Shown here: one piece after another, positions 1 through 64,000 of the stretch
Layout of the letters: the number at the start of each line of letters is the position of its first letter
Numbering within the stretch: position 1 is the stretch's first letter
Assembly (NCBI GenBank): GCA_040218735.1
Contig: JAVJQW010000007.1
Coordinates: 32,001-96,000, forward strand
Direction of reading: 5' to 3'
Origin: Deltaproteobacteria bacterium
GTDB taxonomy: Bacteria; Myxococcota; Kuafuiibacteriia; Kuafuiibacteriales; Kuafuiibacteriaceae
Length of the DNA stretch: 64,000 nt
Made by a program: the position numbers and the translations under genes
The notes under the pieces: generated by a model
Databases searched by the model: none
Told to the model about the DNA's origin: nothing
What the model saw: only the letters and a program-made list of their open reading frames with translations

Positions 1-147
1 GGCTGCGTTTCGGCGCGGGCGGGTGCAATCATCGCCCCTCGCCAACGCACGAAGCGCGCCAGCGCGTACGCGCTCCAGACCACGTCCGGCGGGTGACAAC
101 TCGGGAGCCGCCTGGGGTTGACGAACTGTCAGGCGGTGGCGCTCGCG

Positions 148-3045
148 CTAGCGACCAATGAGGCTATCCACGAGCACGCGGAGGACCTGGACGTCGTACG
201 GCTTCTCCAGCCGGTGGTGAGGGACGGAGCGCAGGAACGTCTGAACCCACGGCGTGAAGATCCCTCCCGTGAGGAAGATCGTCCGCTCGGCCAACTCGGG
301 GTAGCGGCGCTGCACCTCTTCGAACAGCTCGACGCCGTTCGTGCCGGGCATCATGAGGTCGCAGATCAACACGTCGAACGGACCGTCCTCCTCCAGTCGA
401 ACCAACGCCGTCTTGGCGTCCAGAGCCCCCACCACACTGTGACCCATCGCGAGCGCGCGTTCGGCGGAGCGAAGCACGATCGGCTCGTCGTCGACGACCA
501 GCACTTTGCCTCGGCGCGCCTGCGCCACGACGGGCTCCGGCTCCGACGTCGGTGTCTCGGCGGAGGGCGCGAGCGGAAGTTTGACCCGGAACGTCGTCCC
601 GCGCCCCAACTCACTTTCGAACGTCAGCTCCCCGTCCAACGACTTGACGATGCGTTGGCAGATGGAGAGGCCGAGCCCCGTTCCCACACCTGAGGGTTTC
701 GTCGTGAAGAAGGGCGTGAAGATCCGCTTTCGAACCGACTCCGGAATACCTTCTCCCGTGTCGGTGACCTCCACGATGAGACGCTCGTCCTGCTCGAACG
801 CCGATACCGTGATCGCGTTCTCCTCGTAGTGACCGCGCGGGATGGCATGAGCTGCGTTGATGACGAGGTTCAAGAAGACCTGACTCAGTCGCGCCTCGTT
901 CCCATAGGCCGGCGGCACGCCGTCGTATCGTGTGACCACGCGCGCGCGCTGCCGCACCTCGTTGCGCGCGACACGCAGCGTCGAGTCGAGGAGACGAGGG
1001 ATGTCGACCGGCTCGCGTCGTTCCTTCTCGACCCTCGAGAACACCTTCAGGTCCCGAACGATGGTGCGAATCCGATCGCCCGCGTCACGGGCGTCGACGA
1101 GGGCCTCGACGATCTCCGGGGACACCGGTGCTTGCTCCGATATCCGCTCGAGCTCACCGACGGCGAGCTCGATGTTTACGATGAGCGCCTGCATCGGGTT
1201 GTTGATCTCGTGGGCGACGCCCGCCGCCAGCAGTCCGACCGAAGCCATTCGATCCGCAACGATGAGTTTAGCGTCGGTGGCCTTCTTCTCGGTCACGTCG
1301 CGCGCAATGACGACCACTCCGGCTCGTGAGTCCTCCTGCGCAACGGGCGCCATCTTGATCCAGTAGATGACTTCCTCGCCGTCGTCTCGGGCGTACGCCT
1401 CTTCCCAAGACTGAGCCTCGCCGGTCTCCACCACGGCCTGCAGGCGTTCTCGCATCTCGGCCGCCTCGTGCCCCACCTTCAGTCCGAGCAGATCACCGTC
1501 CTTCACGATGACTTCGTCCGGCGCGGAGGTCCGCGACACGTAGCGAACGAGCCCCTCGCGATCCACGAAGACCACGATGTCCGGGGCGTACTCGAGCACC
1601 GCGTCCAAGAAGGCGGTGCGCTCGCGCGCGACCTTCTCCGCACGCTTTCGCTCCTCGAACGCCGCCCCGAGCGCCAGGACTTGGGCGATCTGGTTGGCAA
1701 TTGCGCGCGTAAACGAGGACCACGTCGATCCCGAGAGCTCGCTGGTCCGCGAAAACATCGCGAGCACACCCAAGGCCTCGCCCACGTAAGTGAGGGGGAT
1801 GAGTAGAGCGCTACATGTTTCGCTGCGGCCGAGCACGTCCTCGGCGACCGCCGGATCGATGTCCTCGGAGGGGAGTTGAATGGACTGCCCCGTGCGAAAG
1901 CACCGTTCCACGAGCTCGGGGTGTCCGAACAGCGTGTCACATTCGTCGGCGTCCCATTCACGGGCGCCCACGATGGAACGAACCGACAGCGCGTCTCCTT
2001 CGCGTAGATAGAGCGCACCCAGCGAGATGCTCCCGGCGTCGAAGCACGCGGCGAGCGCCTCGTCGAGCGCGACGTCGAGCCCCCGCTGGCCGAGGACCAA
2101 CTCCGAAACGTTCGAGAGGATGGCCAGCTCCGCGGAGAGGGTCGTGCACCGCTGCGACAGGTGGCTGTTCAAGAGGACCTGCCGCTCCAGCTGGCTCACG
2201 ACGCGGTGGAGTCGGTCTTGATCGAGCGATGACTGCGACGGCGTCACATTCGGCGGGGGTGACCGCAAGGCGTCCTCGAGCGCGCGTAGCACCTGCGACA
2301 ACGAGGGCGTCCTCACGACGAGGTCGACGGCTCCCGAGTTCTTGGCGAGCTCGCGATCCGCATCTGCGGTGTAGCTCGAAGTCACCAGCAGCACCGGTAT
2401 CTTGCGGTGAGCGTCGCTCGACCGGATGGCGTAGGCCATCTCGAACCCATCACAGCGCGGCATCATCACGTCCGCGACCACGGCGTCGACATCGCGGTTC
2501 CGCACGATCGAGAGGCCCTCGGCGCCGTCGCTCGCGGTGAGCACGTCGAAGCCGACTTGCTCCATGCTGATCCTGAGGAGCTTCAGTTGAAGTGGGTCGT
2601 CGTCGACGACGAGGACCGTCTTGCCCGCCCCGAAGGGGCAGCCGTCCACGTTCCCCCGCAAGCGAGCATCGACGATCGATGCGAGCCGTCCTGGATCGAC
2701 CGGCTTGCCCACGACGTCGTCGAAGCCGGCCGCCGCCAGGCGCCCCTCCTCGAAGTTCGAAATCATGCTCGAGAACGCGATGATCGTGGTGTCCGCGCCG
2801 CCCTTCGAACGCAGCGGTGCGACGAGCTCGAATCCATCGAAGTCGGGGAGGATGAGATCGAGGAGCACGAGGCGAGGTTGGTGTTGCTCCATGAGACTCA
2901 GGCCGGTCGCGCCGTCGGGAGCCTCCAAGATGTGGTAGCCCTGCTCCGCGAGCGCGAACGCAACGAGCTTGCGGGTGGTCGAGCTGTCGTCGATGCAGAG
3001 GATCTCTCGAGCATCGCCTCGGTTGGAGTCTTCGGTGAGGCTCAT
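148..3045 (-). CDS. Hybrid sensor histidine kinase (REC-REC-GAF-PAS-HisKA-HATPase-REC)
   Basis: Three receivers, each with an intact Asp (LVLLDLILP, VVADVMMP, LICDLMMP). H-box AGVAHEINNP, N-box QVFLNLVINA, G-boxes DTGEG and FFTTKPSGVGTGLGL. Start moved to ATG 3045, which overlaps the upstream stop as ATGA. Confidence 0.93.
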   Translation of the reverse strand: MSLTEDSNRGDAREILCIDDSSTTRKLVAFALAEQGYHILEAPDGATGLSLMEQHQPRLVLLDLILPDFDGFELVAPLRSKGGADTTIIAFSSMISNFEEGRLAAAGFDDVVGKPVDPGRLASIVDARLRGNVDGCPFGAGKTVLVVDDDPLQLKLLRISMEQVGFDVLTASDGAEGLSIVRNRDVDAVVADVMMPRCDGFEMAYAIRSSDAHRKIPVLLVTSSYTADADRELAKNSGAVDLVVRTPSLSQVLRALEDALRSPPPNVTPSQSSLDQDRLHRVVSQLERQVLLNSHLSQRCTTLSAELAILSNVSELVLGQRGLDVALDEALAACFDAGSISLGALYLREGDALSVRSIVGAREWDADECDTLFGHPELVERCFRTGQSIQLPSEDIDPAVAEDVLGRSETCSALLIPLTYVGEALGVLAMFSRTSELSGSTWSSFTRAIANQIAQVLALGAAFEERKRAEKVARERTAFLDAVLEYAPDIVVFVDREGLVRYVSRTSAPDEVIVKDGDLLGLKVGHEAAEMRERLQAVVETGEAQSWEEAYARDDGEEVIYWIKMAPVAQEDSRAGVVVIARDVTEKKATDAKLIVADRMASVGLLAAGVAHEINNPMQALIVNIELAVGELERISEQAPVSPEIVEALVDARDAGDRIRTIVRDLKVFSRVEKERREPVDIPRLLDSTLRVARNEVRQRARVVTRYDGVPPAYGNEARLSQVFLNLVINAAHAIPRGHYEENAITVSAFEQDERLIVEVTDTGEGIPESVRKRIFTPFFTTKPSGVGTGLGLSICQRIVKSLDGELTFESELGRGTTFRVKLPLAPSAETPTSEPEPVVAQARRGKVLVVDDEPIVLRSAERALAMGHSVVGALDAKTALVRLEEDGPFDVLICDLMMPGTNGVELFEEVQRRYPELAERTIFLTGGIFTPWVQTFLRSVPHHRLEKPYDVQVLRVLVDSLIGR

Positions 3046-3437
3046 CTCATTTCCTGTCGGGGTGAAACACAGTCGAGGAACTCCCCGACGACGTCCAGAA
3101 AGGTGTTCGTGTCGATCGGCTTCGATACATACCCATCGCACCCGGCGGCGAGCGCACGGTTTCGATCACCTTTCATCGCTCGCGCCGTGACCGCAACGAC
3201 GACGATGTCTTCGGTGGCGGGATCCGACTTGAGTTGACGCGCCAACTCGAGCCCGTCCGCGTCCGGTAGCTGCAAATCTAGCAGCAGCAGATCAGGCCTC
3301 CGCGCGGCGATCATCCGCTTGGTCTCACGTGCGTCGGTGGCTCCGCCGACATCGTACCCACCGAGCTTCAAGAGGTAGGCCACCAGCTTCAGGTTGGCAG
3401 GGTTGTCGTCGACGACGAGGATGTAGGGCGTACTCAC
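3042..3437 (-). CDS. Single-domain response regulator (DivK/CheY-like)
   Basis: ILVVDDNPAN...LLLLDLQLP...VAVTARAMKGD...GCDGYVSKP. GTG start at 3437 lies 1 nt after the upstream stop. Confidence 0.92.
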   Translation of the reverse strand: MSTPYILVVDDNPANLKLVAYLLKLGGYDVGGATDARETKRMIAARRPDLLLLDLQLPDADGLELARQLKSDPATEDIVVVAVTARAMKGDRNRALAAGCDGYVSKPIDTNTFLDVVGEFLDCVSPRQEMR

Positions 3438-3438
3438 T

Positions 3439-4899
3439 TCAGAGCACCTCGAGGACCGACGACTCGACGCGTCGCGGGAAGACGGCAAAGAAGGTGCAAC
3501 CTCGGTCGGGGTTCGGCCGTACACCCACGTGTCCCCCTTGCGCCTCTACGATTCGTTTCGTGAAGGCGAGCCCGAGGCCCGTGCCCTGGCGCCGCCGTGA
3601 TCGTCCCGCACCAATCTGCTGGAACTCGGTGAAGAGTCTTCCCAGGTCCTTGGGGTCGATACCGTCGCCGTCGTCTTCGACCTCGATGCGAAACGCGTCC
3701 GGTCCTTCGGGGAGGCTGCGCACGATCACTTGTCCTTCGCGCGCGGCGAACTTCAGGGCGTTGGAGAGGAAGTTGTAGAGCACCTGCGTGAGGCGTACTG
3801 CGTCGACGTAGACGCGAGGCACCTCATCCGAGAGCTCCGTCCGGACGCGCACGCGTCGTTCGGTCTCGGACGAGCGGAGGATCATGACGACTTCTCTGAT
3901 TGCGTCCCGCAGGTCGAGCTCCTCCGGATGGAACTCCATTCGGCCAGCCTCGACTTTGGCCAGGTCGAGGATGTCGTTGATCAGTCGCAGAAGGTGTCGG
4001 CCGCTCGAGAGAATGTCCCCGAGGAACTCACGGTATTCGGGCGCGTCCGGCGCGACCTTGCCGCTGTGAAGCAGCTGCGAAAATCCGATCACCGCATTCA
4101 GCGGCGTCCGAAGCTCATGAGACATGTTGGCCAGGAACTCACTCTTCAGGCGGTTGATCTCGTGCATGCGGTGGTTCTCGGCCTCCAGCTCGTTGGCTCG
4201 CCGCCGGAGCTCCGTCGCCTTCCGGGCCTCCGTGACGTCGCGGAGGGAAGCGAGCGAAGCGGGCTCCGACTTCCACGTCATGGGTACGACGCGCATCTCA
4301 CACACCCGCTCGCCGTCGCGTCGCGGGACCCCGACCTCGGTGGTGGTGCGGTCCTTCACCGAGAAGGCCATCGTCTCTCCGAGGAGCGCGCAACGCTCGA
4401 CTCCGAATAGATCCACCGCGGCCTGGTTGACGTAGCGGACCGTCTTGTCGGTACCCACGACCAAGATCGCATCGGGTGTGGTTTCGAGCAGCGCGGCGAT
4501 CTCGGCGTGACGCGCTTCGGCGCGGTTGCGTTCCACCACGTACAAGACACACCGCGAGAACAGCCAGCTGTTCGCCTCCTCTTTGGACAGGACCTCGGCG
4601 GCACCCTCGGCCCGGAGCTCGTCGCGCAGGTCGGTCCTTGCGGCACCCGAGACGACGACCACGGGCACGTCCTGTGCGGCGGCGCGAACCCGTCGGAGTG
4701 TGTCGACACCGCGCGAGTCGGGGAGGTCGAGGTCGAGGAGGACCGCGTCGAACATCGAGCGTTTCAGCTGCTCGGTGGCGTCCGCGAGCGTTTGACTGAC
4801 ACACATGTCGACGACGGCGGCTGGCGACTCGTCGAGCCACTCCCGCGCCAGGTCGGCGTCACCCGGGTTGTCCTCGACGAGGAGAACGTGGAGGTTCAC
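3439..4899 (-). CDS. Cytoplasmic histidine kinase (REC-PAS-HisKA-HATPase) directly downstream of kaiC
   Basis: VLLVEDNPGD receiver, PAS (TPDAILVV...YVNQAA), FLANMSHELRTPL H-box, NFLSNALKF, GTGLGL. GTG start at 4899 is 2 nt after the kaiC stop. The ORF-track N-terminal extension overlaps kaiC and was discarded. Confidence 0.92.
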   Translation of the reverse strand: MNLHVLLVEDNPGDADLAREWLDESPAAVVDMCVSQTLADATEQLKRSMFDAVLLDLDLPDSRGVDTLRRVRAAAQDVPVVVVSGAARTDLRDELRAEGAAEVLSKEEANSWLFSRCVLYVVERNRAEARHAEIAALLETTPDAILVVGTDKTVRYVNQAAVDLFGVERCALLGETMAFSVKDRTTTEVGVPRRDGERVCEMRVVPMTWKSEPASLASLRDVTEARKATELRRRANELEAENHRMHEINRLKSEFLANMSHELRTPLNAVIGFSQLLHSGKVAPDAPEYREFLGDILSSGRHLLRLINDILDLAKVEAGRMEFHPEELDLRDAIREVVMILRSSETERRVRVRTELSDEVPRVYVDAVRLTQVLYNFLSNALKFAAREGQVIVRSLPEGPDAFRIEVEDDGDGIDPKDLGRLFTEFQQIGAGRSRRRQGTGLGLAFTKRIVEAQGGHVGVRPNPDRGCTFFAVFPRRVESSVLEVL

Positions 4900-4901
4900 G
4901 A

Positions 4902-6422
4902 CTACTCCTCCGGGTTGAAGAGTCCGCCGATCCGCGTCAGCTCGTCGAGTGCGACCTGTTGCGGGAAGCCAGAGAGGATCCCGGAGATGTTCCGGAACGG
5001 CTTGCCGATGTGCATGCCCTCTCCGTCGATCGTGAACTCTCGGATGTCCTTGTCGTGCATCGAGCCACGCATCTTCAGGACGGTGAGCCCGCGACGCATC
5101 TCCCCGAGCATCTCCACGTACCGCAGCAGGATGATGGAGTCCGTGATGGTCGAGATGTGCGCTTCGGTGACCGAGCTCCCGCCGAGCAACGTGGGCGTCG
5201 TGGCGGTGAAGAGCCCGCCGATCTCCTTGTGTTTGATGAACGACGTGATCCCGATGACGAACTCGCGATAGCCCTTGAGCGAAGAGACACGCTCCAGCGC
5301 GGAGAGGCTGTCCACGGCGATGCGGTTCGGCTTGAACTTGTCGATCGTCTTCTTGATGCGGATGAGGTGGTCCTCGAGCCCCATCGCTTCCGGGTACAGA
5401 CAGACGACCTCGAGGAGCCCGTCGCGTTCCATCTGCTCGAAGTCGACGCCCCACCCGGTCGCGTTGCGGAAGAGCTGATCGCGACTCTCTTCGAACGCAA
5501 AGAGCAGGCAGCGCTCACCCTTCGCGGCACCTCCCTCGATGAACTCCGTGCACATCAACGTCTTGCCGCAGCCGGTCGCGCCGGTGACGAGGATGATCGA
5601 GTCGCGAAAGAAACCGCCGCCGCACATCTTGTCGAGCTCGTCGTTTCCGGACTGGATGCGAATGTTCGAGGAACCCTGCTTCAGCTCCATGGCCGAGAGG
5701 GGGATGACGACGATGCCTTCCTGCGGAATCACCGTGAACGGATACTCACCTTTTTGGTGAGGCGTTCCGCGAAACTTGAGCGTCTCGATCGTTCGCCGTC
5801 GCTTCTCGTCCTCGAGGATGTTGCGAAGGACGACCACGTTGTCCGCGACGAACTCCTCGACGCCGAAGCGACTGATGTCTCCGTACTCATCCCGCCGCTC
5901 CGCAGTCATCACGGACGTGACGCCGAGCTGCTTGAGTGCACTCGCGATTCGGAAGAGCTCACGACGAACGATTGCGGCATCCGAGAACTGCGTGAAGATG
6001 GCGCCGAGTGAGTCGAGCGACACGCGCTTGGCGTTCGTGCGGCGAACCGCATGCTCGATGCGCGTCATCAGCGCCCCGAGGTCGTAGGCACCCGTCACGA
6101 CGATCTCCTCGGGTTGAGGTGATGCATCGACGAAGGCCCACATGCCCTCCGCCTCCCAGCTCGGGATGTCCCAGTCGAGCCCCAACATGTTGCGACGAAT
6201 GTCGCCCGGGGGCTCCTCGAAGGTGACGAACACGCCGGGTTCTCCGCGCTTGACGCCCTCCGCGAGGAACTGCGCCGCGAAGATGGTCTTCGCGCTACCT
6301 GCGGTCCCGGCCACCAGAGTGGTTCGTACTTCCGGCAGCCCTCCTTCGGTGATCAGGTCGAGGCCGGGGATGCCGGTCTCGAGCTTCTGAACGGGGGCAC
6401 GATCGATGGTGGAAGATTTCAT
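4902..6422 (-). CDS. kaiC: Circadian clock protein KaiC, double-domain, KaiC3-like
   Basis: Two RecA-like domains. CI has Walker [15 protein letters not shown] and LKFRG; CII has [13 protein letters not shown] and LKMRG. The phosphosite motif [11 protein letters not shown] corresponds to T426/S431/T432. 506 aa. Confidence 0.97.
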
Positions 6423-6721
6423 GAGCGCTCCTCGTATCCGCCCGTCGGGCTCGGCTGAAGGTCCAGGCCCAGCAGGACCTTCTCGGTGTCCGATAGGTCG
6501 CCGATGATTCGTCGCAGGGGTAGCGGGAGCGACTTGATGAGCGTCGGCGTCGCGAGGATCCGCTCGTCCTCCGCGAGCTGCGGCCGTTCGATGATGTCGA
6601 AGACCTGCATCTCGTACTTACCTTCGAGCTCGACGCGACAAATGCGCTCGAGGTTTTCGATCGCTCGTTCGGAACGCGGCGTATTACCGGTGATATAGAG
6701 TTTCAAGATGAACCGATTCAT
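6419..6721 (-). CDS. kaiB: Circadian clock protein KaiB
   Basis: 100 aa: [16 protein letters not shown]...[46 protein letters not shown] overlaps at both ends. Confidence 0.97.
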
Positions 6722-7587
6722 GAACCAACCCCCATGGTTCGGGTGACTCGAGTTCGGTAGAACGAGACGAGATCGCCCATGAGCTCTAGGAGGACTAGAC
6801 GAGCCTCCTCGACGTACGCCGTAGCCCGTGCCGCCGTGCAGTTCGCGATCAGCGAACGCACCGCGAGCGTGTGAATTTCGATGACGTCTCGGGGGCTGCT
6901 CCGCACGAAGCCAAGGCGGTCCGAGAGCTCCAGTACTGCTCCGTGATACTCGGTGGTCTCTTTGTGGACGCGATGCTCGAGGGCCATCTCGAGGATTCGC
7001 GCATAGTCCTCGATCGCCCGCTCGAAGGCCTCCGGCGCGGTGTCCCGGAGCCGCCCCGCGGCGTAGAGCTGCGCGGTGACCGCCGTGCCTGGATCCCTCG
7101 AGAGCTCTTCGATCCCGGCGATCTCCTCGTCGCGTCGCTCGCGCTCTCGCGTCTGCTCCAGCTCGCGCTGCAGACGCGCGCGCTCGAGCGCGTAGCGGAT
7201 CGCGCGCGACAGCAGCGAGGCATCCAAGGGCGCCTTCGGCACGTAGTCTTGTGCGCCACGCTCGACCGCGTCGCGGCCCAAGGCTTCGTCGCGTGGTGAG
7301 CTCACCAGCACGAGGACCGGCACCTGCGGGGCGCACGTGTGGAGGCGCGCGAACGTGTCGAGGCCGCTCGAATCGGGCAGCTCGAGACCGAGGAGCACCA
7401 GCTCGAAGCGGCGGTCCACCAGGGCCGTGATGGCCTCGGCGAGGGTCTCCACGCTCGTGATTTGCCAGGAGGTGAAGGCCTCACGGCACGTCTGCTCGAC
7501 GCTCGCACGGTCGTGGGCGACGCTCTCGACGAGCAGGATCTCCGCCGTCTGGGTTTCTTCGTTCCCCCGGTTGTTCAGCCCGGCCAC
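6718..7587 (-). CDS. kaiA3: KaiA3-like protein: pseudo-receiver plus KaiA-type C-terminal helical domain
   Basis: N-terminal REC fold. C-terminal YARILE...PRDVIEIH...[16 protein letters not shown] matches the KaiA C-terminal pattern (Y..IL, IIEIH, RLTLID..AHL...YR). Its stop overlaps the kaiB start. Confidence 0.85.
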
Positions 7588-7677
7588 GTCGAGAGTGTCG
7601 ACGCTATCGGGGGATCTCGGGAGTCGCGAAGGTGCCGATTCTCTGTCAGGAAATTGCCGACGCGCGTGTCCGCAGTG

Positions 7678-8310
7678 TCACTCGACGACGCCGTTCTGGA
7701 GCGCATAACGCGCGATATCGACGTAGGAGCTCAGCCCGGTCTTCTCGCGGATGCGGGCCAGGTACGTGGCTACGGTCTTCTCGCTCAACGAGAGCTCCGC
7801 CGCGATCTCCTTGAGCGCCCCGCCCAGCGCGATGCGCCGAAAGATGTCGAGCTCTCGGGGGGAGAGTGACTCGTGCGGGAGGCTCGGTGGCGGCTGGCCG
7901 ATCGACTTGGCCACGGCGTTGGCGGTCTCCGGGTGCAGATACTTACCGCCGCTCGACGCCTGCTCGAAGGCCTCGACCAGGTCTTCGGCCGCGCGGTGTT
8001 TGTGGAGGATCCCGTTCGCTCCGGCCTGGAGCGTCTGCACCACGTACTCGACCTCGGTCAGCGCGGTCAGCACGAGGATCGGGACCTCTTCGTAGCGGCT
8101 TCGAATCGTCCCGATGAGCTCCACGATTCCGCGGCCCGGCATCATGATGTCGAGGATGATGCAGGTCCACGCATGGGCGTCGAGCACCGCGAGCACCCCG
8201 GTCTCGTCTTCCGCTTCGTGGACCTCGATGTCTTCGAACGCGTCCGCGATCGTCTCGCGCACACCTCGGCGCGTAATCGCGTGGTCGTCGGCCACGAGCA
8301 CGTAGCGCAT
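7678..8310 (-). CDS. NarL/FixJ-family response regulator (REC + LuxR HTH)
   Basis: VLVADDHAITRRG, IILDIMMPG, LSPRELDIF...KEIAAELSLSEKTVATY. Confidence 0.95.
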   Translation of the reverse strand: MRYVLVADDHAITRRGVRETIADAFEDIEVHEAEDETGVLAVLDAHAWTCIILDIMMPGRGIVELIGTIRSRYEEVPILVLTALTEVEYVVQTLQAGANGILHKHRAAEDLVEAFEQASSGGKYLHPETANAVAKSIGQPPPSLPHESLSPRELDIFRRIALGGALKEIAAELSLSEKTVATYLARIREKTGLSSYVDIARYALQNGVVE

Positions 8311-8312
8311 CG

Positions 8313-9812
8313 TCAGCTCCTGTCCTGCCAGGGCACGGTCACCCGAACGCGAGTGCCCGTGGGTTGGGATCGATCGATGGATGCCGTGCCGCCCAGGCCT
8401 TCGGCCCGCTCCCTTACGCCGAGGAGGCCGAGTGAACGAGGTGAGTCGATCAGGGCTTCGTCGATCCCGACGCCGTCGTCGGCAACGACGAGCTCGAGCT
8501 CGTCATCACGCCGCTTCAGCGTGACGTACACGTTCTTGGCCACCGCGTGTCGGGCGACGTTCGTGAGGAGCTCCTGAAGGACGCGGAACAGCTCCGTCTC
8601 GATCTTGTTTCGTGGACGACCGAGCTCTGCGATCTCGAGGCTGACCTTCGTTCGCGCGCGACTCTCGAAACGCCTCGCTTCGTCGCGCACGGCGGCGGCC
8701 AGACCAAAGGAGTCGAGCGCCGCGGGGCGAAGGCGCGCCGCGATTCCGCGCACGGCTTCCGCCATCTCGTCGGTGAGCGCCGACGTCTCGTGCAGTCGGA
8801 CATCGACCTCGCTCGGGATCTTGGAGCCGCGGAGGTGCCGCTCGATCCACTTGAGGTCCATCTTGATCGCCGTGAGCATCTGACCGAGGTGATCGTGGAC
8901 CTCGCGCGAGAGGCGGGTCTGCTCTTCCTCGCGGATCTCGTTGAGGCGCTTCGTCAGCGCGCGCATTCGCTGCTCTCGGTCGACGAGCTCGGCGTTGCGT
9001 CGTCGCACCTCGCGACCGCGCCGTTCCAGCTCGGTGATGTCCCGGCAAACGATGGTGCGTCCGTGGACCTTGCCGTGTTCATCGCGCAGCGGAGTCACCG
9101 CGACGGAGGCGGTGATCTCCTCGGAGCGTCGCGCGATCTGAATGACGTCCTTGACGACCGTCGATCCGTTGAGACGTTGGGCCGCAGCTGCGACCTCACG
9201 AAGGCCCACCACCTCGGCGCGCTCCGACGCGAGCTCTTCGATGGGTTTGCCCACGGCGGTCGCGCTGGGGATGTCGAAGAAGCTCTCGGCGGCGAGGTTC
9301 CAGCTCGTGACGATCCCGTCGACGCTCGTACTCAGGATGGCGTCTGCCGTGCTGCCGACGAGCGAACCCATGAGTGAACGCACACGCTCCTCACGCTTCC
9401 GTGCGCTCGACTCACCCATCCGGGCCATCGCGAAACCGAGCGCCCGCGTCAGGTTCTCGATCCCGACGTCGTTCTTGGAGATGTAGTCCTGAGCGCCCTC
9501 CGTCAGGCACGCGAGTGCGAGCGCCTCGTCCTCGAGCGCGGTCAACACGAGGATCGGGGTGTTCGCGGCGACTCTGCGTATCGCCCGAACACACTCGATG
9601 CCCACGCAGTCCGGGAGGCGAAGGTCGAGGATGATGGCGTCGACCGCCTCGTCTGCCAGAACCGCGTGAGCGGCCTTCATCGTCTCCGCACGGAAGATGG
9701 GGAGCTCGATGTCCGGGGCGTCCTCCTCCAACAGGCTGACGATGTAGTCGGCGTCGCCGGGGTTGTCTTCGACGATGAGGAGGCGAGGGACCTTGCTCTC
9801 GAAGCGCCTCAC
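8313..9812 (-). CDS. NarX/UhpB-class histidine kinase (REC-PAS-HisKA_3-HATPase)
   Basis: LIVEDNPGD receiver, PAS (DAILS...WNLAAE), EEQTRLSREVHDHLGQ, FRVLQELLTNVARHA, DDGVG, LGLLGVRER. Confidence 0.93.
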   Translation of the reverse strand: MRRFESKVPRLLIVEDNPGDADYIVSLLEEDAPDIELPIFRAETMKAAHAVLADEAVDAIILDLRLPDCVGIECVRAIRRVAANTPILVLTALEDEALALACLTEGAQDYISKNDVGIENLTRALGFAMARMGESSARKREERVRSLMGSLVGSTADAILSTSVDGIVTSWNLAAESFFDIPSATAVGKPIEELASERAEVVGLREVAAAAQRLNGSTVVKDVIQIARRSEEITASVAVTPLRDEHGKVHGRTIVCRDITELERRGREVRRRNAELVDREQRMRALTKRLNEIREEEQTRLSREVHDHLGQMLTAIKMDLKWIERHLRGSKIPSEVDVRLHETSALTDEMAEAVRGIAARLRPAALDSFGLAAAVRDEARRFESRARTKVSLEIAELGRPRNKIETELFRVLQELLTNVARHAVAKNVYVTLKRRDDELELVVADDGVGIDEALIDSPRSLGLLGVRERAEGLGGTASIDRSQPTGTRVRVTVPWQDRS

Positions 9813-10231
9813 GGGAGCCTCGCGACGCCGAGCCAGAACGACTGGATCGAGCGAACGGCGGCTTCGAACTGTTCGAGCCCGACCGGCTTCGTGACGTAGC
9901 AGTTGGCCCCCAACGCGTAACTCTCCGCGATGTCCGGCGCCGCGTCCGACGAGGTCAGCACGACGACGGGCAGCCGCGCGAGCGTCGGGTGCGCTCGAAG
10001 GTGCGCGAGGACGTCGTGCCCGGACTTACGGGGGAGGTTGAGATCGAGGAGCACGAGATCAAACGCCTCCTGGGCGTCGTTGGCGCTCGCTTCGAGCTTC
10101 GCGATCGCATCGATGCCGTCGATCGCGATCGAGAACGCGAGTGTGGCGTCACCGTCGCGGAGTGTCTCTTGCGTGAGGTCGACGTCTCCCGGGTTGTCTT
10201 CGACGAGGAGGATGCGACGGAGTTGGTTCAT
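9809..10231 (-). CDS. Rcp1/RcpA-like single-domain response regulator
   Basis: ILLVEDNPGD...LVLLDLNLPRKSG...VVVLTSS...YALGANCYVTKP...IQSFWL. The C-terminal FW motif is typical of phytochrome-associated regulators. ATG at 10231 overlaps the upstream stop as ATGA. Confidence 0.92.
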   Translation of the reverse strand: MNQLRRILLVEDNPGDVDLTQETLRDGDATLAFSIAIDGIDAIAKLEASANDAQEAFDLVLLDLNLPRKSGHDVLAHLRAHPTLARLPVVVLTSSDAAPDIAESYALGANCYVTKPVGLEQFEAAVRSIQSFWLGVARLP

Positions 10232-12777
10232 GCCGACACCTCCGCGCTCTGCAGCGTCACGAAGAACGTGGTGCCGCCGCCCGGCGTCGCCTCGAACCAG
10301 ATTCGGCCTCCGTGACGCTCGACGATGCGCTTCGTGATCGCGAGCCCCATGCCGCTGCCCTCGTAGGTACCGATCGGGTGGAGCCGCTGGAACATCTGAA
10401 AAACGCGCTCCGCCTGCTCCGGATCGATACCGATGCCGTGGTCGATGACCGCGACGCGCCACGCGCTCCCTTCGGCGCAGGCCTCGATACGGACGCGCGG
10501 CGCCGCCTCCCCGTGGAACTTGATCGCGTTCTGGATCAGGTTCTGGAAGAGCTGCGCGAGCTGCACCGGATCCCCCTCGACGGTGGGGAGAATGTCGTAC
10601 GTGACTTCGCCGCCCGTCGTGTGGAGCGTGCTCGCGAAGGATCGAACGACGCGTTCCATGAGCACGCCGAGGTCGACCGGTTCGAACGGACGACCTTGGG
10701 AGCCGACGCGTGAGTACTCGAGCAGCGCGTGAACGAGCGCCTGCATGCGCCGCGTACCGTCGACCGCGTAGCGAATGTACTTGTCCGCGCGCTCGTCGAG
10801 TTGCCCTTCGTAGCGGCGCGCGAGGAGCTCCGAGTAGTTCGCGACCATGCGGAGTGGTTCCTGAAGGTCGTGCGACGCCACGTACGCGAACTGCGCGAGC
10901 TCGGCGTTGCTTCGCTCCAGCTCTTGCTCGCGCGTGATGCGTTCGGTGAGGTCGGTGATCGACGCAATCGTCGACAAACCCGACGGACCGTCGATCGGCG
11001 TGAGCCCGACTTCGACGGTGACCTCGCTGCCGTCGCGGCGGACGGCGCGCAACTCGCGGCCCTTGCCCATCGGTCGCTTCGAAGGGGCAGCGTTGAACGA
11101 GCGGATGTGGTCGCCGTGTTCGCCGCGCACGTGGGCGGGGACGAGCCCGTTGACGTGCTGCCCGAGGAGCTCGCCCTCGTCGTACGCGAAGAGATCGTCC
11201 GCGGCTTGATTCGTGAGCGTGATGACGCCCTCGCGATCGACGATCACCATCGGGTTCGGCGTCGCCTCGATGATGCGAGCGAACCACGCAGCCGAACGCT
11301 CGATCTCCGTCACGTCGACCACGGAGACGAGCGTATACCATTCGGTCTCCGCTGCGAGTCGGGTCCGGACGACCTGGAGCGGAATCTCGTGGCCGTCGCG
11401 ATGTCGACCGAGGCACCGCTCGGATCCTGCGTCCGCGTCGACCTCGGAGTCGGCGTCTTCGATGTCCGGGAGAAGGGTACGTACGGACGCGCCGATCAAG
11501 TCGCCGTCCTTCGCACCGAAGATCGCCAACGCCGCAGGGTTGGTGTGCACGATCGTTCCGTCGCGGGTAGTGACCAGCTTGCCGTTGGGGGAGCGGTCCA
11601 CGACGAGCCGGAACTGCGCGCTCTGCTTTGCGAGGCGTGCATTGCGATCGAGAATCGTCGTGCGCATGGTTTCGAACGCGCTCGCGAGGGTGATGACCTC
11701 TCGACCCCCGTGTTTCGGGAGCGACGGGCCCGGCGCGCCGTCCGATGCTTCGAGCGCGGCGACAGCGGTAGTCAATCGTTCCAGGGGTTGGGTGAGTGAG
11801 CGTGCAATAAATGCAGAGAGCAGCAAACCCACCAAGATCGTGACCAGCCCGACGACCCAGACCGTTTGGACGGCGCGATCGATGGGGCCGCGGAGGTCCG
11901 ACAGGGGCGTCGACTCGACGAACACGAGCCGCTCCGCGTTGCGTTCCCACGGCCGCGTTGCATAGACGAGCGCGTCGAGCTGGATCGTCTGCGGGGAATG
12001 AGAAGCCAGCGCGGTCTCGAGAAACGGGAGCTCCTCCCCGGCTCGGTGTTCGTGCCCCAGCTCCGTCGCGAACGTGTGCTCCGCGTCGGGGTGCAGCAGG
12101 AAATCCCCGCGTGCGTCGATCAGGTAGACGGCGCCCTCCGCCGACGCGGCGGTCATGTCCGCAAAGATGTTGGTCATGTCCAGGTTGAGCACGAGGATGG
12201 CGCGTGCTCCGCCGTCCGCTCCGACGGGGCCGGCGATTCTCAGCGTTGGTCGGTACGGGACCTCGATGCGGTGGTGCTCCTGGTTGAGCTCGATCTTCGA
12301 GACGAAGAGCTCGTCGCCCTCGAGCGCGGCGGCGCGTTGAAAGTAGGGGCGGTGTGCCTTCGTTTGAAGGTCCTCACGTGGGACCACGCGCGGCGGTCCT
12401 CGCGGGCTGCGCTCCACGCGGATGCGCTCGTGGCCGGTCGGGTGATCGAGCACCCGTAGCTGGAGGATCGCCGGGTGGCTGGCCACCACCGACACCAGGT
12501 GGGCGGTCAGCCGTGTCTCCACTGTATCGTCCTGGGATGCGGACGCGAGGAGCTCCGCAACGAGCGGGCTCGTCCGAAGCTCGACGATCTCGGACTTCGC
12601 CGCGTCCAAGTGCTGCGTGAGCATCGCGGCGAGTCGATCGGTGCGGCGGTGCATCGAACGGGTCGCGATGGGCAGCAGCGATGCTTCGAGTCGAACGCCG
12701 ACCAAGACGACGGTTGCGGCGATCGAAACGAAGACGAGGCAGGCACTCGCGAGCCCAAAACGCCTCGCGATACTCAT
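10228..12777 (-). CDS. Membrane sensor kinase (TM-Cache-TM-HAMP-PAS-PAS-HisKA-HATPase), Cph1-class kinase core
   Basis: Two hydrophobic helices flank a periplasmic domain (RPYFQRA, FVSKIELNQE). Then HAMP (SLTQPLERLT...EVITLASAF), two PAS domains, FAYVASHDLQEPLR, QLFQNLIQNAIKF and FQRLH...YEGSGMGL. Start moved to ATG 12777. Confidence 0.92.
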   Translation of the reverse strand: MSIARRFGLASACLVFVSIAATVVLVGVRLEASLLPIATRSMHRRTDRLAAMLTQHLDAAKSEIVELRTSPLVAELLASASQDDTVETRLTAHLVSVVASHPAILQLRVLDHPTGHERIRVERSPRGPPRVVPREDLQTKAHRPYFQRAAALEGDELFVSKIELNQEHHRIEVPYRPTLRIAGPVGADGGARAILVLNLDMTNIFADMTAASAEGAVYLIDARGDFLLHPDAEHTFATELGHEHRAGEELPFLETALASHSPQTIQLDALVYATRPWERNAERLVFVESTPLSDLRGPIDRAVQTVWVVGLVTILVGLLLSAFIARSLTQPLERLTTAVAALEASDGAPGPSLPKHGGREVITLASAFETMRTTILDRNARLAKQSAQFRLVVDRSPNGKLVTTRDGTIVHTNPAALAIFGAKDGDLIGASVRTLLPDIEDADSEVDADAGSERCLGRHRDGHEIPLQVVRTRLAAETEWYTLVSVVDVTEIERSAAWFARIIEATPNPMVIVDREGVITLTNQAADDLFAYDEGELLGQHVNGLVPAHVRGEHGDHIRSFNAAPSKRPMGKGRELRAVRRDGSEVTVEVGLTPIDGPSGLSTIASITDLTERITREQELERSNAELAQFAYVASHDLQEPLRMVANYSELLARRYEGQLDERADKYIRYAVDGTRRMQALVHALLEYSRVGSQGRPFEPVDLGVLMERVVRSFASTLHTTGGEVTYDILPTVEGDPVQLAQLFQNLIQNAIKFHGEAAPRVRIEACAEGSAWRVAVIDHGIGIDPEQAERVFQMFQRLHPIGTYEGSGMGLAITKRIVERHGGRIWFEATPGGGTTFFVTLQSAEVSA

Positions 12778-12931
12778 GTTCTCGCCGACCGGGCCGATGG
12801 GTTCGAAGGAGTGGTGTCGGCCGCGTTGGCCTTCATCCGCACCGTCGTACCACCGCGCAGCGATGGTGCCAACGCGGTGGTGTGGATGGGCTACCGCAAC
12901 GTTTGCGCCTCTGGGATCCGTGTTGGAAGTG

Positions 12932-13900
12932 ATGACGAGCGGGGAGGCGATTCGAGTCGACGCGGGTCGGCGGACGCGTCTGTTGATCGTCGACGACGAA
13001 CCCACCGTCGCTCGTTCGATCGCCCGGGCGCTCGAGTTCAGTGGGTACGAGACCTGCGTCGCGTCGTGCTACGCCGAAGCGATCGATCTCGTCGACAGCA
13101 TCGATCTCCTCCTGACGGACATGCAGATGCCGGGGCCCTCCGGGTTGGACCTCTTGCTGGAGACGCAGCGTCGGCGTCCCGATGTGCCGGTGGCGATCAT
13201 GACGGCGTACGCGTCCGTGGAGGACGCGCTCAACGCGATGCAACACGGCGCGTACGACTACCTGCTCAAGCCCTGCAACACGGATGAGATCATCCTCAAG
13301 GTCGAGTTGGGACTGAGGCTGTCGCGTTATGAGCACGAGCTTCGACGCCAGAACGACGAACTGCTCGCGATGTCGAAGCGACTCGCGCACCAGAACTCGG
13401 AGCTGGAGCGGCTCGCGACGACCGACGACCTCACGAAGTTGGCGAACCGCCGTTCCTTCCTGCGGCGACTCGACGAGGCCGTTGCGAGCGCGACGCGGTA
13501 TCGCCAGCCGTTGTGTCTACTCATGCTCGACATCGATCACTTCAAACGAATCAACGATGGGTTCGGTCACCCTCGCGGTGACGCCGTGTTGGTCGAAGCC
13601 GCAGCGCGACTTCGGGCGAGCGTGCGTGAGGTCGATCTCGTCGGCCGGCTCGGCGGTGAAGAGATAGGCGTGCTCCTCCCCAACACGGAGCTGGACGGTG
13701 CGCTCGAGCTCGCCGAACGAATCCGCGTTCGCATCGGTCGCGAAGACTTCGAGGAGGTTGGTCGCGTGACGGCCTCCATCGGAGTCGCATCGCTTCAGGC
13801 CGACGCCGCGCGGTTGATCGCCGAAGCGGACGAAGCGCTCTACGACGCCAAACGCAGCGGCCGCGATCGCGTCGCGTTTTCGTCGGTGCGCGCCGCCTGA
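12932..13900 (+). CDS. Response-regulator diguanylate cyclase (REC-coiled coil-GGDEF)
   Basis: LLIVDDE/LLTDMQMP receiver, then DDLTKLANRR, DIDHFKRINDGFGHPRGD, I-site REVD and active site RLGGEEI. Confidence 0.93.
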   Translation: MTSGEAIRVDAGRRTRLLIVDDEPTVARSIARALEFSGYETCVASCYAEAIDLVDSIDLLLTDMQMPGPSGLDLLLETQRRRPDVPVAIMTAYASVEDALNAMQHGAYDYLLKPCNTDEIILKVELGLRLSRYEHELRRQNDELLAMSKRLAHQNSELERLATTDDLTKLANRRSFLRRLDEAVASATRYRQPLCLLMLDIDHFKRINDGFGHPRGDAVLVEAAARLRASVREVDLVGRLGGEEIGVLLPNTELDGALELAERIRVRIGREDFEEVGRVTASIGVASLQADAARLIAEADEALYDAKRSGRDRVAFSSVRAA

Positions 13901-13902
13901 GC

Positions 13903-14574
13903 TCAGTCGAGGAGGTCCGTCACGATCCGGTTGTGCGCGCCGCGCTCCGCGTCGACATAGCGGTGGTGCTTCGCCTCGATCACGCGACCACTCTCCGTCG
14001 CGACGTGCACCTCGTACTTCGTGGGGCCGTCGACGAGGTCGAAGGAGCGCGCGAAGCGCCCGGCAGCGACGCGGCGGAAGACACACCGGTACGTCGAGTC
14101 GATCTCGAACAGCGCCGGCGTCACCGTCGCGTTCATCGCCGCCTGAAGCTGGGAGCGATAGGTGTCGTCGCGCGCCGCGATCGCGAGGTTGGCCTCGGCC
14201 ACGGTACGCAGCGCGACCTCCGCCGTGACGCCGCGGTTCAGCCCGTCGTCCAGCGCCGTCATCGACGCGCGCTCGATGCGCGCCTTGCCGTCCGCGTTGG
14301 CGAGCACCGCGACCACGACGACGGTCGACGCGATCGAGAACGCCGCGAGCGGAGCGAGGATCGGTCCGCCGCGAGTGATGCCGAGGAACGCGAGGACCAG
14401 CAGCCCGCCGAGACCGACGAGGTCGACGATCCCGGGCAGCGGTCGCATCACGGCCACGCACGCACCCGACGTCGGCGCGTAGTCGTCCGGCGCGAGCCAC
14501 CCGGGGACGTCCGCGAGGCCGCTGGACATCGCGACCGTGACGATCGCGACGAGCAGCCAGGGGAGGGCGCGCAT
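13903..14574 (-). CDS. Hypothetical membrane protein
   Basis: Three hydrophobic segments followed by a soluble domain. Start overlaps the upstream stop. Confidence 0.6.
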   Translation of the reverse strand: MRALPWLLVAIVTVAMSSGLADVPGWLAPDDYAPTSGACVAVMRPLPGIVDLVGLGGLLVLAFLGITRGGPILAPLAAFSIASTVVVVAVLANADGKARIERASMTALDDGLNRGVTAEVALRTVAEANLAIAARDDTYRSQLQAAMNATVTPALFEIDSTYRCVFRRVAAGRFARSFDLVDGPTKYEVHVATESGRVIEAKHHRYVDAERGAHNRIVTDLLD

Positions 14575-15599
14575 CACTTCGCCCGCTTCCTCCGGCGCCA
14601 CCAGACGAACAACCCGATCAGCAGCAGCACGTCCACAGGGATCGGGATCGTCGTGCGATCGTCCACGACGTCGGGCGGTGGTTTCAGGATCGGCGCGTCA
14701 CGGTGAGGCGCGAAGAACACGTCGTCGACGCCGTTCCGCGGCGCGCTTCGATCCACCCACGCGTGCAGCCACGCGTCGGCCGCGACCTTCACGCCCGCGA
14801 CTTCGCCGAGGCCGTGCGGCGCGCGGTAGACCGTCTCCCCCGGCCACGCCTTGCCGGCCAACATCCCGCGCATCGGAGCGGGCGCGACGAGGAACACCCG
14901 CAGCGCGCGAGGGCCGGTCATCGAGTCGGAGCGTTGGGACGCGGGTTCGCGGTACGGATAGAACGGCTCGTCCGTCGCGAACGTCATGCGCACCGCGGAG
15001 GTCGAGACGCTCGAGCCGTCCGCGTTCTTCGCGATCGTGAACGCGGTGAGCTTCCACTTCTTGTCGACGTAGGCCGTGAGCCACGCTTCGAGGTCGTCGG
15101 TCTTCGCGAACCCACGCGCGTCGAGCCAGTCCGCGAGCGCCGCCGGGTCGTCGGCGGCGAGCACCACGGCGTCGTAGCCGCCGACGCGCTGGGTCTTCAG
15201 GACGGCGACCCGTGGCGCACCCGCGATCGACTTCTCGGCCGAGCGCCCGAGGAACATCGTGAACGGCGCGAGCACCAGCGAGAAGGGGAAGAGCTTCGGG
15301 CCCGTCTTGACGACCGTCTCGGGCTCGATCGCCCGCGCCAGTTCGTCGAAGACCGAATCGTCGACCGCGGCCAGGTCGGGCACCGACGGCGAGGGCACGA
15401 GGAACCCGAACGACGCCGCCCCGGTGTCGAAGCGCGCGCGCCGGACGAAGTGCTGCTGCTTCGCGGCCGGATCCCAGACGATCAGGGCCTCCTCCTCGAC
15501 GATGGCGACCTCGACCTCGGGCGGGGGCGCCGGGGCGCAGGGCCGCGCTTCGCGGGGGAGGGCGAGGGCCAGGGCGGCGAGGGCGACGGCGCGCTTCAC
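14574..15599 (-). CDS. DUF2330-like exported protein with C-terminal membrane anchor
   Basis: Signal peptide ending in A-x-P-C, EEALIVWD, FGFLVPSP, VGGYDAVVL, WLDARGF, and a C-terminal TM with a basic tail. GTG start inferred. Confidence 0.75.
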   Translation of the reverse strand: MKRAVALAALALALPREARPCAPAPPPEVEVAIVEEEALIVWDPAAKQQHFVRRARFDTGAASFGFLVPSPSVPDLAAVDDSVFDELARAIEPETVVKTGPKLFPFSLVLAPFTMFLGRSAEKSIAGAPRVAVLKTQRVGGYDAVVLAADDPAALADWLDARGFAKTDDLEAWLTAYVDKKWKLTAFTIAKNADGSSVSTSAVRMTFATDEPFYPYREPASQRSDSMTGPRALRVFLVAPAPMRGMLAGKAWPGETVYRAPHGLGEVAGVKVAADAWLHAWVDRSAPRNGVDDVFFAPHRDAPILKPPPDVVDDRTTIPIPVDVLLLIGLFVWWRRRKRAK

Positions 15600-15718
15600 G
15601 CCGCCATCATGCCCGGGGCCGCCCGGAGCCTCCACATCTCGTGGCCGGCCGGTGCGACGACGCCCACAGGTTGCGTTTTCTTGCCTTTTGCGCCGGATCC
15701 GCAGGATCCTGGAAAGGC

Positions 15719-16855
15719 GTGGCTCGCAAACGCAACACGGCGCCCCAGACGGGCGACCTCTTCGCGCCCCGCCCGGCCCGCGCCGAGCGGCCGGCGGAGC
15801 CGCGTCCGCCTACGCCGCCACCCGAGGATCCGCCGGCACCGCCGACGACGCAGTCCAAACGCGAGAGCCTCTACTTCGACGAGCCGTTCCGCGAGTTCGA
15901 GCACAACGGTGGAGTACACCTCGCGGATTCGATCCTCTGGTGCGACGCCGACCGCCGCCACGACCTGTGTTTCATCTCGCACGCGCACGCGGACTACATC
16001 GGGAAGAACCGCCGCATCCTCGCGACGGATCAGACGGTGCGAATCCTCACCCGCGGTACGGGGAAGATCGACTCACTCACGTCGCCCTACCGGCGCAGCT
16101 TCACGCTCGGACCGCTGACGCTCGAGATGCATCCGGCGGGTCACGTCCTCGGTTCGGCGCAGCTCCTCATCACGCGCGACGACCGGCGAATCGTCTACAC
16201 GAGTGACATCAACACGCGCGTCACCGCGACGGCCGAGGCCGCGGAGCCGATCCCCTGCGACGTCCTCGCGATCCCCGCGACGTACGGACTGCCGGCGTAT
16301 CGGTTCCCACCACGCGAGGAGGTCATCGCGAACATCGAGAAGTTCGTCGCCGACTGCCTCGAAGACCGCGCGACGCCCGTCCTCATCGCGAACCAGATCG
16401 GCACCGCGCAGGAGCTCATGCAGATCCTCGGCAAGGCCGGGCATCGCCTCCGCGTGCACCGTTCGATCTACGACGTCGCGAAGATCTACAAGGAGCACGG
16501 CATCGACTTCCCCGGCTCGCGTCGCTTCCAGGGCTCCCCGGCGCGCGACGAAGTCGTCCTGTTCCCGCCGATACTCCGGCGCCACGCCTCCATCCGGCGC
16601 CTCCGCAAGTACCAGACGGCGTTGGTCACCGGGCGCGCACTCGACGAGGCCTTCGTCCATCGCCACCGTGTCGATGCGGCGTTTCCGCTGTCGGACTCCG
16701 CGGACCACGAGGAGCTCCTCGCGTTCATCGAAGCGACCGGCGCCTCCGAGATCTACCTCGTGGGGGGACACATCGAGGAGTTTGGCGAGACACTCCGCGC
16801 GCGTGGGCATCGTGTGTATTCGCTCGTGCCTCCGCAACAACTCAGCCTCTTCTGA
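15719..16855 (+). CDS. Metallo-beta-lactamase / beta-CASP-type nuclease (ligase-associated exonuclease-like)
   Basis: FISHAHADY, PAGHVLGSAQ, YTSD, ATYGLP, LSDSAD. GGAAAGG precedes GTG 15719. Ends in QQLSLF. Confidence 0.85.
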   Translation: MARKRNTAPQTGDLFAPRPARAERPAEPRPPTPPPEDPPAPPTTQSKRESLYFDEPFREFEHNGGVHLADSILWCDADRRHDLCFISHAHADYIGKNRRILATDQTVRILTRGTGKIDSLTSPYRRSFTLGPLTLEMHPAGHVLGSAQLLITRDDRRIVYTSDINTRVTATAEAAEPIPCDVLAIPATYGLPAYRFPPREEVIANIEKFVADCLEDRATPVLIANQIGTAQELMQILGKAGHRLRVHRSIYDVAKIYKEHGIDFPGSRRFQGSPARDEVVLFPPILRRHASIRRLRKYQTALVTGRALDEAFVHRHRVDAAFPLSDSADHEELLAFIEATGASEIYLVGGHIEEFGETLRARGHRVYSLVPPQQLSLF

Positions 16856-16898
16856 ACCGTCATTTGACCGCCGACCCAGCCCGGCGCAGCATCCCGGC

Positions 16899-18464
16899 GT
16901 GCGTCTGCCCTGGTGCGCGCTTCTCGGCGCGATCGGCATCCTCTGCGGCGTGGCCCCCGCGTACGGTCAAACGGCGACGGCCTCCGTCGCGACGTCGTCG
17001 ACCGCCGCGCCGCCGCCCCCTGCGGTAGCTTTGAAGGTCACGCGGGCGGCACCGCCCGTCGTCGCCAAGAACACCGATTCGATGACGCTCGACGAGCTGG
17101 TCGAGGGCAAGGATCTGACGGGGACTCCGAAGCTGCCGCCGCGCGAGCCGGTGCTCCCTCCGGTCTCTGCGAAGCCCGGCGAGGATCGCCCGCTCCCGAA
17201 CTACGACGGTCGCGATCCCGAAGGCACCAACGCCGCACAGGCGTTGATCTGGTTGCCGCGCGTCGTCTTCTTCCCGGTGCACCTCGTGTTCGAGTACCTG
17301 GTTCGCTTCCCGCTCGTGCAGGGGCTCACGAAGATCGAGGAGCACTACGTCATCAAACGCGTCGAGCGCATCTTCACGTGGCGCGACGGCAAGTCCGGCG
17401 TGTACCCGACGTTCCTCGCGGACTTCGGGCTCCGCCCCGCGGTCGGGCTGACGACGTTCCACCGCGACCTCTTCGTCCGCGGCAACACGTTCAACGCGGC
17501 GATCGGAACGTGGGGGCCGAAGTGGCTCCGCATCTCGGCGACGAACGAGACCCTCGTGCTCGACGAAGACACCGGTCGCGTCGAGCTGTCCGGCTTCTTC
17601 GACACCCGCCCCGACCAACCGTTCTACGGCGTCGGGTCGGCGACTTCGAAGGAGGACGAGGTGCGGTTCCAGTGGTCGCGTTGGCAGGTCGGCGGACGTT
17701 TCCTCGCGTCGCTCGGTGGCTTGTCCCGGCTGCAGTTCGGGACGGCGTTTAGACACGTCGACTTCCTCGACGACCCGATCGATCCGCCGTACGACCCCTC
17801 GCGGATGAGCGCACCCGGCTTCGACGCGGGGAGCTACGAGATCCTCGAGTCGGAGGCGCGCCTCAAGATCGACACGCGCGACCCCGACACCGAGTTCAAG
17901 GGCGGAACCGGCTACCTCCTCGAGCTGTTCGGGACGTTTGCCTTCGACCCCTCCTCGACGAGCCGCAACTACGTCCGCTGGGGCGCCGAGACGGCGGTCT
18001 TCTACGACTTCACCGAGCGCGGGCACGTGTTGGCGCTGCGCCTTTCGACGGAGATCGTCGAAGAGACGGGCGGCACCGAGGTGCCGTTCACGGAGCTCGC
18101 GTCGCTCGGAGGGCTCGAGTCGATGCGCGGCTTCCTGCCCCGGCGCTTCGTGGGCGACAGCGCGGTGTTCGGCACGCTGAGTTATCGCTACCCGGTGTGG
18201 TCGATGATCGACGCGGAGGTGTTCTCGAGCGTCGGCAACGTGTTCGACGAACGACTCCAGGGCTTCGCGTTGAAGCGCCTCTACCTCAACTCGGGCATCG
18301 GGCTGCGGACGAACCTCGACCGCGACGTCGCGCTCACGTTCATGTTCGCGGTGGGCTCGAATCGTTTCGACGGTCTGCCGACGCGACCCGATCTGCCCCG
18401 GGCGGAGCGCGACTTCCGCATCGAGTCGTACCGCATCGTCTTCGGCCTGACGCAGGGGTTCTGA
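16899..18464 (+). CDS. Omp85/BamA-TamA family outer-membrane beta-barrel, no clear POTRA domains
   Basis: Signal peptide, Pro-rich linker, amphipathic strands, loop-6 motif LGGLESMRGF, SGIGLR, C-terminal Phe. GTG start inferred. Confidence 0.8.
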   Translation: MRLPWCALLGAIGILCGVAPAYGQTATASVATSSTAAPPPPAVALKVTRAAPPVVAKNTDSMTLDELVEGKDLTGTPKLPPREPVLPPVSAKPGEDRPLPNYDGRDPEGTNAAQALIWLPRVVFFPVHLVFEYLVRFPLVQGLTKIEEHYVIKRVERIFTWRDGKSGVYPTFLADFGLRPAVGLTTFHRDLFVRGNTFNAAIGTWGPKWLRISATNETLVLDEDTGRVELSGFFDTRPDQPFYGVGSATSKEDEVRFQWSRWQVGGRFLASLGGLSRLQFGTAFRHVDFLDDPIDPPYDPSRMSAPGFDAGSYEILESEARLKIDTRDPDTEFKGGTGYLLELFGTFAFDPSSTSRNYVRWGAETAVFYDFTERGHVLALRLSTEIVEETGGTEVPFTELASLGGLESMRGFLPRRFVGDSAVFGTLSYRYPVWSMIDAEVFSSVGNVFDERLQGFALKRLYLNSGIGLRTNLDRDVALTFMFAVGSNRFDGLPTRPDLPRAERDFRIESYRIVFGLTQGF

Positions 18465-18468
18465 GAAA

Positions 18469-20220
18469 ATGAAGAAGCTCGCAGTCCTCCTCTCGATGTC
18501 CCTCGCCGCGTGCGCGACCGACGTGCGTCGCTTCCCGCTCGCCGATCCGCTGTGGATCGACGAAGACCAGAACCACGTCCCCGAGAAGCCGTCCGACTAC
18601 TACTCCGGGCTGATGGCCGACGGCGCCGACATGATGGCGTTCTATCCGCTGTCGCGGATGTGGACGTTCCCGCTGGCCAAGGAAGCCGCCAACGCCAACG
18701 CGCTCGACGAGGTCCCGAACAGCTCGTGGTTCACGAACCGCATCGGCCTGCATCCGGTCACGCCCGAGGAGGCCGCGCTCGGTGCGTGCAACGGGCAGCC
18801 GAAGCTCGACCCCGCGGACGGCAAGTGGATCGTCAGCGGCGCGAAGCCGAACGGCGCGAACCCGGGGTTCTTCATCAAGGCGCCGAACGGTCAGCGGTAC
18901 CTGCTGAAGTTCGACGGCCCGCAGCAGCCGCCGCGCGCGACGTCGGCGGACGTGATCGGTTCGAAGCTCTACTGGACGGCCGGGTTCTTCACGCCGTGCA
19001 ACCAGGTCGTCTACTTCCCCGAGACGATCTTCGCGATCGACCCGGAGGCGACCGCGGAGAACGAGTTCGGCGAGAAGCAGCCGATCACCGACGCCGACAT
19101 CGACAAGACGCTCTCGAAGGCGTTCCGCCTCAAGGACGGGCGTCTGAGGGCGTCGGCGAGCCAGTTCGTCCCCGGGCGACCGATCGGGCCGTTCACGTAC
19201 CAAGGCACGCGCGGCGACGATCCGAACGACATCATCCCGCACGAGGACCGGCGCGAGCTGCGCGGGTCGTACGTCTTCGCGGCGTGGATCAACCACTTCG
19301 ACTCACGCGAGCAGAACACCCTCGACGTGTGGTCGAAGGACGGCGAGCGCGAGTTCATCCGGCACTACATCATCGACTGGGGTGACTCGTTCGGGAGCCG
19401 GTGGCCGCACGATCAGATCAGCCGCCGCCTCGGCCTGTCGTACTACTTCGACTTCCAGCACGTGTTCCTCGACCTCATCACGTTCGGGCTGATCCCGCGC
19501 GCGTGGAACCGCTCCGAGGTGAGCGCGGAGGAGATCTTCGGTTACTACAACGTCGAGCAGTTCGACCCGGTCGACTACCGGCCCGGCTACCCGAACCCCG
19601 CCTTCGACGCACGTCAGCCGCGCGACCTCATGTGGGCGATCCGGGTCCTCGCGCGGTTCACGCCGGAGCACCTGCGCGCGATCATCGCGCAAGGCAAGTT
19701 GCCGGACCCGCGCCAGGAGCGCGAGCTGTACCGCGTGCTGCGCGGACGTCAGTTGAAGCTGATCGAGTCCGTCGTGACGAAGTACTCGCCGCTCACGAAC
19801 TTCAAGCTCGTTCGCCGCAAGGCGGACAGCAAACGGCAGTCGCTGTGTTTCGAGGACATCGCGCTTCAGTACGGCGTCGTCAGCTCCACGGTCGCGACGT
19901 ACAAGATGCGCTTCATGGGCGGGGAGGCCGCCGACGAGGAGCTCGGTTGGCTGCAGTTCCGGCCGGACTCCGACCACCCGCACCGAAGCTGCGCGGCGCT
20001 CCCGATCGGCCACCGTCGGCCGGCGGACCTCGTCGACGCGAGCGCGCCCGACGACGACCCGAAACGCTACGGCATCATGCGCATCTTCGTGCACCAGACG
20101 CGCTCGGTGCTGCCCACGTCCGAGACCCGCGTACACATGTACGATCTCGGCCGCGAACGTGGGTTCAAGATCGTCGGGATCGAACACCCGACGAACGCCA
20201 CGAGACCCGACGTCTACTGA
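18469..20220 (+). CDS. Lipoprotein with atypical (HipA/CotH/PI3K-like) kinase-fold motifs
   Basis: Lipobox LAAC. Motifs GANPGF, YLLKFD, WINHFDSREQN and HYIIDWGDSFG. Starts 4 nt after the Omp85 gene. Confidence 0.7.
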   Translation: MKKLAVLLSMSLAACATDVRRFPLADPLWIDEDQNHVPEKPSDYYSGLMADGADMMAFYPLSRMWTFPLAKEAANANALDEVPNSSWFTNRIGLHPVTPEEAALGACNGQPKLDPADGKWIVSGAKPNGANPGFFIKAPNGQRYLLKFDGPQQPPRATSADVIGSKLYWTAGFFTPCNQVVYFPETIFAIDPEATAENEFGEKQPITDADIDKTLSKAFRLKDGRLRASASQFVPGRPIGPFTYQGTRGDDPNDIIPHEDRRELRGSYVFAAWINHFDSREQNTLDVWSKDGEREFIRHYIIDWGDSFGSRWPHDQISRRLGLSYYFDFQHVFLDLITFGLIPRAWNRSEVSAEEIFGYYNVEQFDPVDYRPGYPNPAFDARQPRDLMWAIRVLARFTPEHLRAIIAQGKLPDPRQERELYRVLRGRQLKLIESVVTKYSPLTNFKLVRRKADSKRQSLCFEDIALQYGVVSSTVATYKMRFMGGEAADEELGWLQFRPDSDHPHRSCAALPIGHRRPADLVDASAPDDDPKRYGIMRIFVHQTRSVLPTSETRVHMYDLGRERGFKIVGIEHPTNATRPDVY

Positions 20221-20846
20221 ACGGTCACCAGCTCGATCGAGGGCTTCGTCATCCCGCCTTCGATCGCGTGCACCTGAGGCTCCGCGTTCTTCGCGACCTG
20301 CACCCCACGCAACACCACCCGCGCGAAGTCGGCCGCCGCGACGAACCCGCCTTCGTCGGCGCGGTTGTCGTGCGCGAAGCTCATCGCGATCGTCACCTTG
20401 GCGTCGCCGCCCGCGAACACCCCGCCGCCTTGCTCGGCGCGGTTGCCCGCGAACGTCGTTCGCTCGGCGCGCAGCACGCCGCGTTCGACGTACGCGCCGC
20501 CGCCGCGGTGTTTGGCGCGGTTGCCGCTGAGGACGCAGTCGAGGAGCCGAACGCGGGCTTCGTTGTCGATCGCGAGCGCGCCGCCGTAGCGGCCGCGGCC
20601 GTTGACCACCGTGAGGCCCTCCAGGGTCACCTCGCCGTCGTCCACGCGGATCGCCGTACCTTCCTTCGCCGCGTCGAGCACGGTCTCTCCCGGCACGCCG
20701 ACGATGTGAATCGAACGACGAATCACGATCGCCCCGACGTAGGTCTTCGGCTCCAAACGCACCGTCGCCCCGGGCTCCGCCTGGTCGATACGCTGCTGTA
20801 GCTGAGTCGTCGTCACTGTCGCCGCCATCGTCATCATCAGCACCAT
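20214..20846 (-). CDS. Right-handed beta-helix (pectin-lyase-like / Pmp-repeat) protein
   Basis: LQQRIDQAEPGATVRL cap followed by repeated GG(A/G)...(L/F)xGNxA units. Coupled to the upstream gene. Confidence 0.75.
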   Translation of the reverse strand: MVLMMTMAATVTTTQLQQRIDQAEPGATVRLEPKTYVGAIVIRRSIHIVGVPGETVLDAAKEGTAIRVDDGEVTLEGLTVVNGRGRYGGALAIDNEARVRLLDCVLSGNRAKHRGGGAYVERGVLRAERTTFAGNRAEQGGGVFAGGDAKVTIAMSFAHDNRADEGGFVAAADFARVVLRGVQVAKNAEPQVHAIEGGMTKPSIELVTVQ

Positions 20847-21829
20847 CACGCGTCGTTGATCTTGAGGCTGTCGAAGTTCGCCCGGAGTTTGTCGAGCGGC
20901 ACCTCGTAGATGCTGTCTTCGAGCTTCCGAGATCCGTCGTTCACGCCCCACGGGTTGTAGATGCGGATGTACTTCTTGCCGTCGCGCTCCACCGCGCCGA
21001 GCACGGCGTACGCGTGGTCGCCCGGGTAGTCGGTCGCGCCGTCCTTCGTGCTGAGCGTCATCGGGTGCCCGCCGCGCTCCGCGGCCTTCACCTTGTCGTA
21101 GATGTCGTTCGGGTCCGTGGTGGAGCCGATGCTCGTGTTGCGTGAGCTGCGCCCGGTGATGAGCTCCATCGCGCGCCCGGAGTTTCCGCCTTCGATCTTG
21201 TCGTAGCCGCCCTTGTACTGCGCGTAGGCCTTCTCGATGAGCGCCGGCCACAGCGTGTTGTTCTGGTTCCCGGGGGTCGGGTCGGCGTAAGAGTGTTTGC
21301 CGTCGGAGTTGTGCGGGAACGTCGGCGTGACGTTGACCGGCACCGTCTTCCACTTGCCGCCCTCCTTCACCCGGAGGCGCACCGTGTACGTCCCGTCGTC
21401 GTTCTTGCTGATCATGTTCCTGAGGAGGTTCGGGTCGGTCTTGGCGACCGCGGCCATCGCGCCCATGAGGTAACAGTCGCCGAGCCCGCCCTGGTCGACG
21501 TCGGCGACCGTCGGGTCGACCGTGCGTCCGTCCTTGGTGCGGAACGCTTCACCCTCCACGCGTTTGTACGTGACGGCGTCGTCCGTCGGCACGCCGGGCT
21601 CCTTGCCGGTCGACGTGAGACGCGCCTGAAGCTGCGCCGCGATCGGATCGTTCGAGACCCGCGCGCTGGCGTAGAGCGCCGTCTCCGCGGTCGGCATCGA
21701 GACGAACGCCAACGCCTCTTCGTTCGGGATGTCGTGTGAAATGGCGATCGTCGTGTTGCGCGAAGGGATCTGATCCGGATCCGCGGCTCCGCCGACGCCA
21801 TGAGCTCCTGCTGTCGTGACTCGCACCAT
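20846..21829 (-). CDS. Calpain-like (C2 family) cysteine protease
   Basis: QGGLGDCYL (catalytic Cys), WPALIEKAYA, HAYAV (His), YNPWG (Asn). Start is uncertain: ATG 21829 or an internal ATG near 21697. Confidence 0.85.
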   Translation of the reverse strand: MVRVTTAGAHGVGGAADPDQIPSRNTTIAISHDIPNEEALAFVSMPTAETALYASARVSNDPIAAQLQARLTSTGKEPGVPTDDAVTYKRVEGEAFRTKDGRTVDPTVADVDQGGLGDCYLMGAMAAVAKTDPNLLRNMISKNDDGTYTVRLRVKEGGKWKTVPVNVTPTFPHNSDGKHSYADPTPGNQNNTLWPALIEKAYAQYKGGYDKIEGGNSGRAMELITGRSSRNTSIGSTTDPNDIYDKVKAAERGGHPMTLSTKDGATDYPGDHAYAVLGAVERDGKKYIRIYNPWGVNDGSRKLEDSIYEVPLDKLRANFDSLKINDA

Positions 21830-22092
21830 GTCGAAGGGCATTCGCAAACGCAGGACCACTTCGCCGTGCCCATGTCGCACTCGAACGATCTCGCGCACGT
21901 AGCGTCGCGCGCTCTCCGGAGGGCCCGTTCCCACTCCCAACCCGCGTTCCCAATTCGGGCACCCCCGCGATCCCAACTGCGGGTGAGTCCTGTGATGCAC
22001 GTCGCGCAAAAATCGAAGAACGCGCGAACCGAACGGACGTTGATATCCAGCGAGGCCACGATGGTGGGCTCGAAAGAAAGAGGAGGATTCAC

Positions 22093-22611
22093 ATGAACAA
22101 CAAGACGAAGCTCTCGACCCTGATCGTGACCGGCATCTTCGGCGCCGCGAGCATCGCCGCCGCTTCACCGTCGCTGCTCGCGCCGCGACCCGAGTCACTC
22201 CCCACGCCCGCCACGCTCCCGGTACCGATCGAGGCGCGCGCTGAGCAGCCGGACGTCCTCTCCAAGACCACGAAGGACCGGCGGAAGATCGTCCGCGTGA
22301 AGAAGAAGGGGCTCCCGAAGATCGCCCCGAAGTCGCAGCTCTTCATGAAGCTCGACGCAAACGCCGACGGCTTCGTGTCCTACGCGGAGATGCAGCGCGG
22401 TACGCCGATGAACGCGAAGAAGCACTTCGCTCGCCTCGACTCGAACGGCGACGGCAAGCTGTCGATGGACGAGATGAACGCTCGCGGCAAGCGCGACGCG
22501 AAATTGAAGAAGTCGAAGAAGGCGAAGGCCAAGCTCGCGAAGAAGAACGTGAAGCTCGACCGCGAGGGGCGCGCGAAGCACGACGCGAAGAAGATGCGCC
22601 GCCGCTCGTAG
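22093..22611 (+). CDS. Exported Lys-rich protein with two EF-hands
   Basis: AGGAGG RBS, signal peptide, DANADGFVSYAE and DSNGDGKLSMDE loops. Confidence 0.85.
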   Translation: MNNKTKLSTLIVTGIFGAASIAAASPSLLAPRPESLPTPATLPVPIEARAEQPDVLSKTTKDRRKIVRVKKKGLPKIAPKSQLFMKLDANADGFVSYAEMQRGTPMNAKKHFARLDSNGDGKLSMDEMNARGKRDAKLKKSKKAKAKLAKKNVKLDREGRAKHDAKKMRRRS

Positions 22612-22637
22612 ACCTCGGCACAACTGAAGACACGACG

Positions 22638-22673
22638 ACGGCGCGCTTCCTCGGAGGCGTGCCGTTCTTCGTT
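22638..22673 (+). terminator. Probable intrinsic terminator between convergent genes
   Basis: ACGGCGCGCTTC-ctcg-GAGGCGTGCCGT stem (with G-T pairs) followed by TCTTCGTT. Confidence 0.5.
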
Positions 22674-22678
22674 GGGGA

Positions 22679-24595
22679 TCACATTCGCGTGAGGAACACC
22701 GCGACGATCGCGATGACCAGCGCGATCCCGGTCACCACCAGCGCCGGCATCACCCAGTCGACCTTGCGCGGCGGCGCCTCGGGGAGCGTGGCTTCGGGGA
22801 CCGCCTCCGCGCGGAAGCCCGCCGGCGGATCCGTGCGACGGACGTCCGCCGGGTCCTGCGTCGGCACCGTGGCGCGGTGCACCTGAATCGGCTGCCGTTG
22901 GTTCACCGGACGCTCGGGGCGTTCCGGCCGCTCCGCACGCTCGGGGCGCCGGTCCTGCGTGCGCACCTTCTCTCGGATCGCGCGGCCCTTGGTGTTCGCG
23001 GGCGGCGGCGGCGCGGCCGAGACGTTCACCACCGAAGGCGGCGGCATCGCGTCGTCCTCGACGCGAACGTTCGACAGGCGCGTGGGGGCGTCGCCGTCGT
23101 CGTCGAGCGGCTCCTGTGGCGCGCCGAACCCGGACGGCGGCGCGCTCATCATCACCGTCATCTCGTCGTCGCGGTAACCGCCGACGGAGGACACACCGAG
23201 CACCGGCGCGGACTGGATCGTGCCCTCGAGGTCGTCGTCGAACGCGTCTTCGGGGCGCGGCGGCGGACGCTGCGCGGCCGTCTCTTCGCTGCGGATCGGG
23301 TTCGCCGGGTAGTGCGCGATCTGCGTCGGTGCGTCGACGGAGGCGCGCGGCGGGTGGTCGGCGGTGATCTCGTCGTGCGTTCGGACGAGCGTGCCTTCCT
23401 CCATCTCGTTGCGCGGCTCTTCGTTGGGCACCGCGGCGTCCGTGACGACGCGATCGATCTCCTTGTTCTTCTTGCGCTTCTGTTTGCGCTGCGCCGTCTC
23501 GATCTGCCGCGTCCACTCGATCGGAAGCTCGCCGCGGCCGAACACCGACAGCGCGCCTTCACGCGACGTCGCGATGATGATCGAGTGCTCCGACGCGTTG
23601 TCGAACGCGAGCTCCGCGAGGTCCGGCACCGGCGGGGGCGAGAAGTCCACCTTCGGGTAGAGCTTGTGCAGGTACCGGATGAAGTCTTCGCGTTCGTCGC
23701 GCCCGCTGCGCAGCGTCTCGACGAAGTCGAGCATCTCCTGCGCGTCCTGGTAGCGGTCCTCGGGGCGCACGCCGACCGCCGTCATCACCAGCGTGTCGAT
23801 CTCCTTGGGGAGGGTCGGGATCACCGACCGCGGCGGGCGGTGCTTCGGGCTGAGCACGCGCTGCCAGAGCGTCGCCTGGTCCTGTTCGTCCACGAGGCGG
23901 TCGCCCGTGAACACCTCGAACAACATCACGCCGGTCGAGTAGATGTCCGCGCGTCCGTCGATGCGTTCGTGGCGCGCCTGCTCCGGGGACATGTAGCCGT
24001 ACTTTCCGACGGCGAGCGCGCCCTGCGTACGTGCCGGGAGCAGGTCGGTGCGTGCGAGGCCGAAGTCGATCAGCTTCACCGATCCGTCGAAGCCGATGAG
24101 GACGTTCTGCGGAGAGATGTCGCGGTGGACGAGGCCCATGTGGCGACCGTGCTCGTCCGTGAGGCTGTGCGCGTAGTCGAGGCCCTTGAGGAGGTTCGCG
24201 GTGACGTAGAGCCCGAGGTGCGTGGGCATTGGCTCGCCGCGTTCGTAGGCGCGGTCGAGGACGTCGCCGAGGTCGCGCCCGTGCACGAACTCCATCGCGA
24301 TGTAGTAGTCGGCGTCGACCTTTCCGGCGTCGAAGACACGGATGATGTTCCCGTGTCCGATGCGAACCATGATCTTCGCCTCGTCGGCGAATCGGCCGAC
24401 GAACTCTTCGTCACCGGTGAGGTCGCCGCGGATGGTCTTGATGACGCAGCGCCGCCGGACACCCTTGGCCTGCGCGAGGAACACTTCGCCCATTCCGCCG
24501 CGCGAGAGGGACTTCTCCAGCACGTACCGCCCGAACGAACGCGGAAACTTCTTCTTCATCCCGACGACCGGGGCGTTCTCGAGCGGGTTGGGCAC
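22679..24595 (-). CDS. Hanks-type Ser/Thr protein kinase with disordered linker and C-terminal TM
   Basis: GGMGEVF, VIK, HRDISPQN, DFG, GKYGYMSPE, and a hydrophobic C-terminus. Alternative start ATG 24559. Confidence 0.95.
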   Translation of the reverse strand: MPNPLENAPVVGMKKKFPRSFGRYVLEKSLSRGGMGEVFLAQAKGVRRRCVIKTIRGDLTGDEEFVGRFADEAKIMVRIGHGNIIRVFDAGKVDADYYIAMEFVHGRDLGDVLDRAYERGEPMPTHLGLYVTANLLKGLDYAHSLTDEHGRHMGLVHRDISPQNVLIGFDGSVKLIDFGLARTDLLPARTQGALAVGKYGYMSPEQARHERIDGRADIYSTGVMLFEVFTGDRLVDEQDQATLWQRVLSPKHRPPRSVIPTLPKEIDTLVMTAVGVRPEDRYQDAQEMLDFVETLRSGRDEREDFIRYLHKLYPKVDFSPPPVPDLAELAFDNASEHSIIIATSREGALSVFGRGELPIEWTRQIETAQRKQKRKKNKEIDRVVTDAAVPNEEPRNEMEEGTLVRTHDEITADHPPRASVDAPTQIAHYPANPIRSEETAAQRPPPRPEDAFDDDLEGTIQSAPVLGVSSVGGYRDDEMTVMMSAPPSGFGAPQEPLDDDGDAPTRLSNVRVEDDAMPPPSVVNVSAAPPPPANTKGRAIREKVRTQDRRPERAERPERPERPVNQRQPIQVHRATVPTQDPADVRRTDPPAGFRAEAVPEATLPEAPPRKVDWVMPALVVTGIALVIAIVAVFLTRM

Positions 24596-24598
24596 GGT

Positions 24599-27538
24599 CT
24601 AGCTCTGTGAAATCCTCGAGCCCATCACATCGGTGACGAGCTGCAACACCTGGTCGTAACGGAAAGGTTTCGCAACGACGAGGTCGACCCCCTTGGTCGA
24701 CAGCTCGTCTTCATCGATCGTCGAGCCCCACCCGGTGATCAGACCCACCGGGGTTCGCGGGCTCTTCGCCTTGATGCTCTGCGCCACCTCCCATCCGTTC
24801 ATGCCGGGCATTCCCAAGTCCGTGAAGACGACGTCGAACTGTCCGTCAGCGAACCGAGCGAGCCCTTCGGCACCGCTGCCCACTGCGACGACTTCATGCG
24901 CACCGGACCGGAGGATATCAGCGAGCACGTCCCTTACCGCAACGTCGTCGTCGATCACGAGAATTCTCGCTGCATTCGATGGGTTAGGCGACTCCTCCAG
25001 CTGGGGTAGGGGGGTCAGGCCCTCGTGGGGGCCGTAGGTCAGGTCGCCCTGCGTCATCGGGAGGAGGACGCGGATCGTGCTCCCCTGGCCCCGTTTCGAC
25101 CGCACGGCGATCTCTCCTTTGTGCCTTTGGACGATCCCGTACGACACCGACATCCCGAGCCCGGTGCCGCGCGTGCCCTTCGTCGTGAAGAACGGATCGA
25201 AGACCTTGTTCTTCGTCTCCTCGTCCATCCCGATGCCCGTGTCCTCGACCTCGAACCACGCGCGCTCGGCCTCCGCGTCCGTGCGGATCGCGAGTCGACC
25301 GCCGTGGGGCATCGCGTCGATCGCGTTGTGGATGAGGTTCGTCAGCACTTCGCGCAGCTCGGTCGCGTTGCCTTTTACGGGGCCGACCTCGCCGAGTGAC
25401 ACCTGAAGATCGATGTCGATGCCCATGTCGTTGACGCGGGTCGTCGTGAGGTCGACGGCGTCGCGGACGATCGGGTTGAGGTGCACTTCGACGAGCTCAC
25501 CCTCCGCCTTCTCCTTCGCAAACTCCTGGATGCGCCGCACGGTGCCGGCGCCGTCGAGCGCGGCCTTCTCGATCACCTTGAGCGACTTGCGCATCTCGGG
25601 GTCGCGGATCATCACGCGGAGCATCTGCGCGCGACCGAGGATCGCGGACAGCACGTTGTTGAAGTCGTGCGCGACGCCCGCGGCCATCTCGCCGAGGCTC
25701 TGCAGCTTCTCGCTGCGGACGAGGCGGTCCTTTGCGTCGCTCAGATCGCGATAGGCACCTTCGAGGTCGGAGAACACCCGCGCGTTCTTCAACGAGATCG
25801 CCATGTGCGCGGCGAGGTCGCCGAGGAGATCGAGGTCGCGCTGGCGGAACCGTTCGTCCGAGCTCACGACGAACACACCGACCGCGGCGTGGTCCGCGAC
25901 GATCGGCACCGCCGCCGACCACCACTTCACGTCGGGACCCGACGGGTGCTGCAGCTGCATCTTCCCCGGCTCCACCACCGCCACCTGCTTCGACTCGAGC
26001 GCGCGGCGGTACGGGCGGATCGTCTGCACGTCGATGGGCTCGTGCAGCCGAACGACGAGGTCCTCGCCCGGGGAGGGGCGGTCGATCGTGCGTACGCTCG
26101 CGTGGGTGTCGTCGCGGCGGAGGATGATCAGCGACGCGCGCCGGTAAGGCACCAACCGCTGCAGGCGTTCGCCGACGATCCGGAACACCCCCTCCACGTC
26201 CAGCGTCGACCCGATCGCACGCGCGATCTCCGAGAGCGCCTGCAGCCGGTCCACGCCCTCGCTCGCCTTCTTGTAGAGGCGGGCGTTCTCGATCGCGACC
26301 GCAATCTGTCTTGCGACCGCCGTGAATAGGCTGATGTCTTCTGGGAGGAACTGCCGCGGCTCGCGCGTGAACACCGTGACGACGCCCGAAGGTCGGTCGT
26401 GGCTGATCAGCGGGAGCGCGACGGCCGACCGGAAGCCCTCGTGCGACGCCGCGCCGTGTTGGATGCGCTCATCTTCGTGAATGTCTTCGATTCGCTGGAG
26501 CTCCCGCGTCACGAGCGCGAGCCCGAGCACGCCGTCCTCCGCGGTGCGCGTGCGCATCTCGCGGATGAACGTCTCACTCGCGCCGCGGCAGTGGACCGAC
26601 GCGAACTTCGTTCCGGCGTCGTCGAGGATCCAGATGCCGGCGGCGTCGACGCCGAGGAGCTCGATGAGCCGTTCGACGACGCCCTCCAGGATGGCGCCGA
26701 GGTCGCGCACCTCGGTGATCGCGGCGGCGACCGCGTTGAGCACCGACAGCTCGTGGTTCTTTCGGAGGAGGGTGCGCTCGTAGGCCTTGCGACCGGTGAT
26801 GTCGGTCGGGATGCCGAGCACGGCGGGCTCGCCGTCGAACTCGATGTACGAGACCGAGACCTCGAGGTCGAAGGTGCTCCCGTCCTTCCGTTGGCCGCGG
26901 AACTCGTAGCGCGTGGGGAGGGGTTGCTTCGAACGCAGCCGGCTGCGCTCGGCGACCATCGGCTGTGACTCGGGCGCGACGAGCCGGTCGTAGGACATCT
27001 GCGGCGCGAGGATCTCCGCCGTGGTGTAGCCGAAGAGCTCCGCGAAGCGCTGGTTCACGTAGCGGAAGCGATCGCCGACGAGGATGTAGAACGCGTCGTT
27101 GCTCCGCTCGACCAGACCGCGGAACTGGAGGTTTGCGTCGCGGAGCTGATCGTGGAGCGCCTGCGTGGCGATCGCGCGGTCGATGATCAGCGGGAGCGTG
27201 CGGTCCGACGCGCTGTTCTTCACGAGCACGTCGACGGCGCCGCGCTGCATCGCTTCGAGCGCGACGGTCTCGTCGAGGCGGTCGGTGATCATCACGACCG
27301 GCGGCGCCTCGGGTTCGAGGCGGATCTCGTCGAGCAGCGCGATGGCGTCCATCACGGCGTCGTCGAGGACGACGCCCGCGACGGGGTGGGTCGCGAGGTA
27401 GCGGATCGCTTCGTCGCCGGTGCTCACCGGGACGACCTGCATGTCCGGCACCTCGGCTTCGATCACTTCGATGGTGCGCGCACGATGGCCCGACTCGGCC
27501 TCGATCAGCAGGATCGTGCGTCGGCTGGTTTCGCTCAC
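24599..27538 (-). CDS. Hybrid sensor kinase (REC-PAS-GAF-GAF-HisKA-HATPase-REC)
   Basis: AGVAHDFNN, NLIHNAIDAM, FFTTKG..GTGLG, VFTDLGMP. GTG 27538 overlaps the upstream stop as GTGA. Confidence 0.92.
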   Translation of the reverse strand: MSETSRRTILLIEAESGHRARTIEVIEAEVPDMQVVPVSTGDEAIRYLATHPVAGVVLDDAVMDAIALLDEIRLEPEAPPVVMITDRLDETVALEAMQRGAVDVLVKNSASDRTLPLIIDRAIATQALHDQLRDANLQFRGLVERSNDAFYILVGDRFRYVNQRFAELFGYTTAEILAPQMSYDRLVAPESQPMVAERSRLRSKQPLPTRYEFRGQRKDGSTFDLEVSVSYIEFDGEPAVLGIPTDITGRKAYERTLLRKNHELSVLNAVAAAITEVRDLGAILEGVVERLIELLGVDAAGIWILDDAGTKFASVHCRGASETFIREMRTRTAEDGVLGLALVTRELQRIEDIHEDERIQHGAASHEGFRSAVALPLISHDRPSGVVTVFTREPRQFLPEDISLFTAVARQIAVAIENARLYKKASEGVDRLQALSEIARAIGSTLDVEGVFRIVGERLQRLVPYRRASLIILRRDDTHASVRTIDRPSPGEDLVVRLHEPIDVQTIRPYRRALESKQVAVVEPGKMQLQHPSGPDVKWWSAAVPIVADHAAVGVFVVSSDERFRQRDLDLLGDLAAHMAISLKNARVFSDLEGAYRDLSDAKDRLVRSEKLQSLGEMAAGVAHDFNNVLSAILGRAQMLRVMIRDPEMRKSLKVIEKAALDGAGTVRRIQEFAKEKAEGELVEVHLNPIVRDAVDLTTTRVNDMGIDIDLQVSLGEVGPVKGNATELREVLTNLIHNAIDAMPHGGRLAIRTDAEAERAWFEVEDTGIGMDEETKNKVFDPFFTTKGTRGTGLGMSVSYGIVQRHKGEIAVRSKRGQGSTIRVLLPMTQGDLTYGPHEGLTPLPQLEESPNPSNAARILVIDDDVAVRDVLADILRSGAHEVVAVGSGAEGLARFADGQFDVVFTDLGMPGMNGWEVAQSIKAKSPRTPVGLITGWGSTIDEDELSTKGVDLVVAKPFRYDQVLQLVTDVMGSRISQS

Positions 27539-28644
27539 GGGATGATCTGCGGCGTCGCGACGGAGAAGAGATAACCGGCCGTGCTGTTCGGGTCGTAGTC
27601 GTTGGTGAGTCCGGCGACGAACAGGCGCTGCACGGTCGCGCCGTCCACCGAGGCCATGAAGAAGCCGAGCGTGGGGAGGTCGCCGTTGACGTCGGTGATG
27701 AGGCCGTCGATGACCATGACCTCGTTGCGGAAGTAACCCGCCGACACCGGGAAGGTGCGGTGGAAGCCGCCGACCTGTTCGACGACCGGGAAGCCGACCT
27801 GCTGCGTGGAGATGGCTTCGATCAGACGCGCCTGCACGTTGTCCGGCGCGCCGCCGGTGAGCGAGAACTCGAGACCGTTCTGCGGGAGGATGATCGTGCC
27901 CGGGATCGGCCACGCGACGTGTTGCCCGAAGCAGCGATAGACCGTCTGCCCGACGGCGACGCCGGGCGCCTGGCAGACGTACGAACCCATCTTGGTGATC
28001 GGGTCGTGCAGCCAGATGCCGTAGGAGGTCGGGCCGCTCCCGCTGAGGGTGCGCGCGTCGAACTCACTCCACACGAGGCGGTAGGAGCGGTCCATCGGCT
28101 CGAAGCGCGGGGCGTCCTGCACGAAGCCTTCTTTTTCGATCAGGATGCGTGGGTCGCTGCCGTCGGCGTTGGCGACCATGATGTACGCCTGGGAGAAGCC
28201 GGTGTCGCCGATCGCTTGGTTGAGGTCCTCGCGGACCCACGCGACGAGCTGGCCGTCGAAGGACACCGCCGGGAGGGAGTCGACGAACCGCGTGCCGTCG
28301 GTGTCGCTGATTTGCCGGACGCGACCGTTGCGGTTGATGAGGAAGATGCCGTCGTCGCTGCGCGCGAACGCGATGCCGTTGCCGCCGGGTGAGACGGACG
28401 GCTGCCACTCGTTCCCTTGCGCCTCGGTCAGGCGGAACGCGGGTTGGGAGCCGATGTCGCCGGCGGCGGGGATGGGCGTGACGTACAGGTCGTACCCGTT
28501 GGAGGCCTGGATCGCGCGGGTGGCGAACACGACGCCCCCCGACAGCGAGGCGTACGGCTGGAGGATCTCGGTGTCGTCGAGGCCCGCCGCCTTCCCGCAT
28601 CCGGCGGCACCCGCGACGAGCGCGAGGATCGTGAGCACACGCAT
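27535..28644 (-). CDS. TolB-like / PD40 beta-propeller lipoprotein
   Basis: Lipobox AAGC. Repeats PSVSPGG..IAF, PAVSFDG..VAW and MVANADGS. Confidence 0.75.
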   Translation of the reverse strand: MRVLTILALVAGAAGCGKAAGLDDTEILQPYASLSGGVVFATRAIQASNGYDLYVTPIPAAGDIGSQPAFRLTEAQGNEWQPSVSPGGNGIAFARSDDGIFLINRNGRVRQISDTDGTRFVDSLPAVSFDGQLVAWVREDLNQAIGDTGFSQAYIMVANADGSDPRILIEKEGFVQDAPRFEPMDRSYRLVWSEFDARTLSGSGPTSYGIWLHDPITKMGSYVCQAPGVAVGQTVYRCFGQHVAWPIPGTIILPQNGLEFSLTGGAPDNVQARLIEAISTQQVGFPVVEQVGGFHRTFPVSAGYFRNEVMVIDGLITDVNGDLPTLGFFMASVDGATVQRLFVAGLTNDYDPNSTAGYLFSVATPQIIP

Positions 28645-28721
28645 CCGTACGGATCGTACCCGAGAACGAGCGCATCCGGCCACTTCGTGGGGGGTGCGGA
28701 GTTGGTGTAGGGTCCGCCGAC

Positions 28722-30191
28722 ATGACACGCGATTTGGTCCTCGCCATCGATCAGGGAACGACCGGAACGACCGTTTTGGCGGTCGACAAGACGCTCGAGG
28801 TGATCGCCAAGGAGAACCGCGAGTTCCGGCAGATCTACCCCAAACCCGGCTGGGTGGAGCACGACCTGGAGGACATCTGGGCCTCCACGGAGGCGACGCT
28901 CGCCGCGGTGCTCGCGCAGGTGGACGCAAACCGCATCGCCGCGATCGGCATCACGAACCAGCGCGAGACCGTCGGGCTGTGGGAGCGCGACACGAACAAG
29001 CCGATCCACAACGCGATCGTGTGGCAGTGCCGGCGCACCGCGGATCGGTGCAAGGCGCTCAAGGACGCGGGGCACGAGCCGCGCATTCGCAAGAAGACCG
29101 GCCTGGTGCTCGACCCGTACTTCTCCGGGACCAAGGCGGCGTGGCTCCTCGACGAGGTCGAGGGCGCGCGGAAGCGGGCGGAGGCGGGCGACCTCGCAGC
29201 GGGGACGATCGACACGTTCTTGGTGTGGCGGCTGACCGGCGGCGCGGCGCACGTGACCGACGTGTCGAACGCGTCGCGCACGATGTTGTGTGACCTCGCG
29301 ACGCTCGACTGGGACGACGAGCTGCTCGGCATCCTGAACGTGCCGCGCGCGATCCTCCCGTCGGTGCGCTCGTGCGCCGAAGTGTACGGCACGACGAAGG
29401 GCGTGAAGGGGCTGCCGGACGGCATCCCGATCGCGGGCATGGCGGGCGATCAGCAGGCGGCGCTCTTCGGCCAGGCGTGTTTCGTGCCGGGCGAGGTGAA
29501 GTGCACGTACGGGACGGGCGCGTTCATCCTCGTGAACACCGGCTCGGAGCTACACCACTCCTCGACGGGGATGCTCACCACCGTGGGCTGGCGCATCGGG
29601 GACGGCCAACCGACGTATGCGCTGGAGGGCGCGGTGTTCATCGCGGGCGCGGCGGTGCAGTGGCTGCGCGATGGGCTGGAGCTGTTCGACTCGGCGCCCC
29701 AGATCGAAGCGCTCGCGAAGTCGGTCCCGAACTCGGGTGACCTCGTGTTCGTCCCCGCCCTGACGGGGCTCGGCGCGCCGCACTGGAAGCCCGAGGCGCG
29801 CGGGTTGATCAGCGGCATCACGCGCGACACCACGAAGGCGCACCTCGCGCGCGCGACGCTCGAGGGCATCGCGCTTTCGTGCCACGAGGTCATCACCGCG
29901 ATGCAGCAGGAGACGGGGAAGCTCGCGCAGATCCGCGTGGACGGCGGCGCGGCGGCGAACGATCTGCTGATGCAGATCCAGGCCGACCTCGCGGGCACCG
30001 AAGTCGTGCGCCCGAAGATGCTCGAGACCACCGCCGCCGGCGCCGCGTTCCTCGCGGGCCTCGGCGCGGGCGTGTTCGAGTCGCAGGACGCGATCCGCGA
30101 GGCCTGGCGCGAGGACCGGAGGTTCACGCCGAACGCGGGGGCGGCGGATCACCTGTTGGAGAAGTGGAGGGCGGCGGTCCCGAAGGCCTAG
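28722..30191 (+). CDS. glpK: Glycerol kinase
   Basis: IDQGTTGT, PGWVEHD, GITNQRET, NAIVWQCRRT, DPYFSGTK, GDQQAALFGQ, KCTYGTG, VDGG, ETTA. Confidence 0.98.
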   Translation: MTRDLVLAIDQGTTGTTVLAVDKTLEVIAKENREFRQIYPKPGWVEHDLEDIWASTEATLAAVLAQVDANRIAAIGITNQRETVGLWERDTNKPIHNAIVWQCRRTADRCKALKDAGHEPRIRKKTGLVLDPYFSGTKAAWLLDEVEGARKRAEAGDLAAGTIDTFLVWRLTGGAAHVTDVSNASRTMLCDLATLDWDDELLGILNVPRAILPSVRSCAEVYGTTKGVKGLPDGIPIAGMAGDQQAALFGQACFVPGEVKCTYGTGAFILVNTGSELHHSSTGMLTTVGWRIGDGQPTYALEGAVFIAGAAVQWLRDGLELFDSAPQIEALAKSVPNSGDLVFVPALTGLGAPHWKPEARGLISGITRDTTKAHLARATLEGIALSCHEVITAMQQETGKLAQIRVDGGAAANDLLMQIQADLAGTEVVRPKMLETTAAGAAFLAGLGAGVFESQDAIREAWREDRRFTPNAGAADHLLEKWRAAVPKA

Positions 30192-30410
30192 CCGGCTGAC
30201 GAAGTCAGCCCGGCCCCTTGAACTTGAACTTGCCCTTACCCTTGCCCTCATGCGGCGAGCGGTTCTCGGAGAGATAAGAGGAAGCGGGGCCCGGGGAGGG
30301 TGCCTTCCGTTCATCCACTGAGTGGATTCAATCCCTTTCGCATCCAGGGCAAGGGTCAGTTCAAGTTCAAGTTCAAGTTCGGCCGGGGCCGACTTCGTCT
30401 GGCCCCGGCT
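30190..30410. repeat. Intergenic element with ~60-bp imperfect terminal inverted repeats (REPIN/MITE-like)
   Basis: The left arm (30190-30248) matches the reverse complement of the right arm (30346-30410). Both carry a GAC-GAA-GTC hairpin, (TTGAAC)n hexamers and ACCCTTGCCCT. Confidence 0.75.
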
Positions 30411-32098
30411 CAGCGGTCGAAGAACACGCCGCCCATGTACCCCTTGTCGCGCAGCTCGATGAGGAGCTCGAGGTTCGGCTTCGTGTGCTGGCCCTTGAGC
30501 ACGTCGGCCCACGTCGGGGCGACGAGGTTGTAGTTGCCTCCGGTCGTCGTCCCCTTCACCGCGTGATGGATCGCGTGAATCTGCGACATCTTCGCCATCC
30601 ACTCGCTCTTCAGGAGCGGGCGTAGGAAGGCCGGCGCGTCCTCGATCACCTCGTTTGCGCGACCGTGCATCTTCGGGTGCAGCAGCGCAGGTCCGCCCGG
30701 CATCAGCAGGGAGGTGAGCCAGAAGATCGAGTGGAACGCGGCGCCGGGGCCCCCGCCTCCGCTCGCGCGTGCCGCGATCTCGGCGGCGGCGCTGAGACCG
30801 ACGAACAGCGGTGACTGCGCGACCCACCAAAAGAACATCTCGCGGGGCGGGAGCTTGAGGCCGTACGAGCTGTCTTCGAGCGCCTTTTGTGCCAGCGGCG
30901 ACTCGCGCTCCGCGATCTTCGCGTCCAGGCGCGCCTTGTCCTCGGGGCTGGCGAACTGGTCGGCGAACTGCCCGCGCCGGTAGGTCATGCCGTGGTGATA
31001 GCGGTGGTGCCGCGCGCCACGCTCCATCGGATGGGATAGGACCTTGGGGAGCGCGTCCTCGTACTTCGCGATGAGGCGATCCGTCGCGTGGTAGATGAAC
31101 TGGTGGAGGTTGCTCTCCGAGACCGACCACGCCGCCCAACCCAAGGAGAGCGCGGCGAGGCCCGGCGCGCCGGTCTTGGCGAAGGCGAGGGCGAGCATCG
31201 AGAGGCTCGCGAGGTGCCGCTGACCGAGGACGAAGTCCTCGCCGGGCGCCAGGTTCTCGAGCGCGGCGGCGCGTCCGCGGCGGACGTCCTGGAACGCACA
31301 CGCGTGGAATGAACGCGCCTCGGCGCCGGCCTTGCGGAGGACATTGCCGGGCAAGCGACGGTACGGCTCCTCCGGGTCGTGCGGCGTTCGAGTGAGCTGC
31401 GTCCAGCTCTTCGCGAGCATCGTTCGAACGGTCTGCTCGAGATCGGCAGCCTCGGGGTGACCTTCGAGCACGCCCCACCGCGCGAGGAAGAGGACGGCCG
31501 AGTGCTCTACGACGGTGAGCGGCTCCCGCGCTTGCTTCTTCTCCATGCCGTCGACCCAGGCTCGGATCGAGGCGATGGCGTCCACCGGCGGCGCGTCCTT
31601 CACCGCCTTGCGGACCTCGATAGCGCTCGTCAGCGCGGCGACGGCGTCGTCGGTCGATGCGCGCAACGACGCGCGTCCGGCGTCGTCCAGCTTCGGCGGC
31701 ACGAAGCTTTCGACCAGCTCCGCGGGCGCCTTGGCGAGGCGGACGAAGTCATCGAGCGTCACGTGTCTTGCGTTGCGAAGGACCCGGGCCGTCTTGCGCC
31801 CGTACTGCTCGGCGAACTGGCCTGCGACGCGAGAGGCGTTGGGGAAGTTCTCTGCCGCCGCCGTGAGGCCACGCTCGATCGGTTCCAGGGCTGCGCTCGC
31901 GATGCGACTGCGCTGCGCGGTCGCCGAGGGAGGCAACGGCTCGGACACGTCGACGGACGGCCGAACGTCGGGGCCGAGCGGCGGGGCGTTGCGGGTCGCT
32001 TGGGCCCCGACGTCGGCTTGGGGCTCCGTGTCGGTCTTGGCCGCCACCTCGGTGCCGTTCGTCGAAGAGACGCCGGTGTGGCGTGGGTCGAGCTTCAT
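30410..32098 (-). CDS. Fatty-acid hydroxylase/sterol desaturase-superfamily domain with long N-terminal extension
   Basis: His boxes ESNLHQFIYH, HHRYHH, LLHPKMH, IHAIHH, then GNYN, separated by hydrophobic helices. ATG 32098 has a GAGG RBS and an ATGA overlap. Confidence 0.75.
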   Translation of the reverse strand: MKLDPRHTGVSSTNGTEVAAKTDTEPQADVGAQATRNAPPLGPDVRPSVDVSEPLPPSATAQRSRIASAALEPIERGLTAAAENFPNASRVAGQFAEQYGRKTARVLRNARHVTLDDFVRLAKAPAELVESFVPPKLDDAGRASLRASTDDAVAALTSAIEVRKAVKDAPPVDAIASIRAWVDGMEKKQAREPLTVVEHSAVLFLARWGVLEGHPEAADLEQTVRTMLAKSWTQLTRTPHDPEEPYRRLPGNVLRKAGAEARSFHACAFQDVRRGRAAALENLAPGEDFVLGQRHLASLSMLALAFAKTGAPGLAALSLGWAAWSVSESNLHQFIYHATDRLIAKYEDALPKVLSHPMERGARHHRYHHGMTYRRGQFADQFASPEDKARLDAKIAERESPLAQKALEDSSYGLKLPPREMFFWWVAQSPLFVGLSAAAEIAARASGGGGPGAAFHSIFWLTSLLMPGGPALLHPKMHGRANEVIEDAPAFLRPLLKSEWMAKMSQIHAIHHAVKGTTTGGNYNLVAPTWADVLKGQHTKPNLELLIELRDKGYMGGVFFDR

Positions 32099-32523
32099 CG
32101 TCGACCTCGCTTGGGACGCAACGCGAGCCGCACCGAGATGGCGTCGTCGTCCATCAAGTAGCGTCGGATGAAACGATCGAGGAGGGCACGGTCGCCGAGC
32201 GCGAGGGGCTGTGGTCCCTCGAACGGGACCTCCGTTTCTCCGGTGAGGCGAAGGGCTTCGGTGCCGCTCACGAGGACGGCTGCGCTGTGGCGGCTCGGAA
32301 CCTCGGCGCGGTAGGACGCACCGCACGACTCGTCGACGAAGCGCCGTCCGTCGTCGCCGTCGAAGTCGATCGACCACCACTGGATGTGGTCCAGTAGGTG
32401 GACCCCGACACAGAGGCTCCCGCGGAGCGCCGACGGGGCCGGATCGGCCGCGACGACCGCGTCGAGCGCCCCGAGGCAGGGCACCGGCGTCGACGTGCAG
32501 TCCGAGTGTGCCATTTGACCCAT
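32095..32523 (-). CDS. Small hypothetical protein, possibly SCP2-like
   Basis: 142 aa, coupled to the downstream gene. The beta-strand pattern and GD..LL..F end loosely recall SCP2. Confidence 0.5.
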   Translation of the reverse strand: MGQMAHSDCTSTPVPCLGALDAVVAADPAPSALRGSLCVGVHLLDHIQWWSIDFDGDDGRRFVDESCGASYRAEVPSRHSAAVLVSGTEALRLTGETEVPFEGPQPLALGDRALLDRFIRRYLMDDDAISVRLALRPKRGRR

Positions 32524-32612
32524 CGCTGGTACGGGTTATCGACGACGGCGCTGAAGTGTGACGTCGATCTGTCAGGTAATCTCAGCGGAGGCTGAAGTCC
32601 GTGGGGCCGCGG

Positions 32613-33353
32613 TCAGATCGCCCGCATCATCACCCTCTCCCTAACCGGCGGCTCCTCCCCCGTGATCGTCACGTCCAGCATCCCGCCCCGGATCCGCGTC
32701 CCCGTGTGCTGAAACGCTACCTCCGCGAGGCACCGGCTCCACCCGTCCAGCCACAGCGCGAGCTCGTGGCGCTGGGATTCGCTCCCCGTACAGACCACCC
32801 ACAGGTCGACGTCGCTGCTCGGTCCCGCCGAGCCCGACTCGACGCTGCCGTAGATGAAGACCTTGTCCACGCCGAAGCGCTCCCGATCGAGCTCCTCCGC
32901 GAGCCGTTCGACGAAGCGGCTGCGCCAGCCCCAGTGGTCACCGGTCGCGCCGATGCGACCGTGGCTCAGCTCCTGCTGCTTCCATTCGAGATATTCGCCG
33001 AGGCGCCCCGCGATACAGCGGAGCAGCTCGTGCTCTTCGGGCAGGAACGGATCTCCTTCGCCTCCCCAGGCGACATCCGCGATCGTGATCGTCCCGAGGC
33101 GCGCGCCGAACGCGAGCAACGGCGCCTCCATCGCGTGCGTGTCGACGAAGCCCGGGTGCTCGTAGCTCCGGCCGAGGTAGCGGATGCGCGCGCGCGTCGA
33201 TTCGGGGCGTTGCCACCCGTCCGGGATGGCGGCGAGCGTCGCCTCGAAGACGGTCGCGGGGACCTCGTCGCGCTGCGCCGTCGCGCTCCCGACGCGGTAC
33301 AGGCAGCGCAGCTCCTTCGCGCGCTCGCGGAGGCTGTGGAGCTCGCCCGACAT
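32613..33353 (-). CDS. GAF-like + Pol-beta nucleotidyltransferase domain protein
   Basis: LRERAKELRCLY...GWQRPE...FLPEEHELL N-terminal part. HWGWR...FGVDKVFIYGSVESGSAGPSSDVDL carries the GS + DxD NTase motif. Confidence 0.75.
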   Translation of the reverse strand: MSGELHSLRERAKELRCLYRVGSATAQRDEVPATVFEATLAAIPDGWQRPESTRARIRYLGRSYEHPGFVDTHAMEAPLLAFGARLGTITIADVAWGGEGDPFLPEEHELLRCIAGRLGEYLEWKQQELSHGRIGATGDHWGWRSRFVERLAEELDRERFGVDKVFIYGSVESGSAGPSSDVDLWVVCTGSESQRHELALWLDGWSRCLAEVAFQHTGTRIRGGMLDVTITGEEPPVRERVMMRAI

Positions 33354-33412
33354 CGAGGTCGAGCACAGCACGAGCGGTGCATCTCGAAAAGGGCGAGCTC
33401 CGCGCTTCGTGG

Positions 33413-34000
33413 CTAGAAGTCACCCTCCCGCACGTAGGGCACGCTCCACAGGGTGACCTGCAGGAGCACGGACTTGCGCCAAGCCTCCTGCATCGCGTCG
33501 ACCACCTCCTTCGGCTCGCCGCTCTTCTCCAGGAACGGCCGCAGCGTCTGCACGATGGGTTGGATCAAAGGCACCAGGTACCGGAACGGAACGAGGGCTG
33601 TGCTCTCGACGCCGTCCGTACGGTTCTTGCCGACCCGGTGGTGCCGGCGACCGATCTCGAGCTGCTGGCGGAGCCAGGGCTCGTCGTAGCGCGCGTCGGC
33701 GGTGTCGGCGATCCAGCGGCCGAAGCGCGCGCGGACGCGCGCGAGGTAGTCCGCGTTGGGAGCGCCACCGTTCGGAGCGCTGAACTGCGCGAGGAGGAAG
33801 GGCTTGGACCCCACGAAGCCGTACCACACGTCGAGGATCTGCTCGGTCTGCGGTTCGAGGATCGCCCGGGATCGCCGGAGCGCCTCGACGTCTTCGTCGG
33901 TGAAGAGCGCCGTCTCCTTCATGGCCTCCAGCTCCTCCAGCCCAATGGGCGCGGGCGGCAGTCGGGCGTCTTGTTTGTCGTAGTAACCGGGGATCGTCAT
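33413..34000 (-). CDS. Protoglobin (single-domain sensor-type globin)
   Basis: IPGY N-terminus, ILDVWYGFVGS, YLARVRARFGRWI, EIGRRHHR (proximal His), PFRYL, LQVTLWSVPY..GDF. Follows the archaeal protoglobin pattern throughout. AAGGAG RBS. Confidence 0.93.
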   Translation of the reverse strand: MTIPGYYDKQDARLPPAPIGLEELEAMKETALFTDEDVEALRRSRAILEPQTEQILDVWYGFVGSKPFLLAQFSAPNGGAPNADYLARVRARFGRWIADTADARYDEPWLRQQLEIGRRHHRVGKNRTDGVESTALVPFRYLVPLIQPIVQTLRPFLEKSGEPKEVVDAMQEAWRKSVLLQVTLWSVPYVREGDF

Positions 34001-34017
34001 CTCATCTCCTTGTTTGG

Positions 34018-34094
34018 TGTCGACTCGATATGATATCGACTCGATACCAATTGATCGAAGAGAGGGCGGTTGTCCAGAGGGTGTCGACTCGATA
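34018..34094. promoter_or_regulatory. Three palindromic operator-like sites T(A/G)TCGA-C-TCGATA
   Basis: Copies at 34018-34030, 34034-34046 (perfect palindrome) and 34082-34094, in the divergent protoglobin/MarR intergenic region. Confidence 0.8.
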
Positions 34095-34098
34095 CGAT

Positions 34099-34695
34099 GT
34101 GCCCGTGCGGGGTACCTCGGAGGAGCGCCTTCATCTGGCGGTCGAGCGCATCAGCTCGCTGTTTCGCGCCGAGCTTCGCGAGGCAGCGTCGGCGCGAGGC
34201 CTCAAGCTCGTGCAGCTCGAGGCGCTCGTGTACCTGGCGATGGCCAATCGCTACAGCGACACGTCGAGCGCGGTCGCGGAGTACCTCGCCATTACGAAGG
34301 GGACGGCGAGCCAGACGCTCAACGCGCTGGAGCGGCGTGGTCTGATGACCCGCGTCCCCGACGCCGAGGATGGCCGGGTCGTTCACTGTCGGCTGACCGA
34401 CGAGGGGAACGCGGTCGCGGACGACGCGTTTCCGACGCCGCATCTTCGGAGCTTGGCGCCGCCCGATCGACGGGACGCGGTCGAGGCGGCGGCGGTCGAG
34501 CTCCTCCGCACGCTCCAGGCGGGAAGAGGCTACCGAACCTTCGGCCAGTGCCGGACCTGCGCGATGTTCGAGCGGCGCGGGTCGCGGTTTCGTTGCGGGC
34601 TGACGCAGGAGCGGTTGAGCACGCCCGACTCCCTCCGCATCTGCCGCGAACACACGACCGAGTCAGCGGGCGCCTCAACGCTACGGAACGAGTAG
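34099..34695 (+). CDS. MarR-family regulator with C-terminal Cys cluster
   Basis: wHTH VAEYLAITKGTASQTLNALERRGL...DGRVVHCRLTDEG. C-terminal CX2C-X11-C-X15-C-X2-H. GTG start inferred downstream of the operators. Confidence 0.88.
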   Translation: MPVRGTSEERLHLAVERISSLFRAELREAASARGLKLVQLEALVYLAMANRYSDTSSAVAEYLAITKGTASQTLNALERRGLMTRVPDAEDGRVVHCRLTDEGNAVADDAFPTPHLRSLAPPDRRDAVEAAAVELLRTLQAGRGYRTFGQCRTCAMFERRGSRFRCGLTQERLSTPDSLRICREHTTESAGASTLRNE

Positions 34696-37026
34696 CTCGG
34701 TCTCGACCAACGTGTACGCGACGAACGCCGCGACGCGGTCGTCGACGCCCTTGGCCTTCGTGAGCTGCGAGAGGCGTTTCCCTGCGGCGAGGCGGTCGGC
34801 GAGCTTCCGCTGCGCTTCCGTCAGCGCGAGCGCGTCGATCTCCCGCTCGAACATCCCCGCCGGACGAAACGCGGTCTCCCAGTGCCGTTTCTTCACGCGT
34901 TGCACGAGGTCGAGCGGGTGGAACGCCTTGCTCACCATCGGCATCACGAGGCTCGCGAGGCTCGACGCAAACGGGCGCGCGCCGTTCATCTCGACGCTCG
35001 AATCGAGGAAGACGTCGCCGGCCTCCCACGCGAACATGTCGATGAGCTTCTCGCGCTCGACCGCCGAAGCGTACGCGTCGAGGTTCGTCGCGAGACGTGC
35101 GCTCGCGACCTCGCTCAACCCGCGGTCGAGCTGCACCGCCTTGTGCACGATCTCTTCGAGCATCCCCTTCGGCACGAGCCGCTTCGACACCAGCAACGTG
35201 GGGAGCTGCAGCGACTCCTCGTTCGCGTACGCCGCGACGGGGCGCCCGTTCACGACGTCGAGCTCGCGGAAGTCGAACCGGCGGTAGCCGTGACACCGGA
35301 CGTAGAGCCGCCCCGTCACGCGCCGACGCGACAGGTCCGCGAAGACCCGCGCCATCGACGAGCTGTGGAGCTGCGCGATCAGGTGGTTCGGCGCGAGCTC
35401 GAAGTGTTCGTCGTCGCGCGTGAACGTCGTCTGCCCGGTGAGCTCCGCGTAGCGTTGGAGCGTCACCCACCGGCGCTGGTCCGCGGTGATCTTCGAGTCG
35501 CCGCTCATGCGCGCGAACGCCTCCGCCTGGAAGATGCGCTGCGCCTGGTCCAACGACACCGGCCCGACCACCGTCCCCTCGTGGTCCTGCAACCAGAACG
35601 GGTGCGGCCCCTCGTAGACCTGATTGATCCCGTACGAGCTCCAGCGGTTCTTCGCCATGTCGGCGATCTGCGCGGAGTGCCGGCGGATATCGAGGCCGGC
35701 GAGCAAGCTCTCTTGCGGGACGACCACGTCGGCGGTGGTCGACTCCTTCGCGGCGTCGGCCGCGGCGGTCCCGACCAATCGCTCGAGGTCCAACGCCTCC
35801 TCGTCCGGCGTCGGAAGATCCGCTGTGCCCGCCTTCTCGGGCTTGCCGACCATGATGCGCACGCCGGGCGGCAGGTCCGGCAGCGGCGTCACCTCGCGCA
35901 TCCCGGGACGCGGACGCGGGAACCCCGGCTCCTGCGGCGAACCCGCCTCCGACTCCTCGAAGGCCAGCGCCATCTCTTCGTCGTCGGGGGGCGCCTCGGG
36001 CGTCGACGCTTCCGGGGTGTTGCCGTGGCTGTCGAAGCTCGCGGGCGTCGCGCTCGACCCGGTCTTCTTGATCGGCTCCGCGACGCGCGCGGCTTCGCGG
36101 TCGCCGAGGAAGACCTCCAGCACCTCGCGGACCTTCTCGCGGTGCACCGGCGCGAAGTCTTCGTAGAGGACCTGCAGGAGCCTGGAGCGGAGCTCTCCGG
36201 CTGACTCGATTCGGTCGTCGCGCTCCGGCTGCAAGGCAGCTTGCAAGATCGTGTCGAGCTTCTCCGGAACGTCCTTGCGGATCTTCGAAGCGAGCGGCCG
36301 CTCGCCGTCGACGATCATCTTCATCGTCTCGAAGTCCGACTTGTGCGCGAAGAGGCGGCGCTGCGTGAGGCACTCCCAGAGCACCACGCCCGCGGCGAAC
36401 ACGTCGGCGCGCCCGTCGATCTCCAGGATGTGGAGCTGCTCGGGCGCCATGTAAGCGACCTTGCCCTTCATCTGGCCGGTGCGCGTCTGCGCCTGGAGCG
36501 TGTCGTCGCGCGCGACGCCGAAGTCGCCGAGCTTCACGTCCCCGAGGTGCGACAGGAAGATGTTCGAAGGGGTGACGTCCCGGTGCACGAGGTTGCGCGG
36601 TTGGCCCGCGTCGTCGACGAGCCCGTGCGCGTACGCCAGCCCGTCGAGGATCTCCGCCATACAGTGAATGGAGAACCACGGCGGGAGTCGTAGCTTTCGG
36701 CGCGACGCGGAGCGCAGCACGAACCGCAGGTCGGTCCCGCGCACGTACTCCATCACCATGAACAGCTCGCCGGTGTCCTCGACCTCCTCGAGCTCGAACA
36801 CCTGCACCACGTTCTTGTGGTTCACGGACGCCGCGATCTTCGCCTCGCGAACGAACATCTCCACGAACGCCTTGGTCTTCGCGAAGTGCGGGAGGATGCG
36901 TTTGATGACGACGGTCTTCTCGAACCCCGCCGCACCCGGCCGGCGCGCGCGGAAGACCTGCGCCATCCCGCCCTCGCCGAGCTTCTCCACCAGCTCGTAC
37001 TTGCCGAGCCGCTCTGCAGGAGCCAT
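34681..37026 (-). CDS. Hanks-type Ser/Thr protein kinase with C-terminal DUF4388-like region
   Basis: LGEGGMA, VIKRIL, HRDVTPSN, DFG, GKVAYMAPE. The C-terminal RRVTGRL...NGRPV...MFAWEAG pattern suggests DUF4388. Confidence 0.93.
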   Translation of the reverse strand: MAPAERLGKYELVEKLGEGGMAQVFRARRPGAAGFEKTVVIKRILPHFAKTKAFVEMFVREAKIAASVNHKNVVQVFELEEVEDTGELFMVMEYVRGTDLRFVLRSASRRKLRLPPWFSIHCMAEILDGLAYAHGLVDDAGQPRNLVHRDVTPSNIFLSHLGDVKLGDFGVARDDTLQAQTRTGQMKGKVAYMAPEQLHILEIDGRADVFAAGVVLWECLTQRRLFAHKSDFETMKMIVDGERPLASKIRKDVPEKLDTILQAALQPERDDRIESAGELRSRLLQVLYEDFAPVHREKVREVLEVFLGDREAARVAEPIKKTGSSATPASFDSHGNTPEASTPEAPPDDEEMALAFEESEAGSPQEPGFPRPRPGMREVTPLPDLPPGVRIMVGKPEKAGTADLPTPDEEALDLERLVGTAAADAAKESTTADVVVPQESLLAGLDIRRHSAQIADMAKNRWSSYGINQVYEGPHPFWLQDHEGTVVGPVSLDQAQRIFQAEAFARMSGDSKITADQRRWVTLQRYAELTGQTTFTRDDEHFELAPNHLIAQLHSSSMARVFADLSRRRVTGRLYVRCHGYRRFDFRELDVVNGRPVAAYANEESLQLPTLLVSKRLVPKGMLEEIVHKAVQLDRGLSEVASARLATNLDAYASAVEREKLIDMFAWEAGDVFLDSSVEMNGARPFASSLASLVMPMVSKAFHPLDLVQRVKKRHWETAFRPAGMFEREIDALALTEAQRKLADRLAAGKRLSQLTKAKGVDDRVAAFVAYTLVETELLVP

Positions 37027-37104
37027 CCCCCGATACCCCCGGCCCCGCGATGGGACCGCTCTCTGGTCTAATACGCCTTTGCCTCTCTGGCCAGCGACAC
37101 GCGG

Positions 37105-39090
37105 TCAGAGCTCGAGATCACGCCGAGCCACTTCGAGCACCCGACGTCCGGTGACGTCGGCGGACCGAGCCGCCGCCGGGGCGATCGTGTGTAGCGCTTC
37201 GTAGGCGGCCGCCGCTACGGCATCGTTCGGATCCGCGAGCGCGTTAGACAGCGCCGGGACGGCTCGAGGTGCAGCGAGTCGTCCGAGCGACCGACACGCC
37301 TCCCAGCGGACCAGGGGGACCTCGTCGTCGGCCGCGACGACGAGGGGCTGGAGCGCCGCCTCGTCCGCCGAGTCGCCGAGCGCGAACACGGCGCCGCCGC
37401 GGACGTGGGCGTCGTCGTGAAGGCTCCACGCGCCGAGCAGATCGATCGCCCAGGGGCTCGCGTTCGCGAGTTGGCGCAGCGCCCCGTCCCGGCTTCGAAG
37501 CTCCAACGCGGCGAGCCAGTTCAACGTGACACGTTCGGCGATCGGATCCGCGAAGGTCACGAGCGCGCGCGCGAGTCGCGTCGACGCATCGAGGACGAAG
37601 GGGTCGGTCCCCTCGTCCGCGCGGGTGTGTTTCAGCCACTGCCCGAGCTCCACCGGATCCGTGGCGTGGCCCCAACGCGTCAACACGTGCAGGAACATGG
37701 CGCCCGTCGCAGCGGCGAGCTTTCGGCTCGAAGGGGGACGCTGGACCAGCTCCTTGCGGAGGTCTTCGACGATGGTCACGAGCAGTGGCGCCGCCGAGGG
37801 CGCGTCGAGCTTCGTGATCGCCAAGGCGGCGGCCCCCGAGAGTGAACGCGGATCGATGTGGGTGACCAGGCCCCGTTCCAGTCGGCCGAAGTGCGAGGCC
37901 AGACCGCGTTCGAACGCCTCGATCAGGGGGACGGCGATATTCGACGCGCCCAGCTTGCCCAGCCCCTCCGCCGCGGCGGCCGCGACCTCCACGCTCGGAT
38001 CCACGAGCGCCCGAGTCAGCGCCGTGATGCTTCCCTTCGCCTGGACGTTTCCGAGCAGCGTCGCGGCATTCCTACGCACGTCTTCGTCCTCGGAGGTCAG
38101 GAGGGGGACCGCGGCGTCGGCTGCTTCCTCGGACGGCCACCCTGCGAAGGCCTCCGCGATGTTCTGTCGCCTCGAACCGAACGGAAGACCCGGCGAGACG
38201 AGGGCATCGACGAGCGCGCGCGCCGCCTGCGGCGTGCCGATCCGACGCAGCCCGGTCACGAGCCGCTCGTAGCGCAACATCCCGGTCCGACGACCGAGCA
38301 GGTGGACGAGCGACGGGAGCGCCGCTTCGGGAGGGGCGTCGCAGACGGCGTCGATCGCCGCCGTGGGGATCGCGTCGTCGTGCTCCAGCGCGCGTTCGAG
38401 GTGCGGGAGCACGAGCTGCGCACCTTCCGATCCGAGCCATGCCCACGCTCGGGCGTCGACGTTCGCCATCCCGTCGGAGCCGGACCCCAGGGCGTCCCGT
38501 AGGATGGCAAGGCGCTCTTCGTGCCAAGCGGGCCGGTGGCGGTTCGATACCTCGATCGTGCGGTGCGGCTCCTCCACGAGCCTCGGCGGCTCGAATGCCC
38601 CCGGCCGTTCGACGGAATAGAGCCCCCGGGCATGACACTCCACGAGTGCCGCGAGGAACGATTCGAGGTCGCTCATCACGCACTCCGGTGGCTCGGGCCC
38701 CGTGGTCAGGAGGATCTGGCCGCGGCGCTCGCTCTCCCCGCAATCGAGCGAGTACTCGATGTCGTAGTTCCCGAAGAGCGGAAACAGCGTGTCGGGCCGT
38801 GCCGTCGAATCCTCCCCGTAGTCGCGTAGCCAGCGTCGACGGCGCCGAAGGGCGGTGCCTATGGAGAACGGTGTGCCCCTCGGAAAGACCTCTCCGTCCA
38901 AGGTGCCGGGACACCCATCCTGCGCGGTGAACCAAGTGATCAAGTTGGGTGGTGCGTGGAACGGGAGCCCTCCCAGCGCGACCTCGACGTCCGCACGCCG
39001 CAAGCCGGCTTGCCAAGTCGCAGCCGCGCTCCATTCGAGGCGATGAAGGTACCAGCGAAGCTCGGAGACCAACGCGGCGATGCGGTCCAC
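37105..39090 (-). CDS. SMI1/KNR4 (SUKH)-like N-terminal domain + HEAT/PBS-lyase repeats
   Basis: GL....VE..LG...P...WF...DG...FPLF...YSLDC...GQI...LESFL. Repeated D..VR..AA..LG units follow. Confidence 0.75.
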   Translation of the reverse strand: MDRIAALVSELRWYLHRLEWSAAATWQAGLRRADVEVALGGLPFHAPPNLITWFTAQDGCPGTLDGEVFPRGTPFSIGTALRRRRRWLRDYGEDSTARPDTLFPLFGNYDIEYSLDCGESERRGQILLTTGPEPPECVMSDLESFLAALVECHARGLYSVERPGAFEPPRLVEEPHRTIEVSNRHRPAWHEERLAILRDALGSGSDGMANVDARAWAWLGSEGAQLVLPHLERALEHDDAIPTAAIDAVCDAPPEAALPSLVHLLGRRTGMLRYERLVTGLRRIGTPQAARALVDALVSPGLPFGSRRQNIAEAFAGWPSEEAADAAVPLLTSEDEDVRRNAATLLGNVQAKGSITALTRALVDPSVEVAAAAAEGLGKLGASNIAVPLIEAFERGLASHFGRLERGLVTHIDPRSLSGAAALAITKLDAPSAAPLLVTIVEDLRKELVQRPPSSRKLAAATGAMFLHVLTRWGHATDPVELGQWLKHTRADEGTDPFVLDASTRLARALVTFADPIAERVTLNWLAALELRSRDGALRQLANASPWAIDLLGAWSLHDDAHVRGGAVFALGDSADEAALQPLVVAADDEVPLVRWEACRSLGRLAAPRAVPALSNALADPNDAVAAAAYEALHTIAPAAARSADVTGRRVLEVARRDLEL

Positions 39091-39254
39091 GGTCTCGCGA
39101 CGTTATCACGAGCCCAAGATGAAAAGGTGGGCGGCCGATCCGCTTGCGCCCACCCCTGAGCTCGCACGGATCGACCGCCCTGGTCACCACGGTTCCCGGG
39201 CGGCGGCGTCGGGGCCGCCCGAGAGGGTTTGGGATTCGGACTCGGGTCTATGGG

Positions 39255-39908
39255 TTAACGGAGTCGACGCATGAGATTGCTGACGGAACCGACCCAGTGT
39301 CGGTTGAGTTTGCCAGGGTCGTTGCGGGCACCGACCGGTGCGTACTTCGGACCAATCTGCGCGGGGGTCTTCAGACCCTTGTCGATGTAGTTGCGCTTCA
39401 GGTTGCGCGCCATCGCGTCGATGCCCTTCTCGAGCGTCGAGAAACGTTGCAGCGTCTGCCACTTCGTGCGCGGGTTCATCAACCCACCCGGGTTGTTCTT
39501 GTTGCGCACCGCCTTCGACGTGCCGTTGCCGGTCTCGTGCATCGCGATCGCGGTGAGGAGCGCGGGGTCCAGGCCGTGTTTCTTCGCCGCGTCGACGAAC
39601 GCCTGACCCTTGCCTTTGAACTTACCGCCGAGGTGTTGGTTCAGCTTCGCCGCGGTCGTGCCCGAGGACGTCTTCGTGAGCAGCCCGAGGTCACGTCCAC
39701 GGACGAGCCCCGACAGCCCCGACCACAGCCCCGCCGTCTGGATGAGCGGCGCACCGTTCGCGGCGGCGAACGCGCCGGCGCGGGTGGACATCAAGTCCGA
39801 GGCGTCGGGCGTCGCGAGCGATCGGGCGGTCGTGTCGCGGCCGGGCTCCACGGCGGTTGTGAGGGGGCGTCGGTCGACGAGGCGGGGTTCGGTTCGGCTG
39901 ACGAGCAT
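39255..39908 (-). CDS. Glucosaminidase (GH73/lysozyme-like) domain protein with disordered N-terminus
   Basis: AGGAGG RBS before ATG 39908. AAKKHGLDPALLTAIAMHETGNG (catalytic Glu), NNPGG, YAP...ND...W. Confidence 0.85.
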   Translation of the reverse strand: MLVSRTEPRLVDRRPLTTAVEPGRDTTARSLATPDASDLMSTRAGAFAAANGAPLIQTAGLWSGLSGLVRGRDLGLLTKTSSGTTAAKLNQHLGGKFKGKGQAFVDAAKKHGLDPALLTAIAMHETGNGTSKAVRNKNNPGGLMNPRTKWQTLQRFSTLEKGIDAMARNLKRNYIDKGLKTPAQIGPKYAPVGARNDPGKLNRHWVGSVSNLMRRLR

Positions 39909-40088
39909 CAAGGTCCTCCTGGACGGTTCTGTGCGGTTGGACACGTCGGCCCCGCGGACCGGCAATTCGGACCCGCCCGTTTGTGTCGCCCGCCGCCGAC
40001 CGGTGGTCACTGACGAGCGGTCCAGACGGGGTGGAAAGGCCACAGGCCGTGGGCGCCCAATGCGCTTCAGCCAGGAAGGCGAACCACG

Positions 40089-40601
40089 ATGCGAGATGCA
40101 TTCAAACGCTACGGACCCCTCGTCTACCGCCGAGCGCTCACGCTCCTTCAAGACCCGCGCGAAGCGGAGGACGCGACGCAGGAGGTCTTCATCCGCGCGA
40201 TGAAGAACGAAGCGCAGTTCCGGAACGACGCGCTCGTATCCACGTGGCTGTACCGCGTGACGACCAACTACTGCCTGAACCTCATGCGCAACCGGAAGAA
40301 CCGGCGGCGCATCCTCGAGGAGCAGGTCCGCCCCGCGCAGGAGCTGTCGACGGGTCCCGAGACCAGCACCGTCGTCATGGTGCGACGCCTCCTCGCGCGC
40401 GCCGACCAACGCCAGGCGCGCGCCGCGGTCTACGTGTACATCGACGGGCTCTCGCGCGAGGAGACGGCCGAACTGCTCGACTGTTCCGTCCGCACCGTCG
40501 GCAACTTGCTCGACCGATTCAACCGTTGGGCCAGGAACGAGATCGAAGCCGAGGCAGAAAAGCCACAGCCGTGTGCCGAAATGCAGGTGTCACGTGTCTA
40601 A
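40089..40601 (+). CDS. ECF RNA polymerase sigma factor
   Basis: Region 2 EAEDATQEVF...TWLYRVTTNYCLN; region 4 DGLSREETAELLDCSVRTV. Confidence 0.93.
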   Translation: MRDAFKRYGPLVYRRALTLLQDPREAEDATQEVFIRAMKNEAQFRNDALVSTWLYRVTTNYCLNLMRNRKNRRRILEEQVRPAQELSTGPETSTVVMVRRLLARADQRQARAAVYVYIDGLSREETAELLDCSVRTVGNLLDRFNRWARNEIEAEAEKPQPCAEMQVSRV

Positions 40602-41352
40602 GCCGACCGAAGCCATGTTCGAGACCGTCCCGACCCCGACGCCCTCCTGCCCGTCCGAGCTGTTGCTCGACCGATGGCACCTCGGCGAGCTCGAACCCTC
40701 CCGCGCCGCGACCGTCGAAGCGCACCTCGCCGGCTGCCCCGACTGCAGCGAACGACGCGACGCCCGCGACGCCGGATTCGCCGCGCTCCCGGTCGACGCC
40801 GATCGGCTCTTCGCGAAGATCGAAGCCGCCGGCCCGCGCCGTCCGGTCCGCGACTTCTTCGACCGCCTGCGCGACTGGCGCATCCCGGCGCTGGTCGTGG
40901 CGACCGCCGCGGCGGTGTTCGTCCTCGCGCCGCGGGAGCAGGGCATCCGAACCAAGGGCGGCGACGTCGGCTTCCGCGTCTTCCGCGAGCACGCCGGACA
41001 GGTGGAGGAGAAGGTCAGCGGCGCGGCGTTCGCGGCGCGCGATCGGTTGCGGTTCGACGTGAAGGCGTCCGAGGGATCGCAGATCATGATCCTCGGCGTC
41101 GAAGAGTCGGGCGAGGTCTACACGTACTACCCCGCCGGTCTCGATCGCTCCGACCGCGTCCGGCGCACGTCCGACGGCGCGCTGTCCGGCGCCATCGAGC
41201 TCGACGACTACGACGGACGCGAGTGGCTCCACCTCGTCCGCTGCGACGACGCCTTCGCACGTGCCGACCTCATCACGGGGCCGGGGCCGAAGGGTGTCGA
41301 AGCGCCCGCGGGTTGTGACGTTCGAGCGTTCGAGATCCAACGGCAAAGATGA
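40594..41352 (+). CDS. Zinc-binding anti-sigma factor (zf-HC2, TM, DUF4384/ActD-like periplasmic domain)
   Basis: HLAGCPDC motif, TM helix, then IRTKGG and a beta-rich domain (DRLRF, LSGAIELDD). Confidence 0.85.
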   Translation: MSKPTEAMFETVPTPTPSCPSELLLDRWHLGELEPSRAATVEAHLAGCPDCSERRDARDAGFAALPVDADRLFAKIEAAGPRRPVRDFFDRLRDWRIPALVVATAAAVFVLAPREQGIRTKGGDVGFRVFREHAGQVEEKVSGAAFAARDRLRFDVKASEGSQIMILGVEESGEVYTYYPAGLDRSDRVRRTSDGALSGAIELDDYDGREWLHLVRCDDAFARADLITGPGPKGVEAPAGCDVRAFEIQRQR

Positions 41353-42914
41353 TGCGTTTCGCCTGTGTCGTCGTCCTCGCGTTGATCGCGTCGTCGGCCG
41401 AGGCCGCCGAGCAGCGCTTCGCCGTCGTCATCGGCAACAACCGCGGCGCGAAGACCGAGCGCCCCCTGCGGTACGCGGAGCGCGACGCCAACACCTTCGC
41501 GCACGTGCTCCGGCGGCACGGCGACTGGGCCGCCGAGAACACCGTCGTGCTGCTCGGGGAGTCGGAGCGATCCATCCGGCGTGCGCTCCTCGAGGTGAAC
41601 GCGCGCATCCGCGAAGAGCGCGCGCACACGACGCTCGTCGTCTACTACTCGGGGCACGCGTCCGAGGAAGGTCTGCACCTCGGCGATCGCACGATGAGCT
41701 ACCGCGAGCTGCGCGCGATCATGCGCGGCTCCGCAGCGACGGTGCGGCTCCTCGTCCTCGATGCGTGTCGCTCCGGCGGCCTCACCAACGTGAAGGGCGC
41801 GCGCCCCGCGCAGCAGTTCGACATCCGCACCGCACGCGCGCCGGACGTCGAAGGCATGGTGATGATCTCGTCGAGCGCGGCGGGTGAGGACAGCCACGAG
41901 TCGGACCGCCTCGGCGCGAGCTTCTTCTCGCACCACTTCACGAACGCGCTCCTCGGCGCGGGCGACGAAGACGGTGACGCGCGCATCACGCTGAACGAGG
42001 CGTACAACTACGCGTACCGGAACACGCTGCGCGCGAGCGGCCACGCGACTTCGCTGCAGCACCCGACCTACGCCTACGACCTCAAGGGTCGCGGTGACCT
42101 CGTGATGACGCGCCTCGACCGCGCCAAGAACGACGCGAGCGCGCTCGAGCTCGCGGAGCCGGGCCTCTACCTCGTGCTCGACGACGCGGCGCGCGGGGAC
42201 GTCGTGGCCGAGGTGCGCTCGTCACGTGAAGCGACGCGCCTCGTGCTGCCGAGCTCGCGGTACCTCGTGCAGCGTCGCGACGAGGACCACTACCGTGAGT
42301 ACGAGGTCGACCTCGCGCCGGGGGAGACGGTCGCGTTGAAACGGCTCGCCTCGCGCCGGGTGAGTTACGCGCGGCTGGTTCGCAAGGGCTCCGAGCTGCG
42401 GTCCGCGGCGCACGCGGTCTATCTGCTCGGCGGTGGGCGCGGCGCGGTGCTCGCGGACATGGGGCCGGGGATGTCAGGGGCGTTCGAGTATGGGCTGAGC
42501 CTGGAGCTGATCAGCGTCGGGCTGCGGCTTCGGTACGGGCGCGGTCCCTCCGCGGCGCAGACGCCGACGGCGTCGGTGGTGCACGAGGAGCTCGCGTTCG
42601 GCGCGACGGCTTCGCACTTCTTCGACCTGCCGATGGTGAGCCTCGGCGTGGGGCTGCTCGTTGAGACGATCCATCACCAGCAGCGGATCAGCTCCGTGGT
42701 GGGGACGGACGAGCGGGCGGCGTGGGGCTTCGCGCTCGGCGCGTTGTTCACGGCGGAAGCGCCGATCTACGGGCCGCTCGTCGCGCGGGTCGAGGGCGGC
42801 CCGATCACTTACGTCTTCGATCGCACCGTCGTGGAGGCGGGGCGCGACCGCGGGCGCGAGACGACGACGCCGCTGACGGGGTTCGTGAACGTCGGCGTGG
42901 GGGTGCAGTTTTGA
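41349..42914 (+). CDS. Exported caspase-family (C14) protease with C-terminal beta-barrel-like domain
   Basis: Signal peptide, RFAVVIGNN, LRYAERDA, YYSGH (His), LDACRSG (Cys), SFFSHH, QHP. Amphipathic strands end in VGVGVQF. Confidence 0.9.
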   Translation: MMRFACVVVLALIASSAEAAEQRFAVVIGNNRGAKTERPLRYAERDANTFAHVLRRHGDWAAENTVVLLGESERSIRRALLEVNARIREERAHTTLVVYYSGHASEEGLHLGDRTMSYRELRAIMRGSAATVRLLVLDACRSGGLTNVKGARPAQQFDIRTARAPDVEGMVMISSSAAGEDSHESDRLGASFFSHHFTNALLGAGDEDGDARITLNEAYNYAYRNTLRASGHATSLQHPTYAYDLKGRGDLVMTRLDRAKNDASALELAEPGLYLVLDDAARGDVVAEVRSSREATRLVLPSSRYLVQRRDEDHYREYEVDLAPGETVALKRLASRRVSYARLVRKGSELRSAAHAVYLLGGGRGAVLADMGPGMSGAFEYGLSLELISVGLRLRYGRGPSAAQTPTASVVHEELAFGATASHFFDLPMVSLGVGLLVETIHHQQRISSVVGTDERAAWGFALGALFTAEAPIYGPLVARVEGGPITYVFDRTVVEAGRDRGRETTTPLTGFVNVGVGVQF

Positions 42915-43780
42915 AGCGCCTCGTCGTCGCGTTGTTGTGCGCCGGCTGTGGCGATGCGTTGGTCGTCGCCGACTACCAGGGTGAGCCGTTGCTCTCCGTC
43001 TCGGGGCGCATCGCGGACTTCCGTCACGCCAACGCGGACGAGGTGCTGCGGGCGTCGGTGTTCTGGTGGCAGGACGACCAACCGCAGCCGGACGTGTTGC
43101 AGCTCGTCGAGCACGAGGGGGTCGCGACGAAGGTGACGTTCCCGGCGACCTTCGAGGTCAACGTGTTCACGCCGCCGCCGCTCGAGCGACTCGACGCGAC
43201 GCGCCCGTTCCAGATCGGCACCGTGCTCGTGTACGCCGACGAGGATCAGGACGAGCACCTCTCCGAGGGGGAGCTCCGCGGCGGCGCGATGATGTTTGCG
43301 ATCGTGTTCGCGGCCGATCCGATCCCGGTCGAGCGATCGCCCTCCGGCGAGCGGCTCCCGGCGGGGTACTCGCTGGTGCGGCTGCCGCTGCCGTGTGGGC
43401 TCGAGCTGAAGGTCGAGACCTCGGGCGAGACTTGCGGCGTGCCGCTCGGTGCCGCCTGTACCGACGACCAGGACTGCGGAACGGGGTGGTGCGTGCAGGA
43501 GGATGACTACGTCACCTACCCCGGCGGCATGTGTGTGTTGGACTGGACGCCGGGCGGGTGCCAACCGAACAGCGCGGTGGTCGACGTGTTGTACTTCGAA
43601 GACGAACGCGTCGAACGCGACGTCTACCTACCGATGTGCGGTGCGCAGTCGGATTGTCGCGAAGGGTACGAGTGCCTGCTCGCGGTGGGGGCCTGCGTGC
43701 CGGAAGAGCCGTTCTTCCTCGACCTCTTCCCGGCCTTCGAACCCATGCCGTTCTGTTTGGCCGACTTCGAAGGTTGGTGA
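42911..43780 (+). CDS. Lipoprotein with Cys-rich C-terminal part
   Basis: TTG start overlapping the caspase stop. Lipobox CAGC, DYQGEPL motif, G.AC..D.DC..G.C repeats. Confidence 0.75.
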   Translation: MKRLVVALLCAGCGDALVVADYQGEPLLSVSGRIADFRHANADEVLRASVFWWQDDQPQPDVLQLVEHEGVATKVTFPATFEVNVFTPPPLERLDATRPFQIGTVLVYADEDQDEHLSEGELRGGAMMFAIVFAADPIPVERSPSGERLPAGYSLVRLPLPCGLELKVETSGETCGVPLGAACTDDQDCGTGWCVQEDDYVTYPGGMCVLDWTPGGCQPNSAVVDVLYFEDERVERDVYLPMCGAQSDCREGYECLLAVGACVPEEPFFLDLFPAFEPMPFCLADFEGW

Positions 43781-43901
43781 CGCGCCACGTCGAGCGCATC
43801 GCCTGCGCGTCACCTGTCACGTGACAGAACGTCTCAGACTGGAAACTTCGTGACGATTCGAGCGTGTGATGGGAATGAACTCGCGCAGGAGTCTCCTACT
43901 G

Positions 43902-46900
43902 ATGCAAAGACGAACACTCGCAACACTACTTTCGACACTTCTCTTCTCGATCTCGGCTTGCAGCAGCGACGAGTGCCCGAGCGGCACGTCGGACTGCAAC
44001 GGAACTTGCGTCGCGCTCTCGAGCGACGTGAACAACTGCGGCGCGTGTGGCAACACGTGCGGCGCGGACGAAGTCTGCGCCTCCGGCACTTGCATGGACA
44101 CGGGCACGACGGGCTGCCCCGTCAACCTGACCGATTGCAGCGGCACGTGCGTCGACACCGACGCGGACGCCGCGAACTGTGGCTCGTGCGGCAACGCGTG
44201 CACCGGCGGACTCGTCTGCGCCGAGGGCACGTGTGAGGTGAGCTGTCCCGCTTCACAAACGGAGTGTAGCGGCGCGTGTTTCGACACGCAGAACACGACC
44301 GAACATTGCGGCGACTGCGGCAACGCTTGCCCGGCCGGCCTCGTCTGCGTCAGCGGCGACTGCGAAGCGACGTGCCCCGCGGCTCAGATGCTCTGCGGAA
44401 CCGCGTGTGTCTCGACCGCGACCGACGAAGACCACTGCGGTGGCTGCGGCGTCGCGTGTGATCCGGGTGAGCTGTGTGTGAACAGCACCTGTGAGATCTC
44501 CTGCGGCGGCGGCTCCGTCGCTTGCAACGGTGCTTGCACCAACACCGACATCGATCGCGAGAACTGCGGTGGCTGTGGCGTCCGCTGCGACGCCGACGAG
44601 CTCTGCGTCGCGGGTAACTGCGAGCTGAACTGCGGCGGCGGCGCCGACTGCGGCGGTGGCACGTGCACGTCGACGCTCACCGACGAGCTGAACTGCGGCG
44701 CTTGTGGCACCACCTGCGGCGCGAACGAGCTCTGCAGCGCGGGCGCCTGCACGCTGACCTGCGCGGGCAACACGCCCGACGAGTGCGCCGGCGTCTGCAC
44801 CAACACACTCGTCGACCCCGCGAACTGCGGCGGTTGCGGCATCGCGTGTGGCAACGGCGAAGTCTGCAGCGCGGGCAACTGCCAGGGCCAGTGCGGCCCC
44901 GGACTCGCGCAGTGCGGCACGACCTGCACCTCGACGCTCACGGATCCCACGAACTGTGGCGCTTGCGGCACCGCGTGCCCGACGCCTGCGGGCGGCACGG
45001 CCGTTTGCTCTGCCGGCGCTTGCTCCGGCATCTGCGCCGCGGGTCAGGCCGACTGCGACGGCGACCTGTCGACGACCGGAACCAACGGCTGCGAGATCGA
45101 TCTCGCGAACGACGCGACGAACTGCGGCACGTGCGGAATCGCGTGCACGTACGCCAACGCCGCGGGCGCCTGTAACAACTTCGTCTGTGAGATCGGGGCG
45201 TGCGCCGCCGGCTTCGACAACTGCGACCTGAACCCGGCCACCGGCTGCGAGGCAGAGCTCGCCGTCGATCCGATGAACTGCAACGCCTGCGGGACCGTGT
45301 GCCCCGCCGGGAACGTCTGCAGCGCGGGCCAGTGTGTCAGCGGCCAGATGACCGGCGAAGACTGCACCGGTCCGCTCGTCCTCTCGGCCGGCGCCGGTAC
45401 GTACGCGTGGGCGGCGTCGAACAACGACTACCTGCAGCTCCGTCCGAGCTGCCAGGCGGTGGCGTACACCGCGGAGGGCCCCGACGTCGTCCTGCAGTAC
45501 ACGCCGACGTTCAACGGCTTCGCCGACATCTCGATCGTGAAGCCCGCCAACAACCGCTACACGATGGTCGTCTCCGACGCGACGTGCGGAACGTTGACGG
45601 AGCTCGCGTGTGTCTCCGACAACACCGCGGCCGAGCTGTTCGCCATGGTCCCGGTCGTCGCGAACACGGACTACTTCGTGTACGTCGTCGACACCGACTC
45701 CGGCGCGACGGTGCTTCCGAACCCGCTGGAGGTCACGGTCAACGAGACCAACTGTGGAACGAACCCGGCGCCGATGGTCACGGCGCTCATGCCCGCGGTG
45801 GGCGCGACGGCGACGGAGCTGAGCCCGGACCTCGTGGTGACCTTCGATCAGCCGATGAACGAGGACATCGGGACGATCACCGTCACGGGCAACATGGGCA
45901 CGAACGTGACGTACGACCTGGCGACGAGCCCGGCGGACGTCGACTTCAACGTTGCCGGAGACACGATCACGATCTCCAACAGTGTGTTCGCGCCGGGTGA
46001 GACCGTCACCGTGACGTGGACCGGTCTCGTCGACACGCTCTGCAGCACGCCGGCCGCTCCCGCGACGCCCGCGTGGACGTTCACCGCGTTCACGCCGCCG
46101 TGCGCGCCTGGGTTCAACGGTATGGTGGGCAGCACGCAGACGCGGTTCGCGACTGGCCTGGGGACCTTCACCGAGTACTACGTCGCGGCGGATGCGGACC
46201 CGAACGGCTGGGTCTACATGGGTGGTCTGGCGAACCTCTACCGGATGTCGAAGGACGGCTTGGTCGTGGAGGACGTCGAGGCGCTCGCCGGACTCGCGGC
46301 CGCGCAGCTCGGCTACACGATGTTGGTGGACGGACAGAACATCTACACCGTCGAGTCGACGACCACCGGGACGACCGGTCGCGTCTGGCGGATCTCCTCC
46401 GACGGCGGTGCGACTTGGGTCGTGGAAGACGCCGCGGGCTTCGCGCCCGCTCCGGCGGACGACTTCCGCGCCATCGATGCGTACGGCGGGATGATCTACG
46501 TGATGACCCACGAAGGTACTTCGTCGGTCCCGACCGAGATCTGGGAGTTCGATCCGAGCACCGTGCCGGCCGTCGCTACGATGGTCGCGTCGTTCGCGGG
46601 TTACGCGAGCTGCGGCGCGCTCGAGACCGACATGAACTACTTCTACGCGACTTGCGGTTCCACCGACGAGATGGTCCGGGTGAACCGTTCGACGGGCGTC
46701 GCCGAGCTGCTGCTCGATGGCACCTACGACTGGTCGAGCACCGCGGGCGCCCTGCACGGGCGTGACATCGACGCGGACGGCGTCGTCGACTACCTCTACT
46801 CGCAGGGGTGGATCGAGGAGGCCTACTTCGTCTGCGGTATCGGCACGTCGAACTTCACGGACATCCTGTTCACCATCAACAACGGCGGCACGAGCCAGTA

Positions 46901-46979
46901 CGGCATGGGCTACGACCCGACCGCGAACGTGCTGTGGATGATGGACGACGGGACCCGCGAGTTCATCCGCATCGAATGA
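43902..46979 (+). CDS. Large surface lipoprotein: ten Cys-rich (N/H)CGxCG repeats + Ig-like domain + probable beta-propeller
   Basis: AGGAG RBS, lipobox ISAC, 10 repeats of (N/H)C(G/N)xCGxxC. P.V....P..GAT...LVVTFDQPM...WTF marks an SbsA-type Ig domain. Confidence 0.88.
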   Translation: MQRRTLATLLSTLLFSISACSSDECPSGTSDCNGTCVALSSDVNNCGACGNTCGADEVCASGTCMDTGTTGCPVNLTDCSGTCVDTDADAANCGSCGNACTGGLVCAEGTCEVSCPASQTECSGACFDTQNTTEHCGDCGNACPAGLVCVSGDCEATCPAAQMLCGTACVSTATDEDHCGGCGVACDPGELCVNSTCEISCGGGSVACNGACTNTDIDRENCGGCGVRCDADELCVAGNCELNCGGGADCGGGTCTSTLTDELNCGACGTTCGANELCSAGACTLTCAGNTPDECAGVCTNTLVDPANCGGCGIACGNGEVCSAGNCQGQCGPGLAQCGTTCTSTLTDPTNCGACGTACPTPAGGTAVCSAGACSGICAAGQADCDGDLSTTGTNGCEIDLANDATNCGTCGIACTYANAAGACNNFVCEIGACAAGFDNCDLNPATGCEAELAVDPMNCNACGTVCPAGNVCSAGQCVSGQMTGEDCTGPLVLSAGAGTYAWAASNNDYLQLRPSCQAVAYTAEGPDVVLQYTPTFNGFADISIVKPANNRYTMVVSDATCGTLTELACVSDNTAAELFAMVPVVANTDYFVYVVDTDSGATVLPNPLEVTVNETNCGTNPAPMVTALMPAVGATATELSPDLVVTFDQPMNEDIGTITVTGNMGTNVTYDLATSPADVDFNVAGDTITISNSVFAPGETVTVTWTGLVDTLCSTPAAPATPAWTFTAFTPPCAPGFNGMVGSTQTRFATGLGTFTEYYVAADADPNGWVYMGGLANLYRMSKDGLVVEDVEALAGLAAAQLGYTMLVDGQNIYTVESTTTGTTGRVWRISSDGGATWVVEDAAGFAPAPADDFRAIDAYGGMIYVMTHEGTSSVPTEIWEFDPSTVPAVATMVASFAGYASCGALETDMNYFYATCGSTDEMVRVNRSTGVAELLLDGTYDWSSTAGALHGRDIDADGVVDYLYSQGWIEEAYFVCGIGTSNFTDILFTINNGGTSQYGMGYDPTANVLWMMDDGTREFIRIE

Positions 46980-46984
46980 CGACC

Positions 46985-47030
46985 TCGACGTCCCGCCCGG
47001 GGCTTCACGAGCTCCGGGCGGGAACGTCGA
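46985..47030 (+). terminator. Strong stem-loop after the Cys-rich gene
   Basis: TCGACG-TCCCGCCCGG-GGCT, loop tcacg, AGCT-CCGGGCGGGA-a-CGTCGA. No U-tract. Confidence 0.55.
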
Positions 47031-47104
47031 TCCCGCCTCCTCTACAGGGACTGAACCCCGCGGCTTGACAGCCGATGGGCGCGTTTGTTCTTCGCGTCCC
47101 ACGG

Positions 47105-49216
47105 ATGTCGCGTCGCGCCCTCACTCGCCTCGCGGTGGTCGCCGCGATCGTCCTCCTCATCGCCGGCTACTTCGCGATCCCCCCCTTCGCGGACTTCGAC
47201 GCCGAGGCGCTCGTCGCTAAGGGCAAGGCGTACGACGTCGAGATCGTCCGTGACGCCGAAGGGGTGCCGCACATCTTCGGCGAGCGCGACGTCGACGTCG
47301 CGTACGGCCTCGGCTTCGCGCAGTCGGAGGACGACTTCGCGACGGTGCAGGACATCGTGCTCGCGATGCGCGGGCGCCTCGCCACGGTGAAGGGCCCCGA
47401 GGCCGGGCCGACCGACTACCTCGTCGGGCTATTCGACGTCTGGGGCACCATCGAGCGCCGCTACGACACCGACCTCGACGACGCGACGCGCGCGCTCGCC
47501 GACGCTTACGCGGACGGCGTGAACCACTACGCCGCGCTCCACCCCGAGGAGGTGCTCCCGGGCGTCGTGCCGATGACGGGGCGCGACGTCGTCGCCGGGT
47601 TCGTCTTCAAGATGCCGTTCTTCTACGGGCTCGACCGAACGCTCAAGAAGCTGTTCGCCGGACCGCAGAACCCGACCGCGTTCCTCGCGCCCGAGGTCGC
47701 GTCACCGGAGCTCGGGAGCAACGGCTTCGCGGTCACGTCCACGCGCAGCGGCGACGGCAAGGTCCACCTCGTCGTGAACTCCCACCAGCCCTACACCGGC
47801 CCGGTCGCCTGGTACGAGGCGCACCTGAAGAGCCAAGAGGGTTGGGAGATGTACGGCGGCACGTTCCCCGGCGCGCCGGTGATCCTGCACGGCGTCGGTC
47901 CGCGCCTCGGGTGGGCGAGCACGGTGAACGTGCCGGACCTCGTCGATGTCTACGCGCTCGAGCTCAACCCCGAGGACCCGATGCAGTACCGCCACGACGG
48001 CGGGTGGAAGACCTTCGAGCAGCGCACCATCCCCATCCGCGTGAAGGTGTACGGGCGTCTGTTCTGGACCGTGGAGAAGGTCGCGCTGTCCACCGTGCAC
48101 GGTCCGGTGGTCGAGACGAACCACGGCAAGTTCGCGATTCGCTACGCGGGCCGCGACGAGGTCCGCCAGCTCGCGCAGTACTACCGGATGAACCGCGCGC
48201 AGGACTTCGACGCGTGGCGCGACGCGATGGGGATGCTCGCCATCCCGTGCATCAACTTCGTCTACGCCGATGCCGAGGGGAACGTGGGGCACTTCTACAA
48301 CGGTCAGTTCCCGAAGCGGAAAGAGGGCGTCGACTGGGCCGACACACTCCCCGGCGCCGACCCGTCGCTGGTGTGGACGGAGTACCTGCCGTTCGACGCG
48401 CTCCCCCACACCGTGAACCCGCCGTCGGGGTTCGTGTTCAGCGCGAACCACTCCCCGTACTTCGCGACGGACGGCGCGGGGGCGCCGAAGGCCGAGGACT
48501 TCTCGCCGACGCTCGGCATCGAGACGCGGCTCACGAACCGCGCGCGGCGGGTGCTCGAGCTCGCGCCGGGGCGGGCGCTCGATCGGAAGACGCTCGAGCG
48601 GATCAAGTACGACAAACGGTACCACCCGGAGTCGGACCTGATGACGGAGGTGAAGGCGCTCTGCACGGCGGCGGGCGGCGACGACGAGCTCCTCACCAGC
48701 GCGCGCAAGGTGCTGTGCGCGTGGGACGGCTCGGCGGAGGCGGACAGCCAGCAGGCGGCGCTCGCGATCACCACGGTGGAGCCAATCCTGATGGCGCGTC
48801 GCGAGGGACGCCTGCCTCCGGACGGGCAGTCGTTGTTGCTGTTGAACGCACGCATCCTGATGCGCGTGCACGAGCGGCTGGAGATCGCGTGGGATCTCGT
48901 GAACAAGATCCGCCGCGGCGCGCGCAGCTTCGGGCTCGGCGGCGGCCCCGACACGCTGAGGGCGGTGCACGGCGGGGGCCTCCAGGACGACGGCACGCGC
49001 ACCGCGAACCTCGGCGATACGCTGATCATCTTCGCGTCGTGGGGTTCGGAAGGATGGAGCGCCGACGCGATCCACCAGTTCGGCAGCGCGACGACGCGGC
49101 CTCGGTCGAAGCACTTCGCGGATCAGCTGGAGCGGTTCGCGGAGGAGCAGCTCAGGACGGTGCCGCTCGACGAGGCGGCGATCCGCGCCGTCGCCACGCG
49201 AACGTACCGGCCCTGA
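47105..49216 (+). CDS. Penicillin acylase family (S45) Ntn-hydrolase
   Basis: IVRDAEGVPHI, YGLGFAQSED, autocleavage GSNG, NSHQP, WYEAHL, WASTVN, NFVYAD, SANH. N-terminal TM/signal. Confidence 0.93.
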   Translation: MSRRALTRLAVVAAIVLLIAGYFAIPPFADFDAEALVAKGKAYDVEIVRDAEGVPHIFGERDVDVAYGLGFAQSEDDFATVQDIVLAMRGRLATVKGPEAGPTDYLVGLFDVWGTIERRYDTDLDDATRALADAYADGVNHYAALHPEEVLPGVVPMTGRDVVAGFVFKMPFFYGLDRTLKKLFAGPQNPTAFLAPEVASPELGSNGFAVTSTRSGDGKVHLVVNSHQPYTGPVAWYEAHLKSQEGWEMYGGTFPGAPVILHGVGPRLGWASTVNVPDLVDVYALELNPEDPMQYRHDGGWKTFEQRTIPIRVKVYGRLFWTVEKVALSTVHGPVVETNHGKFAIRYAGRDEVRQLAQYYRMNRAQDFDAWRDAMGMLAIPCINFVYADAEGNVGHFYNGQFPKRKEGVDWADTLPGADPSLVWTEYLPFDALPHTVNPPSGFVFSANHSPYFATDGAGAPKAEDFSPTLGIETRLTNRARRVLELAPGRALDRKTLERIKYDKRYHPESDLMTEVKALCTAAGGDDELLTSARKVLCAWDGSAEADSQQAALAITTVEPILMARREGRLPPDGQSLLLLNARILMRVHERLEIAWDLVNKIRRGARSFGLGGGPDTLRAVHGGGLQDDGTRTANLGDTLIIFASWGSEGWSADAIHQFGSATTRPRSKHFADQLERFAEEQLRTVPLDEAAIRAVATRTYRP

Positions 49217-49356
49217 CCGCGCCCGCCCTCGGGATGGGTGCATTGTTCCTCCGGGGTTGCACATCGTTCGTCGCGTCCGTCGGCGTTGCGCCATCGAGCG
49301 CCCGGATCGCGCTGGCACGAACGGTGCTCTCTCCGCCCTCCGAAAGGAGATTCGAT

Positions 49357-49818
49357 ATGCCTATTCTCGGAGGACTGATCGGTGGCGCGCTCAAGGGCGG
49401 CCTGCTCAAGGGGGCCGCGGGCGGCCTGCTCAAGGGGGGCGGCGGCGGCCTGCTCAAGGGGCTCGCCGGCAAGGGCGGCCTGCTCGGCAAGGCCTTGGAG
49501 GCGGTCGGCGGGCCGCAGGGGATCATGGACATGGTCAGCCAGTTCGCGCAGGGCGGCGGCGGCGCGGAGGAGGCCGGCGGCGCCGAAGGTGGCCAGGATG
49601 CGGCAAAGGGTAAGGGCGGGGACGAGAAGAACCCTCTCGTGAAGCTCGCCAAGCAGTTCGCGAACGCGAAGTCGCCCAAGGACGTCGACAAACTCGTGAA
49701 GGGCCTGAAGAAGAAGCTCGGCAAGAAGGCTTCACCCGAGTTCAACAAGCTGATCGACCAGATCGCGGACGCTCGGAAGGCCTCGCTCGCTGGCGGCGGG
49801 ATGGCGAAGGCGGCGTGA
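49357..49818 (+). CDS. Small Gly/Lys-rich protein with GGLLKG repeats
   Basis: AAGGAGA RBS before ATG 49357. 153 aa with strongly biased codon usage. It is the 3' part of ORF-track entry 47842..49818. Confidence 0.75.
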   Translation: MPILGGLIGGALKGGLLKGAAGGLLKGGGGGLLKGLAGKGGLLGKALEAVGGPQGIMDMVSQFAQGGGGAEEAGGAEGGQDAAKGKGGDEKNPLVKLAKQFANAKSPKDVDKLVKGLKKKLGKKASPEFNKLIDQIADARKASLAGGGMAKAA

Positions 49819-49863
49819 TTCGAGGCGTGGCGCGCGTCGATGGTCCTGCTATGGTCCCGCGCC

Positions 49864-51474
49864 GTGAACCGGGGCCGGATCTTCGTCGTCGCGCTGCTCG
49901 CTGCGCTCGGATGTAAACACGCCGGCAAGAAGCCGACGCGCGGGATCGTCAAGGTCCAGCTCCTCGCGTTCAACGACTTCCACGGGAACCTGCGGCCGCC
50001 GGGTCGAGGCTGGTACGAGGACGGCGAAGAGCTGCCCGCCGGCGGCGCCGACTACTTCGCGGCGCACGTGGCGAAGTACCGCGCGGAGAATCCGAACACC
50101 GTCGTGGTGTCGGCCGGCGACCTCGTGGGCGCGAGCCCGCTGCTGTCGGCGCTCTTCCACGACGAGCCGACGATCGAGGCGATGAACGCGATCGGCCTCG
50201 ACTTCAACGGCGTCGGCAACCACGAGTTCGACGAAGGGCCCGAAGAGCTGGTGCGCCTCGCCAAGGGGGGCTGCCACCCGAAGGACGGCTGCCAGGACGG
50301 CACGCCGTACGAGGGCGCCAAGTTCGCGTTCCTCGCGGCGAACGTGCACCGCGCGGACTCGACGTTGTTTCCGCCGTACGCGATCCGCGAGTTCGAGGGG
50401 GTGAAGATCGCCTTCATCGGGATGACGCTGGAGGGGACGCCGAACGTCGTGCCGCCGGTGATCGAGGGGCTCGACTTCAGCGACGAAGCCGACACCGCGA
50501 ACGCGCTCGCCGAGAAGCTCGCGAAGGAGGGTGTGCACGCCATCGTGGTGATCGTGCACGAAGGCGGCTTCGCGAAGGGCGGCTACAACGGTTGCCGCGA
50601 CGCCTCCGGACCGATCGTCGACGTGGTGAAGCGGATGAGCCCGGCGATCGACGTCGTCGTCTCCGGCCACACGCACCAGGCGTACAACTGCGTCATCGAT
50701 CGAAAGCGCGTCACGAGCGCGGGGAGCTTCGGGCGTCTGCTGACGAAGATCGATCTCACGATCGACGGCGCCGACGGCAACATCGTCCGCGCCGACGCGA
50801 AAAACGTGATCGTCACGCACGACGTCGACGCCGACGCGGCGATCGGGAAGCTCGTCGATCGCTACGAGAAACTCGCGGCACCGCTCGCCGACGAGGTCGT
50901 CGGCCACATCACGGAGCCGCTCACGAAACGCGAGAACCCCGCGGGCGAGAGCGCGCTCGGTACGGTCATCGCGGATGCTCAGCTCGCGGCGACGCGCGCG
51001 GCCGACCAAGGGGGCGCGCAGCTCGCGATCATGAACGCGGGCGGGGTGCGGACGGATCTCGACAAGGCGGGCGAGGTGACCTTCGGGCAGATCTTCGCGG
51101 TGCAGCCGTTCGGGAACACACTCGTGACGATGAGTTTGACCGGCGAGCAGCTCGATCAGGTGCTCGAGGATCAGTGGGGCGGTGATCGCGCGCGGATGCT
51201 CAACCTCTCGTCGTCGGTCGAGTACAGCTGGAGTCGCTCGGCACCGGTGGGTGAGAAGGTCGACATCGCGTCGATCCGCATCGACGGCAAGCCGGTCGAA
51301 GCGTCCGGCACGTATCGCGTCACCGTGAACAACTACCTCGCGGATCGCGGGCTGCTGTCGAAGGGGACGGATCGAACGCCGGGAGTGCTCGATCTCGACG
51401 CGCTGGTCGCCTATCTCGCCGCCAACGATCCGCTCGCGCCGCCGGCACTCTCTCGTATTCGCTCCGTGCCCTGA
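49864..51474 (+). CDS. Bifunctional metallophosphatase / 5'-nucleotidase lipoprotein
   Basis: Lipobox ALGC. FNDFHG, SAGD, GNHEFD, SGHTH, NAGGVR, VQPFGN. Confidence 0.95.
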   Translation: MNRGRIFVVALLAALGCKHAGKKPTRGIVKVQLLAFNDFHGNLRPPGRGWYEDGEELPAGGADYFAAHVAKYRAENPNTVVVSAGDLVGASPLLSALFHDEPTIEAMNAIGLDFNGVGNHEFDEGPEELVRLAKGGCHPKDGCQDGTPYEGAKFAFLAANVHRADSTLFPPYAIREFEGVKIAFIGMTLEGTPNVVPPVIEGLDFSDEADTANALAEKLAKEGVHAIVVIVHEGGFAKGGYNGCRDASGPIVDVVKRMSPAIDVVVSGHTHQAYNCVIDRKRVTSAGSFGRLLTKIDLTIDGADGNIVRADAKNVIVTHDVDADAAIGKLVDRYEKLAAPLADEVVGHITEPLTKRENPAGESALGTVIADAQLAATRAADQGGAQLAIMNAGGVRTDLDKAGEVTFGQIFAVQPFGNTLVTMSLTGEQLDQVLEDQWGGDRARMLNLSSSVEYSWSRSAPVGEKVDIASIRIDGKPVEASGTYRVTVNNYLADRGLLSKGTDRTPGVLDLDALVAYLAANDPLAPPALSRIRSVP

Positions 51475-51530
51475 CTGTCCCGGCGATCGCCCTCTCACCT
51501 GCGGCCGGGACTTCGGGTACCGTTTCTTCG

Positions 51531-52922
51531 ATGGTGGCGATCAACCGACGCTCGGCGCTCCGCTTGCTCGGCGGCGCGGTCGGCGCGCCCTTGTTGTACG
51601 CGTGCGGCGGCCGCGATGCGCGACCGCTGTCCGAGTCGATCGACACCGTGGTGCTCCTGATGATGGAGAACCGCAGCTTCGACAATTACTACGGCGCGAT
51701 GTCGATGGTGGAGGGGCGGCGTGACCTCGATGGGCTCCTCCCTTCGATGAGCAACCCCGACCTCGCCGGCGAGGCGGTCGCGGTGCACCCCGCGGACCTG
51801 AACTGCATCGCGGATCCGCGGCACTCGTGGACGTCGAGTCACCGCCAGTTCAACGAAGGTAGGAACGACGGCTTCGTCACCGAGCACGAGCAACGGTACG
51901 GCTTCGAAGAGCGGCACCGTCCGATGGGGTACTTCGATCGTCGCACGCTCCCCGCGCACTACGGGATCGGCGGGCACTACGCGATCTGCGATCGGTGGTT
52001 CAGCTCGTTGATGACGAGCACCTGGCCCAACCGCTTCTACACCCTCGGTGCGCAGAACAACGGTATCCGCGGGAACGACTTCGAGGGCGACTACGGCTTC
52101 ATCAACATCTACGACCGCCTCGGCCGCGCCGGCATCCCGTGGTCGGTCTACTACGGGAACATCTCGTTCTCGTCGCTGTTCCCGCGCAAGTACCCGCAAG
52201 ACAACTTTCGGGAGCTGATGCGGTTCTTCGACGACGCGGAGGCGGGCACGCTGCCGAACTTCGTGATGGTCGAACCGATCTACGGGCGCAACGACGATCA
52301 CCCGCCGGAGCACCCGCTCGCGGGGCAGGTGTTGATCCAGTCGATCTACGACGCGCTCGCGAAGAGCCCGCAGTGGGAGCGCTCGCTCTTCATCGTCACC
52401 TACGACGAACACGGTGGCTTCTTCGATCACGTCGCGCCGCCGAAGGTGCCGGACCTCTTCGCGGACGACGGGTTCGATCAGCTCGGGTTCCGCGTGCCGG
52501 CGTTCGTCGCGGGGCCGTTCGTGAAGCAGGGGCACGTCGAGCACACCGTCTTCGATCACACGTCGGTGCTCGCGTTCGTCGAGCGGCTGTGGGGCCTCAA
52601 CCCGCTCACCCCCCGTGACGCTGCGGCGAACGACCTGAGCGTGCTGCTCGACGAGCGACGCCTGCGCGACGACCGGCCCGCGGCGCCGCTCGAGCTCCCG
52701 CGGATCGACGCCGAAGAGTCCGTGATCTATGCGCCGGAGTGTGTCGTGAGCATCGGACCGTTCGCCGGCGCGTTGGATCTGTTCGGTCAGCCGGAGCTGA
52801 CGGCGTTCGTCGCGAATCACTTCGCGGGTACGTCGTTCGACCGACGGCACCAGACCGACACGGTCTACGAGGACTTCCTCGAGCACGCCGAGCGGCGTGG
52901 TGTCCTGCGCCGCAGAATTTGA
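51531..52922 (+). CDS. Phospholipase C / phosphoesterase family, Tat-exported lipoprotein
   Basis: NRRSAL twin-Arg signal + LYAC lipobox. MMENRSFDNY, TWPNR, DDHP, TYDEHGGFFDHV, GFRVP, DHTS. Confidence 0.93.
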   Translation: MVAINRRSALRLLGGAVGAPLLYACGGRDARPLSESIDTVVLLMMENRSFDNYYGAMSMVEGRRDLDGLLPSMSNPDLAGEAVAVHPADLNCIADPRHSWTSSHRQFNEGRNDGFVTEHEQRYGFEERHRPMGYFDRRTLPAHYGIGGHYAICDRWFSSLMTSTWPNRFYTLGAQNNGIRGNDFEGDYGFINIYDRLGRAGIPWSVYYGNISFSSLFPRKYPQDNFRELMRFFDDAEAGTLPNFVMVEPIYGRNDDHPPEHPLAGQVLIQSIYDALAKSPQWERSLFIVTYDEHGGFFDHVAPPKVPDLFADDGFDQLGFRVPAFVAGPFVKQGHVEHTVFDHTSVLAFVERLWGLNPLTPRDAAANDLSVLLDERRLRDDRPAAPLELPRIDAEESVIYAPECVVSIGPFAGALDLFGQPELTAFVANHFAGTSFDRRHQTDTVYEDFLEHAERRGVLRRRI

Positions 52923-53034
52923 CCGCGGTCACGCCGCGCCGATCACGGGCCCGTGTTAGATCGTTCGCGCGTCGGGTGCGTTCGAGGGCCGAACGTCCCC
53001 GAACCCCAACGAGAGAGCGAAAGTCGAAGATCCG

Positions 53035-55065
53035 ATGTCGTTGCCCCTATTGTTCGCCGCGCTCGCGGCGGCCCCCGTCCCCAAAATTAACGCCGGTCCC
53101 GATCTCGCCGACCAGGCCGTCGACGTCGACGCGCCGATTCAGCGAGTCACCGTCTTCTCCGACCGCGCCACCGTGATGCGCCGCGCGACGGTGCCGATGG
53201 GGAGCGCGATCGTCACCGCGCGGCTCCCCGAGCTCCCCGGCAACACGTCGGCCGGGAGCGTCCGCGTATCCGCGCGCGGTGCGCAAGTCTGGCGTATCGA
53301 GGTTGCGCCGGTCTCGAAGATCGGGATCTCCATCCCGCAGGCCGACGCTTGGCTCGAACAGATCGACGAGCTCACCGACGAGATCGCACGCGTCGACGCG
53401 CGCATTGCCGCGGTCGACTTCCGGCTGAGCCTGCTCATGGGCATCAACCCCGCGGCGCCGGTGCCGGAGGCCCAGCGCGACGGTCGCCCGCGCGCGCCCC
53501 TCGCACCCTCGGTGTGGCAGCGGGCGATGGCGTTCCTGAGCACCGACCGCGCCGCGGCGCGAGCGGCGCGTCGTGGCCTCGTCGACGAACGCGAGAAACA
53601 CAGTGAAGCGCTCGCGCAGCTGCAGCGGGAGATCGCGCGCCTCAATCAGGGCGGCTTCTCCAGCCAGCGCCAGCAGGTCGTCGTGATCCTGCAGAAGGAA
53701 GGCAAGGCCAACGCGACGCTGGAGGTCGAGTACACCGTGCCGGGTGCGTCCTGGCGGCCCGCGTACGACCTCACCTACCTCGCGGCGAAGAACCAGGTCG
53801 TGCTCGAGACGTCGGCGCGGGTGACGCAGGCGTCGGGCGAGGACTGGAGCGACGTCGAGCTGCTGCTGTCGACGGCCATCCCCGGCGCGAACATCGCGCT
53901 GCCGAAGCTGCTGACGTGGACGCTCGGGGAGGCGAAGGAGCTCATCCCTCAGCCCCGTCCGCGCACGGCGCTGCCGCGCCCGCAGGTCTTCGCCCCGCCG
54001 CGTCCGGTGGTGAGCGAGCGCGACCGCGAGCGCGCGGAGCGGATTCAGCTGCTGCAACAGCGGTTGCAGCTCGCGTCGAACGTCACGAAGGAGCGCGTCA
54101 CGATCGACTTCTCGGACATGAACATCCAGGGCGAGCTGGTGAAGCCCGAGGGCGCGTACATCAAGCTGGCCGAGAAGAAGCGCTCGCGTCCGCCGAGCCG
54201 CCGGAGCCGTCGGATGCAATCCGACGCTCCTTCCGCGGCGCCGTCCGCGCCGATGCCGATGGACGAGGCGGACGTGATGATGTCCGAGTCGATCGTCACG
54301 ACGGGGGCCTCGGCGGGCTCCGCGTCCGCGCAAGCCAGGTTGCGGGCGTCCGGACCGAGCGGTAGCCGCCGCGGGCTCGCGCTGTACGAGTCGGCGCCAC
54401 CGCCGCGCTTCCGTTTCAGCGATCAGTCGCTCCCGGCGATGCTCGCGGGGGGCTTCGACTACGTCTACGAAGCCCAGACGCAGACGACGGTGCCTTCGGA
54501 CGGTCGTGAGGTGCGAGTGCCGCTGTCCGCGGACCAGCACCCGGTGCAGGCGTACTACGAGGCGACGCCGTCGCTCGCGAAGACGGCGTACCTGGAGGCG
54601 ACGGTCACGAACCAGAGCAAGCAGCCGATCCTCGGCGGGCCGGTGACGATCTTCGTCGGTGATCAGTTCTCCGGCGACGGGAGCCTCGCGACGACGGGCC
54701 CCGGCGGCGACATCGAGCTGCCGCTCGGTGCCGACGAGGACGTGAAGGTCGAGCGGCGCATCGAGCCGCAGACGGAGACGAGCGGCGTCATCATGCGCGA
54801 GGACATCACGACGTACCGCGTGGTGCTGCAGGTCGCGAACTTCAAGCGGCGCGCGATCACGGTGGGGGTGATGGAGCCGCTGCCGAAGACGACGAACGAG
54901 GACATCGAGATCGAGCTCGTGAGCGCGAAGCCGAAGCAGACGAAGGGGCCGGACGAGCAGGGGCTCATGCGGTGGGACGTCGAGCTGAAGCCGGGTGAGA
55001 AGAAGACGATCGAGCTGGTCTACAAGATCGAGCGGCCGGAAAACTGGCAGCTCTACCAGCGATGA
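53035..55065 (+). CDS. DUF4140/DUF4139 (MuiA-like) protein, copy 1
   Basis: IQRVTVFSDRA, ASWRPAYDL, QASGEDWSDVELLLST, LPLGADEDV, WDVEL. Confidence 0.88.
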   Translation: MSLPLLFAALAAAPVPKINAGPDLADQAVDVDAPIQRVTVFSDRATVMRRATVPMGSAIVTARLPELPGNTSAGSVRVSARGAQVWRIEVAPVSKIGISIPQADAWLEQIDELTDEIARVDARIAAVDFRLSLLMGINPAAPVPEAQRDGRPRAPLAPSVWQRAMAFLSTDRAAARAARRGLVDEREKHSEALAQLQREIARLNQGGFSSQRQQVVVILQKEGKANATLEVEYTVPGASWRPAYDLTYLAAKNQVVLETSARVTQASGEDWSDVELLLSTAIPGANIALPKLLTWTLGEAKELIPQPRPRTALPRPQVFAPPRPVVSERDRERAERIQLLQQRLQLASNVTKERVTIDFSDMNIQGELVKPEGAYIKLAEKKRSRPPSRRSRRMQSDAPSAAPSAPMPMDEADVMMSESIVTTGASAGSASAQARLRASGPSGSRRGLALYESAPPPRFRFSDQSLPAMLAGGFDYVYEAQTQTTVPSDGREVRVPLSADQHPVQAYYEATPSLAKTAYLEATVTNQSKQPILGGPVTIFVGDQFSGDGSLATTGPGGDIELPLGADEDVKVERRIEPQTETSGVIMREDITTYRVVLQVANFKRRAITVGVMEPLPKTTNEDIEIELVSAKPKQTKGPDEQGLMRWDVELKPGEKKTIELVYKIERPENWQLYQR

Positions 55066-55076
55066 GGAGGCGCACC

Positions 55077-56681
55077 ATGAAGTATTCGATCACGATTCTG
55101 TCCCTCCTCATCAGCGCGCCGGCGTTCGGCGCGGACGGCGACATCACGGATGTCACGGTGTTCTCGGATCGCGCGGAGGTCACGCGTACGGCGCGGGCGC
55201 AGTGCGACGGTACGGGGCGCGGCGAAGTGCAGTTCCCGCCGCTGCCGGTGTCGATCGACATGCGCACGCTGCGCGCGGAGGCTGCGGGCCGCGCGCGCGC
55301 GGTGGGGGTGTCGAGTCGGCGGACCTCCGTGGTCGCCGAGCAGGACGACGCCCGTTCGAAGCTCGAGAAACAGATCGAGGACATCGACGCGAAGCTGAAG
55401 GTCCTGAACGACGCGCAGGTGGAGAGCGACGAGCGCTCGCGCACCGCGCAGGGATTCACGTCCTACTACAAGAACGTGGTCGGCGAGGCGATCCGCGACC
55501 CGCGGGCGAAGTCTTCCGAGTGGAAGGCGGCGGTCGACTTCCTCGTCGCGCAGATCGAGGAGGAGCGTCTGAAGACCGTCGAGCGCGGGGTCCAGACAAG
55601 GGCCTTGAACCGCGAGCGTCAGTCGTTGGCGAACGACCTCGCGCGCCTCGGTGCCGCGGGGAGCGCGCGCGAGGTGATCGACGCGCGGGTCGCCGTGCAG
55701 TGCGGCGGTGAGAACGCGCCGTCGGTGCGGCTGTCGTACGTGGTGCCGGGCGCGACGTGGCGACCGGAGTACGACCTGCGCTTCGACGCGAAGGCGCGCG
55801 ACGGGATCGGCGGGGGCACGGTGTCGCTGACGGTCGGGGCGATCGTCACGCAGTCGACGGGCGAGGACTGGACCGACGCGAGGATCGCAATGTCGACATC
55901 CAAGCCGCGCCTCGGGAGCTCGGCGCCGCTGCCGGCCGCGCTGTACATCGACGGCAACAAGGCGGGCGACGAGAAGGTCTTGGTGTCGGGGCAGGAGGAG
56001 CGCAAGAACCTGTCGGGTGCGAAGGACGCCGAGGCGGCGGGTCCGCAGAGCGTCGAGCTGGAGGACTTCGGTCAGACGTTCACGTTGTCGTTCCCGCACG
56101 CGGCGACGGTGAAGGCGGACGGTCGTCCGTACTGGATGCCGGTGGATCGGGTGCGCGGGAAGGGCGACGCGACGTTGGTCGCGGTGCCGAAGCTGTCGCG
56201 CTACGTCTACCTCGCGCTCGCGTTCGACAACCCGGCGAAGTTCCCGCTCCTGGAGGGGACGGTGCACCTGTACCGCGGAGGATCTTGGGTGGGCGACGCG
56301 ACGATGACGTACCGCGCGCCGCGCGAGCCGATCGAGCTGTCGCTCGGCGTCGATGAGTCGTACTTGGTCGACCGCTTCGATCTGCGCGAGGCCGACGAGA
56401 CGTCGAGCTTCCTCGGCGGCACGCGTCGCTACGAGCGTCGTTACCGCACGCGGATCGAGAACCGCTCGGCGTCGAAGGTGCGTATCGAGATCCGCGAGCA
56501 CATCCCCGTCAGCAAGGACGAGGACATCGAGGTCACGCTCGACAAGGAGACGACGAAGGGCCGCAAGTTCGACAAGGACCGAGGCTTCGTCACCTTCCAG
56601 CTCGACGTCCCGGCGCGGAAGTCCGCGAGCACGGATCTGGCCTATACGATCGCGCTGCCGAAGGACTGGAAGGTCAACTGA
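55077..56681 (+). CDS. DUF4140/DUF4139 (MuiA-like) protein, copy 2
   Basis: GAGGAGG RBS, signal peptide, VTVFSDRAEV, ATWRPEYDL, QSTGEDW, LSLGVD, EHIPVS. Confidence 0.9.
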   Translation: MKYSITILSLLISAPAFGADGDITDVTVFSDRAEVTRTARAQCDGTGRGEVQFPPLPVSIDMRTLRAEAAGRARAVGVSSRRTSVVAEQDDARSKLEKQIEDIDAKLKVLNDAQVESDERSRTAQGFTSYYKNVVGEAIRDPRAKSSEWKAAVDFLVAQIEEERLKTVERGVQTRALNRERQSLANDLARLGAAGSAREVIDARVAVQCGGENAPSVRLSYVVPGATWRPEYDLRFDAKARDGIGGGTVSLTVGAIVTQSTGEDWTDARIAMSTSKPRLGSSAPLPAALYIDGNKAGDEKVLVSGQEERKNLSGAKDAEAAGPQSVELEDFGQTFTLSFPHAATVKADGRPYWMPVDRVRGKGDATLVAVPKLSRYVYLALAFDNPAKFPLLEGTVHLYRGGSWVGDATMTYRAPREPIELSLGVDESYLVDRFDLREADETSSFLGGTRRYERRYRTRIENRSASKVRIEIREHIPVSKDEDIEVTLDKETTKGRKFDKDRGFVTFQLDVPARKSASTDLAYTIALPKDWKVN

Positions 56682-56684
56682 CGG

Positions 56685-58163
56685 TCACGCTTCGTCGTCG
56701 AGGGCCACGCCCTCGACGCGGACCGACGCGCCCACCAGGGGCCCGCGCGTGCGATCCGGCCCGACCGGTTGTGCGGCGACCTCCAAGTCGCCGCTCTCCT
56801 CGAGCTTCTCGACGAGGCGGTGCACGCTCTTCAGGTCCACCGACTGCACTTCGCTGATCAGCGCGCACACCAGCTCTTTGGTGTCGTTGGTCTCGGACAG
56901 CAGTGACTCGATGAACTCCCGGCGCACGCCGCGGTCACCCGCGACCTCGCGCCACCGCGCCCAGAAGCGGCGCGACCTTCGTTCGTACGGGAGCGGAATG
57001 ATCTCCGACGCAAACGGAATCAACACCCCGTACAGCGCGCGGACGTGATGCATCGCCGCGCGCGGTTTCGGCGGGGAGGTCACCGGCCGGCGTGCGCTTC
57101 GTCGTCGGATGACACCCGGCTTGGGCGCCAAGCGGCTCGGGCCTCGATCCTCCGCGACCTCTTCCACTTGCAACTCGGCTTGCGAAGGCAGCGCGACGAG
57201 CTCCGCGCTCTCGCTCTCGAGCAACGCCTCGGTCGCGTCTTCCTCCTCGACCACGGGGCCCGGCCGGAAGGACGCCACCGTTCGCTCGGGCGTCTCGACG
57301 AGGCCCGCCGCGTCGGGGACGTTCAGCTCGGCGCGGGGGTGAGGGGGCTCGGTGGGGTGGCGTTCGTCGTCGCCGCCGTCGGTCGAGTCGCCGACGTCGA
57401 GGTCGCTCACCATGCGGCGCTGAACCTCTGGGAGGTCGATGTGGCGCGTGGGTTTTTCGTCCTCGTCGAACGGCGTCGTCGCGGGGAGCTCGAGGTCCGG
57501 CAGGATGGTCGCGGACGACGAACCGATGCGGTTACGTGGACGCGCCTCGACCGGGATCGGCGGAGGCGCCGGCGGCTGGGGCGCCGACTCGAGCCCGGTG
57601 TCGGTGCGGAGCAGGGCGCGCGTCGGTTTGGCGTCGTCCTCGAAGAAGCCGTCGGTCGGTGGCATCGAAGCGCCGGTGCTCACGTGCCGCTCCACGCGCG
57701 AGTCGGTGTCCGACGGCGACTCGGAGACGATCGCGTCGTCGGCGTACATGGTTTGGGGGGTGTCGAAGTCCGGGGCGACCGTCGCCTCGCGTCGAAGTCC
57801 GACCGGTTTGGGGGGCAGCTGAAACGAATCGACGGTGTGGTCGTCGGTCTCGGGGCCCGTCGCCGAGGACGGCAGCGCGGTCACCCCCTCGGACTCGAAG
57901 GTCTCGTCCGGGTCGACGGCGGCCTCCGGCTGGGGGAGGAGCGCCTCGCCGACCGCCTCCAGCATGCGTCGCGCGAGCTCGGCCCGCGCCGGGTCGTCGG
58001 TCTCTGCGGCTTCGGTCCGCCATTGCACGAGGGTCTGAATGACGCGCTCGGACGCGAGGGCGCTGAGGTCATGGCGGAGCGCGGAGATCATCGCCTCCGG
58101 CCAGATCGACTCGGGAATGGGGGTATCCCATCCACTTGGAAGGCCCCGGCCGTCGCGCGCCAC
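56685..58163 (-). CDS. Hypothetical protein: two helical domains joined by a long acidic Pro/Thr-rich linker
   Basis: Fills the gap between plus-strand genes with plausible composition. Start is uncertain (GTG 58163 or ATG 58091). Confidence 0.65.
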   Translation of the reverse strand: MARDGRGLPSGWDTPIPESIWPEAMISALRHDLSALASERVIQTLVQWRTEAAETDDPARAELARRMLEAVGEALLPQPEAAVDPDETFESEGVTALPSSATGPETDDHTVDSFQLPPKPVGLRREATVAPDFDTPQTMYADDAIVSESPSDTDSRVERHVSTGASMPPTDGFFEDDAKPTRALLRTDTGLESAPQPPAPPPIPVEARPRNRIGSSSATILPDLELPATTPFDEDEKPTRHIDLPEVQRRMVSDLDVGDSTDGGDDERHPTEPPHPRAELNVPDAAGLVETPERTVASFRPGPVVEEEDATEALLESESAELVALPSQAELQVEEVAEDRGPSRLAPKPGVIRRRSARRPVTSPPKPRAAMHHVRALYGVLIPFASEIIPLPYERRSRRFWARWREVAGDRGVRREFIESLLSETNDTKELVCALISEVQSVDLKSVHRLVEKLEESGDLEVAAQPVGPDRTRGPLVGASVRVEGVALDDEA

Positions 58164-58232
58164 GATTTCGGAGCATACTACAGGCCGCGATCGGATCTGC
58201 CGTGAATGTTCCGGACGCGGAGGGGCACTGAC

Positions 58233-59681
58233 ATGACGTTGGGCGGGAACACCGACAACCGGCACCTCGATGACGGGACGCTCCACGCGTACGCCGCCGA
58301 CGAGGTGGACCCTACGCAGCGGGCGGTGATCGAGCGTCACCTCGACCGCTGCGCGTCGTGCCGCACCGCCCTCGGGCGCGTGGGCGCGGTCGCCGGGTTG
58401 ATGCGCCGGATGGCGCCCGTCGAGCCCGACGATCTGAGCTGGCGACGAATGCAGGAGCGGGTCCGCGAGCGCCTCGAGAAGGACGCGAAGGCCCAGGTCA
58501 CCACGCTCGACCTCGTCATGGGGCGGCGCTGGGTCACGGCCGGCATCGCGGCGGTGGCCGCGGTCGCGCTCCTGGTCTGGTTCACGCCCCCGCGCCGCCC
58601 GGCGCCGCGTCGCCCGGTGGCGGCCGCGACGCCCGCGCCGCCGGAGGCTCAGGTCGTCACGAGCGGCGATGCGCCGCTGGACGTGCGCCTCGCGACCGGC
58701 GCGCGGCTGAGGCTCGCCGAGCGCAGCCGCCTCGTCGCTTCGCCGGGCGCGGACGGTGGGGTCTCGTTGGATCTCCAAATCGGTGCGTTGGACGTCCGCC
58801 TGCCCGAGCGTCCGACCCCGTTGGAGCCGTTCGAGGTCCGGACCCCCGCATTCTCGGCGTGGTCTCGCAGCCGGGACTTCTCGGTCGGGTACCGCGCCGA
58901 CAAGTTCCTGGTCGCGGTTCGCGAGGGCGAGGTCGACGTCGAGGGCGAGGCCTTCGGTGGTCGCGACACCGTGGTCGAGGGCGAACGGCGCGAGGTCCGG
59001 ATCCGGGCCGACGTCGAGGAGAAGAAGACCGTCGCGATTCGTGCGCCGACGCGCCGGCCGCCCGCGCCGGAGCCGGACGAGGCGCCCGAACCCGAGATCA
59101 CGAGCAGCCGCGGCGAGACCAAGGTCGAGGTCGTGGCCCCGGACGATGACCCGGTGGCGGAGCGTTGGCGCCAGGCGTCGCGCGCGTACTACCGCGATCG
59201 TGACCTGAACCGGGCGATCGAGCACGCGGAGGCCGTGGTGGCCGAGGGTGGCGATCGCGCGGAGGGGCTCCTCGCGCGGCGGCTGATCTGCGACGCCCGC
59301 ATCGCTCTGGAGCAGCCGAACGAGGCGATCAAGGCCTGTGGGGCGCTCCTGGACCACGAGTCCGGCGACGAAGAGCGGCGCGCCGTCCACTACATGCTCG
59401 CGACGATCCATCGAACGCAGCTCGGCGACTGTCGCCGGGCGAACGAACAATACGCGCAGGTTCTTCTGTATGGGCGGGGTGCGCTCCTCGATGACGAGGC
59501 GCGTCTGTTCAGGGCCGGGTGCTCGCTGGATCTCGGCGACCTCGAGTCCGCGCAGAAGGACATCCGTGCCCTGGCGCCCCACGCGGCGCGCCTGTCACGG
59601 CCTGCAGAGTTGCGCGCTCTCGAATCTCGGCTGAAATCCGCGATCGAGGGTCAAGGTACGAAAGAGAAGGCCGATGAGTAG
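58233..59681 (+). CDS. Anti-sigma-like protein (zf-HC2, TM, FecR-like, TPR-like)
   Basis: GGAGG RBS, HLDRCASC, TM, FecR-like LATGARLRL...LQIGAL...FEVRTP...VAVREGEVDV, helical TPR-like C-terminus. Confidence 0.85.
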   Translation: MTLGGNTDNRHLDDGTLHAYAADEVDPTQRAVIERHLDRCASCRTALGRVGAVAGLMRRMAPVEPDDLSWRRMQERVRERLEKDAKAQVTTLDLVMGRRWVTAGIAAVAAVALLVWFTPPRRPAPRRPVAAATPAPPEAQVVTSGDAPLDVRLATGARLRLAERSRLVASPGADGGVSLDLQIGALDVRLPERPTPLEPFEVRTPAFSAWSRSRDFSVGYRADKFLVAVREGEVDVEGEAFGGRDTVVEGERREVRIRADVEEKKTVAIRAPTRRPPAPEPDEAPEPEITSSRGETKVEVVAPDDDPVAERWRQASRAYYRDRDLNRAIEHAEAVVAEGGDRAEGLLARRLICDARIALEQPNEAIKACGALLDHESGDEERRAVHYMLATIHRTQLGDCRRANEQYAQVLLYGRGALLDDEARLFRAGCSLDLGDLESAQKDIRALAPHAARLSRPAELRALESRLKSAIEGQGTKEKADE

Positions 59682-59781
59682 CCATGAATCACGACTCGCG
59701 GGGACGGGTGTGTCGAGCGGGGGAGGCCGTGCGGTGAAGGGGTTTGACAGTAACAACGAGGCGACTTACAGAGCGGCCTCC

Positions 59782-60429
59782 ATGCGGCTCCCGAGGGTGG
59801 CGCTGGTCGTGGTGGTAGCGGGCCTGCTGGCGATACCGGCGCATTCGCGTGCGCAGGGTGATGGTCAAGACTCGCAACCGCCGGCCAACGGCGCAGACAA
59901 GAATTCCGACACGGCGGTCAAGCCGACGCGCGACGACGCGCGGCGGCGCATCGAACGCAGCGCCCGCGTGGGCGACATCGACGCGTCGAAGATCAGCACG
60001 CCGGACAAGAAGAAGAACGCCGAGAAGATGGTGAGCGAGTCGCGCGGCGCGCTGGCCCGCGTGACGGAGCTGTTGTTCCAGGCGCGCGAGACCAACGACA
60101 TGGTCCAGCGCAACTGCGTCAACGAGAAGCTCACCCAGATCAAGGGGCTCCTCAGGCTGTCGGAGGCGGCGTCGGTCTCGATGTACGAGGCGATGGGCAA
60201 GGGCGCCGACGACGTCACCAATCACGAGTACACGAAGATCGCCGTCGCGCATCAGAAGACGCAGCTGCTCCGCACCGAGGCCGAGCAGTGTGTCGGTGAG
60301 CTGTCCGTGTACACGGGCGACACCGACGTGACGGTCGAGATCGACGACGACATCCCGCAGACGGATCCCACCCTCCCGATTCCGCCCCCGACCGGGCCCG
60401 GGACGCCGCCGGTGGCGAGCGCCTTCTAG
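59782..60429 (+). CDS. Exported alpha-helical hypothetical protein with a Cys pair
   Basis: Signal peptide (S-R-A cleavage), NCVNEKL...EAEQCVGE, Pro-rich tail. Confidence 0.7.
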   Translation: MRLPRVALVVVVAGLLAIPAHSRAQGDGQDSQPPANGADKNSDTAVKPTRDDARRRIERSARVGDIDASKISTPDKKKNAEKMVSESRGALARVTELLFQARETNDMVQRNCVNEKLTQIKGLLRLSEAASVSMYEAMGKGADDVTNHEYTKIAVAHQKTQLLRTEAEQCVGELSVYTGDTDVTVEIDDDIPQTDPTLPIPPPTGPGTPPVASAF

Positions 60430-60441
60430 AACAGTAGAACG

Positions 60442-61698
60442 ATGAAGAAGCTCATCCCCATCGGCGTGGCCGCGCTGATCATCGCGACGGCCGCCAGCGC
60501 TTCGGCGCAGAACTACGGTGCGACCACCGGCTTCCCCATCGGGGAGAAGTCGCGCGTCCACACGAACTTGGATCTCTCGGTCGCGTACGACTCGAACCCG
60601 CGTCGCTTCGACAGCAACCCGGCGCTCACGGGGCCGGACGGCAGCCTGCTCGACGGTACGCGTCGCCAGGACTGGCGCGCGCTGATCCGCCCGGGGCTCG
60701 TCGTCGACGTCCCCGGCAACAGCGTGAAGTTCAACCTCGGCGCGAACCTCTCGATCAGCCGCCTGCTCGGCACCGGTCCGAACAACCCGGACACCGCGTT
60801 TGGTACCGACATCTCGCTCGGGCTGCAGCTCGGCTCGGACGACAGCATCGTGTCGTTCCGCATCGACAACAACCTGGTCCGCACGCCGGACTACATCGAC
60901 TCGCCCGGCGCGATCGCGTCCGACGAGTTCCGTGCGCCGGAGTGGAACGACAACGGCACCGCGCGGCTCACGCTGCGCCCCGGTGGCCGCGCGCTCGAGT
61001 TCGACCTCGGCTACATGTTCATGTACTCGAACTACGACGACTCGTCGGCGCTGTCCGCGTACCAGCGTCACGGTGGTCTGTTCGAGGCGCGTTGGAAGTT
61101 CCTCCCGAAGACCGCGTTTGTCTTCCACGCCGACATCTCGCGCTTCTCACCGTTCGATGAGCCGTCGGGCTTCACGACCATCGCGGGCACGCCGTTCCGC
61201 GTGACCGTCGGGGCGATCGGTCAGGTGACCACGCGCCTCACGGCCGAGCTCACCGCCGGTTACGAGGACATCCTCGCGGACGACTCCAACTTCTCGAAGC
61301 GCGGTCCGATCGGGAACGCGATCCTGACGTACGCCTTCAACGAGGCGACGTCCCTGTCGATCGGTTACCGCCGGCGCATCCGCCCGGTCGTGATCCTCAA
61401 CGGCTACTCGAGCGACATGCCGTTCGTGCAGGCGAAGGTCGGTATCGCGGGTCGCCTCGTGGCCAAGCTGTACGGGCACTACGAGTTCCGCGGCTACGCG
61501 GACAGCGAGTCGTCGAAGGTCCAGGTCGGCGTCGGTGATGCGCGCCTCGAGTACTGGTTCTTCGAGTGGCTGATGGGCGCGGTGAACTACCGCCTCATCG
61601 TTCAGAACCCGACGACGGAGCTGCCGCCCACGGCGCCGCTCTTGCTCCAGGACTTCTCCCGTCACCAGCTCTTCTTCCTCGCAGGATTCCGCTACTGA
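60442..61698 (+). CDS. Outer-membrane beta-barrel, probably the polysaccharide-export (EpsX/Wzp-like) type
   Basis: Signal peptide ASA, YDSN early motif, many amphipathic strands, terminal aromatic FRY. Adjacent to GT4 and WecA genes. Confidence 0.75.
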   Translation: MKKLIPIGVAALIIATAASASAQNYGATTGFPIGEKSRVHTNLDLSVAYDSNPRRFDSNPALTGPDGSLLDGTRRQDWRALIRPGLVVDVPGNSVKFNLGANLSISRLLGTGPNNPDTAFGTDISLGLQLGSDDSIVSFRIDNNLVRTPDYIDSPGAIASDEFRAPEWNDNGTARLTLRPGGRALEFDLGYMFMYSNYDDSSALSAYQRHGGLFEARWKFLPKTAFVFHADISRFSPFDEPSGFTTIAGTPFRVTVGAIGQVTTRLTAELTAGYEDILADDSNFSKRGPIGNAILTYAFNEATSLSIGYRRRIRPVVILNGYSSDMPFVQAKVGIAGRLVAKLYGHYEFRGYADSESSKVQVGVGDARLEYWFFEWLMGAVNYRLIVQNPTTELPPTAPLLLQDFSRHQLFFLAGFRY

Positions 61699-61728
61699 GA
61701 TCGCGTTGCCGGTCCGATTGGTCTCATC

Positions 61729-62931
61729 GTGGCACACGTGGTCCGCATCCAGAGCCGCATCTGTGTCGGCGGCCCGGCTTTGCACAGCATCCTCCTTTCG
61801 GAGGGGCTCTCGCATCGCAAGGGCTCCCGCTACGACACGACCCTGATCGGCGGTGCGCTCGAGCCCGGTGAGCGCGGGATGGAAGACTTCGCCGAGTCGC
61901 GCGGCGTGCAGTTCGAGACCGTCGCCACCATGCGGCGCGCCGTGAACCCGATGCTCGACGCGCAGGCCGTCGTCGAGACCGCGCGTCGTCTTCGTCGCCT
62001 GAAGCCGACCATCGTGCACACCCACACCGCGAAGGCCGGCGCCGTCGGACGCACCGCGGCGCGGCTCGCGGGCGTGCCGATCGTCCTCCACACCTTCCAC
62101 GGCCACGTGTTCGAGGGGTACTTCAGCTCGAAGAAGGCCAAGGCGTTCGTCGCCGCCGAGCGCGCGCTCGCGAAGGTCAGCGATCGCATCCTCGCGATCT
62201 CGAAGCAGCAGCGCGACGACCTCGTGCACAAGTACCGCATCGCGCCGGCCCACAAGGTCGACGTGGTGCCGCTGGGCCTCGACCTCGACCGCTTCCGCGC
62301 CGGACACCCGCGCGGCGCCTTCCGCGAAGAGCTCGGCCTCGCGGCCGACACGCCGCTGGTCGTCGCGGTCGGGCGGCTCGTCCAGATCAAACGCTTCGAT
62401 CTGTTGCTCGAAGCCTTCGCGCGCGTCCTGCAGGACGTCCCGAACGCACACCTCGCGATCGCCGGTGACGGCGACCCGAACGACCGCGCCGCGCTCGAGC
62501 GTCAGGCCGCGCCGTTCGCGGACCGCGTCCACTTCCTCGGTTGGCGCCGCGACCTCGAGCGCATGTACGCCGACGCCGACGTCCTCGCGCTCACCAGCGA
62601 CAACGAGGGCACGCCGGTCACCGTGATCGAAGCGCTCAGCGCGGGGCTGCCCGTCGTCGCGACGCGCGTCGGTGGTGTCGAAGACGTGCTGTCGCCTCAG
62701 GACGGGACGCTCGTCGCGCCGGGGGACGTCGGTGCGATCGCCCACGCGATCCAGCGCGAGCTGGCGTCGCCGCGTCGCCTCGGGGACGAAGCGCGCAAGT
62801 CGGTCACCGAGCGGTTTTCACATCGTCGCCTCGTAGGTGACATCGAGGCGTTGTACGACGACCTGATGGCCCACAAGCTTGGCCGCAACCTCCTCGCTGC
62901 CCACGCGACTCGCGGAGGTGCGGCGTGCTGA
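61729..62931 (+). CDS. Glycosyltransferase family 4
   Basis: VHTHTAKAG, HTFHGH, VGRLVQIK, NEGTPVTVIEAL (EX7E), ATRVGG. Confidence 0.95.
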   Translation: MAHVVRIQSRICVGGPALHSILLSEGLSHRKGSRYDTTLIGGALEPGERGMEDFAESRGVQFETVATMRRAVNPMLDAQAVVETARRLRRLKPTIVHTHTAKAGAVGRTAARLAGVPIVLHTFHGHVFEGYFSSKKAKAFVAAERALAKVSDRILAISKQQRDDLVHKYRIAPAHKVDVVPLGLDLDRFRAGHPRGAFREELGLAADTPLVVAVGRLVQIKRFDLLLEAFARVLQDVPNAHLAIAGDGDPNDRAALERQAAPFADRVHFLGWRRDLERMYADADVLALTSDNEGTPVTVIEALSAGLPVVATRVGGVEDVLSPQDGTLVAPGDVGAIAHAIQRELASPRRLGDEARKSVTERFSHRRLVGDIEALYDDLMAHKLGRNLLAAHATRGGAAC

Positions 62932-64000
62932 CCTATCCCGTCGCGTTCCTCGTCTCGCTGATCGTCGCCGCGATCGCGACGCCGCTCGTCGCGCGTTGGG
63001 CGCACAAGAACCAGTGGTTCGATCTCCCGATCGAGGCGCGCAAGGTCCACACCCGCGCGATACCGCGCATCGGCGGCATCGCGGTGTTCATCGCGTTCTT
63101 CGCGCCGCTGATCGGGCTCGCGATCTACACGAACCGCATCTCGGGGCTGCTCTACCAGGACGCCACGATGTTCACCGCCGTGTGCTGCGGCGCGGGCGCG
63201 ATCCTGGCGCTCGGCATCTACGACGACCTCAAGGGCGCCGACGCCAAGACCAAGCTCATCGTGCAGGCGGGCATCGCCGCGATGATGTGGTGGGCCGGCT
63301 TCCGCGTCGACCTGCTCGGCAACCCCTTCGGCGCCACGTTCGAGCTCGGCGTCCTGTCGCTGCCGCTCACGATGCTGTGGATGATCGGCATCATCAACGC
63401 GCTCAACCTGATCGACGGCCTCGACGGGCTCGCCTCGGGCATCGCGCTGTTCACGTCGGTGGTCTTGTTCGGCGTGGCGTTCACCGACAACGCCGTCCTG
63501 TTGTGCCTCTTGATGGCGGCGCTCGGCGGGTCGCTCGTCGGCTTCCTGTTCTTCAACTTCAACCCGGCCAAGATCTTCCTCGGAGACTCCGGGTCGATGT
63601 TCCTCGGCTTCATCCTCGCGTCCGTCTCGGTGTGGACGCAGCGCAAGGGTGCAACCGCGGTTGCGCTGCTCATCCCGGTGCTCGCGCTCGGCGTGCCGAT
63701 CCTCGACACCACGCTGTCGTTCGTCCGCCGCGTCGCGCGGAAGCAGAACCCGTTCAAGGCGGACCGCGAACACGTCCACCACCGCCTCCTCGCGCTGGGG
63801 CTCTCGCACAAGAGCGCGGTGCTCACGCTGTACACGCTGAGCGCGGTGTTCGGGCTCGGCGCGCTCGCGCTGCTCGACAACGACACCACGCACCGCGCGA
63901 TCGTCCTGTCCACGGTCGCAGCGGCGGTGTTCATCCTGGTTCGCAAAATCGGCGTCTTCGAGCTGCCCGGCATCCTCAAGCGCAAGGACGATGGCGTTCC
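62925..64000 (+). CDS. wecA: Undecaprenyl-phosphate GlcNAc-1-phosphate transferase (WecA/MraY family), runs off the window end
   Basis: Absent from the ORF track because it has no stop in the window. Translated by hand from GTG 62925 (GGAGG RBS): RKVH..IPRIGG, GIYDD, NALNLIDGLDGLA, FNFNPAKIFLGDSGS, ADREHVHHRL. Confidence 0.92.
   Translation, partial: MLTYPVAFLVSLIVAAIATPLVARWAHKNQWFDLPIEARKVHTRAIPRIGGIAVFIAFFAPLIGLAIYTNRISGLLYQDATMFTAVCCGAGAILALGIYDDLKGADAKTKLIVQAGIAAMMWWAGFRVDLLGNPFGATFELGVLSLPLTMLWMIGIINALNLIDGLDGLASGIALFTSVVLFGVAFTDNAVLLCLLMAALGGSLVGFLFFNFNPAKIFLGDSGSMFLGFILASVSVWTQRKGATAVALLIPVLALGVPILDTTLSFVRRVARKQNPFKADREHVHHRLLALGLSHKSAVLTLYTLSAVFGLGALALLDNDTTHRAIVLSTVAAAVFILVRKIGVFELPGILKRKDDGV

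Follow-up and report, generated by a model that had tools for sequence, protein, structure and literature searches.

Our analysis of a 64,000-nucleotide stretch of DNA from a member of the Myxococcota (the window, by which we mean the whole stretch) locates a receiver domain without its phospho-acceptor aspartate inside a kai operon. The protein that carries this domain is a member of the KaiA3 family described by Kobler et al. (2024; PMC11372060), and we consider it quite probable that it acts as a KaiA3-type regulator of KaiB and KaiC in which the receiver, dead to phosphorylation but retained, tunes the C-terminal domain. Judging from the residues at the active site, input by aspartate phosphorylation has very probably been lost. 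On the evidence of the family tree and of the closest relatives, the loss of the aspartate in this lineage is recent, stepwise, and one of several independent losses within the KaiA3 family.

The initial annotation had described a KaiA-like protein beside kaiB and kaiC, a description that both family membership and the overlapping gene order uphold for a protein of KaiA3 type. The genes in question are these:

3439-4899, minus strand: REC-PAS-HisKA-HATPase hybrid kinase (Pfam), starting 3 bases past kaiC
4902-6422, minus strand: kaiC, 506 aa; NCBIfam KaiC 729.5 bits against a cut-off of 408
6419-6721, minus strand: kaiB, 100 aa; PF07689 at E 1.7e-27, NCBIfam KaiB 115 bits against a cut-off of 110
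6718-7587, minus strand: kaiA3-type gene, an open reading frame of 289 aa with a GTG start and a TGA stop
7678-8310, minus strand: NarL-type response regulator (REC and GerE; Pfam), upstream neighbour of kaiA3
8313-9812, minus strand: REC-PAS-HisKA_3-HATPase kinase (Pfam), upstream neighbour

The stop of kaiA3 and the start of kaiB share an ATGA overlap, and a second such overlap joins the stop of kaiB to the start of kaiC. The kaiC product matches S. elongatus KaiC (1u9i_A) at 598 bits over residues 8-499, and a search with this query finds it to be the single kaiC in the genome, which comprises 11.6 Mb at 68.8% G+C. Matches to the DNA ligase of this genome agree with its placement: all 10 that bear an organism name derive from metagenome-assembled genomes of Myxococcota or 'Deltaproteobacteria'. 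The same genome holds a second, orphan KaiA3 paralogue (contig C59, 76585-77370) with an intact receiver. The surroundings of kaiA3 contain five two-component genes, all on the same strand, and the hybrid kinase at 3439-4899 is a candidate output or input kinase. In the gene cluster at locus L001, an orthologue of this kinase (67% identity) follows kaiC, a NarL orthologue (68%) lies directly upstream of kaiA3, and the HisKA_3 kinase has an orthologue at 57%; at locus L002 the hybrid-kinase orthologue (41%) is again downstream, the NarL orthologue (48%) stands further upstream, and the HisKA_3 kinase has a partial match at 44%. The kaiA3-type protein itself is laid out as a receiver, a long linker helix and a KaiA-like C-terminal domain. 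Its full-length AlphaFold2 model has a pLDDT of 89.4, and proteins 100% and 97% identical to it are present in the public collection.

The receiver and the positions that make up its active site are as follows:

7210-7539, minus strand: aspartate-less receiver (pseudo-receiver), residues 17-126; PF00072 at E 1.7e-11
7522-7527, minus strand: Glu21 and Ser22 at the acidic pair, codons GAG (7525-7527) and AGC (7522-7524), reading VES against the family consensus VED
7387-7389, minus strand: Gly67 at the position of the phospho-acceptor Asp, codon GGT
7303-7305, minus strand: Val95 at the Thr/Ser position (PVLVL-V-SS), codon GTG
7234-7236, minus strand: Lys118, the conserved Lys, which is kept; codon AAG

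PF00072 on residues 17-126 is the sole domain that Pfam finds in the whole protein, and it scores 44.7 bits against a cut-off of 30.2. The receiver model has the (beta-alpha)5 secondary structure, with pLDDT of 92-98 per block over residues 21-150; it matches receiver domains in Foldseek at E values down to 1.2e-07, and receiver structures also occupy the top rows of the full-length Foldseek list. In the AlphaFold2 model the active-site residues lie at the C-terminal ends of beta1 (16-20), beta3 (63-67), beta4 (91-95) and beta5 (114-117). Of the five positions (E21, S22, G67, V95, K118), three lack the residue of a typical phospho-accepting receiver; Tyr115, the switch Tyr at K-3, is kept together with the Lys. 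On the coding strand the codon at 7387-7389 does encode Gly in place of Asp, as the initial annotation had read it, and its two further readings, VES for VED and Val for the beta4 Thr/Ser, are equally correct. FrzS of Myxococcus xanthus is reportedly another example of such an aspartate-less receiver or pseudo-receiver.

When the three positions are scored against orthologues, as had been suggested, Gly, Ser and Val all depart from the consensus of a 130-sequence alignment. The Asp column of that alignment reads D 99, S 18, G 4, P 3, N 3, A 1, E 1 and F 1, and since it is mostly D we hold that Gly67 breaks with what is usual in the family and is no artefact of alignment. At Ser22 the second, metal-binding acidic residue (DD2) is gone, in a column that is D in 109 of 130 sequences, and the Thr/Ser column holds T in 90 and S in 16. 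With a PF00072 score above the cut-off and a Gly in the Asp column, the domain is an aspartate-less receiver (ALR) in the sense of PMC12632262.

Is the codon real? Independent contigs say that it is. A contig from X2 covers 7099-7497 and one from X5, an RNA library, covers 7306-7456, each with 0 differences to the window; the X5 contigs have no bearing on transcription, as libraries of this kind may contain DNA. A third contig, of 25,240 bases from X3, diverges at 71 positions over 1001 bases, and the differing places listed (40 of 77) leave 7387-7389 untouched. Gly likewise occupies the Asp site of P0003, the protein with 97% identity. As the independent contigs carry the same codon and P0003 the same residue, GGT is genuine, and the question of GGT or GAT that the initial annotation had raised is settled in favour of GGT. 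The contigs from X2 and X5 and the Gly in P0003 rule out a sequencing or assembly error at codon 67. Parts of the stretch are without cover in X4 and X5.

To which family does the protein belong? As reported in PMC11372060, KaiA3 combines a receiver with a KaiA-like C-terminal domain, and its gene lies upstream of kaiB3; KaiA3 of Synechocystis (Sll0485) binds KaiC3, stimulates KaiC3 autophosphorylation, supports a damped oscillation in vitro and forms a KaiB-dependent complex. A search of the protein collection with the window protein gives 409 matches, and its C-terminal half is also matched in at least 75 proteins (phmmer; 75 of 120 matches listed), some of them named Geminocystis by their source. 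A contig scan of species-representative genomes at E<=1e-3, with a 21-row alignment as query, gives 80 related loci, in cyanobacteria (Microcystis, Crocosphaera, Geminocystis, Lyngbya and others) and outside them (Nitrospirota-type Magnetobacterium, Chloroflexota, Acidobacteriota, Verrucomicrobiota, Armatimonadota-type Chthonomonadales and others). Of these 80, kaiB directly follows the kaiA3-type gene in 73, and 54 include kaiC; contig ends truncate some of the loci. The window protein is 33-38% identical to cyanobacterial orthologues over 83-91% of the protein, and the family sequences, the cyanobacterial ones included, all group in one tree. In twelve Microcystis loci the five positions spell EDSTL, with Ser in place of the Asp, and kaiB is present with no adjacent kaiC. 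The account in PMC11372060 has KaiA3 of Microcystis and Pleurocapsa without the Asp and kaiA3-kaiB3 of Microcystis without an adjacent kaiC3; these loci match that description, which ties the family to KaiA3. Since Sll0485 is absent from our alignments, the link to KaiA3 runs via the cyanobacterial orthologues named in that paper. In other genomes of the phylum, 3 of 80 have a full-length match, namely G001, G011 and G049, and the latter two both read EDDTK and both carry kaiB and kaiC. The statement in the initial annotation that described KaiA3 keeps the Asp is right for the most part: it holds for the Synechocystis protein, which has D65, and fails for the Microcystis and Pleurocapsa proteins as PMC11372060 describes them.

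How often, and in what order, was the site lost? Dereplication of the family sequences at 93% identity leaves 109 rows: the five residues are complete in 66, the Asp is missing from 19, and the other 24 keep the Asp with another residue missing. For PF00072 domains overall, 2.0% are given as lacking the Asp and about 6% as pseudo-receivers (PMC12632262); the share of 19 in 109 is much higher than 2.0%, a comparison that is rough because the rows are interrelated and do not form a random sample. A maximum-likelihood tree, built quickly (LG+G4, with SH-aLRT only), requires at least seven changes between Asp and non-Asp at the Asp site. The suggestion that the window protein might be an independent step in the conversion of a receiver to a pseudo-receiver is borne out by this count, and the repeated loss is a pattern known in kind, since PMC12632262 describes PF00072-type pseudo-receivers as intermingled with typical receivers and of many origins.

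The suggestion of an intermediate step finds its support in the clade of the window protein, which has SH-aLRT values of 99-100. Within it, P0005, 61% identical, has the canonical EDDTK; P0004, 68% identical and from the same genus, has EGDVK, so that the Asp is kept while DD2 and Thr are gone; and the window protein (P0001) has ESGVK together with P0003. The EGDVK of P0004 implies that the metal-binding acidic residue and the Thr were lost first and the Asp last. P0004 is encoded in G001, the only other genome of the genus in the collection, and its locus has the same gene order as the window, with identities to the window of 57% for the HisKA_3 kinase, 68% for NarL, 68% for kaiA3, 82% for kaiB, 90% for kaiC and 67% for the hybrid kinase. 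The flanking kinases are thus unchanged through the stepwise loss.

One further claim of the initial annotation, that the receiver and those of its neighbours stem from one REC subfamily, found no support in comparison with the rest of the genome. A tblastn search of residues 11-140 against the organism's own genome gives 23 matches. The receivers of the neighbouring kinases rank 9 (3439-4899; 38% over 95 aa) and 10 (8313-9812; 34% over 94 aa); better placed are, among others, the second KaiA3 paralogue's receiver and six receivers encoded on other contigs, at 33-41% identity. The receiver of the NarL-type regulator (7678-8310) is absent from the 23, and a further search gave a similar ranking. 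KaiA3 orthologues share 55-65% identity over the receiver, from which we conclude that the receiver came with the KaiA3 gene. This ranking lends no support to a special kinship with the receivers of the neighbouring kinases. The shared motif LDLxLPD is, on such sequence comparison, the trait of a broad receiver class, which also heads many REC-PAS kinases in the protein search, and not a sign of local descent.

The C-terminal half calls for more caution:

6730-7095, minus strand: KaiA-like four-helix C-terminal domain, residues 165-286, from structure and profile searches

Canonical KaiA consists of a pseudo-receiver followed by a four-helix KaiA domain, and the protein of Synechococcus elongatus is represented by the PDB entries 1r8j, 4g86 and 5c5e. 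Sequence searches link the domain to KaiA weakly. The KaiA model PF07688 has no match to the C-terminal domain at E<=10, where the sole Pfam row is RsbU_N at E 0.04, nor does the whole protein give a Pfam KaiA row at E<=0.01. A search of PDB chains with the single C-terminal sequence returns no KaiA, the best match being an ethanolamine microcompartment protein at E 0.039. A profile of 58 C-terminal domains finds KaiA in 7 of 17 rows at E<=10 (E 0.086-3.4), with the unrelated SHERP on top at E 0.011. Because the full-length Foldseek list was taken up by receiver structures, we folded the C-terminal domain alone (pLDDT 84.7). With this model, KaiA fills seven of the top ten Foldseek rows (best E 0.094, prob 0.91-0.99), and VIA-align, which is independent of Foldseek, ranks the KaiA chains 5c5e_A and 1r5q_A first and second among 48,161 chains, both at Z 11.4, with 1r5q_A superposing at an rmsd of 2.4 A over 90 residues. 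Next to these, the stressosome RsbR-type 3zta_A scores Z 10.7 and 5jwr_E Z 10.5. Helical bundles with Z below about 13 can match through common arrangement alone, so a Z of 11.4 is supportive only together with synteny and family. We regard the domain as a putative KaiA-like four-helix fold, of moderate significance for a helical bundle.

The protein is also predicted to form a homodimer through this domain. The prediction scores 0.54 against 0.02 for the best control. Among proteins of solved structure, 20 of 30 pairs and 1 of 23 single chains attain the mark. Contact agreement between runs is at least 46%, and the partner pLDDT is at least 75. The predicted contacts between the two chains are limited to residues 229-235 and 263-284, which hold the family's most conserved motifs. 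KaiA dimers have already been solved, so this outcome may stem from resemblance to known structures.

How could such a protein work? On the model of Synechocystis KaiA3 and of canonical KaiA, a homodimer of C-terminal domains would bind the C-terminal region of KaiC and stimulate its autophosphorylation, and the dimer would later be sequestered via KaiB. The receiver would have lost DD2 and Thr, and then the Asp, to become aspartate-less, and from the active-site chemistry of receivers we expect that it can no longer be switched by Asp phosphorylation. It is probably a module that is held in a fixed state or regulated by a protein or ligand and that tunes the C-terminal domain, as the canonical KaiA pseudo-receiver does; binding of quinone, as in KaiA, is a lead that this analogy provides. 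The initial annotation had likewise argued that input would come by some route other than phosphorylation, and given the loss of Asp, DD2 and Thr, input by Asp phosphorylation is indeed very unlikely.

It could be supposed that the receiver is instead a decaying, functionless remnant, with the N-terminal half drifting neutrally and the protein acting as a single-domain KaiA. Such proteins do exist in cyanobacteria, as with the truncated KaiA of Nostocales (PMC8113500). A Nei-Gojobori comparison with the gene of G001 gives a dN/dS of 0.30 for the receiver and 0.16 for the C-terminal domain, at dS of 0.96-1.25, close to saturation; with a receiver ratio about twice that of the C-terminal domain and dS near saturation, some relaxation of the receiver is possible. 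The window protein and P0004 are, moreover, 55-58% identical to P0005 over the receiver and 65-69% over the C-terminal domain, whereas among the canonical relatives themselves the two domains are about equal (receiver 59.5-62.2%, C-terminal domain 62.1-64.7%). However, a dN/dS of 0.30 is far from neutral. Among the differences to the X3 contig that are listed for the receiver region 7200-7560, 17 of 20 fall on third codon positions, and the receiver of P0003 differs at 3 of 110 residues. The confidently folded receiver model and the retention of K118 and Tyr115 speak against decay as well. We conclude, as far as substitution patterns can tell, that the receiver is still under purifying selection and less constrained than the C-terminal domain, and we hold a neutrally drifting remnant to be improbable. 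The relation between the two domains mirrors that reported in PMC8113500 for canonical kaiA, where dN is higher in the N-terminal region than in the KaiA domain.

The gene's place among five same-strand two-component genes raises another thought, namely that the receiver might still be a phospho-switch controlled by the neighbouring kinases through some other residue, be it Glu69 or Asp72 in the beta3-alpha3 loop or a Ser or Thr. The cluster of HisKA_3 kinase, NarL, kaiA3BC and hybrid kinase is kept in L001, and for the most part in L002, where the receiver bears the Asp, and K118 is kept. But with DD2, Thr and Asp all lost, the site that would catalyse phosphotransfer has been dismantled, and D72 is part of a family-wide LPDS motif that is present with or without the Asp. 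Nothing in the analysis pointed to another acceptor, and there is very little to be expected of such a switch. We give just as little credence to the reading that the protein is no KaiA analogue at all and is a response-regulator-like protein with an unrelated helical output of RsbU-N or RsbR type, for instance a factor downstream of KaiC that does not activate it. That reading would account for a Pfam result with RsbU_N and no KaiA and for the closeness of 3zta_A to KaiA, given that helical bundles reach middling Z values by arrangement. Against it, KaiA comes out on top in two independent structure searches and recurs in the profile search, the gene precedes kaiB in nearly all of the related loci, the family includes cyanobacterial KaiA3, whose Synechocystis member binds and stimulates KaiC3, and RsbU-N itself shares the KaiA fold (PMC11372060). 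A KaiA3-type regulator with a retained, phosphorylation-dead receiver thus remains the reading that we prefer.

Could the case point to something more general? Tentatively, and with more doubt than belief on our part, the KaiA3 family may be a hot spot for the conversion of receivers to pseudo-receivers that repeatedly, and in living lineages, retraces the route of canonical KaiA, and one KaiC may be served by both a phosphorylation-independent and a phosphorylation-dependent KaiA3. If this were true, one KaiC with two types of KaiA3 would constitute a two-input timer in a non-phototroph. The route by which KaiA came to its pseudo-receiver, and what such domains sense, is a live issue in clock evolution, and three natural receiver states (EDDTK, EGDVK and ESGVK) on the same KaiA3BC operon with the same flanking kinases provide a ready test set for asking which features go and which stay once a receiver is no longer phosphorylated. 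Aspartate-less KaiA3 and the repeated origin of pseudo-receivers are already in print, and because the general phenomenon has been published, a single case is of modest weight; what is added here is a dated three-step series within one genus, a KaiA-type gene in the Myxococcota and the large proportion of KaiA3-family receivers that are degenerate. A KaiA-type gene is now placed in this phylum, against a survey of myxobacteria (PMC11832031) that reports none. We found no literature pairing KaiA with a protoglobin.

Among known systems, KaiA3 of Synechocystis (Sll0485) is the closest in plan, with a receiver and a KaiA-like C-terminal domain in a protein of about 280-300 aa, encoded directly upstream of kaiB(-kaiC), and a homodimer formed through the C-terminal domain, which for the window protein is a prediction. 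It differs in having D65, where the window protein has Gly, with Ser at DD2 and Val at Thr in addition, and the host of the window protein is neither a cyanobacterium nor among the five non-cyanobacterial genera given in PMC11372060 (Roseiflexus, Chloroflexus, Chloroherpeton, Rhodospirillum as well as Bradyrhizobium). Microcystis and Pleurocapsa KaiA3 share with it an aspartate-less receiver on a KaiA3 scaffold; however, the Microcystis loss is a separate event on the tree. There, both acidic residues and the Thr are kept and the Asp and the Lys are lost, while the window protein keeps the Lys and has lost DD2, Asp and Thr, and Microcystis has no adjacent kaiC, whereas in the window kaiC overlaps kaiB. 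Canonical KaiA of S. elongatus likewise joins an Asp-free domain of receiver fold to a helical dimerising domain, and is the best structural match of the C-terminal domain, which in the window protein has no PF07688 match. The canonical pseudo-receiver is described as lacking the alpha4 helix (PMC11372060), whereas the window receiver has alpha4 in the model (98-109) and scores as PF00072. Finally, the ALRs of PMC12632262 resemble it in being PF00072-type domains without the Asp that are phylogenetically intermingled with typical receivers, and the window protein differs from them in having a KaiA-like output and in sitting among kinases instead of being an orphan.

The genome that holds the window also carries a second KaiA3-type gene:

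Contig C59, 76585-77370 (9568-10419 in locus L081), minus strand: second KaiA3-type gene, 283 aa

Its product is 31% identical to the window protein and has an intact receiver, with EDDTK at the five active-site positions, and on our quick maximum-likelihood tree of the family it groups with the KaiA3-family protein P0071 (SH-aLRT 99). Neither kaiB nor kaiC adjoins the gene, whose neighbours include an aspartokinase and a DNA ligase. Elsewhere in the same genome we also saw a second, distant KaiB-like sequence (contig C42, 388987-389238), with 38% identity to the window KaiB over 84 aa.

Within the window, a run of same-strand two-component genes surrounds kaiA3BC (148-13005, minus strand). 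Their true starts are uncertain, as the coordinates below place several of the ORFs over one another:

148-3141, minus strand: multi-receiver kinase ORF, 997 aa
3042-3524, minus strand: single-domain receiver, overlapping the 997-aa kinase ORF
3439-4899, minus strand: hybrid kinase
9809-11950, minus strand: ORF with a further receiver at its end
10228-13005, minus strand: kinase ORF, 925 aa
Also in the run, minus strand: the NarL regulator and the HisKA_3 kinase

Among related loci, the cyanobacterial KaiA3 receivers of L022, L028, L039, L046 and L051 (Crocosphaera / Cyanothece) read EDDMI or EDDML, retaining the Asp while Met occupies the Thr position and Ile or Leu the Lys position. Judged by their residues, these are pseudo-receivers under the five-residue definition, and a check of the Asp alone would pass them. 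Locus L020, on a 604-kb contig of a MAG titled Candidatus Helarchaeota archaeon, has the order KaiA3-kaiB-kaiC, and its receiver is intact; on the tree the KaiA3 of this MAG, labelled as an Asgard archaeon, groups with bacterial sequences (SH-aLRT 95).

The KaiA3-type C-domain also occurs in fusions whose input part is not simply a single receiver, as seen when 17 ORFs upstream of kaiB (loci L056-L080) were scanned for domains:

PAS alone: L060 (7560-8528), L061, L065, L068, L070, L074
PAS only, in a long ORF: L064
PAS-PAS: L056 (7200-8429), Acidobacteriaceae MAG
REC-PAS: L058, L059, L062, L067 (6465-8516), L071, L077, L079, mostly Chloroflexaceae
REC plus an unassigned stretch: L063
Protoglobin: L080 (7371-8462), Methylobacter MAG (PF11563, E 1.6e-33)

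kaiB follows all 17 scanned fusion ORFs and kaiC is then present in 16 of the 17 loci, the exception being L062, where the contig ends inside kaiB. Our literature search found no paper pairing KaiA with protoglobin; PMC8113500 mentions N-terminal domain variation for cyanobacterial KaiA only.
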